A stretch of 45,898 nucleotides of DNA from Chthonomonadaceae bacterium (GTDB lineage Bacteria > Armatimonadota > Chthonomonadetes > Chthonomonadales > Chthonomonadaceae), in contig DASRGZ010000161.1 in the NCBI GenBank assembly GCA_035650735.1, positions 1 through 45,898 on the forward strand, read 5' to 3'. Below, one piece after another: positions 1 to 45,898 of the stretch. The translations under genes and the position numbers were made by a program. Every line of letters begins with the position of its first letter. Within the stretch, counting starts at the first letter, position 1. The notes beneath the pieces were generated by a model. It did no database searches. It was not told the origin of the DNA and saw only the letters and a list, made by a program, of their open reading frames with translations.

Positions 1-531
1 TGGGCCGCTTACCACCACGGCGATCTCGCCCCGGCGTTCGCCCCCGACCCCGAAAATGCCCTGCGCCAGCGCTCCCTCGCAGGTAATGACGACCCCTTCC
101 TCCGGAATCACCTGCGTCACCGTGCCGCGAATGTAGGCGTCCCGCTCCACTGGCGTCGGCGCCTCCCGGATGCCGATATGGCCGGTGGCCGGCGAGATCA
201 ACTCTACGGTACCCCGCACCGGCGAGCGAAACTCACTGCGGAAGAAGCGCCCGAACAGCCCTTTGCTCTCGGCCAGAACGTCGCCGACCTGAACCGGATC
301 GCCCTCCCGAACGCGCAGCACGCCCGGCACGTCCGAGGGCTCGATGCCCATGCGCTCGGCCAGCTTGATGGTCTGCATGATGCCGGGCAGCTCCGTGCGC
401 GCGACGACGGTATCCGGCGCAACGACCTGACCCTCCTTGGCCAGCACGGTGCCCTTAAGCGGCAGGCGGCGCAACTTCTCGATGGTTGTGTGGGGGCTGA
501 CTTTCAGGCCCGGCGTATAGGCGGTTCCCAC
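1..531 (-). CDS. Conserved hypothetical protein of the type found next to GlmL-like genes (3'-partial, runs off window)
   Basis: Not in the ORF track because it has no stop in the window. Read by hand: GTG at 531 after AAGGAACAGGGAC, open to base 1, MGTAYTPGLKVSPHTTIEKLRRLPLKG...QGIFGVGGERRGEI. Starts 12 bp after the stop of the upstream gene. Confidence 0.8.
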   Translation of the reverse strand, partial: MGTAYTPGLKVSPHTTIEKLRRLPLKGTVLAKEGQVVAPDTVVARTELPGIMQTIKLAERMGIEPSDVPGVLRVREGDPVQVGDVLAESKGLFGRFFRSEFRSPVRGTVELISPATGHIGIREAPTPVERDAYIRGTVTQVIPEEGVVITCEGALAQGIFGVGGERRGEIAVVVSGP

Positions 532-542
532 GTCCCTGTTCC

Positions 543-1214
543 TTATCTCTGGGCCAAATCGCGTCGAATGGGCCGCTCGATGTGGCCGTCCGCGTAGAGG
601 ATGAGCGTGGTGGCGCGCTCCGCGTCGTCGGCATAGTGAGGGAAGGAGAGCATTTTGGCCAGCGCCGCCTCGCCCTGCGCATTGCCTTGCGGCGGAATGA
701 CGGCGTGCGCGTTGCGCCCTGCGCCCGGCTTCTCGATCAGCAGGACAAGCCGGTTCGGGCTGGCGCTCTTTTGCAATTCCGGCCGCTCCAGGTTATAGCC
801 TGCGGCCAGATCGTTATAGACATAGCCGACCTCTCCAAGGTCGCTGGGGCCATGCAGATACGCCTCTTTGCCGCCGGGCATACCGGGCGGCGAGGGCAGA
901 TACCCCTGCACGGCGTCGGTCCAGGTGTCGGCGGGCGGCAGGCGGTCATCCCAATCCTGCGCGTAGCCGCGCATGGCCTTATAGAGCGCCACCAGATTGC
1001 TCTGAGCCATAACGATGTTGCGCTGCGAGCGGAAACTCACAAAGAGGCGGTAGCCCCCGAACACGAGCGCGCCCGTAATCAGGAGAATAACGGCCAGGGA
1101 GATCAGGCTTAGCTCCCGCTGGCCCAGGCGCAGCGTCGCCTTCTTCTCCGGGCGGGGAGGCGTCACCGGAGCGGCAGTCGTGGTGGCGGGAAGGGATTCT
1201 TGTCTTTCAGTCAT
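543..1214 (-). CDS. Membrane-anchored hypothetical protein with C-terminal YADGH (H-X9-DG/DUF1559-like) motif
   Basis: 223 aa; one N-terminal hydrophobic helix; SNLVALYKAMRGYAQDWDDRLP, GYVYN and FPHY...LYADGH segments resemble prepilin-associated DUF1559-like proteins. Confidence 0.7.
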   Translation of the reverse strand: MTERQESLPATTTAAPVTPPRPEKKATLRLGQRELSLISLAVILLITGALVFGGYRLFVSFRSQRNIVMAQSNLVALYKAMRGYAQDWDDRLPPADTWTDAVQGYLPSPPGMPGGKEAYLHGPSDLGEVGYVYNDLAAGYNLERPELQKSASPNRLVLLIEKPGAGRNAHAVIPPQGNAQGEAALAKMLSFPHYADDAERATTLILYADGHIERPIRRDLAQR

Positions 1215-1242
1215 TGTCTTCTGGTATCTTCCAAATCAAGCT

Positions 1243-2166
1243 TCAAACGGAGTGCGTGGGCCGGCGCTCCTGCCTGCGGCTTTGCCGCCGTCCGGCACTC
1301 TCCGGCTTTTCCGGGGAGGGTCCGGCACCAGGCGGTTTGCGGCAGTGGGCCACGCAGTAGTAGAGCAGGCCGTGGATGCGGCGCACCACCAGCGAGCGCC
1401 CCAGCGCCTGGCGCAACTCCTGATGCGAATAGCGATAGAAATAGATGCCGCCGGAATGCGCGCCCTCCTTCTGGCCGAACAGGCGCGCGAACAGATTATA
1501 TTCATAAACGGTCAGAACGATGTCGCTGCCGACGCGCGCCACCCGGGCCAGCTCGGATATCATCTGGGCGCGGCTTTCCGGGGTCGGAACATGCTCGAGT
1601 ACGCCGCAGGAGACGACCTTATCAAACCGGCTGCCGGCGAAGGGCAGCGCGCAGACGTCCCCCTGGATGAGGTCTACGTTGGTAAGGCCCGCCGTTTCCA
1701 GTTTGCGCTGGCAGGCGCGCAGCGACTCTAGAGAGAAGTCCAGCGCAATCAGCGAACGACAGCGGGATGCGAACCGGGGCGTCATGCGGCCCGTGCCGCA
1801 GCCTGCCTCTAATACTACGTGTTCCGGGCCGGGCTTCAATCGCGCCAGCGCAGCCGGAATCTCCAGAAATTTGCCGTAGAGGGCCAGGATACGCATTCGG
1901 TCGTAATCGTCGGCCTGTGCGTCGCGGGCGGCCATCTCCTGGCGCTTGCGCGCGAGCTCCAGGCTCTCCGACGCGGGCTGCGTCTCCGCAAGGCCGCCGG
2001 GCAGCATGCGCGCGATGCCATCCTCGATAGCATACCCTGCGCCACAGACGCTACAAAGCAGACGCCCACTGAGGATGCGTTCTCCCTCAGCCCTCGCGGC
2101 GGTGAGGCGGAGTTCCTTTTGACACCCGGCAGGGCAACGCAGTAGCGGCAGAGTCTGGGTTCTCAT
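1243..2166 (-). CDS. Class I SAM-dependent methyltransferase with N-terminal Trm112-like zinc-ribbon domain
   Basis: LLRCPAGC...LLCSVCGAGYAIEDGIARM (Trm112-like); VLEAGCGTGR motif I; QGDVCALPF; FDKVVSCGVLEHVP. Confidence 0.88.
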   Translation of the reverse strand: MRTQTLPLLRCPAGCQKELRLTAARAEGERILSGRLLCSVCGAGYAIEDGIARMLPGGLAETQPASESLELARKRQEMAARDAQADDYDRMRILALYGKFLEIPAALARLKPGPEHVVLEAGCGTGRMTPRFASRCRSLIALDFSLESLRACQRKLETAGLTNVDLIQGDVCALPFAGSRFDKVVSCGVLEHVPTPESRAQMISELARVARVGSDIVLTVYEYNLFARLFGQKEGAHSGGIYFYRYSHQELRQALGRSLVVRRIHGLLYYCVAHCRKPPGAGPSPEKPESAGRRQSRRQERRPTHSV

Positions 2167-2250
2167 AGACAGCTAATGCAAGATTCCTCTCTAACTTTCC
2201 TTACGCCACCTGGCTCTGCCGGGCCATCAGTGACCCGTCCGGCCCGCATC

Positions 2251-2493
2251 CAGCCGGGCATTGAAATACTCGTCTGTGTGGCTCTGCTAGGGTCGGGCCT
2301 GCAACGGACTGCTAGGGTCGGCGCTCAACGGTTCGCGCCTCCGCCTAGCGAGGCCAAGCGTCCTCGCGGACGCCCCGTTGCGGGAGGTTCTTTCCGCTCT
2401 ACGAAGGCAGCCGCCTGCCGATAGGCCGGTTGTTCCGTCCGAAGGACGGTTGGCGGCGCCGCCCTCTAGCCGGCTACTTTCAGTGCCCGGCTG
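2251..2493. repeat. REP/REPIN-like palindromic intergenic element, family A, copy 1 (carries a nested insert at 2284-2351)
   Basis: Terminal inverted repeat CAGCCGGGCATTGAAA (2251) / TTTCAGTGCCCGGCTG (ends 2493); internal CGTCC..GGACG hairpins; homologous to 17037-17172. Confidence 0.75.
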
Positions 2494-2511
2494 CGTAACG
2501 TGAGGGCGGCG

Positions 2512-4338
2512 CTATTCCGCAATCGGTAGGTTCATGGCGCGCAGCCATTCTTTCAGTCTGGCGATGCGGGCCTCCTCGTCGGTGGGCAGTTGCAGGGGAC
2601 GACCGCGCGTGTCTACAATGACGCCCGCCACGCCGCCCTGCACCGTGCGCCGCACTTCCCGACCTTTGCCGGCGCCAACGTCGAATTGGCGCGCAGGCCG
2701 GACGACGATCTCGGCGGTCTCCGGCTCGCCGTCCTTAAAGCCGAGCGGGTAGACCCGGAGGGCACCGAAAGGAACGGCCTCTTTGGCGCCGCAGAACTCG
2801 ATCTCCAGGCACGCCTCGCCCGGCTTCCCTGCGCCCACCGGCGCGATGCAGGTGCCCAGGTAGATCAGGCAATCGCGCTCGAAGACCTGCGTGGCCGCGA
2901 CCGGGTGGATGGTGGAGAGAATGCCCAACTGAGGCATCATGAAAATCGAGTCTACCGTCAGCAGAGTGAAGCCTTCGGGCTGGTAAGCATCCATCATCAT
3001 CAGGGCGGCCTGCTCGCGGCGCGGCGCGTGGGAGAGCACGCCGCCCGACCCGACGATCATGTCCAGCTCCATCATATTCACGAGGGTCTGCCCGGTTCCC
3101 GCCTGGGTCAAACTCTCGCCAATGGTGCGTCGCTGCTGCACGCCCATCAGGCCGCGCGCCAGGGATTTGTGATGGAGGAAGGCCAGCCGCAGCGCTTCCC
3201 GGCTGACCGCCTGCTCGATCTGCAAATCCATCAGGCGCTGGGGGATGGTGGTCGGGCGGATCATCTTGTTGCGAAGCTGGTTACGCAATTCGGCGTCGGA
3301 GACGCGAAACGGCAGCCAACGCTGGATATTCTCCACGCCGGCCTCGGTGAGCACGTTGCAGATGGAGTAGGACATGCCTAAGTTGGCGGAGACGGTGCGG
3401 TTGAAGATGCCGCCAAAGACGGAGAAGACGTCGGTGGTCGCGCCGCCGATGTCCACGCCCAGGACGTTGATGCCCCGCTGCTCGGCGATGGTCTGCATGA
3501 TCTTGCCGACGGCGTTGGGAGTGGACATGATACCGGCGCTGGTCCAGGTCGAGAGCTTGCTGTAGCCGGGCGCCTGCTGCATGACATGCTCCAGGAACAG
3601 CTCGTGGATGGCCTCGCGGGCCGGCCCCAGGTTCTCGCGCTCCAGCGTCGGGCGTAGGTTTTCGACCTGGCGCAGGGCGACCTTCTCCTCCAGCAGCCGC
3701 CGAACCTCCGGGAAGGCGTCTTTGTTGCCCGCGTAGATGACAGGCAGCTTTAGGCCGATGCCCAGACGCGGTTTTGGGTCGGCGGAGACGAGCATCTCCG
3801 CCATTTCGACCAGGTGGCTGACGGTGCCTCCATCCGTGCCGCCGGACATCAGGATCATGTCGGGACGAAGCTGACGCAGCCGCTCGACGCGCTGGTATTC
3901 CTTGCGCCCATCGTCCACGGCAATGACGTCCATGATGATCGCGCCCGCGCCGAGGGCGGCGCGCTGGGCGCTCTCGGCGCTCATGGCTTTGACGACGCCC
4001 GTAACGGTCATCTGAAGGCCGCCGCCCGCGCTCGAAGTGGAGAGATAGAGGTCCACGCCGGTCTGCGCATCCCGCGCGGGCGTCATCGGCCTGCCGTCCG
4101 GACCTGAAATCGTCTTGCCGCTGAGCTCTTCGACCTCGCGGACGGCGTTGACGACGCCGACGGTGACATCGTCGAAGGGGGCTTCCACGGTGGTAGGGGC
4201 CTCGCCGCGCACGACGAGCCGATACGCGCCGTCGGGCTGCTGCTCGATGAGGATGGCCTTGGTGGTGGTGCTGCCGCAGTCGGTAGCCAGGATGGAGCGG
4301 GCGCGCGCGGCGTCCTGCAAGCTAGGATGGTCGCTCAT
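2512..4338 (-). CDS. glmL: Glutamate mutase L (GlmL/MutL) family actin-like ATPase
   Basis: 608 aa; ATDCGSTTTKA, STSSAGGGL, MSGGTDGG, VDIGGATTDVFS, RTVSANLGMSYS and IVGSGGVLSHAP are characteristic of the GlmL family. Confidence 0.85.
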   Translation of the reverse strand: MSDHPSLQDAARARSILATDCGSTTTKAILIEQQPDGAYRLVVRGEAPTTVEAPFDDVTVGVVNAVREVEELSGKTISGPDGRPMTPARDAQTGVDLYLSTSSAGGGLQMTVTGVVKAMSAESAQRAALGAGAIIMDVIAVDDGRKEYQRVERLRQLRPDMILMSGGTDGGTVSHLVEMAEMLVSADPKPRLGIGLKLPVIYAGNKDAFPEVRRLLEEKVALRQVENLRPTLERENLGPAREAIHELFLEHVMQQAPGYSKLSTWTSAGIMSTPNAVGKIMQTIAEQRGINVLGVDIGGATTDVFSVFGGIFNRTVSANLGMSYSICNVLTEAGVENIQRWLPFRVSDAELRNQLRNKMIRPTTIPQRLMDLQIEQAVSREALRLAFLHHKSLARGLMGVQQRRTIGESLTQAGTGQTLVNMMELDMIVGSGGVLSHAPRREQAALMMMDAYQPEGFTLLTVDSIFMMPQLGILSTIHPVAATQVFERDCLIYLGTCIAPVGAGKPGEACLEIEFCGAKEAVPFGALRVYPLGFKDGEPETAEIVVRPARQFDVGAGKGREVRRTVQGGVAGVIVDTRGRPLQLPTDEEARIARLKEWLRAMNLPIAE

Positions 4339-4398
4339 GGCGTTGGGGGGCGTCTCCGGATACGTGCGCTTGAACGCAGAAATTCAGGGAACTGCCCT

Positions 4399-4427
4399 AT
4401 TGTAGCACAACGTCTCCGCCTTTGCAA
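4399..4427 (-). promoter_or_regulatory. Sigma70-type promoter for the glmL-like operon
   Basis: Minus strand TTGCAA-17 bp-TACAAT with TG extended -10, about 60 bp upstream of the ATG at 4338. Confidence 0.65.
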
Positions 4428-4613
4428 ACGCGGCCCCTGCCCGCTGCGCCACAGGGAGTACCCAAACGGTTGTCCGTGTTTTTTCCGTATTATGTGGTAA
4501 AGCGAATGCCCTTCTGTTGTTGAGCCTTCGTCGGATGGTCGGTTTTTGCCGCTTGAAGTGACGCAAGCGGCCCTGCCGACCAGGCATGAGTCGCCCTCAC
4601 GCCGCGCATATGG

Positions 4614-4642
4614 TTGACAGTGGGCCGTATCCGCGCTATAAT
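4614..4642 (+). promoter_or_regulatory. Perfect-consensus sigma70 promoter for the glycosyltransferase
   Basis: TTGACA (4614-4619), 17-bp spacer, TATAAT (4637-4642). Confidence 0.85.
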
Positions 4643-4726
4643 AGGGGCCATCTGCTCTGACCGACCGCGCCGCTGATATTGCGTTTACTCTCGCTGGCAC
4701 ATAGCAGCGAAGGCAGTCCAGACCGA

Positions 4727-5923
4727 ATGCGTATTGCCATTTTCTCGGAATGTTATACGCCGGTGACCAACGGCGTTGTCACCTCCATCCAAACCTTGCG
4801 CGAGACCTTGCGCGCCCAGGGACATACGGTCTTCGTGTTTGCGCCGGGCACGGCGCAGCCGGAGGACGATGAGACGATCTTCCGTCTGCCGGAGCTGCCC
4901 TTCCCCAAACATCCCTACCACTTTGCGCGGCCCTTCCCCCGCCTGAAAGTGGATTTTCCCGCGCTCGACATTCAGATCATTCACTGCCAGCACCCGTTCA
5001 CCGTCGGGCGGCTGGGAGCAGAGATGGCGCGCAAGCACGGCCTGCCGATGGTCTACACCGCCCATTCGCTCTACGATATGATGGCGGCGACGGCCAAATC
5101 GCCCCTGATGCGCAGCGCCGGCCAGAAGATGGCGCGCGGCGTGGTACGCCGTTTCTGCAACCGCGCCGACTGCATCATCGCCCCTTCGCGCCACACGCGC
5201 GACGCCCTGCGCGCCGCCGGCGTGCGCGGCCGCTTCGCCGTGGTGCCCAGCGGCGTGCTTGGCCCCTATATTCGTCCGGGTGCCCGGGCGCAGAGGCGGG
5301 CGGAGTTGGGCCTGGCGCCGGAGACGCCGCTCATCCTCTGCGTGGGCCGGCTCGGCCCGGAAAAGCGGGTGGATATCCTGCTGCGCGCCGTCGCTTTGCT
5401 GGCGCACAGCCGACGTCTGCCGGCTCCCGCCAACACGTTTCGCCTGGCAGTGGTGGGCGACGGGCAGTGTCGCGCGCCCCTGGAGGCGCTGGCCGCCAGC
5501 CTGGACCTCGGCGACCGCGTGCTATTTGCGGGCGCGCAGCCCCATGCAACCATCGGCGACTGGTACGCGGCGGCGGACATCTTTGCGCTGCCCTCCCCGG
5601 CGGAGACGCAGGGACTGGTGCTGGTGGAGGCGATGGCGGCGGGGCTGCCCTGCATCGCGGCGGATTATGGCGGGCCGCGCGAGCTCGTCGAGCAGGGCGA
5701 AACCGGCCTGCGCGTGCCCCTGGATGTCAACGCCTTCGCCCATGCCCTCGATCTGCTGCTGCGCGACCCGCAGATGCGCCGCCACTTCGGCGAGCAGGGC
5801 CGCCTGCGCGCGCGCGCCTTCTCCCCGGAGGCGATGACGCGGGGGATGCTGGATGTCTACGAGAGCGTCCTGCGCCTGCCCCACCTTCCGGCAACCTCGC
5901 GCCTGGCCGGCATCCTGCGCTAA
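4727..5923 (+). CDS. Glycosyltransferase family 4 (diacylglycerol glucosyltransferase-like)
   Basis: MRIAIFSECYTPVTNGVVTSI, IIHCQHPF, VGRLGPEKRVD, ETQGLVLVEAMAAGLP; start moved to ATG 4727. Confidence 0.9.
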   Translation: MRIAIFSECYTPVTNGVVTSIQTLRETLRAQGHTVFVFAPGTAQPEDDETIFRLPELPFPKHPYHFARPFPRLKVDFPALDIQIIHCQHPFTVGRLGAEMARKHGLPMVYTAHSLYDMMAATAKSPLMRSAGQKMARGVVRRFCNRADCIIAPSRHTRDALRAAGVRGRFAVVPSGVLGPYIRPGARAQRRAELGLAPETPLILCVGRLGPEKRVDILLRAVALLAHSRRLPAPANTFRLAVVGDGQCRAPLEALAASLDLGDRVLFAGAQPHATIGDWYAAADIFALPSPAETQGLVLVEAMAAGLPCIAADYGGPRELVEQGETGLRVPLDVNAFAHALDLLLRDPQMRRHFGEQGRLRARAFSPEAMTRGMLDVYESVLRLPHLPATSRLAGILR

Positions 5924-6876
5924 CGCAATTTGCGACTTTTGCGGGGCGATGGCGCCGCAGCAGAGGGGCGGGCCGTGACAGGACCTAGCGGATGGTGGCG
6001 ATTGCGGAAGGTGGTCCAGGCGTGCCGACGCCAGCGCAGGGCTTCGTCGGCAACGGAAGCCAGGCCCGCCCGGCAGAGGGCGACATGGATGGATTGCCAC
6101 CGATCTCCGACGCTCTGCCGCGCCAGCCAGTAAGCCAGCTCAAACTCCACCACGACGCCGGGAACGCGTCGGTCGGCCAGCAGCCCGTGCAGGCGCAGCG
6201 TGCGCTCGTGGGCAAACCAGTAGGAAGGGCAGGTCTGCCGGCGCGTCGCCCGCAGCCACTCCACGTGGAAAGGCGGCGTGTCGCCCGCCGCAAGCCCCAG
6301 GCGCGGTGCCAGCAGGGCCAGCCGACCGCGCAGCTCCTCCTCGGTGCGGCTGCCGGAAGCGGAGAGGACGCGCTCCCAGGCCGCAGCCGCATCCTCGGCA
6401 TGGGCGCTACGGCGCGCCATAATATCGCCGCAGCGCGCCGCGTAGAACGCCTCCCAATGCGCTTGCCGCCACTGCGCGGCTTTCGCGTAGAGCTCCCCCA
6501 GTCCCCGCCGCTCCAGCTCCTTATCCACGACGCCGCCCCGGTGCGCGTGCGCGTGTAGACGGGGCAGGCCGGAGTGGAAACCATGCGCGTAGTGTGCCAG
6601 CTCGTGCGCCAGCGTGGCATCCACCACGTAGTCCGGCACGAACGGGTCGGCGAACAGTTGATTGATGCGGATCGACGTTTGGCCGTTGCGGGCCGCGATG
6701 GAGCCATAGCAGTATTTGGCGCGGTTGCCGAAGCGTGTCGTAATCGGGTAGCCGCGCGGCACATCGGAAAAATGGACTTCCCAGAGTAAGCGCAGGCGCT
6801 CTGCCAGCCAGGCGTCGTCTCGCCATGCCTCTTTGCGCCCCCGCCCCAACGCATCACCTTCCTGATCAGGCTTCAA
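5920..6876 (-). CDS. SprT-like zinc metalloprotease-domain protein with a degenerate second copy of the domain
   Basis: LAHELAHYAHG (HExxH) and HAHRGGV in the N-terminal half; C-terminal half repeats the pattern without HExxH. Start uncertain (TTG near 6849 possible). Confidence 0.75.
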   Translation of the reverse strand: MKPDQEGDALGRGRKEAWRDDAWLAERLRLLWEVHFSDVPRGYPITTRFGNRAKYCYGSIAARNGQTSIRINQLFADPFVPDYVVDATLAHELAHYAHGFHSGLPRLHAHAHRGGVVDKELERRGLGELYAKAAQWRQAHWEAFYAARCGDIMARRSAHAEDAAAAWERVLSASGSRTEEELRGRLALLAPRLGLAAGDTPPFHVEWLRATRRQTCPSYWFAHERTLRLHGLLADRRVPGVVVEFELAYWLARQSVGDRWQSIHVALCRAGLASVADEALRWRRHAWTTFRNRHHPLGPVTARPSAAAPSPRKSRKLR

Positions 6877-7048
6877 CCGCAGGATCTCCCTCCTTACCGA
6901 AATGGCGCTTCTTGCCGCCCCTAATGTGCGATAGCCCTCGCCGGATTTCCTGCCTGGCTTTTGGCGCGCTGGCAGAACAAGGAAAGAGGAAGACTCCTGC
7001 AGCAGGAAGGAAGTATTTCACGGACGAACCTAATAATGGAGAAGCAGA

Positions 7049-7930
7049 ATGAAAGCGCGCTCGACCGGGAGACTGTTGCTGCTGTTCGTCCTGGCCTGTC
7101 TGCTGCTGCTGGGCGGGCAGGGAACGTGTCCGCGCCGGGTCGGGCTACTGCGGATAACCTTCCTGGATGTGGGGCAGGGGGATGCGGCGGTCATCGAAAG
7201 CCCGTCCGGGAAGGTGCTGGTGGTGGACGCGGGCGGCATCCTGGAGAACGAAGGCGACGACGAGGGGCGGCGCGTAGTCGTGCCTTTCTTGCGTTCGCAG
7301 GGAATCCGGCGCATTGATGCCCTGCTGCTAACCCATCCCCATGCCGACCACATCGGCGGCGCGCTCACCCTGCTCCAAAATATCCCGGTCGGCCTGCTCA
7401 TGGATAACGGCGAACCGGTAGATTCCCCACTGGCGGCGCATATTCTGACGGCGGCGCAGGCGCGCGGCGTTCCCTACCGGCCGGCGCGGCGCGGGCAGGT
7501 GCTGGACTTCGGAGACGGGGTGCGGGCGCGCGTCCTGGACCCGACCGCACAGGCCCTTCAGGAGGGGACCAATGACGCCAGCATTGTCCTGCGCGTCGAG
7601 TATGGCCGCACCGCCTTTCTGCTGACCGGCGACGCCGAAGCCCAGGAGGAGGACGATCTGCTGCGCAGCGGCCAGCCTCTGGCCTGCGACGTGCTCAAAG
7701 TGGCCCATCACGGCAGCCGCACCTCCTCCACGCCTGCGTTTCTCGCCGCCGCTCATCCCCGCCTGGCCGTCATCTCGGTGGGCACGGGCAATGTCTACGG
7801 CCACCCGGATCGCCAGGTGATAGCGCGCTTGCAGGGCAGCGGGGCGCGCGTCTACCGCACGGACAGGCGCGGCGCGATCACCTGCTTCTCCGATAGCCTC
7901 GCCGTGCGCGTCGAGGCGATGCGCCCCTGA
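7049..7930 (+). CDS. ComEC/Rec2-type metallo-beta-lactamase-fold hydrolase (stand-alone, N-terminal signal/TM)
   Basis: FLDVGQGDA, THPHADHIGG, NDASIVL, LLTGDAE, LKVAHHGS, NVYGHP, YRTDRRG. Confidence 0.9.
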   Translation: MKARSTGRLLLLFVLACLLLLGGQGTCPRRVGLLRITFLDVGQGDAAVIESPSGKVLVVDAGGILENEGDDEGRRVVVPFLRSQGIRRIDALLLTHPHADHIGGALTLLQNIPVGLLMDNGEPVDSPLAAHILTAAQARGVPYRPARRGQVLDFGDGVRARVLDPTAQALQEGTNDASIVLRVEYGRTAFLLTGDAEAQEEDDLLRSGQPLACDVLKVAHHGSRTSSTPAFLAAAHPRLAVISVGTGNVYGHPDRQVIARLQGSGARVYRTDRRGAITCFSDSLAVRVEAMRP

Positions 7931-7942
7931 TGGCCCTTTCTT

Positions 7943-8222
7943 GACCTAACCCCCCGGCCCCCACTGCCAGGGCCGGCCCTACAATGGTTCGGGCCACTGC
8001 CAGGGTCGGCAGGGTTACGGCCCCTGCCTCCGCCTCGCGACACCTAGCGACACGGCTCTGCCTTGCCACACCCCTCCGCCTTGCGACCCTACGAGGGAAG
8101 GGGGTGACCCGACTTCTCCCCTCCCCTGTTGTTGGGGATCGCTAGGCGGAGGGCTGTCGCAAGGCGGAGGCCCGAACCATTGTAGGCCCGACCCTGGCAG
8201 TAGGGGGACAGGGGGTGAGGGC
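7943..8222. repeat. Composite GC-rich hairpin repeat (family B) with two nested inserts
   Basis: GACCTAACCCCC...GAGGGAAGGGGGTGACCC and an inverted CCCTCACCCCCTGTCCCC unit; first half is the reverse complement of 30798-30961; inserts at 7964-8086 and 8139-8200. Confidence 0.8.
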
Positions 8223-8259
8223 TATTGAAGGTGGGGGCCAGAACGGAAGGATCTCTCCG

Positions 8260-9486
8260 TTATGGTTTCCCGACAACCTGATTTCCGGTTGTCAGCGCCA
8301 GGGTCTGTCCCTCCTGGGCGATGTGTGCGCCGGTAAGACTGGTCAGCAGGCGCAGGGGCGCCATCAGCGTGCCTTCCACGACCGTCGGCGCAACGGATAG
8401 CTCCACCTTCGCATTATCTCGCTGCGCCGTCTTCTGGCCCGGCTTCAAGAGAAGGGTGTGCCCCGCGAGAAGGATCTTGCGCGCCCCATGTTCGGCAGGC
8501 AGCATCTGGCCGCCCATTGCCTCCACGACCTCCTTCGCCGGCACGATCCACCGGCCCCGTACATAGGTCGGCGCGACGGGTGCTTTCACGTCCTGTCCGT
8601 TCACCGTGATCGTCTCCTCCGTGCCGACGATACGGTGCGGATAGCCGTCCTTGCGCGCGACGATAGCGCGCAGCTTCCCCTCGTCTACCAGCGGCAGCAG
8701 GCCGTTAGCCCCCAATATCTTCTGTACGTGCGCCAGCGTGGCCTGGCCTGTATCATAGATATCCGGGTACACGCTGAGATAGAACTGGCCGTCGCGCTGG
8801 CCGATCAGGACCGGCTTGTAGACCGAATAGATGGGCATGCCCACCCGGACTTGATCGAACATCTTATGCGCCGCTTCCGGGTAAAGCCGCACGCACCCGT
8901 GCGTGGTCACTCTGCCGACGCTGTGCGGCGCGTTCGTGCTGTGGAACCCAAAGCCGTGCCTGCTCCATCCCATCCACCGGTCGCCGAGCGGGTTCTCCGG
9001 GCCGGGCGGCACCGGCTCGTCTTTGATGTCCTCCCGCTCCACCATATCCGGGGTCGGCTTCCATACCGGATTGAGCTTCTTGTTGGCCAGGTAATACTCG
9101 CCGAGCGCCGTCTGCCAGGAAGGCTTGCCAACGGCGACCGGATAGCGCCCGACCAGATTGCCCTCCCTGAAGACGTAGACGGCCCGCTCCGGCACATTTA
9201 GGACGATCCCCTCCTTCGGGTTGCGCGGCAGAATATGCAGCGTCGGCAGCAGCAGGGTCCGCCCCCGGCGAAGCCGCCGATAGGTTAGGTGGTTGAGCCG
9301 GGCCAGGAAGACCGGATTGATGTCATAATGACGGGCGATCTTCATAAGCGTGTCGCCGCGCTTCACCGTATATTTCGTCTCTTGCCCGACGAGAGGCTGA
9401 ATCTTATCCACAGCCTGTTCCCGGGCGGCACTGACGGAAAGGCTGAGGCTAAGGATAAGCAACGAGATGAACAGGCGCGCTTGCAT
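8260..9486 (-). CDS. L,D-transpeptidase (YkuD) with LysM and C-terminal copper-amine-oxidase N-terminal-like (stalk) domain
   Basis: Signal peptide; YTVKRGDTLMKIA (LysM); YPVAVGK, PGPENPLG, FGFHST...THGCVRL (YkuD); C-terminal APTYVRGRWIVP/APTVVEGTLMAPLR. Confidence 0.88.
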   Translation of the reverse strand: MQARLFISLLILSLSLSVSAAREQAVDKIQPLVGQETKYTVKRGDTLMKIARHYDINPVFLARLNHLTYRRLRRGRTLLLPTLHILPRNPKEGIVLNVPERAVYVFREGNLVGRYPVAVGKPSWQTALGEYYLANKKLNPVWKPTPDMVEREDIKDEPVPPGPENPLGDRWMGWSRHGFGFHSTNAPHSVGRVTTHGCVRLYPEAAHKMFDQVRVGMPIYSVYKPVLIGQRDGQFYLSVYPDIYDTGQATLAHVQKILGANGLLPLVDEGKLRAIVARKDGYPHRIVGTEETITVNGQDVKAPVAPTYVRGRWIVPAKEVVEAMGGQMLPAEHGARKILLAGHTLLLKPGQKTAQRDNAKVELSVAPTVVEGTLMAPLRLLTSLTGAHIAQEGQTLALTTGNQVVGKP

Positions 9487-9650
9487 ATCAAGGTTCTCCT
9501 TCTGGCAGTCTGGCGAGTGCGCTAGAAGACTGTCTACCCGTAGGACGCAGCTTCAGCCCGGACGGTTCGCTGGATTTTGCGCGCGGGCTATGGCAACCTC
9601 CATCAGTTTCAGGTATAGTTTGGAGCAAATACTCTATTCAGGAAGTGATC

Positions 9651-11156
9651 ATGAGCGAAAGCTTGCACCAACTCAAAACGCGTCTCGCCCGTATCTCTCG
9701 GCTGCGCCAGGCGGCAGCCCTGCTCGGCTGGGATCAGCAGACCTATATGCCTCCCGGCGCGGCGGCGGCCCGCGCCGAACAGTCCGCCACATTGAGCCAG
9801 TTGATCCACGAGATGTTTGTGGGCGAGGAGACCGGCAGGCTGCTGGAGAAAGCCGTGGCGGAGACGCAGGGGGTAGATCCCGATAGCGACGACGCGCGGC
9901 TGCTGGCTGTGCTGCGCCGCGACTACGACCGCGCGACCCGACTGCCCACCGAGCTGGTGACCGAGATCGCCCGGCATACGGCGCTCGCGCAGGAGGTCTG
10001 GCAGCGCGCCCGCGCCAACAGCGACTTTGCCGCCTTCGCTCCCGCCCTGGAAAAGATGCTGAACCTGATACGGCAGGAGGCCGAATATCTGGGCTACGAG
10101 CAGCATCCCTACAATGCCTTGCTGGAGGGCTACGAGCCCGGCGCGCGCCAGGCGGAAGTGGCCGCGATGTTTGCCGAGATGAAGCCCCACCTGGTCGCGC
10201 TCACCCAGGCCATTGCCGCCAGCAAGAACCCCATAGACGACCGCCTGCTGTACGGGCATTTCCCCATCGAGAGGCAGCGGGAGCTGACGCTGCACGTGGT
10301 CCAATCCCTGGGCTACGACCTACAACGCGGACGGCAGGACGAGGCGGCTCACCCGTTCTGCTCGGATTTCTCCCGGGACGACGTGCGCATCACGACCCGG
10401 TTCAGCCCGGAATATCTGGCTCAGGCGCTCTACGCCTCCCTGCACGAGGCGGGCCACGCCATGTACGAGCAGGGCTCACCCCCGGAGTACGAGGCCACGC
10501 CGTTGGCGGGCGCGGCGTCGCTGGGCGTCCACGAGAGCCAGTCGCGCCTGTGGGAGAACCTGGTGGGCCGCAGCCGCCCCTTCTGCGCCTACCTGTTTCC
10601 CCAATTACAGCAGACCTTCCCGGACCAATTCGGCAAGGCGGACGTGGAGGCGTACTATCGCGCCATCAACAAGGTCGAGCCCTCGCTCATTCGCGTGGAG
10701 GCCGATGAGGTGACCTACAACCTGCATATCCTGCTGCGCTTCGAGCTGGAGTGCGACCTGCTCACCGGCCAACTGACGGTCAGCGACCTGCCGGAAGCCT
10801 GGAACGCGCGGATGAAAGCGTACCTGGGCGTCACGCCGCCGGACGACGCGCATGGCGTCCTGCAAGATATTCATTGGGCTATCGGCCTCGTCGGCTACTT
10901 CCCGACCTACACCATCGGCAACCTGCTCTCCGCTCAGCTCTGGCACGCGGCCCGCCAGGCCCTGCCTGACCTGGATGCCCAGATCGCGCGCGGCGAGTTC
11001 GCGCCTCTGCTCGGTTGGCTCCGTCAAAATGTCCACCGCTACGGACGCAAGTACCTGCCCGGCGAACTGGCCGTCAAGGCGACCGGCGAACCGCTGACCT
11101 CCCGCTACTATGTGGACTACCTGACCGCCAAGTTCCGCGACCTCTACAGTTTGTAA
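9651..11156 (+). CDS. Thermostable carboxypeptidase 1 (peptidase M32)
   Basis: WDQQTYMP, HPF, DVRITTR, LHEAGHAMYEQG (HExxH), HESQS, IRVEADE, QDIHW, GYFPTY. Confidence 0.95.
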   Translation: MSESLHQLKTRLARISRLRQAAALLGWDQQTYMPPGAAAARAEQSATLSQLIHEMFVGEETGRLLEKAVAETQGVDPDSDDARLLAVLRRDYDRATRLPTELVTEIARHTALAQEVWQRARANSDFAAFAPALEKMLNLIRQEAEYLGYEQHPYNALLEGYEPGARQAEVAAMFAEMKPHLVALTQAIAASKNPIDDRLLYGHFPIERQRELTLHVVQSLGYDLQRGRQDEAAHPFCSDFSRDDVRITTRFSPEYLAQALYASLHEAGHAMYEQGSPPEYEATPLAGAASLGVHESQSRLWENLVGRSRPFCAYLFPQLQQTFPDQFGKADVEAYYRAINKVEPSLIRVEADEVTYNLHILLRFELECDLLTGQLTVSDLPEAWNARMKAYLGVTPPDDAHGVLQDIHWAIGLVGYFPTYTIGNLLSAQLWHAARQALPDLDAQIARGEFAPLLGWLRQNVHRYGRKYLPGELAVKATGEPLTSRYYVDYLTAKFRDLYSL

Positions 11157-11161
11157 AAACG

Positions 11162-11897
11162 AACCACCCGCTGCGCTAGAGGCACAGAGACACAGAGGAA
11201 ATACAAGAGAGAAAAACAAAGTAAACAAGGAAGAAACAGAATGAACCAGATGCTCCTGCGCTGGTACTGACAGGTTTTTGGCAAGCTTATCAGCCGGTTC
11301 CATTCTGTCTGAAGTTTGGTCTTCTTGTCCTTTGTCTTTCTCTGTCTTTGCTTTTCCTCTGTGTCTCTGTGTCTCTAGCGTAGCGGGTGGTTTACATTCT
11401 ATGACGGAGGATAAAGCAGAGTGGATAGAGAAGAGAGCAAACAACTAACCGAGAAAATTATCGGCTGCGCTATTGAGGTACATCGTGTGCTGGGGCCAGG
11501 ATTGCTTGAATCGGCCTACGAAGAGTGTCTCTGTTATGAGTTGGAACAGAACGGCATGACGTGCGAGCGCCAGATTCCGCTACCCGTCCTCTACAAAGGC
11601 GTGCAACTAGAATGCGGTTATCGTATGGATGTCGTCGTCAATGAAACGGTACTGCTGGAATTGAAAACGGTGGATGCCCTCCTGCCCATTCATGAAGCGC
11701 AACTGCTCACCTACCTGAAATTGAGCGGCCTACCTGTCGGCCTCTTGCTCAACTTTCACACCTCTGTTCTCCGCGACGGCATCCGCCGCCGCGTACTCTA
11801 ATTTTGCTATGTCTCTTTGTCTTTGGCTTTTCTCTTTGCTTTTCTCTTGTCTTTGTTGTTCCTCTGTGTCTCTGTGCCTCTAGCGCAGCGGGTGGTT
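11162..11897. repeat. Three 39-bp repeat arms around the GxxExxY gene (L 11162-11200 forward; R1 11354-11392 and R2 11859-11897 inverted)
   Basis: AACCACCCGCTGCGCTAGAGGCACAGAGACACAGAGGAA; R2 is its perfect reverse complement and R1 has 2 mismatches; the inner side of each arm is a purine- or pyrimidine-skewed tract. Confidence 0.9.
11421..11801 (+). CDS. GxxExxY protein (PD-(D/E)XK nuclease-like)
   Basis: IIGCAIEVHRVLGPGLLESAYEECL, YRMDVVV, LELKTV, AQLLTYLKL, GLLLNF; GTG start after GGAGG. Confidence 0.95.
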   Translation: MDREESKQLTEKIIGCAIEVHRVLGPGLLESAYEECLCYELEQNGMTCERQIPLPVLYKGVQLECGYRMDVVVNETVLLELKTVDALLPIHEAQLLTYLKLSGLPVGLLLNFHTSVLRDGIRRRVL

Positions 11898-11916
11898 TAT
11901 TTGCGGGTGGTTTCTA

Positions 11917-13986
11917 ATGCAAAGTGATTTGCGGCAGATAAAAGAGGATATTCTGGCGCGCAGCGATATTGTCGAGATCATCGGCCAGCACACGCGGCTG
12001 AAAAAGTCCGGCAAGAACTGGACGGGCCTCTGCCCCTTCCACGCCGACAAGCGCCCCTCGTTCAGCGTCAACCAGGAGCTGCAATACTATCGCTGCTGGT
12101 CCTGCGGCGAAAAGGGCGACCTCATCACCTTTGTCCAGAAGAAGGAAAACCTGGATTTTATCGAGGCGCTGGAATGGCTGGCGCGGCGGGCCGGGATTCC
12201 GTTCGAGCGTATGGCGGTCAACCCGGAGCGGGCCAGCGAGCGGGAACAGATGTTGGAGCTCAACCGCCTGGCCGTCCAGTTCTTTCAGGACCGGCTTGCG
12301 AAGAGCACCGAAGCCCAGACGTACCTTGCCGGGCGCGCTATCCTCAAGGAGACGCAGGAGAAGTTCCAGATCGGGTACGCCCCGCCCGATTGGGAAGCCC
12401 TGGTCTTCTATCTCCAGCGGAAGCGCGCCGACCTGAAGCTCGCGGCGAAAATCGGCCTGATCAAAGCGCGCCAGCAGGAGGGCACCGGCTACTACGACAC
12501 CTTCCGCAACCGCCTGATGTTTCCCATCCAGGATGTCAACGAGCGCGTCATCGCCTTTGGCGGGCGGGCGCTGGGCGACGACCCGGCCAAGTACCTCAAC
12601 TCCGAGCAGTCCGACCTGTTTGACAAGTCCCGCACGCTCTACGGCCTCTGCTTTGCCCGCAAGAAGCTCTCCAGCGACACGCCGGCGGTCTTTGTGGAAG
12701 GGTACGTGGATGTGGTGACCGCGCACCAAGCCGGTTTTACGCAGTGCGTCGCCACGCTCGGCACCTCTATGACCGAGGAGCACGCTCGGATGCTGGCCCG
12801 TTACAACCCGCGCGTCATCATCTGCTACGACGGCGACGCGGCGGGCATCAAGGCGACCCTGCGCGGCGCGACCGTCTGGGAGTCCATCGGCGTGGAGGGC
12901 GCGGAGGTGCGCGTGGCCCGCCTGCCGGAAGGCGACGACCCCGACTCGCTGCTGCGCCGGGGCGAGACCGCCGCGTTCCAGGCCGCGCTGGATAATGCCG
13001 TGCCGCGCGTGGACTTCCAGATCGAGCTTGTTCTCAAGCAGCACAACCTCCAGACGGAGGACGGGCGCGACTCCGCGCTGGCCGAGATCATTCCCATCCT
13101 GGCCTCGGTGAAGTCGCTGACGCAGCGCGACCGCTACGCGCAGCGCCTGGCGCATCTGCATCCCTCCCACCGCTATAACATCGCGCGGGCCATCGAGCAG
13201 ATTCTGGCGGACGCGGAGTCTTACGTCCGACTCTCGCGTGACGGCCAGGCTCCCCGCGACCGCAACTATCCGCTGACGCAAGCCAGCAATCGCGGCCCAC
13301 TGGCCGAACAGCCCCCGCCGCCCATGTATCGCCCTGCTGATCCCCACCAGGCCTGGCCCATGACGCGCGAAATTATTCGCAAGGGCGGAAACAAGGAGGA
13401 AACCGGGCGCGGACGTGGAAACTATAGCGGTAATAAACGGCGCTTCGCGGAAGGGCCGATAGGCGACCCGACGCCGCCTCCGCGCGTGCCCCCCACGCTC
13501 ACCGGCGCAGAAAAGGCCGAGCGGCAACTGCTGCGTGCTCTGTTCAGCCCGGAGTGGCGGGCCTTCATTCTGGGCCGCCTGCGCTCCGATCTGCTGATTA
13601 CGCCGCAGGGGCATCAGTTGCTCGCGCGAATCGCGCGCACGCCGGCCACGCCCGAAGGCGGCATTGACCCGCTCTCCCTGCTGCGCCAGGTCGAAAGCGA
13701 GGAAGAGCAGGCGGAGACCGAGGCCGTAAAATTATCTGTTTTTATCCGCGAACTTTTGGAGGAGTCGCCCTTTCTGGTGTCGAATGAACTACTCAACGAA
13801 GCTGCTGTGAGCGATTGCATTCATCGGTTGGCAAAGCATCGGCAGGATCAGGAGCAGCGCGAGCTGGCCGAGATGCTGCAACGAATCGAGATGCTGCCGC
13901 CGGAGGAACGCCGCGCTTACATTGAACACTATCACCAGAAAGTGCGTGAACGCAGAGGATCGGCGCCCGCCGCTGACGGCGGATAG
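11917..13986 (+). CDS. dnaG: DNA primase
   Basis: CHC2 zinc finger CPFH...CWSC, FRNRLMFPI, FGGR, KYLNS, TOPRIM VEGYVD, YDGDAAG, DPD; upstream of rpoD. Confidence 0.97.
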   Translation: MQSDLRQIKEDILARSDIVEIIGQHTRLKKSGKNWTGLCPFHADKRPSFSVNQELQYYRCWSCGEKGDLITFVQKKENLDFIEALEWLARRAGIPFERMAVNPERASEREQMLELNRLAVQFFQDRLAKSTEAQTYLAGRAILKETQEKFQIGYAPPDWEALVFYLQRKRADLKLAAKIGLIKARQQEGTGYYDTFRNRLMFPIQDVNERVIAFGGRALGDDPAKYLNSEQSDLFDKSRTLYGLCFARKKLSSDTPAVFVEGYVDVVTAHQAGFTQCVATLGTSMTEEHARMLARYNPRVIICYDGDAAGIKATLRGATVWESIGVEGAEVRVARLPEGDDPDSLLRRGETAAFQAALDNAVPRVDFQIELVLKQHNLQTEDGRDSALAEIIPILASVKSLTQRDRYAQRLAHLHPSHRYNIARAIEQILADAESYVRLSRDGQAPRDRNYPLTQASNRGPLAEQPPPPMYRPADPHQAWPMTREIIRKGGNKEETGRGRGNYSGNKRRFAEGPIGDPTPPPRVPPTLTGAEKAERQLLRALFSPEWRAFILGRLRSDLLITPQGHQLLARIARTPATPEGGIDPLSLLRQVESEEEQAETEAVKLSVFIRELLEESPFLVSNELLNEAAVSDCIHRLAKHRQDQEQRELAEMLQRIEMLPPEERRAYIEHYHQKVRERRGSAPAADGG

Positions 13987-14139
13987 GCTGCCGAGCGCTC
14001 ATCCAGCGGTTCGCCGTCCATCGGTTGCCGCGCAATCTCTCTGGCACGCAGAAGAACACGGGGCTTCCGGCTTTGGCCTGGCAGTCAGGGCGTCATCGGC
14101 TGTCGGGCGTCTGCGCCGGGAGAGTCCGGCAGAGGCACG

Positions 14140-15339
<1,200 letters not shown>

Positions 15340-15345
15340 AGATTC

Positions 15346-15594
15346 CAACAGGATGAACAGGATTTTTCAGGATTTACAGGATTAGGGCTAGAGAGACAGA
15401 AGCCTTCCCGTCCACTAAAACAAGAGGCATAGGGGCTTAGTAGTCCATCCAGGTAGAACGTTGGCATAGCCTTGAGATAGACGGAATGCTAGGCTTATCT
15501 CATTACTCATACAAACTTTCTACCTTGAAGGAGTATTAGTTGGTTGGGTTTTAGAAATCCTGTTTAATCCTGCTTAATCCTGTTCATCCTGTTG
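15346..15594. repeat. Inverted-repeat element built from CAGGAT units around an AT-rich core
   Basis: Perfect 19-bp IR CAACAGGATGAACAGGATT (15346-15364) / AATCCTGTTCATCCTGTTG (15576-15594); four CAGGAT units per arm at 9-10 bp spacing. Confidence 0.85.
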
Positions 15595-15615
15595 AAAGGT
15601 TTTTCTAAAGACGGG

Positions 15616-15644
15616 TTGCTATTTAGGCCGAGGTATGATACAAT
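15616..15644 (+). promoter_or_regulatory. Sigma70-type promoter of tRNA-Ser
   Basis: TTGCTA-17 bp-TACAAT with TG extended -10, 14 bp before the tRNA 5' end. Confidence 0.7.
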
Positions 15645-15658
15645 AAGCCCGTTACTGC

Positions 15659-15749
15659 GGAGAGATGGCTGAGTGGTCGAAAGCGGCTGCCTGCTAAGCA
15701 GTTGTAGGAGGATTTTCTCCTACCCCGGGTTCGAATCCCGGTCTCTCCG
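15659..15749 (+). tRNA. tRNA-Ser (anticodon GCT), CCA not encoded
   Basis: Acceptor GGAGAGA/TCTCTCC plus G discriminator; D-loop GAGTGGTCGAA; anticodon arm GCTGC-CTGCTAA-GCAGT; long variable arm; T arm CCGGG-TTCGAAT-CCCGG. Confidence 0.97.
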
Positions 15750-15837
15750 CTTTTCCGCTTTTGTGCCCTCCGACGCCCCGACGCGGCGGACCCGGCTGCG
15801 TTACACCCTGACCCAACGACACGAGGTATCCCCGCCT

Positions 15838-17001
15838 GTGACACCACGAGCCTTTTTTGTCGCCTCACGCCGTCTCTTGCCTTTGCTGGCGGTCCTGTGC
15901 CTGGGCGCTCCCGGCACGGCGGCCTCCGCCAGCTCCGGGCGGCAGTTCGTCGCCCTGCGCAGCAAGCTCCATTGCGACACACACCTGACCTATAACCAGG
16001 TGCAGGCCGATCCGTCCGCCTATGTCGGGCGCGTGCTAGAGCTGCGCGGCAGCGTCTGTGGCACAATGGAGACGGCCAGCGGCCTGTCTATCCTGCTCAA
16101 CCAGCCTGATAAGAGTGCCGTCAATCTGGACGTCCCCAGATCGCAAGCGGGGCCGTTGATGGAGGGCAGCACGCCGCATCTGCGGGCGCTGGTGAAAGTG
16201 CTGGAGGGCAGCAGCGGCAACGTGGTGGCGCTGAAGGTGCTGGCGGTCGCCTACGATAGCGAGGTGGATATCGCCGAGCGGGAAGCGGCCTCGCGGGCAG
16301 AAGCGGCCCGTCGCGCCGCCCAGATCCATCAGCAGAACGAGATGGCGCTGCAATCTCGAAGCTCCTGGCGCTCGCGTGCTGGGGCCCGGCGCTACGGAGG
16401 AAGTCGCGCCGTTTACGCTGCGCGCGGCGGTTTCTCCCGCTCGGTGGGAATGGGAGGCGATCTCGAAAGCCTGGCCCGCTACTACGATCCCTACCTCGGC
16501 CCGCGCGTCAAGCCGCTCTTCCGGCCCTACTGCCAGTTCATCGCCGGCCAGAACTCCCGCCTGACCGCTGACATGGCCGGGCTGATCACCGCCAGCCTGC
16601 TCGTCTATGCCGACCGCTACAACGTAGACCCGCGCCTAATAGTGGCCATGATCATCGCCGAATCCAACTTCAACCCGGAGGCCACGTCACGAGTCGGCGC
16701 TATGGGGCTGGGGCAACTGATGCCCGGCACGGCCCGCTCCCTGGGCGTCAACAACGCCTACGATCCGGTACAAAACCTGGGCGGATCCATCAACTACCTG
16801 CGCAGCCGTCTCGATACGTTCGCGGATAAGGCGCTGCCCGGCGGCGGCGTGAGCCTGGAACAGGCCGCCTATGCCCTGGCCGCCTATAACGCCGGCGTCG
16901 GCGCCGTCAAGAAGTACCACGGCATCCCGCCTTACCGCGAGACGCAAGCCTACGTGCGTCGCATCATAGACATTTACCAGCAGCTTTGCCAGGGTGGCTA
17001 A
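15838..17001 (+). CDS. Lytic transglycosylase (SLT domain) with signal peptide
   Basis: AMIIAESNFNPEATSRVGAMGLGQLMPGTA, ALAAYNAG, PPYRETQAYV; start moved to GTG 15838 (RBS GAGGT) because the track start lies inside the tRNA. Confidence 0.9.
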   Translation: MTPRAFFVASRRLLPLLAVLCLGAPGTAASASSGRQFVALRSKLHCDTHLTYNQVQADPSAYVGRVLELRGSVCGTMETASGLSILLNQPDKSAVNLDVPRSQAGPLMEGSTPHLRALVKVLEGSSGNVVALKVLAVAYDSEVDIAEREAASRAEAARRAAQIHQQNEMALQSRSSWRSRAGARRYGGSRAVYAARGGFSRSVGMGGDLESLARYYDPYLGPRVKPLFRPYCQFIAGQNSRLTADMAGLITASLLVYADRYNVDPRLIVAMIIAESNFNPEATSRVGAMGLGQLMPGTARSLGVNNAYDPVQNLGGSINYLRSRLDTFADKALPGGGVSLEQAAYALAAYNAGVGAVKKYHGIPPYRETQAYVRRIIDIYQQLCQGG

Positions 17002-17036
17002 TAAACGAACCAGTCCTTCCGTTTTCCGCACTCCAC

Positions 17037-17172
17037 GCCGGGCATTGAAATACCCGTCTGGAGGGCCTACGGCCAGGCGTCCTCCGGACGCACAGCCAAG
17101 CCGGGTGGTTCCGTCCGCGAGGACGGTTGGCGGCGTAGCCGCCCTACAGCCGGGCACTGAAAGTACCCGGCT
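17037..17172. repeat. REP/REPIN-like element, family A, copy 2 (no insert), between convergent genes
   Basis: GCCGGGCATTGAAATACCCGTCTG...GGCGTCCTCCGGACG...CGTCCGCGAGGACGGTTGGCGGCG...AGCCGGGCACTGAAAGTACCCGGCT; colinear with 2251-2493. Confidence 0.75.
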
Positions 17173-17213
17173 GGGGATGCCGACCAGACGGGTCATTTAT
17201 GGCCCGGCAAGTT

Positions 17214-18263
17214 TTACAGAAGCAGGCGCGTGCCCCGGCCCAGGCGACTGTCTGCGGCGATAACGGGCACCGCGCCTGCGCTTTCGTTTTCCCCGCCCTC
17301 TATCACGACCTCATCCTCCAGTGCGGTTCCCTCGTCCAGAATGACCCCGCGCAGGCGTACCTGCCTGCCGATGGTGACGTTATCCATCACAACGCAGTCT
17401 TCCAGGCGCGACTCGTCCCCGATACGGCAGTTGACGCCGATAGCCGTCTGGCCGCTGATGTAAGCGCTAGGGGCGATCTCGGCGCCCTCCCCGATGGCTA
17501 TTCCCGGCAGGGCCGTCTTGACGGCCCCGGAGAGCACGGCCCTCGTGGCTGTCAGAAGCTGCTCGACCCGCCCGACATCCATCCAGAAGCCTCCCGGCGC
17601 CATACCGTAGATGGCCGCGCCTTCCGCAAGCAGCGTCGGGTAGATGTCACGCTCGATGGAGGAGGGCACGCCGGCAGGGATGCGCGCGATGAACTCCGGC
17701 TCCAGAATGTAGAAACCGGCGTTGATGAAATCGGTGCCGGTGGGCATGGGATGGGGGCTAGCCGCCAGCGCCTTCTTGGTCTCCTCGCTCGGCTCGCGCC
17801 ATTCCCGCACGCGCCCTTCCGTGTCCAGGATCAGCACGCCGAAGGGATTGGGGGCAGGCACCTCGGCCAGCGTGATGGTGGCCAGCGCCTGCTTGCGGCG
17901 GTGGAAGTCCAGGAGGACGCGGAGGTTGAAATCGGTAAGCACGTCCCCGTTGAAGACGGCCACCGTCTCGCCGGGAAACAGCGCGGCGGCGTTGCGAATG
18001 GCGCCTCCCGTGCCCAGGGGCGTCTCCTCCAGGGCGTAGCGCATACGCACGCCAAAGCGCGCGCCGTCTCCGAAGTGGCTCTCGATGCGCTCGGCCATGT
18101 AGTTAGTGGCAAAGACGATGTCGTCAATGCCGTGGGCGCGCAGGAGGGCCACCTGGTATTCCAGGAAGGGCCGGTTGGCGACAGGAACGAGCGGCTTGGG
18201 ACGGCGGTAGGTGAGCGGGCGCAGGCGCGTTCCCAATCCGCCCGCAATGATAATTCCCTTCAT
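17214..18263 (-). CDS. NDP-sugar synthase (mannose-1-phosphate guanylyltransferase-like)
   Basis: IIIAGGLGTRLRPLT..PKPL, EETPLGTGGA, NGDV, INAGFY, WMDVG, C-terminal hexapeptide beta-helix. Confidence 0.92.
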   Translation of the reverse strand: MKGIIIAGGLGTRLRPLTYRRPKPLVPVANRPFLEYQVALLRAHGIDDIVFATNYMAERIESHFGDGARFGVRMRYALEETPLGTGGAIRNAAALFPGETVAVFNGDVLTDFNLRVLLDFHRRKQALATITLAEVPAPNPFGVLILDTEGRVREWREPSEETKKALAASPHPMPTGTDFINAGFYILEPEFIARIPAGVPSSIERDIYPTLLAEGAAIYGMAPGGFWMDVGRVEQLLTATRAVLSGAVKTALPGIAIGEGAEIAPSAYISGQTAIGVNCRIGDESRLEDCVVMDNVTIGRQVRLRGVILDEGTALEDEVVIEGGENESAGAVPVIAADSRLGRGTRLLL

Positions 18264-18401
18264 ACGCAGTGCATACCCTATGGAGAGTACAAGGGGCTTC
18301 CTTTGAGAGAAAATTGAGCGTCCTTGTGTATGTTGGCGATTTCGGGGCCGACTCTTTATCCCAGGGGGAGGCCGTTTCCGCCCGGCTGCCCCTCTTCCCG
18401 A

Positions 18402-18430
18402 ATAGTAGCACAGGCCCCGCCGACTGTCAA
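18402..18430 (-). promoter_or_regulatory. Sigma70-type promoter for the NDP-sugar synthase
   Basis: Minus strand TTGACA-17 bp-TACTAT with TG extended -10. Confidence 0.7.
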
Positions 18431-18485
18431 CCGAAATCCAGGGGGATTAAGAAGGCTATCTTGTAGCCGCTTCTGTCGGCCAGAG

Positions 18486-18530
18486 AAAAAATAGGCAGGC
18501 CCGATAGCCGAATAAGGATACCGGGCCTGC
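18486..18530 (-). terminator. Intrinsic terminator of the stress-protein gene
   Basis: Minus strand GCAGGCCCG...CGGGCCTGC stem followed by CTATTTTTT. Confidence 0.65.
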
Positions 18531-18588
18531 GTTCGGGTCACAAACCCCTACGTTCCGTTGGATGGGATGGATAGGGAGATTCGAGAGG

Positions 18589-19155
18589 TTACACAACCCG
18601 GGCCGGCGGCGGGGTCAGATCGCTGTAGCGGCTGGCATAGGTGGGCGCTACGTAGTAGGGCGTGTTGTAGCCGCCGTAGGCGACCGCCGTATTGTGCAGG
18701 ATCTGCTGCACGCGCTGCTCATCGCCGGGATGGACGGAGACCACGACGACAATACCGCCTGCGGCCAGGCCGCGCTCATAGTAAGGCGCCACGTTTTCCG
18801 GCACGCCCAGGCTGGCGAGCCAGCCGATGATGCTTCCGGCCAGGCCACCCACGCCCGCACCGGCCCACATCGCCGCCAGCGGCCCCGCCGCTATCAGGCC
18901 CACGCCGGGGATCGCGACAGTGCCGGCGGCCCAGATCAGCCCCAATATGCCGCCGATGATGCCGCCGACGATGCCGCCCGTGCCTACATCCGCCATGGTG
19001 CGTGCGCCGGCCTCATGGGCGACTTCCTGGGCCGCACTGCGATCCTTCATAACGATGGTGATCTCGTTCTCATTATAGCCGATCTGTTTAAGCTGGCTGA
19101 CGGCGTTCTCTGCTGCCTCCTGGGTATCAAACAACCCCGTAATCAGATTCGCCAT
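18589..19155 (-). CDS. General stress protein (YflT-like/glycine-zipper membrane protein)
   Basis: MANLITGLFDTQEAAENAVSQLKQIGY, glycine-zipper GGIVGGIIGGILG, IPGVGLIAAGPLAA, YYERGLAAGGIVVVV; ATG 19155 after AAGGAGG. Confidence 0.85.
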   Translation of the reverse strand: MANLITGLFDTQEAAENAVSQLKQIGYNENEITIVMKDRSAAQEVAHEAGARTMADVGTGGIVGGIIGGILGLIWAAGTVAIPGVGLIAAGPLAAMWAGAGVGGLAGSIIGWLASLGVPENVAPYYERGLAAGGIVVVVSVHPGDEQRVQQILHNTAVAYGGYNTPYYVAPTYASRYSDLTPPPARVV

Positions 19156-19269
19156 ATTGTTCTTCCTCCTTATGAGAGACTCGTAGCGCCTGAACGTCGC
19201 TGCCGCAGGCATCCTGGCGTGCCTTCTTTCAGGGACCGGCAAATACGTCGGAAGCGCTGCACTCGGATG

Positions 19270-19295
19270 GACGTTGCCCTGCGGCGGCTTGTTCC
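19270..19295 (-). promoter_or_regulatory. Candidate ECF-sigma promoter GGAAC-N17-CGTC
   Basis: Minus strand GGAAC aagccgccgcagggcaa CGTC, about 115 bp upstream of the stress gene. Confidence 0.45.
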
Positions 19296-19332
19296 GAAGG
19301 ATCACGGCTCAGGAAGGAATGGGGAGGGCGCC

Positions 19333-19370
19333 AAAAAGAAGCCCTGTCTACGGGCTTTGCCGGACAGGGC
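19333..19370 (-). terminator. Intrinsic terminator downstream of the S8 peptidase
   Basis: Minus strand GCCCTGTC...GACAGGGC followed by TTCTTTTT. Confidence 0.7.
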
Positions 19371-19467
19371 GCGGAAAAGTCAAACCTCAATGCAGCTTAC
19401 TGAACTGCATTCTGACGCGATTGTATAGGCGAAAATATCGCCGGGCGTGAAGGCTCCCGGTTTGGCG

Positions 19468-22134
19468 CTACCCTCCCCGTCCGGGGGGTGGGGTTGGGGA
19501 AGTAGGCAGCGTGGGCAGGCCCCGCCGCAGGATGATCGTCACTATTTCCGAGGCGTTGGGGTCCACGGTGCTGGTCACCTTCACCTGTGCTTTGCCGATT
19601 AAAACGCCGTGGGGTGCCGAGGGCGCATGATACAGGCCCGTGTCGGAGATGGTGCCGCCTCCACTGACCACCGACCAGGTGACGCTCTGATCCACGGCGC
19701 CGTGCACTGTCGCGTGCAGTTGCAGCGACTTGCCGTAGTATCCCTTGGCCGGATTCGGCGTCGCTTCGACCTCGACCGGCCCAAAGGAGATCTGTGCCGT
19801 GCCGTAGCGTAGCGGTGAGGCGACGCTGGCGGCCTTGGCGACGACCCGGTTGGAGGTGCCGGGACTGGCGGGCGCAGTCAGCAGGCCGTTTTGATCGATG
19901 GTTGCGCCCGCATCGTTGACCGGCAGGCTCCAGACGACGCGGTGATCCTGCGTTCCGGTCACCTGCGCCGTCAGCTTCAGGGTGCCGCCGTAAGGTACGT
20001 TGGCCGACTGCGGAGCCACCGCAACCTGTATCTCTCCGGCGCGCAGGTCCGCAAATACATCGCATCCGGCGGTCACGTGGACGGTCGTGCTCACCGACTC
20101 GCCGAGGATGCGCGCGCTGATATCATAATCGCCCTCCGGCAGGTTGAGCAGGTGGAAGACGCCATCCGGGGCGGTGCTGGTGGCCGTAGAGACAAGGGTG
20201 GTGGTGCCGGCCTTGCGGGCATAGACGCCCACGCTGGAAATGACCGTGCCGCCAAAGGTCGTCAGGCCGACGATACCGCCTTTGATCGTGGTGCGCTGGA
20301 GATGATCCTGAAGGGTGGCCTGGGCGTTAATGCGCCCGTAGCCGAACAGCAGATCGAAGCCGCCGTCGGGCCGGCTCCCCAGCTGCTCCGCGCCGCGCTC
20401 GATGGCCTGCACAATATGCAGGGGGCCATCCGGCGTAGACTGGGTGATGCCGTTGGCGGCGGCATAGAGCGCGGCCAGGCCCGTCACCAGCGGCGCTGCC
20501 AGCGATGTGCCGGGAAGCATTCCCTCATTCAGACCATAGAGGCCCAACTGGGCGTAGGCCCCGAACGGGCTGGTGGGGTCGGAAAGCGGCACCAGGTAGG
20601 TCGGCGCGGTTGTGTAGGCAAAGACCCATTCGGGGATGCTGTCGGAGGGCAGCCCCAGGCTCGTAAGTAATGTCTGCAATAGGGTATCGTCGGCCATCGG
20701 GGCAGTGTTGAGGAATAGCGTGCCCAGGCCGGTGGAGGGAACGGCTTCTCCTGCCGGCGCCACGACACCCAGGCTCTGCCCGAAGTTGCTGTAGGAGGCC
20801 AGATGCTCGGTCTGGTCGTAGGTGCCGGTGGTGTCGGAGGAAACCGGTCCGCCGCCATAGGTGGAAGCGCCAACGCAGAGCACGCGCGCATTGGAGGCCG
20901 GCCAGCGGCGTATCATCCCCTGTTCGGGGTTGGTGTCGCTGCCGTCGTTGCCTGCGGCGGCGATAACCAGGGTGCCATGCTGCCACGCATAGTCGCAGGC
21001 ATCTTGCAGCGGAGCCGAGTAACCCAGGTCGGTGCGGGCGCTGATATTGATGAGCAGGCAGCCGTTGTCCACGGCGTACAGGATCGCCGTGACCAGATCG
21101 GAGTCGTCGCCATCGCCATCCGGGCCGTAGATGCGAATGGGAACGATGCGGCACGGAAAACCCAGGCCCGGCACGCCGTAGCCGTTATTGGGCCCGGCGC
21201 CGATAACGCCGGCCAGGCTGGTGCCGTGCCCGAACACATCGGCAGCCAGCATGGGGTTCGGATCGGTATTGCCCAGATAGAAGCTGCGCGCCAGGGAGGT
21301 TTCTATTTGGCCGCCATAGGCGATATCCGTGCGGTCGCCTTGATTGGTTCCGGCAGGGCCCGGATAGGCAAAGCCAGGGTGATGGAAGTCAATGCCGGTG
21401 TCTATGATGGCCACGCGCGGCATCCGGGAGGGATCGCTGGCAAGCTGAGCGATGCGATCGGCAGCCGTCGGGTAGAGCCCTGGATAGACATTCCAGCCGC
21501 CCAAGGCGTTCACCGTCTCCAGGGTCCAGTTGTAGTGCCAGCCGGAGGAGTCATAATCGCGCGGATCGCCCGTATCTTGTAGGAGGCCCTGCTGGACGAG
21601 GAAGGCGCCAAACAGAAGATGGGGGTCAATCATCTGGCCCCAGCGCGGGTTGGTGGGGGGATTGAGGAGCAGGCGGAGGCCCTGTACCGGCACGGCCTGC
21701 TGCACGTTCGGATCGCGGCTCAGGGCGTCGAGCGTTTTGGGCAGCGCCTCCGGGGAGGCCAGACGGAAGACGTGCCAGCCGATAGCTTCATGCGAGCGCA
21801 CGTAGGTCAGCGCGGGGGCCACATCGGCGCTAAGATCGGCCTTGTTGCGCTTCTCGGCTGCTGCCGCCGAGAAGGCGCGGGCAAAATCGACCGGCTTTAC
21901 CAGCGTTTTGAACTTGACGAAGACTTGCCCTGTGGCGCGCGGGCGCTCTGCCTCCATTCTGAGAGCCGCTTCTATCTGTGGAACGGCAAATTGCGGGCGG
22001 ATGGGCGGACGCGCCGGAAGCTGGGCGGGCGCGGCGAGGGGCAGCAGGCTCAGGGCAAGCAGGGCAAGCAGAGCGCGGGGCCAAGCCTTCCAGGAGCGTA
22101 CGCGCTGTGGGAGGCTATATCTGAGAGAAAACAT
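19468..22134 (-). CDS. Secreted S8 (subtilisin-like) serine peptidase with C-terminal beta-sandwich and two Ig-like domains
   Basis: Signal peptide; triad IIDTG, GHGTSLAG, PGTSLAAP; AAAGND; C-terminal Big-like repeats (VVWSL...TIDQNGLLTAP; VTWSV...TISDTGLYHAP). Confidence 0.9.
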   Translation of the reverse strand: MFSLRYSLPQRVRSWKAWPRALLALLALSLLPLAAPAQLPARPPIRPQFAVPQIEAALRMEAERPRATGQVFVKFKTLVKPVDFARAFSAAAAEKRNKADLSADVAPALTYVRSHEAIGWHVFRLASPEALPKTLDALSRDPNVQQAVPVQGLRLLLNPPTNPRWGQMIDPHLLFGAFLVQQGLLQDTGDPRDYDSSGWHYNWTLETVNALGGWNVYPGLYPTAADRIAQLASDPSRMPRVAIIDTGIDFHHPGFAYPGPAGTNQGDRTDIAYGGQIETSLARSFYLGNTDPNPMLAADVFGHGTSLAGVIGAGPNNGYGVPGLGFPCRIVPIRIYGPDGDGDDSDLVTAILYAVDNGCLLINISARTDLGYSAPLQDACDYAWQHGTLVIAAAGNDGSDTNPEQGMIRRWPASNARVLCVGASTYGGGPVSSDTTGTYDQTEHLASYSNFGQSLGVVAPAGEAVPSTGLGTLFLNTAPMADDTLLQTLLTSLGLPSDSIPEWVFAYTTAPTYLVPLSDPTSPFGAYAQLGLYGLNEGMLPGTSLAAPLVTGLAALYAAANGITQSTPDGPLHIVQAIERGAEQLGSRPDGGFDLLFGYGRINAQATLQDHLQRTTIKGGIVGLTTFGGTVISSVGVYARKAGTTTLVSTATSTAPDGVFHLLNLPEGDYDISARILGESVSTTVHVTAGCDVFADLRAGEIQVAVAPQSANVPYGGTLKLTAQVTGTQDHRVVWSLPVNDAGATIDQNGLLTAPASPGTSNRVVAKAASVASPLRYGTAQISFGPVEVEATPNPAKGYYGKSLQLHATVHGAVDQSVTWSVVSGGGTISDTGLYHAPSAPHGVLIGKAQVKVTSTVDPNASEIVTIILRRGLPTLPTSPTPPPGRGG

Positions 22135-22408
22135 GGCGACAAACCCTCCACGGATCGAATTTGAGCGGTGCCTACAAATTCCGATAATTCCGCCTGCCTG
22201 AGTTGGCGCCTCTCCGGGAGGAAACAGCTTTTGCGAGGGAGCTATACGGTTGGGGGCTATCCCTATTCCGACAGGCAGGTGGAATGGCGCAAGGCGGGGC
22301 CGTCATGGCAATGTTCGCAGGGCCGACCAGGTATTCCTGCAAGGAAAGCCTTTCTTGCCAGTTGAAAAAGAAAAATAGGCCGCATTTTACTGCCAGGGGG
22401 GCTGGGGG

Positions 22409-22468
22409 TTGACTTATAGGGAGCACGCTGGGTAGACTCCTTAGCGCAAATAGGAATCATTCTTATTT
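22409..22468 (+). promoter_or_regulatory. Promoter with downstream Fur/PerR-like operator
   Basis: TTGACT-18 bp-TAGACT (22409-22438), then AT-rich dyad AAATAGGAAT-C-ATTCTTATTT (22448-22468) upstream of the peroxiredoxin. Confidence 0.65.
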
Positions 22469-22516
22469 AGATGATTCCCTATCCTATTCCCTGAGACGTG
22501 AAGGAGACACGAGACG

Positions 22517-23071
22517 ATGCCTCTGGCAAAAGTGGGCGAAGCGGCCCCCGATTTTACGATGGCCATCGCCCGTCCTGGCGATACTCCCAAGACTACCGGC
22601 ACCAAGATTTCGCTCTCGGATTATCGGGGCAAGTGGCTGGTCCTGTTCTTCTATCCACTGGATTTTACCTTTGTCTGCCCGACCGAGATCACGGCTCTTT
22701 CCGACCGCTACGAGGAGTTCGAGGAGCTGGGCGCGGACATTCTGGGCGTTTCCACCGATTCGGTTTACTCCCACTTGGCCTGGATGAATACGCCGCGCGA
22801 GGACAACGGCATTGCCGGTTTGCAGTATCCGCTGGCCTCCGATATCACCAAGCAGGTCGCCCGCGACTATGGCGTTCTCGTCGAGGATCAGGGCATTGCC
22901 CTGCGCGGCCTATTTATTATTGACCCGAACGGCGTGCTCCAGTATAGCGTCGTCAACAACCTCAACATCGGGCGCAGCACAGACGAGACGCTGCGCGTCC
23001 TGCAGGCGCTCCAGACCGGCGGCCTGTGCCCATCGGACTGGAAGCCGGGCAAGTCGCTGCTGAGTGTCTAA
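22517..23071 (+). CDS. ahpC: 2-Cys peroxiredoxin (AhpC/TSA; YkuU/AhpA-like)
   Basis: [36 protein letters not shown]. Confidence 0.95.
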
Positions 23072-23098
23072 GCGCTGCGCGGAGGCAAGTAGAGAGTT

Positions 23099-23557
23099 AT
23101 GCCATTGCGAATTGGGGCGCCTATGCCGGAACTGGAGGGAGCGACGGAATGGATCGGCGGCGAGGTCTCGCGGGAGGATCTGCTCGGCAGCCCAACGCTC
23201 ATCCATTTCTGGGCCATAAGCTGCCACATCTGCCATGACAACATGCCGACTATCGCCCGGTGGCGTGACACGTATGCCGACCGGGGCTTAAAGGTAGTGG
23301 CGGTGCATATGCCGCGACAGGAGAGCGATACCGACGTGGAGGCGGTGCGCGCCGAGATGGCGGCGCTGGGCATCACGGAGCCCTGCGCGATTGATAACCG
23401 GCACGCCATCGGCGAACGCTTTGAGAACCAGTTCTGGCCGGCCTATTTCCTGTTTGACAGCGAAGGCAAGATGCGCAGCCGGTCGGCAGGCAATGCAGGG
23501 CTGACGATGCTGGAGGGCGCGCTCAAGCGCCTGATGGAGCAGCCGGTCTCCGCTTAG
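23099..23557 (+). CDS. ykuV: Thiol-disulfide oxidoreductase (YkuV/AhpT-like thioredoxin fold)
   Basis: PMPELEGATEW, PTLIHFWAISCHIC, VVAVHMPR, FENQFWPAYFLFD closely follow Bacillus YkuV as recalled; same order as ykuU-ykuV. Confidence 0.88.
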   Translation: MPLRIGAPMPELEGATEWIGGEVSREDLLGSPTLIHFWAISCHICHDNMPTIARWRDTYADRGLKVVAVHMPRQESDTDVEAVRAEMAALGITEPCAIDNRHAIGERFENQFWPAYFLFDSEGKMRSRSAGNAGLTMLEGALKRLMEQPVSA

Positions 23558-23586
23558 TTCCCTCAACTGGCGTTCTTCGGTTAATA

Positions 23587-23631
23587 AACATAACCCTCGC
23601 AAGGAGCCTACCCTGCGAGGGTTATGTTTTT
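23587..23631 (+). terminator. Intrinsic (possibly bidirectional) terminator
   Basis: AACATAACCCTCGCA...TGCGAGGGTTATGTT followed by a T run. Confidence 0.8.
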
Positions 23632-23675
23632 GGTCTCTACCTCCGACCTCGGGATCCTTCGGTTTTGGTGTATCT

Positions 23676-23725
23676 CCCCTCATCCCCGTCCCTGCTCCCT
23701 CCAAGGGAGAAGGGGAAGGAGAAGT
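23676..23725. repeat. Family B hairpin repeat (uninserted)
   Basis: CCCCTCATCCCCGTCCCTGCTCCCTCCAAGGGAGAAGGGG, similar to 33712-33755 and 45810-45850. Confidence 0.6.
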
Positions 23726-23822
23726 TTTCTCCCTCGGTATTCCGCCCGCGTAGGCAGGCAGCGGGCCGCAGGCCCCACAGCGGCAGGGTTTAGCCTGCCG
23801 GAAGGGAGGTTAGGTGATCGTG

Positions 23823-24149
23823 TTAGACGGCGGGGATGGCCGGCATCTCCTCGGCGGGCGGAAGCGCCTCCGCAGTCTCCGGGGCAGCAACCACTTCCGG
23901 CTCGGGATAGACGCTGATGCGCCGCCGCTTTTTATCACCCTCAAACTTGACGATGCCGTCGATGAGCGCGAACAGAGTGTAGTCCTTGCCGAGGCCGACG
24001 TTCTTGCCGGGATGAAAACGCGTGCCGCGCTGGCGCACCAGCACGTACCCCGTGCGCACCCGCTCGCCGCCAAACTCCTTGACGCCGAGGCGCTTGGCGT
24101 GGCTATCACGACCGTTACGAGAGCTACCCACACCTTTCTTATGTGCCAT
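23823..24149 (-). CDS. rpmA: 50S ribosomal protein L27
   Basis: [45 protein letters not shown] 24149 after AGGAG. Confidence 0.97.
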
Positions 24150-24231
24150 TCCTATTCTCCTGATGAGGCGTGGTCGTCTGGAGCGGCAGGTATTGTCCCA
24201 GACAAAAGCCCGCTGCCAGAGACGCCCTTCC

Positions 24232-24543
24232 TCAAACTTGAATGCTTTCGATGTGCAGCCTGGTCTGCCGTTGGCGATGCCCATAGCGGCGATGCTGATT
24301 CTTTTTCGGCTTGTAGGTGAAGCCCTTGATCTTCTTGCCCTTGAATTGCGAGACGATCTTGGCGACGACCTTAGCGCCCGCAAGCGTGGGCACGCCAACC
24401 TGGAGGCCGTTGTCCCCGCTGACCGCCAGCACCTCGGTCAGTTCCACGGTGGAATCCGGCTCGCCTTCCAGCTTTTCAACCGTAATCACGCTGCCTTCGC
24501 TGACTTTATACTGTTTGCCGCCTGTTTTGATGATCGCGTACAT
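24232..24543 (-). CDS. rplU: 50S ribosomal protein L21
   Basis: [18 protein letters not shown]. Confidence 0.98.
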
Positions 24544-24616
24544 GAATGTTCTCCATAGCCGTTACCGGCAGACACAAAAAAATCCGGCTGTTTCATGCCT
24601 CCGGAGTCAGCCAGAA

Positions 24617-24646
24617 ATTGTAGCATAGAGCCGCCCTTACTGTCAA
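24617..24646 (-). promoter_or_regulatory. Sigma70-type promoter of rplU-rpmA
   Basis: Minus strand TTGACA-18 bp-TACAAT with TG extended -10. Confidence 0.7.
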
Positions 24647-24692
24647 GGGCGGCGGCCAAATTGCAATGCGTCTCATCGGGAGCCGGGCGGCC

Positions 24693-25784
24693 CTAGCCTT
24701 GCCGGAGCAGCTCCAGCATCTGCCGGTCGAGCTTGTGTCCTTTGTAATCCTCGTAAGGGACATCCTGGCGCTCGCTATCCAGGACGCCGAAGGAGCCGCG
24801 CAGGTTCCACAGCGCCCAGCCCCAACCGGCCTGGCGCCACAGATCGAGCTGATCCCGCATCCATGCCAGAACCACATTATGCGGCGTCTTGTTGTAGGCG
24901 CCCCATTCGCCCACGTGCACGCCCACGCCCTGCGCCTCCAGCGCCTTCCAGGGCGCGATCTGATCCCGCTGTAGGCGGGCCTTATCCCAGACCTCGCCGT
25001 TGCCGGTCTTCAAGGGCCAGGTCGGCTCCGGCCAGGTATCCGAGCCGTGTATCCAGCTGGCCTTGTAATGGCTTATCTGCATCGGCGCGTAGCCGCGCGT
25101 GCTCTGCGCGATCTTCAGGCTCGCCAGTTCCGGCACGGGCTTGTTGCCCCACCGCAGCCCATCGGCGATGACCAGGCGGTCGGCAGAGGCGGCGCGAATC
25201 GCCTCGACCGCCGCGGTAGCCGCGCGCACATAGGGCGCGGCGGGAATATCGCCCGGCTCGTTGACAAGATCAAAGGAAAGCTGCGCCGAAGGGATGTCCC
25301 TGTAACGCTCGGCGAACATCCGCCACTGCGCCGCAAACTGTCTGCGGGCCTCCTCGCCGTCCTCGCCGTCGGCCCACAGATCCAGGGGCTCTTTGGGCGG
25401 GTTGACGCAGTAGCCCGGCGCGCGATGCAGGCACAGGTTCATATGGATGTTGCGCTCTCGGCCCCAGGCGATGGCCTGGTCAATCTCCTTGAGCACATCT
25501 TCCCTATACGCGCCCGGAGCGGTCGTCCAGCAGCGGTAGTCGGTAGGAAGGCGAACAAAATCAAAGCCCCATTCGGCCATAAGGTCAAAGTCAGACTCCC
25601 GGTACGGAGCGTTGCCCGCCAGGGTAAACTTCTCCAGCAGGTTAAAGCCGCGCCAGCGCGGCAGGTGCGTTGCATCCACTTTCCGGCCCCTTCTTCTCTG
25701 TCCTTCCGCCGCACCCAGCGCCAGCGTGACGCCAGCCCCGACGCCCAGCGCGAGGAAAGCGCGGCGTGTCAGGTCGTTCCTCAT
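24693..25784 (-). CDS. Glycoside hydrolase family 5 (cellulase family), Tat-exported
   Basis: LTRRAFL Tat motif; WRGFNL, GFDFVRLP, HRAPG, FDLVNEP (acid/base), VHVGEWG (nucleophile), GWALW. Confidence 0.9.
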   Translation of the reverse strand: MRNDLTRRAFLALGVGAGVTLALGAAEGQRRRGRKVDATHLPRWRGFNLLEKFTLAGNAPYRESDFDLMAEWGFDFVRLPTDYRCWTTAPGAYREDVLKEIDQAIAWGRERNIHMNLCLHRAPGYCVNPPKEPLDLWADGEDGEEARRQFAAQWRMFAERYRDIPSAQLSFDLVNEPGDIPAAPYVRAATAAVEAIRAASADRLVIADGLRWGNKPVPELASLKIAQSTRGYAPMQISHYKASWIHGSDTWPEPTWPLKTGNGEVWDKARLQRDQIAPWKALEAQGVGVHVGEWGAYNKTPHNVVLAWMRDQLDLWRQAGWGWALWNLRGSFGVLDSERQDVPYEDYKGHKLDRQMLELLRQG

Positions 25785-25966
25785 TGTGCGATTCCTCATC
25801 CTGATGGCTTGTAGACTCGTCAGCTTCTCCCCTGAGTTCCGCAGGACTCTTCTGCGCCGTCCGCCCCGTCTCCTGCCGGGCAGGAAACAGAGGTCGCGCG
25901 GGCGAACTTCATTGGGTCATCTTCAACGCAGGTTTACCATCCAAGCCCATTGTTTTCCGAAGTCAA

Positions 25967-26658
25967 ATGAGGCCTATTGGAAGCGACCAGCCGATGGAAA
26001 TGCAATTCGGCAATTTACTCTCACGCGAAGACTTGGAAGCGCGTTTGCGACTCATTCCTCCTTCACTCCTTTTAGTCCGGCTCGAAAACGCAATGACACG
26101 CGAAGACTTGGAAGCGCGTTTGCGACTCATTCCTTCTACCAGAGCCGAGGTAAGAGAAAAATCCGCTTTTGCCAGGGTATTATTCAACACCTGCAAAATT
26201 CAGAGACAAATGCCAGTTTAACAACGAAGGAAAAGCTCGCGATAATCGCTCGTGCTTATTTGCATTTAGCAATGATTTATGAGCAATACGGGACAACCAA
26301 CAAGGTTGTAGAAGCTCTAAATTCGTCTCTGAACTATGCTGCGCGAACCGCGGAGAACGATACGAGGTTTTCTGTTTTATACGCTGGCGGCCTCTGCTAC
26401 GGACGATTATATGCTTTTTCGCAAGAACCTGAGAATCTTGATGCTTGGGAACAAGCGGTTGCCTGGTTACAGCGCTCGCTCAGGTATATCGAACCTCCTG
26501 CTGTGCGTTCCCAGATAGTGCTCGTCTATCAATCCCTCGGACGTGTCCTGGCAGACAATCCTGCGGCTTACCTCCAGACGAAATTCATTTATGACTGGTT
26601 GCTTCTTATAAACGATGCTCCCCTGGAAGATATGCTAGAACGGTTTAAAGTTCTGTAA
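25967..26658 (+). pseudogene. AT-rich, frameshifted TPR-like/helical gene
   Basis: The N-terminal ORF 25967-26221 and the helical C-terminal frame ending at 26658 join in frame if the A5 run at 26157-26161 is A6 (...AEVREK|IRFCQGIIQHL...). Region visibly lower in GC than its flanks. Confidence 0.5.
26022..26134 (+). repeat. Exact 38-bp direct repeat, period 75 bp
   Basis: CACGCGAAGACTTGGAAGCGCGTTTGCGACTCATTCCT at 26022-26059 and 26097-26134. Confidence 0.9.
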
Positions 26659-26961
26659 TTGTTAAATCACGAGGAAATCGTTCAAGAGTGCTGTGATCAG
26701 CAACCGGCGAACGGCTGTTACGAGATTGCTATGGCTGCCAGTGCTTGCTGGGTCATGAATCGAAAACGTCGTGCGAGAACCCTAGCAAAACACGGTGTAG
26801 AGCTGGCAGTAAGTCAGGGCGAAACAAAATGGGAGAGGGCCTTTCGGTTCCTTCTGACCAAGAAATACTAGGTAGACACTCCCAGCCGTGTGGATCAATC
26901 TCACGCAGCCTGCTGCTGAGGAGATACGTCCACACCGTTGGGAGGGATTACCAAATACTAA

Positions 26962-27052
26962 GAGTGCCTAACAAAACCCGTTCTCCCTCTCCCTACAAGG
27001 GAGAGGGCCGGGGTGAGGGTAGAGCCTCACGGCCCAGTTTGGTTAGGGGCTC
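26962..27052. mobile_element. MITE with IS5/IS1031-like ends and TAA target duplication, containing a family B hairpin
   Basis: TAA|GAGTGCCTAACAAAAC ... GTTTGGTTAGGGGCTC|TAA. Confidence 0.6.
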
Positions 27053-27091
27053 TAAATGAGACAGATCCTTAGCGCGAATAAAGGAGTAATT

Positions 27092-28651
27092 ATGCGAAAA
27101 CTACTTGGCGGCCTGGCGATTATCCTGATGCTCGGCTTGGGAGTGGTGCGGCCCTCCGCGCAGGAGGGCGAGCGCAGGCCGGCTTCCATTCTCATCGTTG
27201 GAGGAACGGTGGTAGATGGGACGGGCGCGCACGGGCGGCGGGCGGATGTGCGGGTACTTGGCGATACCATCCAGGAGATCGGAAAGTTAGCGCCACAGCC
27301 CGGAGAGCGCGTGATCGATGCGCGGGGACTGGTCGTTGCGCCGGGGTTCATTGATACGCACAGCCACGCTGACGCCGGCCTGCTGGAGAAGCCGGAGGCG
27401 GAGAGCCAGATTCGCCAGGGCATCACCACCGTCATCGTCGGGCAGGATGGAGGCTCGCATTTTCCGCTTCAGATGTACTTTGAGCAGGTGCAGGCAAAGC
27501 ACATCGCGCCCAATCTGGCCAGCTTCGTCGGGCACGGAACGGTGCGCAGCCGCGTGCTGGGAACCGACTACAAGCGCCACGCCACGCCGGAAGAAGAGGC
27601 CAAGATGGCCGCGCTGGTCGATCAGGAGATGCAGGCGGGTGCGCTCGGCCTCTCCTCCGGGCTGGAGTACGATCCGGGATTCTATGCGACCACGGAGGAA
27701 GTGATCGCGTGCGCGCGGGAAGCCGGGAAGTACGGCGGCCTCTATATCAGCCATGTCCGGAATGAGGACAATCAGGCGTTTCAGTCTTTCCGCGAGCTGA
27801 TCCGCATTGCGGAGGAGGGGCATCTGCCCGCGCAAATCTCGCACATCAAGCTCGGCTCCAAAAACGTCTGGGGCAAAGCGCCGGATGTTCTCCGGTTGAT
27901 GCAGGAGGCCGACCGGCGCGGCCTGGACATCACCGCCGACGTCTATCCTTATCTCTACTGGCAGTCCACCATCACGGCGCTGGTCCCCACGCGCGACTGG
28001 GAGAACCGCGCGATATGGGAGAAGGGATTGGCCGACGTGGGCGGGCCGGAGCATGTTCTGCTCACCACCTACACCCCCGATCCCGCCTGGGCCGGCAAAA
28101 CGATTGCCGCTCTCTCCGCGCAGACGGGCAAAGACCCGGTGACCGTCATCCAGGAGGTCGTGCGCCACACGCACGGCAAGGAGGCAACGGGCCGTGAGGG
28201 CGTCGTCGTGACCGCCATGTCGGAGGACGACCTGCGCACCTTTCTGAAGGCGCCGCGGATCATGTTTTGCAGCGACGGCGTGCCGGGCGGCTCGCACCCG
28301 CGCGGGGCGGGAACCTATCCGCGCATTCTGGGCCGCTACGTGCGCGAGTACCATGTGCTGCGGCTGGAGGAAGCCATCCACAAAGCGTCGGCGCTGCCGG
28401 CCTGGCGCATGGGCTTTGCCGACCGGGGCCTGATCAAAACCGGGATGAAGGCGGATATTGTTCTCTTCGACCCCAAAACCGTTATAGATATGGCGACGAC
28501 CGCCAACCCCACCGCGCCGCCGGTGGGCCTTCCCTATGTCCTCGTCAACGGCGTGGTAGTGCTCGACAACGGCAAAATGACGGGCGAGCGGCCCGGCATG
28601 GTACTGCGAAGGCGATCCGTTCAAGCTGCCCCGATTTTCTTCCCTCGGTAG
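27092..28651 (+). CDS. N-acyl-D-amino-acid deacylase family amidohydrolase with signal peptide
   Basis: VVDGTG, APGFIDTHSH, GLSSGLEY, SHVRNE, SHIK, DVYPY, SDG..HPRGAGTYPR, ADIVLFDP; ATG 27092 after AAGGAG. Confidence 0.92.
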   Translation: MRKLLGGLAIILMLGLGVVRPSAQEGERRPASILIVGGTVVDGTGAHGRRADVRVLGDTIQEIGKLAPQPGERVIDARGLVVAPGFIDTHSHADAGLLEKPEAESQIRQGITTVIVGQDGGSHFPLQMYFEQVQAKHIAPNLASFVGHGTVRSRVLGTDYKRHATPEEEAKMAALVDQEMQAGALGLSSGLEYDPGFYATTEEVIACAREAGKYGGLYISHVRNEDNQAFQSFRELIRIAEEGHLPAQISHIKLGSKNVWGKAPDVLRLMQEADRRGLDITADVYPYLYWQSTITALVPTRDWENRAIWEKGLADVGGPEHVLLTTYTPDPAWAGKTIAALSAQTGKDPVTVIQEVVRHTHGKEATGREGVVVTAMSEDDLRTFLKAPRIMFCSDGVPGGSHPRGAGTYPRILGRYVREYHVLRLEEAIHKASALPAWRMGFADRGLIKTGMKADIVLFDPKTVIDMATTANPTAPPVGLPYVLVNGVVVLDNGKMTGERPGMVLRRRSVQAAPIFFPR

Positions 28652-28668
28652 AGTTTCAGGAGGCTAGA

Positions 28669-30657
28669 GTGGCCCTTTCTCCACAAGCAACAACGGAGAA
28701 GTCTGCCAAAACAAGAGGAGCGCCGGAACCGGAACGACAAGCAGCCTACGATCCCGGCCTGACCACGCGATCACTGGTGATCGCCGTTCTCTTGACCGTG
28801 CTTTCCGGGCTCTGGGTGCGCCAGTCCGAGATCGCGGCCCTTACCACCCAGATCACCGAAAGCGTACCCGCGATCCCCGGACTGGCGGCGCTCGTCCTGC
28901 TGCTGCTGGTGAACGTGATTCTGCGGCGCATCCGGGGCGGGCGTCCCTTCACGCGCGCCGAGATACTGGTCGTCTTCCTCTTTGTCACCATCAGCACGAC
29001 GGTCATGGGTATTGGCGTGCTGCAGTTCGTCTTTGCGCTGATGTGCGCGCCGTTTTACTACACCGCCAACGATATTCCTACCCTGCGGCCCTTCCTGCCC
29101 CAGTGGCTGCTGCCCCACAATCCGAGCCTGATACGTCACCTCTACGAAGGCGCTCCGAACGGTCAGGTGCCCTGGGCGTTCTGGTGGGCGCCGGGCCTGA
29201 TCTGGCTGGGCTTCTTCCTGGCGTTGTGGTGCACGATGTACTGCATGATGGCGCTGTTCTACCGCGTCTGGGCCGAGGAGGAGCGGTTGGCCTTCCCCCT
29301 GGTGTTCCTGCCGATGGAGATGACCGAGGGCGAGAGCGGCACCGGCAACTTCTTCCGCAACAAACTCATGTGGGGCGGCTTCGCGGTGGCGGCGGTCTAC
29401 AACCTGGTCAATATCGTCCATGCCCTCTATCCCTCCCTGCCCCCCTTTGGCAAGGAGTACGACTTCACGCCCGCGCTCACCAACCCGCCCTGGAACGCGC
29501 TGGTCCCCCTCGGCTTCTACTTCCGCCCGGAGATGATCGGGCTGGGATATCTCGTCTCGACCAATATCAGCCTGACGGTCTGGCTCTCGTTTTTCCTCCT
29601 GAAGCTGGGCGCGGTGTTCGCCGCCTCGCAGGGCTATGAGCCGCGCGAGCTCTATCCGCAGGAACAGGGGATCGGCGCGTTTCTGGTGCTGGCCGTCATG
29701 CTGGTGTGGCTAGCGCGACGCCACCTCTGGGCCGCATGGCGAGCCGCTCTCTCCGGGCGGCAGACCGTCGGGCCGGAGGGCATCTCTTATCGCTGGATGT
29801 TCCTGGGCTTTTTCGGCGGGTTCGCGGCGGTATGGGCGTTTGCGACGGCGGCGGGCATGGCGGCCTGGGTGGCCTTTCTCTATCTGGCCGTGGTGCTGGC
29901 GGTCGCGCTGGTCTATGGGCGGATGCGCGGACAGGCGGGCGTGCCGCTGGTATGGCTGTTCCCGTTCTTCATGCAGAAGCAGGCGTTCCTCTACACCTTC
30001 GGCTCACAGCCGTTTGCGGCCAGCGGCCAGACGACCCTGCCGGCCTGGGCGCTCTTCTCCTTCCTGGCGCGCGGCTACTATCCGACGATGACCGGCTACC
30101 AGATCGAGGGTATGGAGATCACGCGGCGGGCGCACATCAATCCCAAGCGCGTGGCGTTCGCGGTCTTCCTGGCGCTGGTGGTCGGCTTCGTGGTCGGCTG
30201 GTACAACCATCTGGTGCCTTACTACCACCAGGGGGCGCTGCATGGGCGGGACGGCATCTGGGGAACGGGGGAGGCCCTTAGCGAGTACCAGTCGGCGGCC
30301 CAGTATGCCGTGACGCCCAAGCAGCCGGAGCTACAGCGCATCTGGGCGACGGGGATCGGGGCGTTCATGGTGATCGTGCTGACTTTTCTGCACCTGCGCT
30401 TTACCAGTTTTCCTCTGCACCCGCTCGGCTACGCCATGACCTGTAGCTACGGCAGCCTGATCTGGGGCTCGTTCTTCATCGTCTGGCTCTTGAAATCGCT
30501 GATGCTGCGCTACGGCGGCATGAAGCTCTACCGGCAGACCATTCCGTTTTTCCTGGGTTTTGCGCTGGGGCATTTCGCGGTGGCGGGCATTTTATGGGGC
30601 CTGACCGGGGTCTGGACCGGCGAGGCGGTGAAGGGGTACGCGGTCTGGTTCGGATGA
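28669..30657 (+). CDS. DUF6785/DUF6784-type polytopic membrane protein (putative OPT-like transporter)
   Basis: Many TM segments; WAEEERLAFPLVFLP, FFRNKLMWGGF, FPLHPLGY, KSLMLRYGG..YRQTIPFFLG; GTG 28669 after CAGGAGG. Confidence 0.8.
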   Translation: MALSPQATTEKSAKTRGAPEPERQAAYDPGLTTRSLVIAVLLTVLSGLWVRQSEIAALTTQITESVPAIPGLAALVLLLLVNVILRRIRGGRPFTRAEILVVFLFVTISTTVMGIGVLQFVFALMCAPFYYTANDIPTLRPFLPQWLLPHNPSLIRHLYEGAPNGQVPWAFWWAPGLIWLGFFLALWCTMYCMMALFYRVWAEEERLAFPLVFLPMEMTEGESGTGNFFRNKLMWGGFAVAAVYNLVNIVHALYPSLPPFGKEYDFTPALTNPPWNALVPLGFYFRPEMIGLGYLVSTNISLTVWLSFFLLKLGAVFAASQGYEPRELYPQEQGIGAFLVLAVMLVWLARRHLWAAWRAALSGRQTVGPEGISYRWMFLGFFGGFAAVWAFATAAGMAAWVAFLYLAVVLAVALVYGRMRGQAGVPLVWLFPFFMQKQAFLYTFGSQPFAASGQTTLPAWALFSFLARGYYPTMTGYQIEGMEITRRAHINPKRVAFAVFLALVVGFVVGWYNHLVPYYHQGALHGRDGIWGTGEALSEYQSAAQYAVTPKQPELQRIWATGIGAFMVIVLTFLHLRFTSFPLHPLGYAMTCSYGSLIWGSFFIVWLLKSLMLRYGGMKLYRQTIPFFLGFALGHFAVAGILWGLTGVWTGEAVKGYAVWFG

Positions 30658-30681
30658 CCTCACCTCCGGCTCCTCAGAAGC

Positions 30682-31003
30682 GGGCGAATGAATTCGCGGC
30701 AACAAAGGCACAAAGTCCCCTTGCGGGGACTAAACCCTCCCCTCTCCCGCGCTGCGGGAGAGGGGTTGGGGGTGAGGGCCACAACCATCTCAAGCTGGGT
30801 CACCCCCTCCCTCGTAGGGTCGCCAGGCGGAGGGCTGTGGCAAGGCGGAGGCAGGGGCCCTAACCCTGCCGACCCTGGCAGTCCATTGCAGGCCCGACCC
30901 TGGCAGTGGCGCGAACCGTTGAGCGCCGACCCTGGCAGTGGGGGACGGGGGGTTAGGTCAAACACGAAGGAGAGGGGAAAAAGGGGTGGGGGCTTCTCCC
31001 CTC
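30682..31003. repeat. Cluster of palindromic repeats between convergent genes: GCGAATGAATTCGC-type REP, family B hairpins and a nested insert (30820-30938)
   Basis: GGCGAATGAATTCGCGGCAAC...AGTCCCCTTGCGGGGACT; CCCCTCTCCCGCGCTGCGGGAGAGGGG; reverse complement of the 7943-8110 unit. Confidence 0.8.
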
Positions 31004-32017
31004 TCATTTCAGGCCCTGCAGCTGGATTCCCTTCATGAGTTGTTCCCGGAAAATTAAGAACGCCAGGAACATCGGGATCGACTCGACGACGGCTAGCGCC
31101 ATCAGCGCATTGTAGCCGACGCCGGAAGCCAGAAGCTGCTGTGTAGCGGGGTCCATGCTGCCCTGGCTGGGCTGCCAACTGGTCAGCGAGTATTGCAGCT
31201 TGTAGAGGGCAACCGAGAGCGGCCACTTGCCCTGCTCGCTCATCAGCACGATCCAGGGGCCGAGGAACTCGTTCCAGGCGGCGGTGAAGGCGAAGTAGAC
31301 CGTGACCGCCAGGATAGGCCGTGCCAATGGAAGCATGACTGCGCGCATCGTCGTCAGTTCCGAGGCCCCGTCTATGCGGGCGGCATCCATCAGCTCGGTG
31401 GGCAGCGTATCGAAGAAGCCCTTGAAGAGCAAAAAGTTGAACGCATTAAAGGCGGCAGGCAGGATCACGCCCCAGTACGAGCCGATGAGCGAGAAAGAAG
31501 GCATCTGCGCGCCCGCGATAGACGGAATGTTCTGCGTGGGCCAGGGAAAGTGCGACAGCAGCAGGAAGCGCGGCACGATGGCGATCTGGCCGGGCACCAT
31601 GAGCGTGCCGATGAAAAACAGGAACAGCAGGCGGGCGGCGCGGGGCGCGTGCATCTTCGAGACGGCGTAAGCGGCCATTGCTGTCACCGGAATCTGCAAG
31701 AGCACGGTCAGCGATGAGATATAGATGCTGTTGCGGACATAGGTGATAAGCGGGTAGCGGAACACGTCAATGTTGAGGTTTAGCCCGCCCGCCGTCACGG
31801 AGGTGAACAGCAGCTTATAGGATGCTATGGAGGGGTGACGCGGCCATAGGTGGAACGGGTCCTCAAATATCTCATGCGTCGGCTTGAGCGAGGCCGAGAT
31901 CATCCACACAACCGCAAACAGGTGCAGCGCCACGCCGATCCAGAGGAACGCAGCTATACATAAGAGCGCCAGCCGCACTTTCGCGCGGCGCTTTCCAACT
32001 TCGGGTATCAGGGGCAT
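31004..32017 (-). CDS. Carbohydrate ABC transporter permease (MalG-like)
   Basis: AMAAYA, LMVPGQIAIVP, EAA loop ELMDAARIDGASE, AWNEFLGP. Confidence 0.93.
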   Translation of the reverse strand: MPLIPEVGKRRAKVRLALLCIAAFLWIGVALHLFAVVWMISASLKPTHEIFEDPFHLWPRHPSIASYKLLFTSVTAGGLNLNIDVFRYPLITYVRNSIYISSLTVLLQIPVTAMAAYAVSKMHAPRAARLLFLFFIGTLMVPGQIAIVPRFLLLSHFPWPTQNIPSIAGAQMPSFSLIGSYWGVILPAAFNAFNFLLFKGFFDTLPTELMDAARIDGASELTTMRAVMLPLARPILAVTVYFAFTAAWNEFLGPWIVLMSEQGKWPLSVALYKLQYSLTSWQPSQGSMDPATQQLLASGVGYNALMALAVVESIPMFLAFLIFREQLMKGIQLQGLK

Positions 32018-32035
32018 CAATGCCTCCGGCGTTAA

Positions 32036-32103
32036 GAGTGCCTAACAACACCTCCCTTGTTCCTCTCAAAAGAGAGGGCTCTACGAGGTCTTGCTAGGTG
32101 CTT
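32036..32103. mobile_element. Second copy of the IS5/IS1031-like MITE, between the permease genes
   Basis: TAA|GAGTGCCTAACAAC ... CTTGCTAGGTGCTT|TAA; left end identical to 26962 for 13 bp. Confidence 0.5.
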
Positions 32104-32112
32104 TAAGGATGG

Positions 32113-32991
32113 TCAGGAAACGTCCAGGTCTTCGCGATAGACCCGGCGCTGGATGATCACGATGGTCATGATCACAAAGAACAGCACGATGGCGAGCGCG
32201 GTGGCTTTGCCGAGATTGAAGGCGCTGAACGCCTGGTTATAGATCTGCATGACGACCGTGGTGGTGGCGTATCCGGGGCCGCCGCCTGTCATGACGAAGG
32301 GCAGCTCGAATACCTGCATCACGCCGATCACGCTGAAGATCAGCATCATGGCGATGATGGGACGCAGGCGCGGCATCGTCACGAACCGGATCTTCTGGAA
32401 AAACCGCGCGCCTTCGAGCTCGGCGGCCTCGTAGAGTTCGGCGGGGATGCTTTGCAGGGCGGCAATATACATCAGGCCGGGGCCGAACATAATCAGGCCG
32501 GGCAGCACCAGAGAGAGCATCGCCAGGTTCGGGTCGTCTAGCCACTTCTGCGTCGGCAGGTGCAGCGCCATCAGCAGGCCGTTGAGCAGGCCCAGCGTCG
32601 GATGGTACATATACTTCCAGATGACGATGCCCGCCATCGAGGCCACCGGGATAAACCAGAGGATCATCATCCATCGGATCGTGCGCTGCTTCATTTCCAT
32701 CAGCAGAATGGAAACAAAGATCGGCACGAAGAACGTCAGTCCAAGCGAGAGGATGGCGTAGAGGAAGGTGTTTTTGAACGCCTCCAGGGTCAGCGGGTCC
32801 TGGACGACGGCGCGAAAGTTCTCCATGCCGACAAAATCGGCTGGCTTGGCGAAGTAGTAGCGCTGGAAGGCGACCAGGAACGCGATCAGGATGGGAAACC
32901 AGCCAAAAAAGAACTGAAACAGCAGTGCCGGCAGGGTAAACCACCACGCGGCGATGCGTATATGACGTGGGCGTAAGGCCCCGGTTTGCAC
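32113..32991 (-). CDS. Carbohydrate ABC transporter permease (MalF-like)
   Basis: FVGMENF, GLLNGLL, AALQSIPAELYEAAELEGA, MTGGGPG; GTG 32991 after AAGGAG. Confidence 0.93.
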   Translation of the reverse strand: MQTGALRPRHIRIAAWWFTLPALLFQFFFGWFPILIAFLVAFQRYYFAKPADFVGMENFRAVVQDPLTLEAFKNTFLYAILSLGLTFFVPIFVSILLMEMKQRTIRWMMILWFIPVASMAGIVIWKYMYHPTLGLLNGLLMALHLPTQKWLDDPNLAMLSLVLPGLIMFGPGLMYIAALQSIPAELYEAAELEGARFFQKIRFVTMPRLRPIIAMMLIFSVIGVMQVFELPFVMTGGGPGYATTTVVMQIYNQAFSAFNLGKATALAIVLFFVIMTIVIIQRRVYREDLDVS

Positions 32992-33112
32992 GATGGGCGC
33001 TCCTTTCGAACGGGTATAACAGAGAGGAACATTATTTAAAGAGGCGAAGCGCACGCGCACCGTGCGGCCCAACATACCGCATGAGCACGGGCTGCACGCG
33101 CGAGGGATGTGG

Positions 33113-33391
33113 ATGTCCATTCTAAACGCCGCACGTATCGTATTCCTGGTCTTGCTGGCAGCCTGGGGAGCGACCAGTATGCTCGGGCTCCTCTATCGCC
33201 CTGAAGTGCCGCTGATGCGGCGGGCTCGCCTGCTGTCGGGGCTTTGCGGCGTCCTGCTGGCCCTGGCCCTGCTGGGGCTGGGAGCCGGCTGGCTGTGGCC
33301 CTCGGTGGCGGTAGGCCTGGTTGGTATCGGCTGCGGCGCGGCCTGGCTTTATATCCTCTTTAAACAGTCCCTCAACAACACGACGATGTAG
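33113..33391 (+). CDS. Small hypothetical membrane protein (about 3 TM)
   Basis: 92 aa with three hydrophobic segments; fills the intergenic gap; GAGGG upstream. Confidence 0.55.
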   Translation: MSILNAARIVFLVLLAAWGATSMLGLLYRPEVPLMRRARLLSGLCGVLLALALLGLGAGWLWPSVAVGLVGIGCGAAWLYILFKQSLNNTTM

Positions 33392-33461
33392 TTCGCCATT
33401 CCCGGCTTCAGTTCCTACGCGTGTCATCCCCGCTCAGGTTCCTTCTGTATTCGGTTGCGGC

Positions 33462-33873
33462 CCTCACCCCCTGTCCCCCCACTGCCAGGGTCAGGCCTAC
33501 AATGGACTGCCATGGTTGGGCCTACAATGGTTGGGCCCCTGCTCGGGTCGGCAAGGTGCTGCAAGGAACGGGCCTGCCATGGTTGGGCCCTCTGCCTTGC
33601 GAGGCCCTTGCCTCCGCCTAGCCACACCTGGCCACAGCCCTCCGCCTGGCGAGCCACGCTGCGGGAGAGGGGAGAGGGCTTCACTCTTAGGTTCGTCCGT
33701 TCTCCCTTATCTCCCCTCATCCCCGGCCCTTCTCCCTTGCAGGGAGAAGGGGGAACAAAAGCCGGGTCACCCCCTTCCCTTGTAGGGTCGCTAGGCGGAG
33801 GAACGAGCGTGCGCAGTTCCGACCCTAGCGGTGGGGGACGGGGGGTTAGGTCAAGAAGAACCGGGGGTGAGGG
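33462..33873. repeat. Family B hairpin cluster with nested inserts (33482-33652, 33788-33831)
   Basis: CCCTCACCCCCTGTCCCC[insert]CCACGCTGCGGGAGAGGGGAG; GGGTCACCCCCTTCCCTTGTAGGG[insert]TGGGGGACGGGGGGTTAGGTC, as at 7943 and 30798. Confidence 0.8.
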
Positions 33874-33907
33874 CCATATGAGAAAACGGAAGAACCATAC
33901 GGCGAGG

Positions 33908-35305
33908 TTAGTTTGAGGGTGGGCGCACGTCTATGTGAACGTGGTCGGCGGCGTCCGGAAATAGAGCATAGATCATCACGCCGCGCTTTCGCGCCGCCTC
34001 CAGCGCCTTACGGAGGCGCGTGTCGGCCAGGGCCGAGGCTGGCGCGTAGGATTCGTTGCGGAAGCGCAGGATGTGCGGAAGCGGATGTCCCTCCGCATCA
34101 CGGACGATCTGGCCGTCGTGGAGGAGAGGCGCCACCACGCCGTCGGCAATCTCAAATTCCTGGGGCGGGAAGAATGGCCAGGGACGCCGAGGCTTGCCCA
34201 GATGGATGCCGACCGCTGCGCCCACTGCCAGGGCATTCCAGGGGGACGCCTTCAGTGCCGCACCATCCGATAGGGAGGCTGTGAGGCCGTCGAGCAGTTC
34301 TTGCAGATCGGGCTCCAGGGGCGGGCGGCCAGCGACAGCAGGCGTCTCCGGGGCCTTAGGCATACCTATCCGATAATACCCCGGCGGCAGGTCGCGCAGG
34401 AGCGCCAGTGTCATGGCGACGCATTCTTCCGGGTGTGACTGCGTAATGCGATGCCCGGCATAGGCGGCGATGTCAGCGGCGATGCCGCGCGCGTGGGGGT
34501 TCCTGGGGCTGCTGCGCGGATGGGTGGGCGTGGGGTAAGGCGCGCGCAGCAGGCTTAGCACTTCGAGCGGCCGGCGCGGCGTAGAGCGCGCCGCCAGCGC
34601 CAGCAGTGTCCGCATTAGCCGTGGCGAGGGCGTCGTGGGAGGGGGAGGGGCCGCCTGGCTTTCTGCATTCAGAATCTCGGCAGGGTTGCCATCCGGCATT
34701 GCGCGCGGTTCCAAAGATGCGCCGCGTGCGGAGAGGACTCGCGCCGTGCTCCGACTCGCCGTTGAGTTGGACGTCTCCAGGCGGAAGGGATCGGGCGGAA
34801 ATACGGATGGGACCGTGCCGATATTGGGCAGGGGCACCGCAGGGACGGCAGGCTCGGAGCGCCGCGCGGAAGGCATGGGCGGAGGCGGAGGCCACGGGTA
34901 GGCGCCATCGCGCTCCAGTCGGCGCAACTGCGCTCCTTCCCGCCAGGCGACGGTCAGCGTCAGGCGTCCGGCGTGCATCTGCTGCTGCAACTGCCGCGCT
35001 AACTGAGCGATAGCGGCCCTGTCCGCCGGCAGGTCTTTCTGCTCCGGCAGGGAAGACCGGCGTGGTTTCTCTGTTTCGGAGGCGGCCTGTTTTGTCGGAG
35101 ACTGTGGCTCGGAAGAGCGCGGGCGTGTTGCCGGCAAGTCGCGCTCCAGGGGGAGGGCCTGCGATATGATGGGAGGCTGCATTTGCCGGGCCAGATGGAG
35201 GCGGGGCGCGGCCCGCTCTCCCTTCTGCGCGCAGGCGGTAAGCAGTGTGGAGAGACCGAGTAGCAAGAGGACATAGATCGAGGTGGTCAAACGCGGAAGC
35301 GGCAT
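33908..35305 (-). CDS. Putative lipoprotein with LAS/M15-like metallopeptidase motifs
   Basis: Lipobox LLTA-C; Pro-rich linker; NPHARGIAADI (H-x6-D) and C-terminal DHVHID (HxH). Confidence 0.65.
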   Translation of the reverse strand: MPLPRLTTSIYVLLLLGLSTLLTACAQKGERAAPRLHLARQMQPPIISQALPLERDLPATRPRSSEPQSPTKQAASETEKPRRSSLPEQKDLPADRAAIAQLARQLQQQMHAGRLTLTVAWREGAQLRRLERDGAYPWPPPPPMPSARRSEPAVPAVPLPNIGTVPSVFPPDPFRLETSNSTASRSTARVLSARGASLEPRAMPDGNPAEILNAESQAAPPPPTTPSPRLMRTLLALAARSTPRRPLEVLSLLRAPYPTPTHPRSSPRNPHARGIAADIAAYAGHRITQSHPEECVAMTLALLRDLPPGYYRIGMPKAPETPAVAGRPPLEPDLQELLDGLTASLSDGAALKASPWNALAVGAAVGIHLGKPRRPWPFFPPQEFEIADGVVAPLLHDGQIVRDAEGHPLPHILRFRNESYAPASALADTRLRKALEAARKRGVMIYALFPDAADHVHIDVRPPSN

Positions 35306-35356
35306 GGTTTCCTCCCGGTGCAGCGAATTCCTTAAACTTCCCGGCAGGCAGTGCCT

Positions 35357-36019
35357 TCATCCGCCCGAGGGAGAGTCGGACGGCGCCGGGGAAGGCAGCC
35401 TGCGCGGCGCAGGGGCAATCAACTCAAGGCTGCGATAGGCCAGCGTGAGCCAGGGACGGCTTAAGTTCAGCGCGGAGAAAGGGCTTTCCTCCGGAATCTC
35501 CCAGCGCGCCTCGGCCAGCCCTACGCGGCAGGTGAGCGCGCCTGTGAAATAGAGCCGCTCTGGCCCCAGAACGCTGAAAACGGGCAGAGGAAAGCGCAGC
35601 GGCAGGGTGCCGCGCGTCCGGTTGAGATGCAGCGTACAGAGACGGCGCTCTCCCTGCCGCACGGCGAGGCGGCCTAGCTCTCCTGGCTCCCAGGCGAATT
35701 GCGCTATTTCTTTGGGCAGGCCCCAGATCTGCCGACCTCCCGCCAGGGAAGCCGCGCTGTCTACATAGATATGGGATATCCACGCGCCAACCCGATAGCC
35801 ACAGCGCACCAGCGCCGCCACGACAATCAGCTCGTGGTATTCCAGCGTTGATCCAGGGCCGTAAGAAGCCAGGTAGAGGCCGCCCAGCGTTTTGCCGGGC
35901 CAGACCGGGATCGGCTTCAACTCAGGAGGGATAAGCGCGCGCGCCCGCTCCCTGTCCACCGGTTGAATGCTCTGGAAGGCATGGCCCTGCAACCGCCAGG
36001 GGGCTGGCGGATACGTCAT
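35357..36019 (-). CDS. Acetoacetate decarboxylase family protein
   Basis: YPPAPWRLQG, YHELIV, WISHIYVD...GGRQIWGLPKE. Confidence 0.88.
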   Translation of the reverse strand: MTYPPAPWRLQGHAFQSIQPVDRERARALIPPELKPIPVWPGKTLGGLYLASYGPGSTLEYHELIVVAALVRCGYRVGAWISHIYVDSAASLAGGRQIWGLPKEIAQFAWEPGELGRLAVRQGERRLCTLHLNRTRGTLPLRFPLPVFSVLGPERLYFTGALTCRVGLAEARWEIPEESPFSALNLSRPWLTLAYRSLELIAPAPRRLPSPAPSDSPSGG

Positions 36020-36024
36020 TGCGC

Positions 36025-36477
36025 TTACTTTCCAAGCACATTCTCATGCAAAGCCGTGCCGCCATAGCCGCCCATGCCCCCACCGCCGACGCCGCCCAAT
36101 CTCCTGGCACCGGACCATCCGGGAACAAGACGGCACGTCAGCTCCTCCTTCGACTCCAGGCGCAGCGTCGCGCTGACACCGGAGCGGTTCACGGCTCTGG
36201 ATCTGGCATTCCTCGCGGCGACAAGAAAATCCTTCCCCTGCTGCGCCGTCACTGTTTGGGATTTGCTGTCCGGCCCCGGCGCATTCTCGGCGGCATCCGC
36301 CGCATAGGAGCGCAGGAGTTTGGGCCAGAGCTTGCGGAACAGCCCCGGATCGCCGAAGATGTCGGCGGCGACGATCTTGCCGTTGACCGCCGCGACCATG
36401 CCCACCAGATGCGGGTCATTATCGAGGCTGTGCATCAGAACTCTGTAATACGCGCCCACGCCCGTTTTCGCCTCGCC
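36025..36477 (-). pseudogene. 5'-truncated DUF6569/ARPP-1-like gene (C-terminal portion only)
   Basis: VGMVAAVNGKIVAADIFGDPGLFRKLWPKLLRSYAADA resembles the C-terminal part of DUF6569 proteins; no RBS, and the frame abuts a transposase remnant near 36478. Confidence 0.6.
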
Positions 36478-36478
36478 C

Positions 36479-36920
36479 GCACACGCACCAGAAAATACCA
36501 GCCATAACCGGCTACCAGGTCGGTAAAGGCAGGCGTGCCAAAAGCCCGAGCCGCCAGCACCGTCACGCTCACTCCACAGGGCAGCAGCGACGCCGCCGTA
36601 GCTAGCAAGGCCGAAACACGCGTCCAGAACCGCTCGCCTTCTAAGCTCTGGTTACCCGGCCAGACCGCCCAGCACAGCGGCAGGGCGCGTCCCCGTTACC
36701 AGACCGCAAGCGTCAGCATCACCAGCCGTGCCTCCTGGCAGGTCGGATCGCGGATGAACACCAGGTGCCGGGGCTTGCCTAAGGCCAGGTGGGTCCGGGC
36801 CCAGGGATGCAGACACAGGGTAGCCAGCACTTCTGGGTCATTGCTGACCTGCGGGCTTGGAAGCACCCGAGGGCCCAACGCTCTGCCCGGCTCCGCGAGT
36901 GTAGGCGGGAAGGGTAGCAC
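36479..36920 (-). mobile_element. Degenerate IS4-superfamily DDE transposase fragment
   Basis: Reading through the TAA at 36696-36698 gives LVFIRDPTCQEARLVMLTLAVW*RGRALPLCWAVWPGN...VTVLAARAFGTPAF...GWYFLVRV, matching the GRALPLxW and LADRxF/GWxFxxR pattern of IS4-like transposases with the second Asp lost. Confidence 0.75.
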
Positions 36921-37070
36921 ACTCCTTTAAGATACAAGGGCCACAGGAATAAAACGGAATGCCCCGAACGGGCGCCGGGCTATCCGGCAGGGATATGGGG
37001 CCATAAAAGCTAACATCCTTAGCGTTGACCCATCCTGCCGCCCACGGCAAGGATTCAGGAGAGATCGCTC

Positions 37071-38120
37071 ATGGAGAGCCAGCCCCCGTCCCTCCCATTA
37101 GACAAATTCCGACCGCGCCCGATGGTCAAGGTGCGCCAAACCGAGGTGCCGCGAGCGCGCTACCCGGCCATTGACGCCCATAATCACTTCATGGAAGGCA
37201 TGGACGTGGAGCAGACCGTAGCCATCATGGATGCCTGCAACGTGCGCGCTTATATAGACCTGTCCGGCTGGAATGGCGAGCGCCTGAAGCGGCGGCTGGA
37301 ACTGCTGAAAGGGCGTTACCCGGAGCGATTCGCCGTCTTCTACGTCCCGGATTTCAAGCGAATCAACGAGCCCGGCTTTGGCCAGATGGCGGCGCGAGAG
37401 CTGGAAGAGGCCGTGCGCAACGGCGTCCAGGGCTTGAAAATCTACAAAGAGTTGGGCCTTACTGTGCGCGATGCCGACGGGAAACTGGTTCACGTAGATG
37501 ATCCCCGCCTGGACTCGCTCTGGCAGGCGGCGGGCGAGTTGAACGTCCCTGTTATGATCCACGTCGCCGACCCCTGGGCCTTTTTCGCGCCGCTGGATGA
37601 GACCAACGAGCGCTACGTCGAGTTGATGCGCTATCCTGACTGGCATTTCTACGACAAAGACTATCCTCCGCTCCGGCAATTGCTGGAGGAGCGCGACCGG
37701 GTGGTCGAGAAACATCCGAATACGCGCTTTATCGGCGCGCACGTCGGCAGCGAGGCCGAAGACCTGGACAGGGCAGGCGAGGCGCTGGATCGCTATCCCA
37801 ATTACTATGTGGATTTTTCGGCGCGGATGGCCGAGATCGGGCGTCAGCCCCGCCGGGCCCGCGAGTTCTTCCTGCGCTACCAGGATCGCATTCTTTTCGG
37901 CACCGATGCGGGCGCCAGCGTCACCATGTACCGCACTTACTTCCGCTTTCTGGAGACCGACGACGAGTATTTCGAGTACTATAACTACCCGGTGAACGGG
38001 CTGTGGCATGTCTCCGGGCTCTACCTGCCGGACGAGGTACTCTGGAAAATCTATGTTGCCAACCCGGCCAGGGTCCTCCCGGGCCTGGATGTGCCGGATT
38101 CCCCTGCGGCCTGCGGATAA
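37071..38120 (+). CDS. Amidohydrolase family 2 protein
   Basis: IDAHNH, GLKIYKELGL, PVMIHVADP, FIGAHVG, DRILFGTD. Confidence 0.92.
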   Translation: MESQPPSLPLDKFRPRPMVKVRQTEVPRARYPAIDAHNHFMEGMDVEQTVAIMDACNVRAYIDLSGWNGERLKRRLELLKGRYPERFAVFYVPDFKRINEPGFGQMAARELEEAVRNGVQGLKIYKELGLTVRDADGKLVHVDDPRLDSLWQAAGELNVPVMIHVADPWAFFAPLDETNERYVELMRYPDWHFYDKDYPPLRQLLEERDRVVEKHPNTRFIGAHVGSEAEDLDRAGEALDRYPNYYVDFSARMAEIGRQPRRAREFFLRYQDRILFGTDAGASVTMYRTYFRFLETDDEYFEYYNYPVNGLWHVSGLYLPDEVLWKIYVANPARVLPGLDVPDSPAACG

Positions 38121-38213
38121 GCAGGCAATCCAGATGAAGCGCCTTTTCCGGTAGGCAGGCTTGCGAGAAAGCAACAGTGCCCTACGGGGAGAGGCTTTAA
38201 GGAGAGCAAAATT

Positions 38214-39014
38214 ATGAAATGGGTTTTGAACACCTACCAGACGGCTCAGGACTGGCCCCTGGAACATATCATCGAGATCTGCCAGGCGACGGGCTACGAG
38301 GGCATCGAGTTTCTACAGGACTTTAATCAGGCGCACGCTCTGGAGGCCAACGCTTCCGATGAATTGGTGCAGTTCGTCAAGGGAAAGATGCAGGACGCCG
38401 GGCTGATCATCGGCTCGCTCACAAGCTGCTGTAACTTCCACTCTCCGGAGGAGGCTGAGCGTCGGCGCAATATCGCCCAGGTTAAGCGCGTGATTGATCA
38501 GGCAGAGATGATAGGCTCTGACCATGTGCGCGTGCTGGGAGATCGCGTGCCCGACGACGAGCCGGGCAAGGAGATGGTTCTGACCAACGTGGCTGCCGCT
38601 TTGCAGGAGCTAGGGGATTATGCGCGGCCCAAAGGGATCACCGTCTCCATCGAGGCGCACGGCAGCTTCACCGACCCGGACTATGTGACGCGCGTGGTGA
38701 AAGAGGCCAATCGCCCCAACGTCGGCATCGTGTTTAACTCGCAGTGGCGGGTGGGCGCGGAGAAGGGCTGGAGCCTGCCGCCCAACGCGCCCTCCATCGC
38801 GCCCCTTTATGATATGATCGCGCCCTACATCACCTCCGTTCACACCCACCAGATGGAGCGCCCGGAGGTCTGGCCCTACTATCAGGAGTTTTTCCGCCGA
38901 CTCACCCAGGATGGCTACAAGGGCTACGTGTCCAATGAATGCGCCTATACCGGCCCCGACCCGGAGACGGTTCTGCGCCTGTATACGGCTCTCTTCCGAG
39001 CCTTCACCAGTTAG
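38214..39014 (+). CDS. Sugar phosphate isomerase/epimerase (xylose isomerase-like TIM barrel)
   Basis: GYEGIEF, HVRVLG, SIEAHG, SVHTH, GYKGYVSNE; ATG after AAGGAG. Confidence 0.88.
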   Translation: MKWVLNTYQTAQDWPLEHIIEICQATGYEGIEFLQDFNQAHALEANASDELVQFVKGKMQDAGLIIGSLTSCCNFHSPEEAERRRNIAQVKRVIDQAEMIGSDHVRVLGDRVPDDEPGKEMVLTNVAAALQELGDYARPKGITVSIEAHGSFTDPDYVTRVVKEANRPNVGIVFNSQWRVGAEKGWSLPPNAPSIAPLYDMIAPYITSVHTHQMERPEVWPYYQEFFRRLTQDGYKGYVSNECAYTGPDPETVLRLYTALFRAFTS

Positions 39015-39280
39015 GCGGCTTACCCGGCAAGGTCATTAGCCCCAAAAAGAGAACGCAAGGACCTTGTGCCCACATCCGTTAAGGAGGATATGCGCATCTG
39101 GAGGTAGTATATCCGAATGGCATTGCGCTTGCGTTTTTTACTGTAAAATAGATAGCTCATGGGACGGGCTGCTCTCGCTTTGGCACGCGGCATGCCTTGA
39201 CCCAAGATAGGCATTTCTAGATGTTCCGCCCAAGACGGCCTGGCATCGCATTCGTTCTGCACGGAGATAGAAGAGTTAAG

Positions 39281-42200
39281 ATGGATGTACGGTGCAGCAT
39301 TGATCTGCTGGGCAGGCTCCAGGTCAGGCAGGGCGGGCGGATTATCAATCGTTTCCGTACCTACAAGACCGGCGTTCTGCTGGCCTATCTCGCCTTTTAC
39401 CCGCAGCGCCCCCATCCCCGCGAGGAAGTGATCGAGATGCTCTGGCCGGAGTGCGAGCCGGCCCTGGGCCGCAACAGCCTCAGCCAGTCCCTCTCTTCGC
39501 TGCGCCACCAGCTAGAGCCGCCGGGCGTGCCCGCAGGCGCCGTGCTGCTTGCCGACCGGGCCACGATACGGCTCAATCCCGAGGCGATTTGTACCGATGT
39601 GGCCGAGTTTGAGGCCAGCTTGAAGGCCGTGGCCCGGGCCGAGGAGCAGAAAAAGGCCACGCTTCCCTTCCTGGTCGAGGCCGTGGAGCGCTACCACGGC
39701 GAACTCGCCCCCGGCTATTACGAGGACTGGATCCTGCGCGAGCGGGAGCGGCTGGCTGAAGCCTATCTGCGCACGCTCGACCGCTTGATCGCGCAATTAG
39801 AGCAAGCCGGGGAGCTGGAGCGCGCCCTGGATTATGCCCACCGCGCCGTCAAGGCCGACCCGATCCGCGAGGAATCCCATGCCGACCTGATCCGCCTATA
39901 TGCGGCGGCGGGGCAGCCCGCCGCCGCGCTGCGGCAATACCAGGAGCTCAAGCGGACCCTGGAAAAGGAGCTTGGCATCTCGCCCGACCCGGCTCTGCAC
40001 GCCTTCGTCCAGAAGCTGACGCTCGCCCCCCGCGCCCCCGCGCCCAAAGCCGCCGCGCCTGCGCCCCCTGCCCCCTCCGCGCTGCCGACCGGCACGGTGA
40101 CATTTCTGCTGTTGGAGGTGGAGGACGGCGCGGCAGAGAGCCAACTCCAGGATCGAGTTCGCCGGCATGGCGGACGGGAAGTGAAGGTGGCCGGCGGCGT
40201 GCGGGTCGTCGCCTTCGGGCGGGCCAGCGATGCGCTGGCGTGTGCGGTGGCGGCGCAGCAGGCTGGCACGGAGGTATCGCCGGGACGCATGGCCATCCAC
40301 ACGGGCGAGGTGCGGGAGGCGCCCAAAGCCGGGGCTGAGTTTGCCAATCCCGTTCTGGACCATGCCCTGCGCCTGCTGCCGGCGGCCCATCCGGGCCAGA
40401 TCCTCTGCTCCGAGGGAACGGCGGTGCTGCTGCGGCGCGACCTGGCCCCCAACCTCAAGCTGACGGACCTGGGCCTCTACCGCCTGCGCGGCGCCGACGG
40501 CGTGGAGCGCCTGTTTGAAGTGGACTATCCCGGACGGACGCCCGCCGCCTTCCCGCCGCCCAACGCCGAGCCGGGCCACGCCGGCAACCTACCGCTCCAT
40601 CTCACCCGTTTCTTTGGCCGTGAGCGAGAGATGGCCCAATTGCAGGCGCTGCTCGAGCCCGCCTGCGCGGCAGGAGAGGACGGCGAGCTGATACTTTCCA
40701 CGCGCCCGCGCCTGATCACCCTGACCGGCCCCGGCGGCACCGGCAAGACGCGATTGTCCTCCGAGGTAGGACGGCGGATGCTGGAGCCGTTCCGGGGCGC
40801 CGTCTGGCTGGTGCCCCTGGCCGATCTCTCCGAGGCACGCCGGATCCCCAAGGCGATCCTGGACGCGCTGCATCTGCCCTGTTCGCCGCACAGCGAGCCG
40901 CTGCAACAGGTCATTGCGGCCCTCTCCCGGCAGCCGACCCTGCTGATCCTCGATAACTTTGAGCAGTTACTGGGCCATGACAACCCCAACGCCAAAGAGA
41001 GCGTTCAGATCGTGCGGACGCTGCTGGCGCACGTCCCGGCGCTGACCTGCCTGGTGACGTCGCGCCAACTGCTGGGAGTGGTCGGGGAACTGGAGGTGCC
41101 GCTGGCGCCACTGCCGACGCCCGCCGGGCCGGATACCCCGGAGCAGCTAACCCTCTTTGAAAGCGTCCGCCTGTTCGTGGATCGGGCGCAGACGGTGCGC
41201 CCGGACTTCCAGGTGACGGGCCGGAATGCCCCGGCGGTCGCCGCTCTGTGTCAGAAACTGGAAGGCATTCCGCTGGCCCTGGAACTGGCAGCGGCGCGCT
41301 GTCAGGTGCTAACGCCCGCCCAGATCCTGACGCGCCTGGCTCATCGGCTCGACTTTCTCGTCAGCCGCCAGCCCGACCGAGACGCCCGGCATCAGACGCT
41401 GCGCGCGGCCATTGACTGGAGCTACTGCCTTCTGCCGGAGCCGCTGCAGCGCTTCTTCGCGCAGCTGTCGGCCTTTCGGGGCGGCTGGACGCTGGAGGCG
41501 GCGGAGACTATCTGCGCGGAGCCGCTCGCGATAGACTTCCTGGCGCAGTTGCGCGAGTGCTCGCTGGTGACGGCGCGGGAAGGCGGCGATGATCCCCTGG
41601 AGATGCGCTTCCAACTGCTGGAGACGCTGCGGGAGTATGCTGAGGAGAAGCTGACGCCGGAGGAGAAGGCCCAGATCCGGCAGCGGCACGCGGATTTCTT
41701 CCTGGCGCTGGCGGAAGAGGCGGACAAAGGGCTGGCAGGCCCACAGCAGCGGGAGTATCTGGCGCGATTGGACGCCGACCACGAGAACCTGCGCGCGGCC
41801 TTCGCCTGGCTTGTGGAAACCGGTCAGGCGGAGAGGGCTCTGCGGCTGGGAGGCGCGCTGGGCACGTTCTGGGGCATTCGCGGCCATGTGAGCGAGGGGC
41901 GCGAGCGTCTGGAAAGCGCGCTGGGGCTGGCCGGCGCGGAACGGACAGCGGCGCGCGCCCGTGTCGGCGATCTGGCAGGCACGATGGCGCTCAATCAGGG
42001 CGACTACGCCGCCGCCCGCGCCCTCTATGCGCAGAGCCTGGCCCTCTATCGGGAGATGGGCAACAAGCAGGGTGTTGCCGACCTGCTGCGCAGCCTGGGC
42101 ACGCTCGCCTACGAGCAGGGCGACTACGCGCAGGCGCGTACTCTGTCCGAGGAGAGCCTGGCACTCTACCGGGAAATGGGCAATGTGCGCAGCATCGCCA

Positions 42201-42967
42201 TCGCGCTCAAAGACCTGGGCAACGCCCTCAGCGAGCAGGGGGACTATGCCGCCGCCCACCCGCTCTATGAGGAGAGCCTGGCGCTGTTTCGGAGCCTGGG
42301 ACACCGAACCGGCATCGCCACCGCGCTCATCAGCTACGGCAGTTCGCTGCAGGAGCAGGGCGACCCTGCGCGGGCGCGTGCGCTCTGCGAGGAGAGCCTG
42401 GCGATCTTCCGGGAACTGGGGAACAAGGGCGGCATCGCCTTCGCTCTGCTCACGCTGGGCAACGCGCTCTGCGCGCAGGGCGATTACGCGGCGGCACAGA
42501 CCTTCTGCCTGGAGAGCCTGGCGATCTATCAGGAGATGGGCGATAAGGACGGCGTTGCGGACGCGCTCTATGGCCTGGGCAAAGTCGCCTGCGGCCAGCA
42601 CGATCTGGATCGGGCCCGCACCTGTTACGAGCAGAGCCTGGCGATCTTCGGGGAGCTGGGCGGCAAATTGCCGATCAGCCGGGGATTGGAGTCGCTGGCC
42701 GGCCTGGCGCGGGCGCAGGGGCAGGCCGAGCGTGCGGCGCAGCTTTCGGCGGCGGCGGATCGCCTCCGGGAAGCCATCCGAATTGGCCGTTCCGCTCCTG
42801 ATCGCACCGCCGATGAGCAGGACATAGACGTTCTTCGCGGCGCGCTTGGGGAAGAGGTGTTTGCGGTGGTCATGGCCGAAGGGCGCGCCGTCACGCTGGA
42901 GCAGGCCGTCGCCTATGCGCTCGATCCGGCAATCCGTCCGCCCGGAGAGCGCAGCGCCGCGCTTTAA
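39281..42967 (+). CDS. AfsR/SARP-family regulator: winged helix + BTAD + degenerate class III cyclase + STAND ATPase + TPR
   Basis: LLAYLA..HPREEVIEMLWP (wHTH); DPIREESH..LIRLY (BTAD); LPTGTVTFL, RMAIHTGE, GQILCS (cyclase-like); Walker A GPGGTGKT, Walker B LILDNFE, GIPLALELAA; six 40-aa QGDY-type TPRs. Start set at ATG 39281. Confidence 0.92.
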   Translation: MDVRCSIDLLGRLQVRQGGRIINRFRTYKTGVLLAYLAFYPQRPHPREEVIEMLWPECEPALGRNSLSQSLSSLRHQLEPPGVPAGAVLLADRATIRLNPEAICTDVAEFEASLKAVARAEEQKKATLPFLVEAVERYHGELAPGYYEDWILRERERLAEAYLRTLDRLIAQLEQAGELERALDYAHRAVKADPIREESHADLIRLYAAAGQPAAALRQYQELKRTLEKELGISPDPALHAFVQKLTLAPRAPAPKAAAPAPPAPSALPTGTVTFLLLEVEDGAAESQLQDRVRRHGGREVKVAGGVRVVAFGRASDALACAVAAQQAGTEVSPGRMAIHTGEVREAPKAGAEFANPVLDHALRLLPAAHPGQILCSEGTAVLLRRDLAPNLKLTDLGLYRLRGADGVERLFEVDYPGRTPAAFPPPNAEPGHAGNLPLHLTRFFGREREMAQLQALLEPACAAGEDGELILSTRPRLITLTGPGGTGKTRLSSEVGRRMLEPFRGAVWLVPLADLSEARRIPKAILDALHLPCSPHSEPLQQVIAALSRQPTLLILDNFEQLLGHDNPNAKESVQIVRTLLAHVPALTCLVTSRQLLGVVGELEVPLAPLPTPAGPDTPEQLTLFESVRLFVDRAQTVRPDFQVTGRNAPAVAALCQKLEGIPLALELAAARCQVLTPAQILTRLAHRLDFLVSRQPDRDARHQTLRAAIDWSYCLLPEPLQRFFAQLSAFRGGWTLEAAETICAEPLAIDFLAQLRECSLVTAREGGDDPLEMRFQLLETLREYAEEKLTPEEKAQIRQRHADFFLALAEEADKGLAGPQQREYLARLDADHENLRAAFAWLVETGQAERALRLGGALGTFWGIRGHVSEGRERLESALGLAGAERTAARARVGDLAGTMALNQGDYAAARALYAQSLALYREMGNKQGVADLLRSLGTLAYEQGDYAQARTLSEESLALYREMGNVRSIAIALKDLGNALSEQGDYAAAHPLYEESLALFRSLGHRTGIATALISYGSSLQEQGDPARARALCEESLAIFRELGNKGGIAFALLTLGNALCAQGDYAAAQTFCLESLAIYQEMGDKDGVADALYGLGKVACGQHDLDRARTCYEQSLAIFGELGGKLPISRGLESLAGLARAQGQAERAAQLSAAADRLREAIRIGRSAPDRTADEQDIDVLRGALGEEVFAVVMAEGRAVTLEQAVAYALDPAIRPPGERSAAL

Positions 42968-42988
42968 GAGTGTGTACGCTAACGTTTG

Positions 42989-43179
42989 GCCGCCCACCCC
43001 TAAAGGGATGGGCGGCAGACGGCAAGCCCGCTCAAGCGGGCTACGAGAGGTTAGTTACCCTTGAAGGAAGTCCTCCAGCGGGGCGCTTGGATGCCTTTGT
43101 CCTTCATAGAAACCGATCCACCCGGCTCAGCCCCGTTCACGGGGCTTGCCGCCCACAGCCCGGTCCTTTAGGGCCGGGC
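42989..43179. repeat. REPIN-like four-hairpin element (family C)
   Basis: GCCGCCCACCCCTAAAGGGATGGGCGGC, GGCAAGCCCGCTCAAGCGGGCT ... AGCCCCGTTCACGGGGCTTGCC, GCCCGGTCCTTTAGGGCCGGGC arranged as an inverted pair. Confidence 0.7.
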
Positions 43180-43187
43180 ACAGCTTT

Positions 43188-43227
43188 AACAAGCCTCCCC
43201 GCAAGAGAGGGAGGCTTGTTGTTTTTT
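43188..43227 (+). terminator. Intrinsic terminator after the SARP-STAND gene
   Basis: AACAAGCCTCCC...GGGAGGCTTGTT followed by GTTTTTT. Confidence 0.75.
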
Positions 43228-43273
43228 CTCCCTGACAAACAAAATTTCTGAAAAAGATTTGGCCTCCCAATCC

Positions 43274-43307
43274 TTGTCAGAGTTCTGTCAGGGTCGCCGG
43301 ATAGAAT
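43274..43307 (+). promoter_or_regulatory. Winged-helix (SARP/PhoB-type) activator box plus -10 element of the S8 gene
   Basis: TTGTCAG-AGTT-CTGTCAG (11-bp period, 43274-43291), 10-bp gap, TAGAAT (43302-43307). Confidence 0.65.
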
Positions 43308-43379
43308 GAAGCGTCAATCGGGCGGCGCACTCCAAATTTAGCCGACGCCCCGGAAAAGTTTCGCAGGGAGGACATTCCA

Positions 43380-45200
43380 ATGCACACTTCTTTTTCATCC
43401 TTAATTGGGAACAGCTTCAAGATCAGTTTTACTTCTCATCTCGGCCTGGCCGCTTCTCTGGCGCTGTGCGGCCTGGGCGCCTTCGCAGCCCCCGCGCAAG
43501 CCGACGCGCTTGCGGCCAAGAGCGATCTCTTCTTGACCAAAGTCGCCGCGCGGCCCGCCTCCACTACCGCCTCCGTAATCGCGCGACTGGACGGCGCGCT
43601 CACCCCGGAGCGAGAGCGGCAGCTTCAGGCGCTCCAGGCCCAGATCCACCGGCGCCTGCCCCTCATCCACTCTATCGCCGTGCGCGTGCCGGTGAATAAC
43701 CTCAATAAGCTGGCGGCTCTGCCGTTTGTCAAGCACTTGTCTGCCGATGTGGCCGTCAAGAAGAACGACGAGTTCACCGTAGAAGCCAGCGGCGCCGATG
43801 TCGCCTTCCAGCAGTATAGCCTGACGGGCAAGGGCGTGACGGTGGCGGTGGTGGATAGCGGAGTGCGCCCCAGCCAGGATCTCGGCGATACCGAGACAGG
43901 CGGCACGCGCCTGGTGGGCGGCGTGAGCTTTGTCGGCGGATCGGGTGCCACCGATCAGTGCGGGCACGGTACGCATGTCGCGGGCATTATCGCCGGCAAC
44001 GGCGCCGCCTCCACCGGCAGCCAGTACTTCCGCACCTTCTACGGCATCGCCCGCAAGGCCAACCTGGTCAGCGTTCGGGTGCTGGACGGCACCGGGAAGA
44101 GCGATGTCAGCACGGTCATCGCCGGCATTCAGTGGGTGGTGGATAACAAGGCCACGTATAACATCCGGGTACTCAACCTGTCGCTGGGCCATCCCGTGGG
44201 CGAGAGCTATACCACCGACCCGCTCTGCCAGGCCGTGGAGAGCGCCTGGAAGGCCGGCATCGTCGTCGTCTGCGCCGCCGGCAACAACGGGCGCGTGCAG
44301 GATACCCAGGACTCCTCCCTGGATAACGAGGGCTACGGCACCAACTGGGGCTCCATTCAGTCGCCGGGCAACGACCCCTATGTGATCACCGTCGGGGCCA
44401 CGAAGTCGATAGATGGGACTCGCGCTAATGACACCATCGCTACCTATTCCAGCCGGGGGCCTAGCCGCCTGGACTTCATTCTCAAACCCGACATCGTCGC
44501 GCCCGGCAACCATGTGATCTCGCTGGACGCCAACAACAGCTACCTGGACAACGCCAACGGCGATACCAACCAGATCCCCTGGAACTACTATAGCACTCGT
44601 GCCGCTTCCGGCAACTCGGCCAAGTACTTCCGGCTTTCGGGCACCTCGATGGCGGCCCCGGTGGTGGCAGGCGCGGCGGCCCTGCTGCTGGAGAAAGACC
44701 CGACGCTCACGCCCGACACCATCAAGGCCCGCCTGATGATCTCGGCGGATAAGTGGGCTTATCCCGGCGGCGACGGCGATGTCCTGACCTTCGGCGCGGG
44801 CTACCTTAACATTCCCGCCGCCCTCAACAGCACGGTGACGGCGACCCAATCGGCGATGAGCCCGCCTCTGGCGCGCGACGATCAGGGCAACGTCTGGATC
44901 AATCTGAACAACGCCATCTGGGGAACCAGAGCCATCTGGGGCACCGGCGTCGCCAACCTGAACGCCATCTGGGGCACCAATGCGATCTGGGGAACGAACG
45001 CTATCTGGGGCGTCCGCGCCATCTGGGGAACCAGCGTCTGGGCTAACAACGCCATCTGGGGCACCAACGCCATCTGGGGTACCAACGCCATTTGGGGGAC
45101 GAACGCGATATGGGGTACCAGCGTGTGGACGGATAACGCCATCTGGGGCACCAACGCCAGCGCGGTAGACCTATCCGCTATCGCCATCAACGGAGAATAG
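43380..45200 (+). CDS. Secreted S8 serine peptidase (AprX-like) with C-terminal AIWG repeats
   Basis: Signal peptide ending AQA; propeptide; triad VVDSG, GHGTHVAG, SGTSMAAP; AAGN; RBS GGGAGG. Confidence 0.93.
   Translation: MHTSFSSLIGNSFKISFTSHLGLAASLALCGLGAFAAPAQADALAAKSDLFLTKVAARPASTTASVIARLDGALTPERERQLQALQAQIHRRLPLIHSIAVRVPVNNLNKLAALPFVKHLSADVAVKKNDEFTVEASGADVAFQQYSLTGKGVTVAVVDSGVRPSQDLGDTETGGTRLVGGVSFVGGSGATDQCGHGTHVAGIIAGNGAASTGSQYFRTFYGIARKANLVSVRVLDGTGKSDVSTVIAGIQWVVDNKATYNIRVLNLSLGHPVGESYTTDPLCQAVESAWKAGIVVVCAAGNNGRVQDTQDSSLDNEGYGTNWGSIQSPGNDPYVITVGATKSIDGTRANDTIATYSSRGPSRLDFILKPDIVAPGNHVISLDANNSYLDNANGDTNQIPWNYYSTRAASGNSAKYFRLSGTSMAAPVVAGAAALLLEKDPTLTPDTIKARLMISADKWAYPGGDGDVLTFGAGYLNIPAALNSTVTATQSAMSPPLARDDQGNVWINLNNAIWGTRAIWGTGVANLNAIWGTNAIWGTNAIWGVRAIWGTSVWANNAIWGTNAIWGTNAIWGTNAIWGTSVWTDNAIWGTNASAVDLSAIAINGE
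44910..45152 (+). repeat. Coding tandem repeat: 11 copies of AIWG (mostly NAIWGT)
   Basis: 18-bp period with varied synonymous codons, interrupted by 5-residue spacers (e.g. SVWAN, SVWTD). Confidence 0.95.
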
Positions 45201-45331
45201 TGAAGACTAGACGGAGTACCCATTAGATGAACCAGCTAGCTTCCTTATCGGCGCCTTTATCTTCTCTCGGAACCGGTCTCCTGCCAGGGCAGAACATCGC
45301 CCTGGTATTCTTCTGGAAGAAAGGAATGCCT

Positions 45332-45586
45332 ATGCCTGTTCTCCTCTGTGAGGTCATCGGTTGTGGACGACCTGCCGCCTATGTTCGCGTGGCAGCAGGA
45401 AGCGGCCACATGGAGGATTATCTCTGCGCGAGATGTTATCGGGAGCTACAGGCCCGGTTTCCGGATAGGATAGGCTTCTATGCGCCTCTGACGGATGCAG
45501 CCGCCGGGCCGCTACCGGACGAGGCAAAGCCGGCGCCGGAGGAAACACAGGATAGAGAAGCCCCTTCTGAGGAAGCCGAGCAGTAA
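45332..45586 (+). CDS. Small Cys4 (putative zinc-binding) hypothetical protein
   Basis: 84 aa; CEVIGC...LCARC plus acidic tail; RBS GAAAGGA. Confidence 0.6.
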   Translation: MPVLLCEVIGCGRPAAYVRVAAGSGHMEDYLCARCYRELQARFPDRIGFYAPLTDAAAGPLPDEAKPAPEETQDREAPSEEAEQ

Positions 45587-45731
45587 CGCTACCGTTTGTT
45601 CCTCCTCTTCCAACGCCAGAAACGCCTCCTGTTGACCAGCAGGAGGCGTTTTGCTTGCGAATATCGGGCGATGGGTCCGGTGCGACAGCACTTCATTATT
45701 CCCCTCCCGCGGCACCAGGAGAGGGAAAAGA

Positions 45732-45898
45732 CCTCACCCCCAACTCCTCTCCTTCAGAAGGAGAGGGGAGCAGCCTTACTCCCAGGTTCTTCGGTTCTGC
45801 CTTCTCTCCCCTCCTCCCCGGCCCTTCTCCCTGCAAGGCAGAAGGGAGAGCAGAAGCCGGATCATCCGCTTCCCCCTCTCCCGCAGCGTGGGAGAGGG
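45732..45898. repeat. Family B hairpin cluster (uninserted; runs off window)
   Basis: CCTCACCCCCAACTCCTCTCCTTCAGAAGGAGAGGGG; CCCCTCTCCCGCAGCGTGGGAGAGG. Confidence 0.7.

Follow-up and report, generated by a model that had tools for sequence, protein, structure and literature searches.

The window, a stretch of 45,898 nucleotides from a Chthonomonadaceae genome, was found to contain a large SARP-STAND-TPR regulator followed by a tandem promoter repeat and a likely secreted S8 protease (Table 1). The repeat at 43274-43295 is very probably the operator of the adjacent SARP, with the protease gene as its predicted target. As an overall explanation that takes in the role of the protease tail, the sequence comparisons favour, on balance, an AfsR-like cassette that has brought a single protease from a c-di-GMP-linked family under its control, likely in exchange for riboswitch regulation.

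Table 1. Features of the regulator-protease region, numbered by position in the window.
Feature	Position	Strand	Remark
Large SARP regulator, 1228 aa	39281..42967	+	wHTH-BTAD, degenerate cyclase-like domain, STAND ATPase, TPR array
Region of the recognition helix, aa 60-77	39458..39511	+	Co-variation of N65/S68 with bases 5/7 of the box among relatives
Degenerate class III nucleotide-cyclase-like domain, ~aa 264-425	40070..40555	+	LipJ 1ybt, E 1.6e-5
STAND domain, Walker A (aa 483-490) to Walker B (aa 554-561)	40727..40963	+	Motifs in translation
Dispersed hairpin-ended repeat, ~195 bp	~42985..43180		Between regulator stop and terminator
Intrinsic-terminator-like hairpin, 12-bp stem and T run	43188..43229	+	Sequence and computed fold
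Predicted SARP box, a pair of 11-bp direct repeats, each with a TGTCAG core	43274..43295	+	About -40 to -19
-10-like hexamer TAGAAT	43302..43307	+	Sequence
Ribosome-binding site GGAGGA	43367..43372	+	Sequence
S8 subtilase, AprX-labelled family, 606 aa	43380..45200	+	Likely signal peptide aa 1-41, propeptide, catalytic domain
Trp-hexapeptide tail, 11 [NR]AIWG[TV] units and two SVW units	44910..45152	+	Sequence
Conserved C-terminal cap DLSxxAIxGE	45168..45197	+	Homologue comparison
Four-cysteine ORF, 84 aa	45332..45586	+	Start 45332 most likely

The N-terminus of the regulator was found to contain an OmpR-type wHTH and a BTAD domain, with additional matches to EmbR and AfsR, followed by an AAA/NACHT/NB-ARC region and six TPR_12 stretches. 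PF03704 (BTAD) was over its cut-off at aa 105-245 and PF00486 (Trans_reg_C) gave a weak match at the N-terminus (E 0.004, under the cut-off). The wHTH-BTAD-STAND-TPR architecture described in the original prediction was thereby confirmed by the domain matches, the Walker motifs and the TPR stretches; the cyclase-like domain had been absent from that description. No membrane segment was found in the regulator. The TPR array resembles the LGN/Pins TPR proteins, which are peptide binders. By its domain layout and the repeats of its predicted target promoter, the regulator is assignable to the large SARP (AfsR-type) class, of which relatives were found with up to 35 matches per genome and with locus-specific boxes.

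The region between the two genes was found to contain the dispersed repeat, present in 90 matches across the genome, which is likely a later insertion lying outside the module; it had been missed earlier. Its reading as a known RNA was rejected, the region being a dispersed repeat with no Rfam match at gathering score. The hairpin at 43188-43229, not listed by the consensus scan, is terminator-like and would separate transcription of the regulator from that of the protease. The TGTCAG copies start at 43275 and 43286, the second ending 10 nt before TAGAAT, and the transcription start was placed by inference at about 43314. The terminator and the tandem-TGTCAG promoter claimed for this region were both found to be real.

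With TAGAAT taken as the -10 element, the geometry of the box (-40 to -19) equals that of the afs box. A sequence-blind test, in which an 11-bp repeat with at least 7/11 identical positions and a -10 hexamer were sought in the flanks, was positive at 19/35 held-out SARP loci as against 48/1163 background genes; the control periods of 10 and 12 were found at 2 and 1 of the held-out loci, respectively. Repeat-to-hexamer gaps of 4-8 nt gave 14-18 of the 35 loci, the 6-nt gap not being singled out. With a matrix made from the sequence-blind boxes, the window box scored 25.6, a value reached by 0/800 background regions, of which the maximum of 25.3 is close to it (second matrix). With the first matrix, trained on boxes chosen partly for their likeness to the window box, 14/35 held-out SARP loci passed a score of 15 vs 0.05 in shuffles, and none of the 134 upstream regions of homologous S8 genes did. 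No box was found at 17/35 SARP loci. The genes faced by the boxes at SARP loci were varied, unrelated and often encoded secreted proteins. These tests support the activation of the protease gene by the adjacent regulator through the box, as originally proposed, and such activation is considered probable.

In the protease, the catalytic residues D159/H196/S423 of the S8 domain (PF00082) and the oxyanion N302 were found to be invariant in 118 homologues. The N-terminus contained a hydrophobic stretch followed by A-Q-A (by eye and hydropathy), and secretion through a signal peptide at aa 1-41 is likely. The S8 protease of the original prediction was borne out in its intact triad and in exactly 11 AIWG units. 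The small Cys4 gene downstream of it is also real; it belongs to a small family present in 10/68 genomes, of which no member lay at the S8 loci found in relatives, and it was dropped as a part of the module.

The protease family was found to be linked to c-di-GMP in two ways. The c-di-GMP-I riboswitches were present at 25/39 family protease loci by Rfam and at 60/134 loci by a derived profile; they were also present in three of the four protease paralogues in the genome and in the sister protein (SH-aLRT 96), the nearest relative of the window protease. The RF01051/RF03167 aptamer was absent from the leader of the window protease, and a search of 38000-45898 against Rfam gave nothing at gathering score. 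A MASE9-like c-di-GMP sensor was found to neighbour the protease at 59/123 loci, of which 20 were seeds, and at 42/74 held-out loci; PF20972 passed its cut-off in five of these sensors. The proposed linkage of sensors to tail-bearing S8 genes was seen for MASE9-like proteins and not for SARPs, which were found at 0/142 family proteases and 0/76 metagenome loci. The single MASE9-like sensor of the genome (C152; HD-GYP-GAF-GGDEF) matched the derived MASE9 profile at E 5e-92, had no PF20972 match at E 1e-4 and was unlinked to any of the five family proteases of the genome.

Tail motifs were found to co-vary modestly with the MASE9-like sensor, the partial correlation given the protease core being 0.37 (n=41) and, in the held-out set, 0.17 (n=38; 48/2000 permutations). 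In the held-out set the tail followed its own core equally well (0.21 vs 0.17); the sensor output domain also correlated with the tail (0.14). The idea of the tail as a signal survives in this form, with the family-linked MASE9-like sensor as a more likely reader than the TPRs. The most likely role for the tail, put forward tentatively, is that of a repeated ligand of C152, either intact or clipped.

It is also quite possible that the tail is structural, being a beta-solenoid, self-assembly or surface-anchoring tag kept on the enzyme, with the MASE9 linkage reflecting co-regulation or the sensing of another protease product; such a role would be compatible with the operator finding. Trp-to-Trp spacings in 216 tails were found to cluster at 5, 6, 11, 12, 17 and 18, Trp-less units kept the register, both tail ends were conserved (194/216 end in G[ED]) and, in one clade, Trp was replaced by Ser in most units, all of which favour structure. 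The tail was nearly always carried by a subtilase (61/67 long matches; 55/57 short matches were S8 ends), and its look-alikes include a hexapeptide-repeat cluster, 16% of whose members carry PF00132, as well as a hexapeptide protein of phage-like type. The left-handed beta-helix follows the hexapeptide pattern [LIV]-x-x-x-[STAV]-x. Compared with the PF00132 pattern, the tail contained the period of 6 and the aliphatic position, with N or R at the fifth position, the models being of low confidence. Against a structural tail, AlphaFold2 gave a pLDDT mostly <50 for the repeats in the full protein and a pTM of 0.27 for the tail alone, Arg was the commonest residue (26%) at the position that the helix pattern would bury, and the motifs switched between near-identical protease cores; neither PDB sequences nor NCBIfam gave a match to the tail, and no Pfam family covers it. 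The tail units are multi-copy and homogenised within each protein, no cleavage motif was found between them, and no stand-alone tail peptide gene was found among the 57 short matches or the 143 new representatives checked. A pairing of the regulator with the tail through amyloid motifs was dropped because the regulator contained no tail-like repeat, only seven scattered Trp. A literature search confined to main texts and largely to papers outside subscription returned nothing on the tail, on its linkage to MASE9 or on these SARP boxes.

The box could instead be read in trans, by the SARP paralogue C52 or by an OmpR/PhoB-type protein, leaving the adjacent SARP as a bystander, although this is unlikely. 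The genome contains five SARP-BTAD genes, and C52, which carries A65/S68, could also read the window box; R68 was found in three of the four SARP paralogues. The E. coli pho box has the same geometry as well, but the Pho-box reading was rejected as the pstS promoter of this genome contained CTTAAT-type 11-bp repeats and no TGTCA. The position of the boxes argues for the adjacent SARP: in seven held-out loci they were found 50-153 nt past the SARP stop, and the 306 nt of the window shrinks to about 110 nt once the inserted repeat is discounted. Among 13 genome-wide matrix matches, the window box also ranked first. The alignments tentatively suggest a rule by which residues of the helix correspond to bases of the box; their loci include kin, so that the counts are not independent. 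Where residue 68 was S, the majority base at box position 7 was G in 13/17 loci, and in 0/7 loci where it was R; H65 was accompanied by G at base 5 in 6/6 loci, and N65 by C at base 5 in at least half of the half-sites in 5/7 loci. The window regulator (N65/S68) fits its box (C5/G7), whereas AfsR breaks the S/R rule with R87 and G at -34.

The pairing of regulator and protease is almost certainly local and not conserved. No HTH-BTAD/SARP neighbour was found near the 142 family proteases or in the 76 metagenome loci, and no such S8 protease in 64 SARP loci (20 + 44), many of which were short; the one STAND-TPR match near family proteases was separated from its protease by 5.3 kb and an efflux operon. 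A conserved module was not recovered, and the positive-feedback loop of the original prediction, which would have tail peptides set free, taken up and recognised by the regulator TPRs in an RRNPP-like manner, is very unlikely. The probable regulator-to-protease link, the LGN/Pins-like array and the homogenised multi-copy tail would suit such a loop; however, besides the lack of linkage, the genes faced by the scored boxes of the nearest full-length relatives encode a Kelch protein and a member of the beta-lactamase family, and import of the tail peptides would be needed because the regulator lacks a membrane segment. The tail is very probably not a ligand of the TPRs.

That the repeat is a chance sequence between unrelated neighbours is highly improbable: TGTCA-Nk-TGTCA occurs about twice per spacing in the genome, so that the bare pair is at chance level, and 10/5390 genes contained some 6-nt repeat at the window geometry, with the same count for periods 9 and 10, but the whole TGTCAG pair is unique in the genome, the box fits the helix residues, and its significance rests on the comparative tests, the box outscoring every background region with both independently trained matrices. 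The exact TGTCA pattern was not found upstream of 134 homologous proteases, and the box matrix gave one marginal match among the 142 family proteases.

For the preferred AfsR-like cassette, the analogy with AfsR suggests that a cytoplasmic cue would relieve the NOD/TPR inhibition of the regulator, and that two SARP domains would then occupy the box next to each other across the -35 region, recruiting RNA polymerase. The terminator would hold the protease off until SARP activation, and the exported protease would bear the tail as a ligand for C152. A further extension, doubtful at present, is a trigger-and-amplifier relay in which the intracellular STAND sensor switches on the riboswitch-free protease copy as a trigger, the tail or its clipped peptides act as the missing MASE9 ligand in the same and neighbouring cells, and the sensor alters c-di-GMP, driving the three paralogues that have matching tails and are under riboswitch control. 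If true, the relay would represent an undescribed system of peptide cell-to-cell signalling, and a readable helix-to-base code would allow targets to be assigned to SARP-STAND sensors that are orphans in their hundreds. The tail would be a candidate source of the ligand for MASE9, this sensor domain having no named signal in the part of the source consulted (bioRxiv 10.1101/2021.11.05.467447). For the AfsR-like STAND sensors of Armatimonadota, a large and unstudied family, the window provides a compact predicted unit of regulator, operator and target, and it suggests that such SARP cassettes take on secreted proteins as new targets, in this case with a riboswitch apparently displaced.

Among known systems, the protease resembles Tk-SP of Thermococcus kodakarensis (PDB 3AFG, 9UES) in its propeptide and catalytic domain (E 2e-42) and intact triad, the predicted model of residues 64-537 giving Z 45.3 and an rmsd of 2.1 A over 387 residues; it differs from Tk-SP and the AprX-labelled subtilases in the additional Trp-hexapeptide tail and conserved cap. 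The layout recalls RRNPP systems in having a TPR regulator beside an exported product. RRNPP peptide signalling, e.g. PlcR/PapR and Rap/Phr, uses HTH-TPR regulators and a small pro-peptide gene, whereas the window contained STAND and SARP domains, no small pro-peptide gene and no conserved linkage. The protease-family neighbours and C152 share the architecture of MASE9-HD-GYP-GAF-GGDEF proteins, for which intramembrane ligand binding was suggested and no ligand was named in the part consulted (bioRxiv 10.1101/2021.11.05.467447); the words 'protease' and 'peptidase' are absent from the main text of that paper. AfsR of Streptomyces coelicolor, with structures PDB 8K60, 8JKE and 8HVR, binds the afs box of afsS, whose two 11-bp repeats span -40 to -19 (PMC10936776). 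The window regulator shares its SARP-NOD-TPR layout (E 1e-16; SARP part E 4e-8), and TCAG was found at -37 to -34 in the upstream repeat of both boxes. It scores far below the equivalog cut-off for AfsR orthologues (NF053617), at 95.3 against 1430 bits, and it differs from AfsR in the extra cyclase-like domain, in the base-reading Q69 and S73 vs T88 and R92, in the likely secreted protease as target and in the expansion of its family.

All elements listed in the original prediction were found in the window, which is contig C161 of a 6.5 Mb genome with 63% GC. Two further elements had been overlooked: the regulator has a degenerate cyclase-like domain between its BTAD and STAND domains, and a dispersed repeat of about 195 bp lies after its stop codon and before the terminator. 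The repeat was found to have 90 BLAST matches in the genome and a hairpin at its ends, which we take to be like those of IS200/IS605 or REP-type elements; the distance from regulator to box is 306 nt with it and about 110 nt without it. STAND-TPR paralogues were present on about 25 contigs, many of them lacking the SARP head and beginning with the cyclase-like domain. The nearest named relatives of the protease were found in Chthonomonadales and other Armatimonadota.

Features of the window, of other contigs of the source genome (C) and of loci of relatives (L)
Feature	Location	Remark
Regulator	39281..42967	SARP-STAND-TPR
Dispersed repeat	42985-43180	
Box	43274..43295	two 11-bp repeats, TGTCAG cores
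-10-like hexamer	43302..43307	TAGAAT
Protease	43380..45200	S8 subtilase
Pyrimidine/purine-rich repeats	45700-45898, 33400-33900, 30660-31000	intergenic; another dispersed family
Repeat run before pstS	C202:260-330	CTTAAT-like, 11-bp period; presumably the pho box of the lineage
Second SARP paralogue	C166 near 20458 (-)	own downstream box, score 10.8, different core
High-scoring SARP-type boxes away from SARP genes	C219:9523, C192:9846, C70:727, C210:46355	C219: before a protein with a signal-peptide-like start
c-di-GMP-I-like matches	C62:315; C191:31665 and 35020	before non-protease genes
Tandem c-di-GMP-I-GGC riboswitches	L025 957-1291 and 3184-3272; L026 5138-5441	before protease paralogues

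The window is best read from its sequence as containing a putative AfsR-like activator followed by its predicted operator and target. The TGTCAG pair alone showed no excess over chance in counts across the genome. Provided that TAGAAT is the -10 element, the box units lie at -40 to -19, which is where the afs box lies that two AfsR SARP domains occupy side by side (PMC10936776). Relatives of the regulator were present in 52 of the 68 genomes of the class, and similar boxes were found in 20 discovery SARP loci just downstream of, divergent from, or before the SARP gene. A first matrix was built from eight discovery boxes, chosen partly for likeness, and was applied to a held-out set (44 loci fetched, 37 with a SARP N-terminus, 35 scorable), in which boxes above the 99th background percentile were found in 18/35 loci. 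At a score of 15, it matched 14/35 held-out loci against 0.05 in shuffles and 2-4 with altered geometry, and 0/134 protease promoters. A sequence-blind retest, run to take out the author's box selection, found an 11-bp repeat in 19/35 held-out loci against 48/1163 background genes, with 2 loci at period 10 and 1 at period 12; the gap to the -10 element was left unfixed by this result. With a matrix from the blind-test boxes alone, the window box scored 25.6 and exceeded 800/800 background regions (maximum 25.3).

The box bases appear to follow the recognition-helix residues of the regulators. Loci with Ser68 contained a majority G at base 7 in 13/17 cases and those with Arg68 in 0/7 (Fisher p 0.001, with kin non-independent; a single Asn locus was left uncounted). 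His65 was accompanied by G at base 5 in 6/6 loci, and Asn65 by C at base 5, which occurred in half or more of the half-sites at 5/7 loci and in every half-site at only 2; AfsR was an exception to the rule. The window regulator contains N65 and S68 and its box C5 and G7. Arg68 was present in three of the four SARP paralogues of the genome and Ser68 in that on C52, which is a possible reader of the window box. The window box is not the pho box of this genome, because the 11-bp repeats of the pstS promoter differ from it.

The 19 box-facing ORFs scanned encode Kelch, beta-lactamase, cupin, H-NOX, redoxin, propeller-like and unnamed proteins. As judged by eye, about half of them begin with a signal-peptide-like stretch. 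The regulator appears to act like a portable cassette with changing targets. Near-identical boxes on both sides of the SARP gene were observed in L209, L298, L299, L301, L313 and L331, a pattern that would fit autoregulation or an insertion into a duplicated promoter; the window regulator showed no box of its own.

The pairing of regulator and protease is local, and the conserved linkage that had been anticipated was not found. The protease family was present in 56/301 genomes of the phylum and 29/68 of the class. Flanks were fetched for most, not all, matches (123 loci, 142 protease ORFs, at least 4 kb upstream at 114 loci), and no HTH-BTAD match occurred in them. One of these loci contained a STAND-TPR gene 5.3 kb off with an efflux operon between, and two contained TPR-only sensors. 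In one other genome (G294) a family protease has two further SARP genes at distances of 8.4 and 12.6 kb. SARP or STAND matches were found at 0/76 metagenome protease loci, and no S8 gene was found in the 20 and 44 SARP loci, many of them shortened by contig ends.

The protease family was found to contain c-di-GMP-I or c-di-GMP-I-GGC aptamers (Rfam) at 25/39 loci, and a derived profile matched 60/134 upstream regions; in a more distant metagenome set the aptamers were rare (1/74). Eight matches were found across the source genome, five of them before three of its four protease paralogues; two paralogues are arranged in tandem on C82. The Rfam search found no c-di-GMP riboswitch at the window copy, its sister has one (quick tree of 104 cores, SH-aLRT 96), and we infer a loss from the window copy.

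MASE9-like proteins, mostly HD-GYP-GAF-GGDEF, were found at 59/123 protease loci (39/103 without seeds) and at 42/74 held-out loci with a tail, where many were stand-alone domains; the single one of the source genome, on C152, has no protease linked. The MASE9-defining paper proposes that a ligand binds within the membrane, and its main text leaves proteases unmentioned (bioRxiv 10.1101/2021.11.05.467447). The expected co-variation of tail and sensor was modest and concerned MASE9: with the core controlled, the correlation of motif distance with the linked MASE9 domain was 0.37 in 41 Armatimonadota pairs, whereas in 38 held-out pairs it was 0.17 and the core did equally well at 0.21 (permutation tests ignoring kinship). 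An earlier correlation run, also ignoring kinship, gave 0.21 for MASE9 against 0.14 for the sensor output domain as control.

The 11 tail units of the window protease are encoded by 9 different 18-mers; across the 55 pairs, 111 codon differences are synonymous and 28 are non-synonymous. Because synonymous differences dominate, the tail peptide is under selection and not a fresh stutter. The tail was nearly restricted to subtilases, and its homogenised motif is particular to each protein and can switch between near-identical cores. That the tail is the MASE9 ligand is a tentative reading, to be set beside the linkage and the modest co-variation. That it is a structural element is about equally likely: directly abutting units without a separator motif, Trp-less units holding the 5-6 residue register and conservation at both ends suit a solenoid, but AlphaFold2 gave no confident tail fold, and the protein-specific motifs and their tracking of MASE9 point the other way. 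Sensing of the tail by the regulator TPRs, which the window layout had suggested, is very improbable given how local the pairing is. In the clade of L068, L070, L072, L075 and L076, Ser replaces most tail Trp (KALSG/KAISG type), probably in one event, the riboswitch being kept and a MASE9 neighbour absent. The Chloroflexota subtilases of L014, L016 and L017 contain tails of 18-24 Trp built on other motifs; a large TPR protein is encoded close by, and these proteases may have a different sensor partner.

No account of the tail, the MASE9 linkage or the SARP boxes was among the papers listed in literature searches. The proposed signalling module holds as a predicted activator, operator and target, but not as a conserved closed loop. 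The window regulator shows the testable features of large SARPs, although it does not qualify as an AfsR orthologue, and the unit would work like AfsR-afsS.
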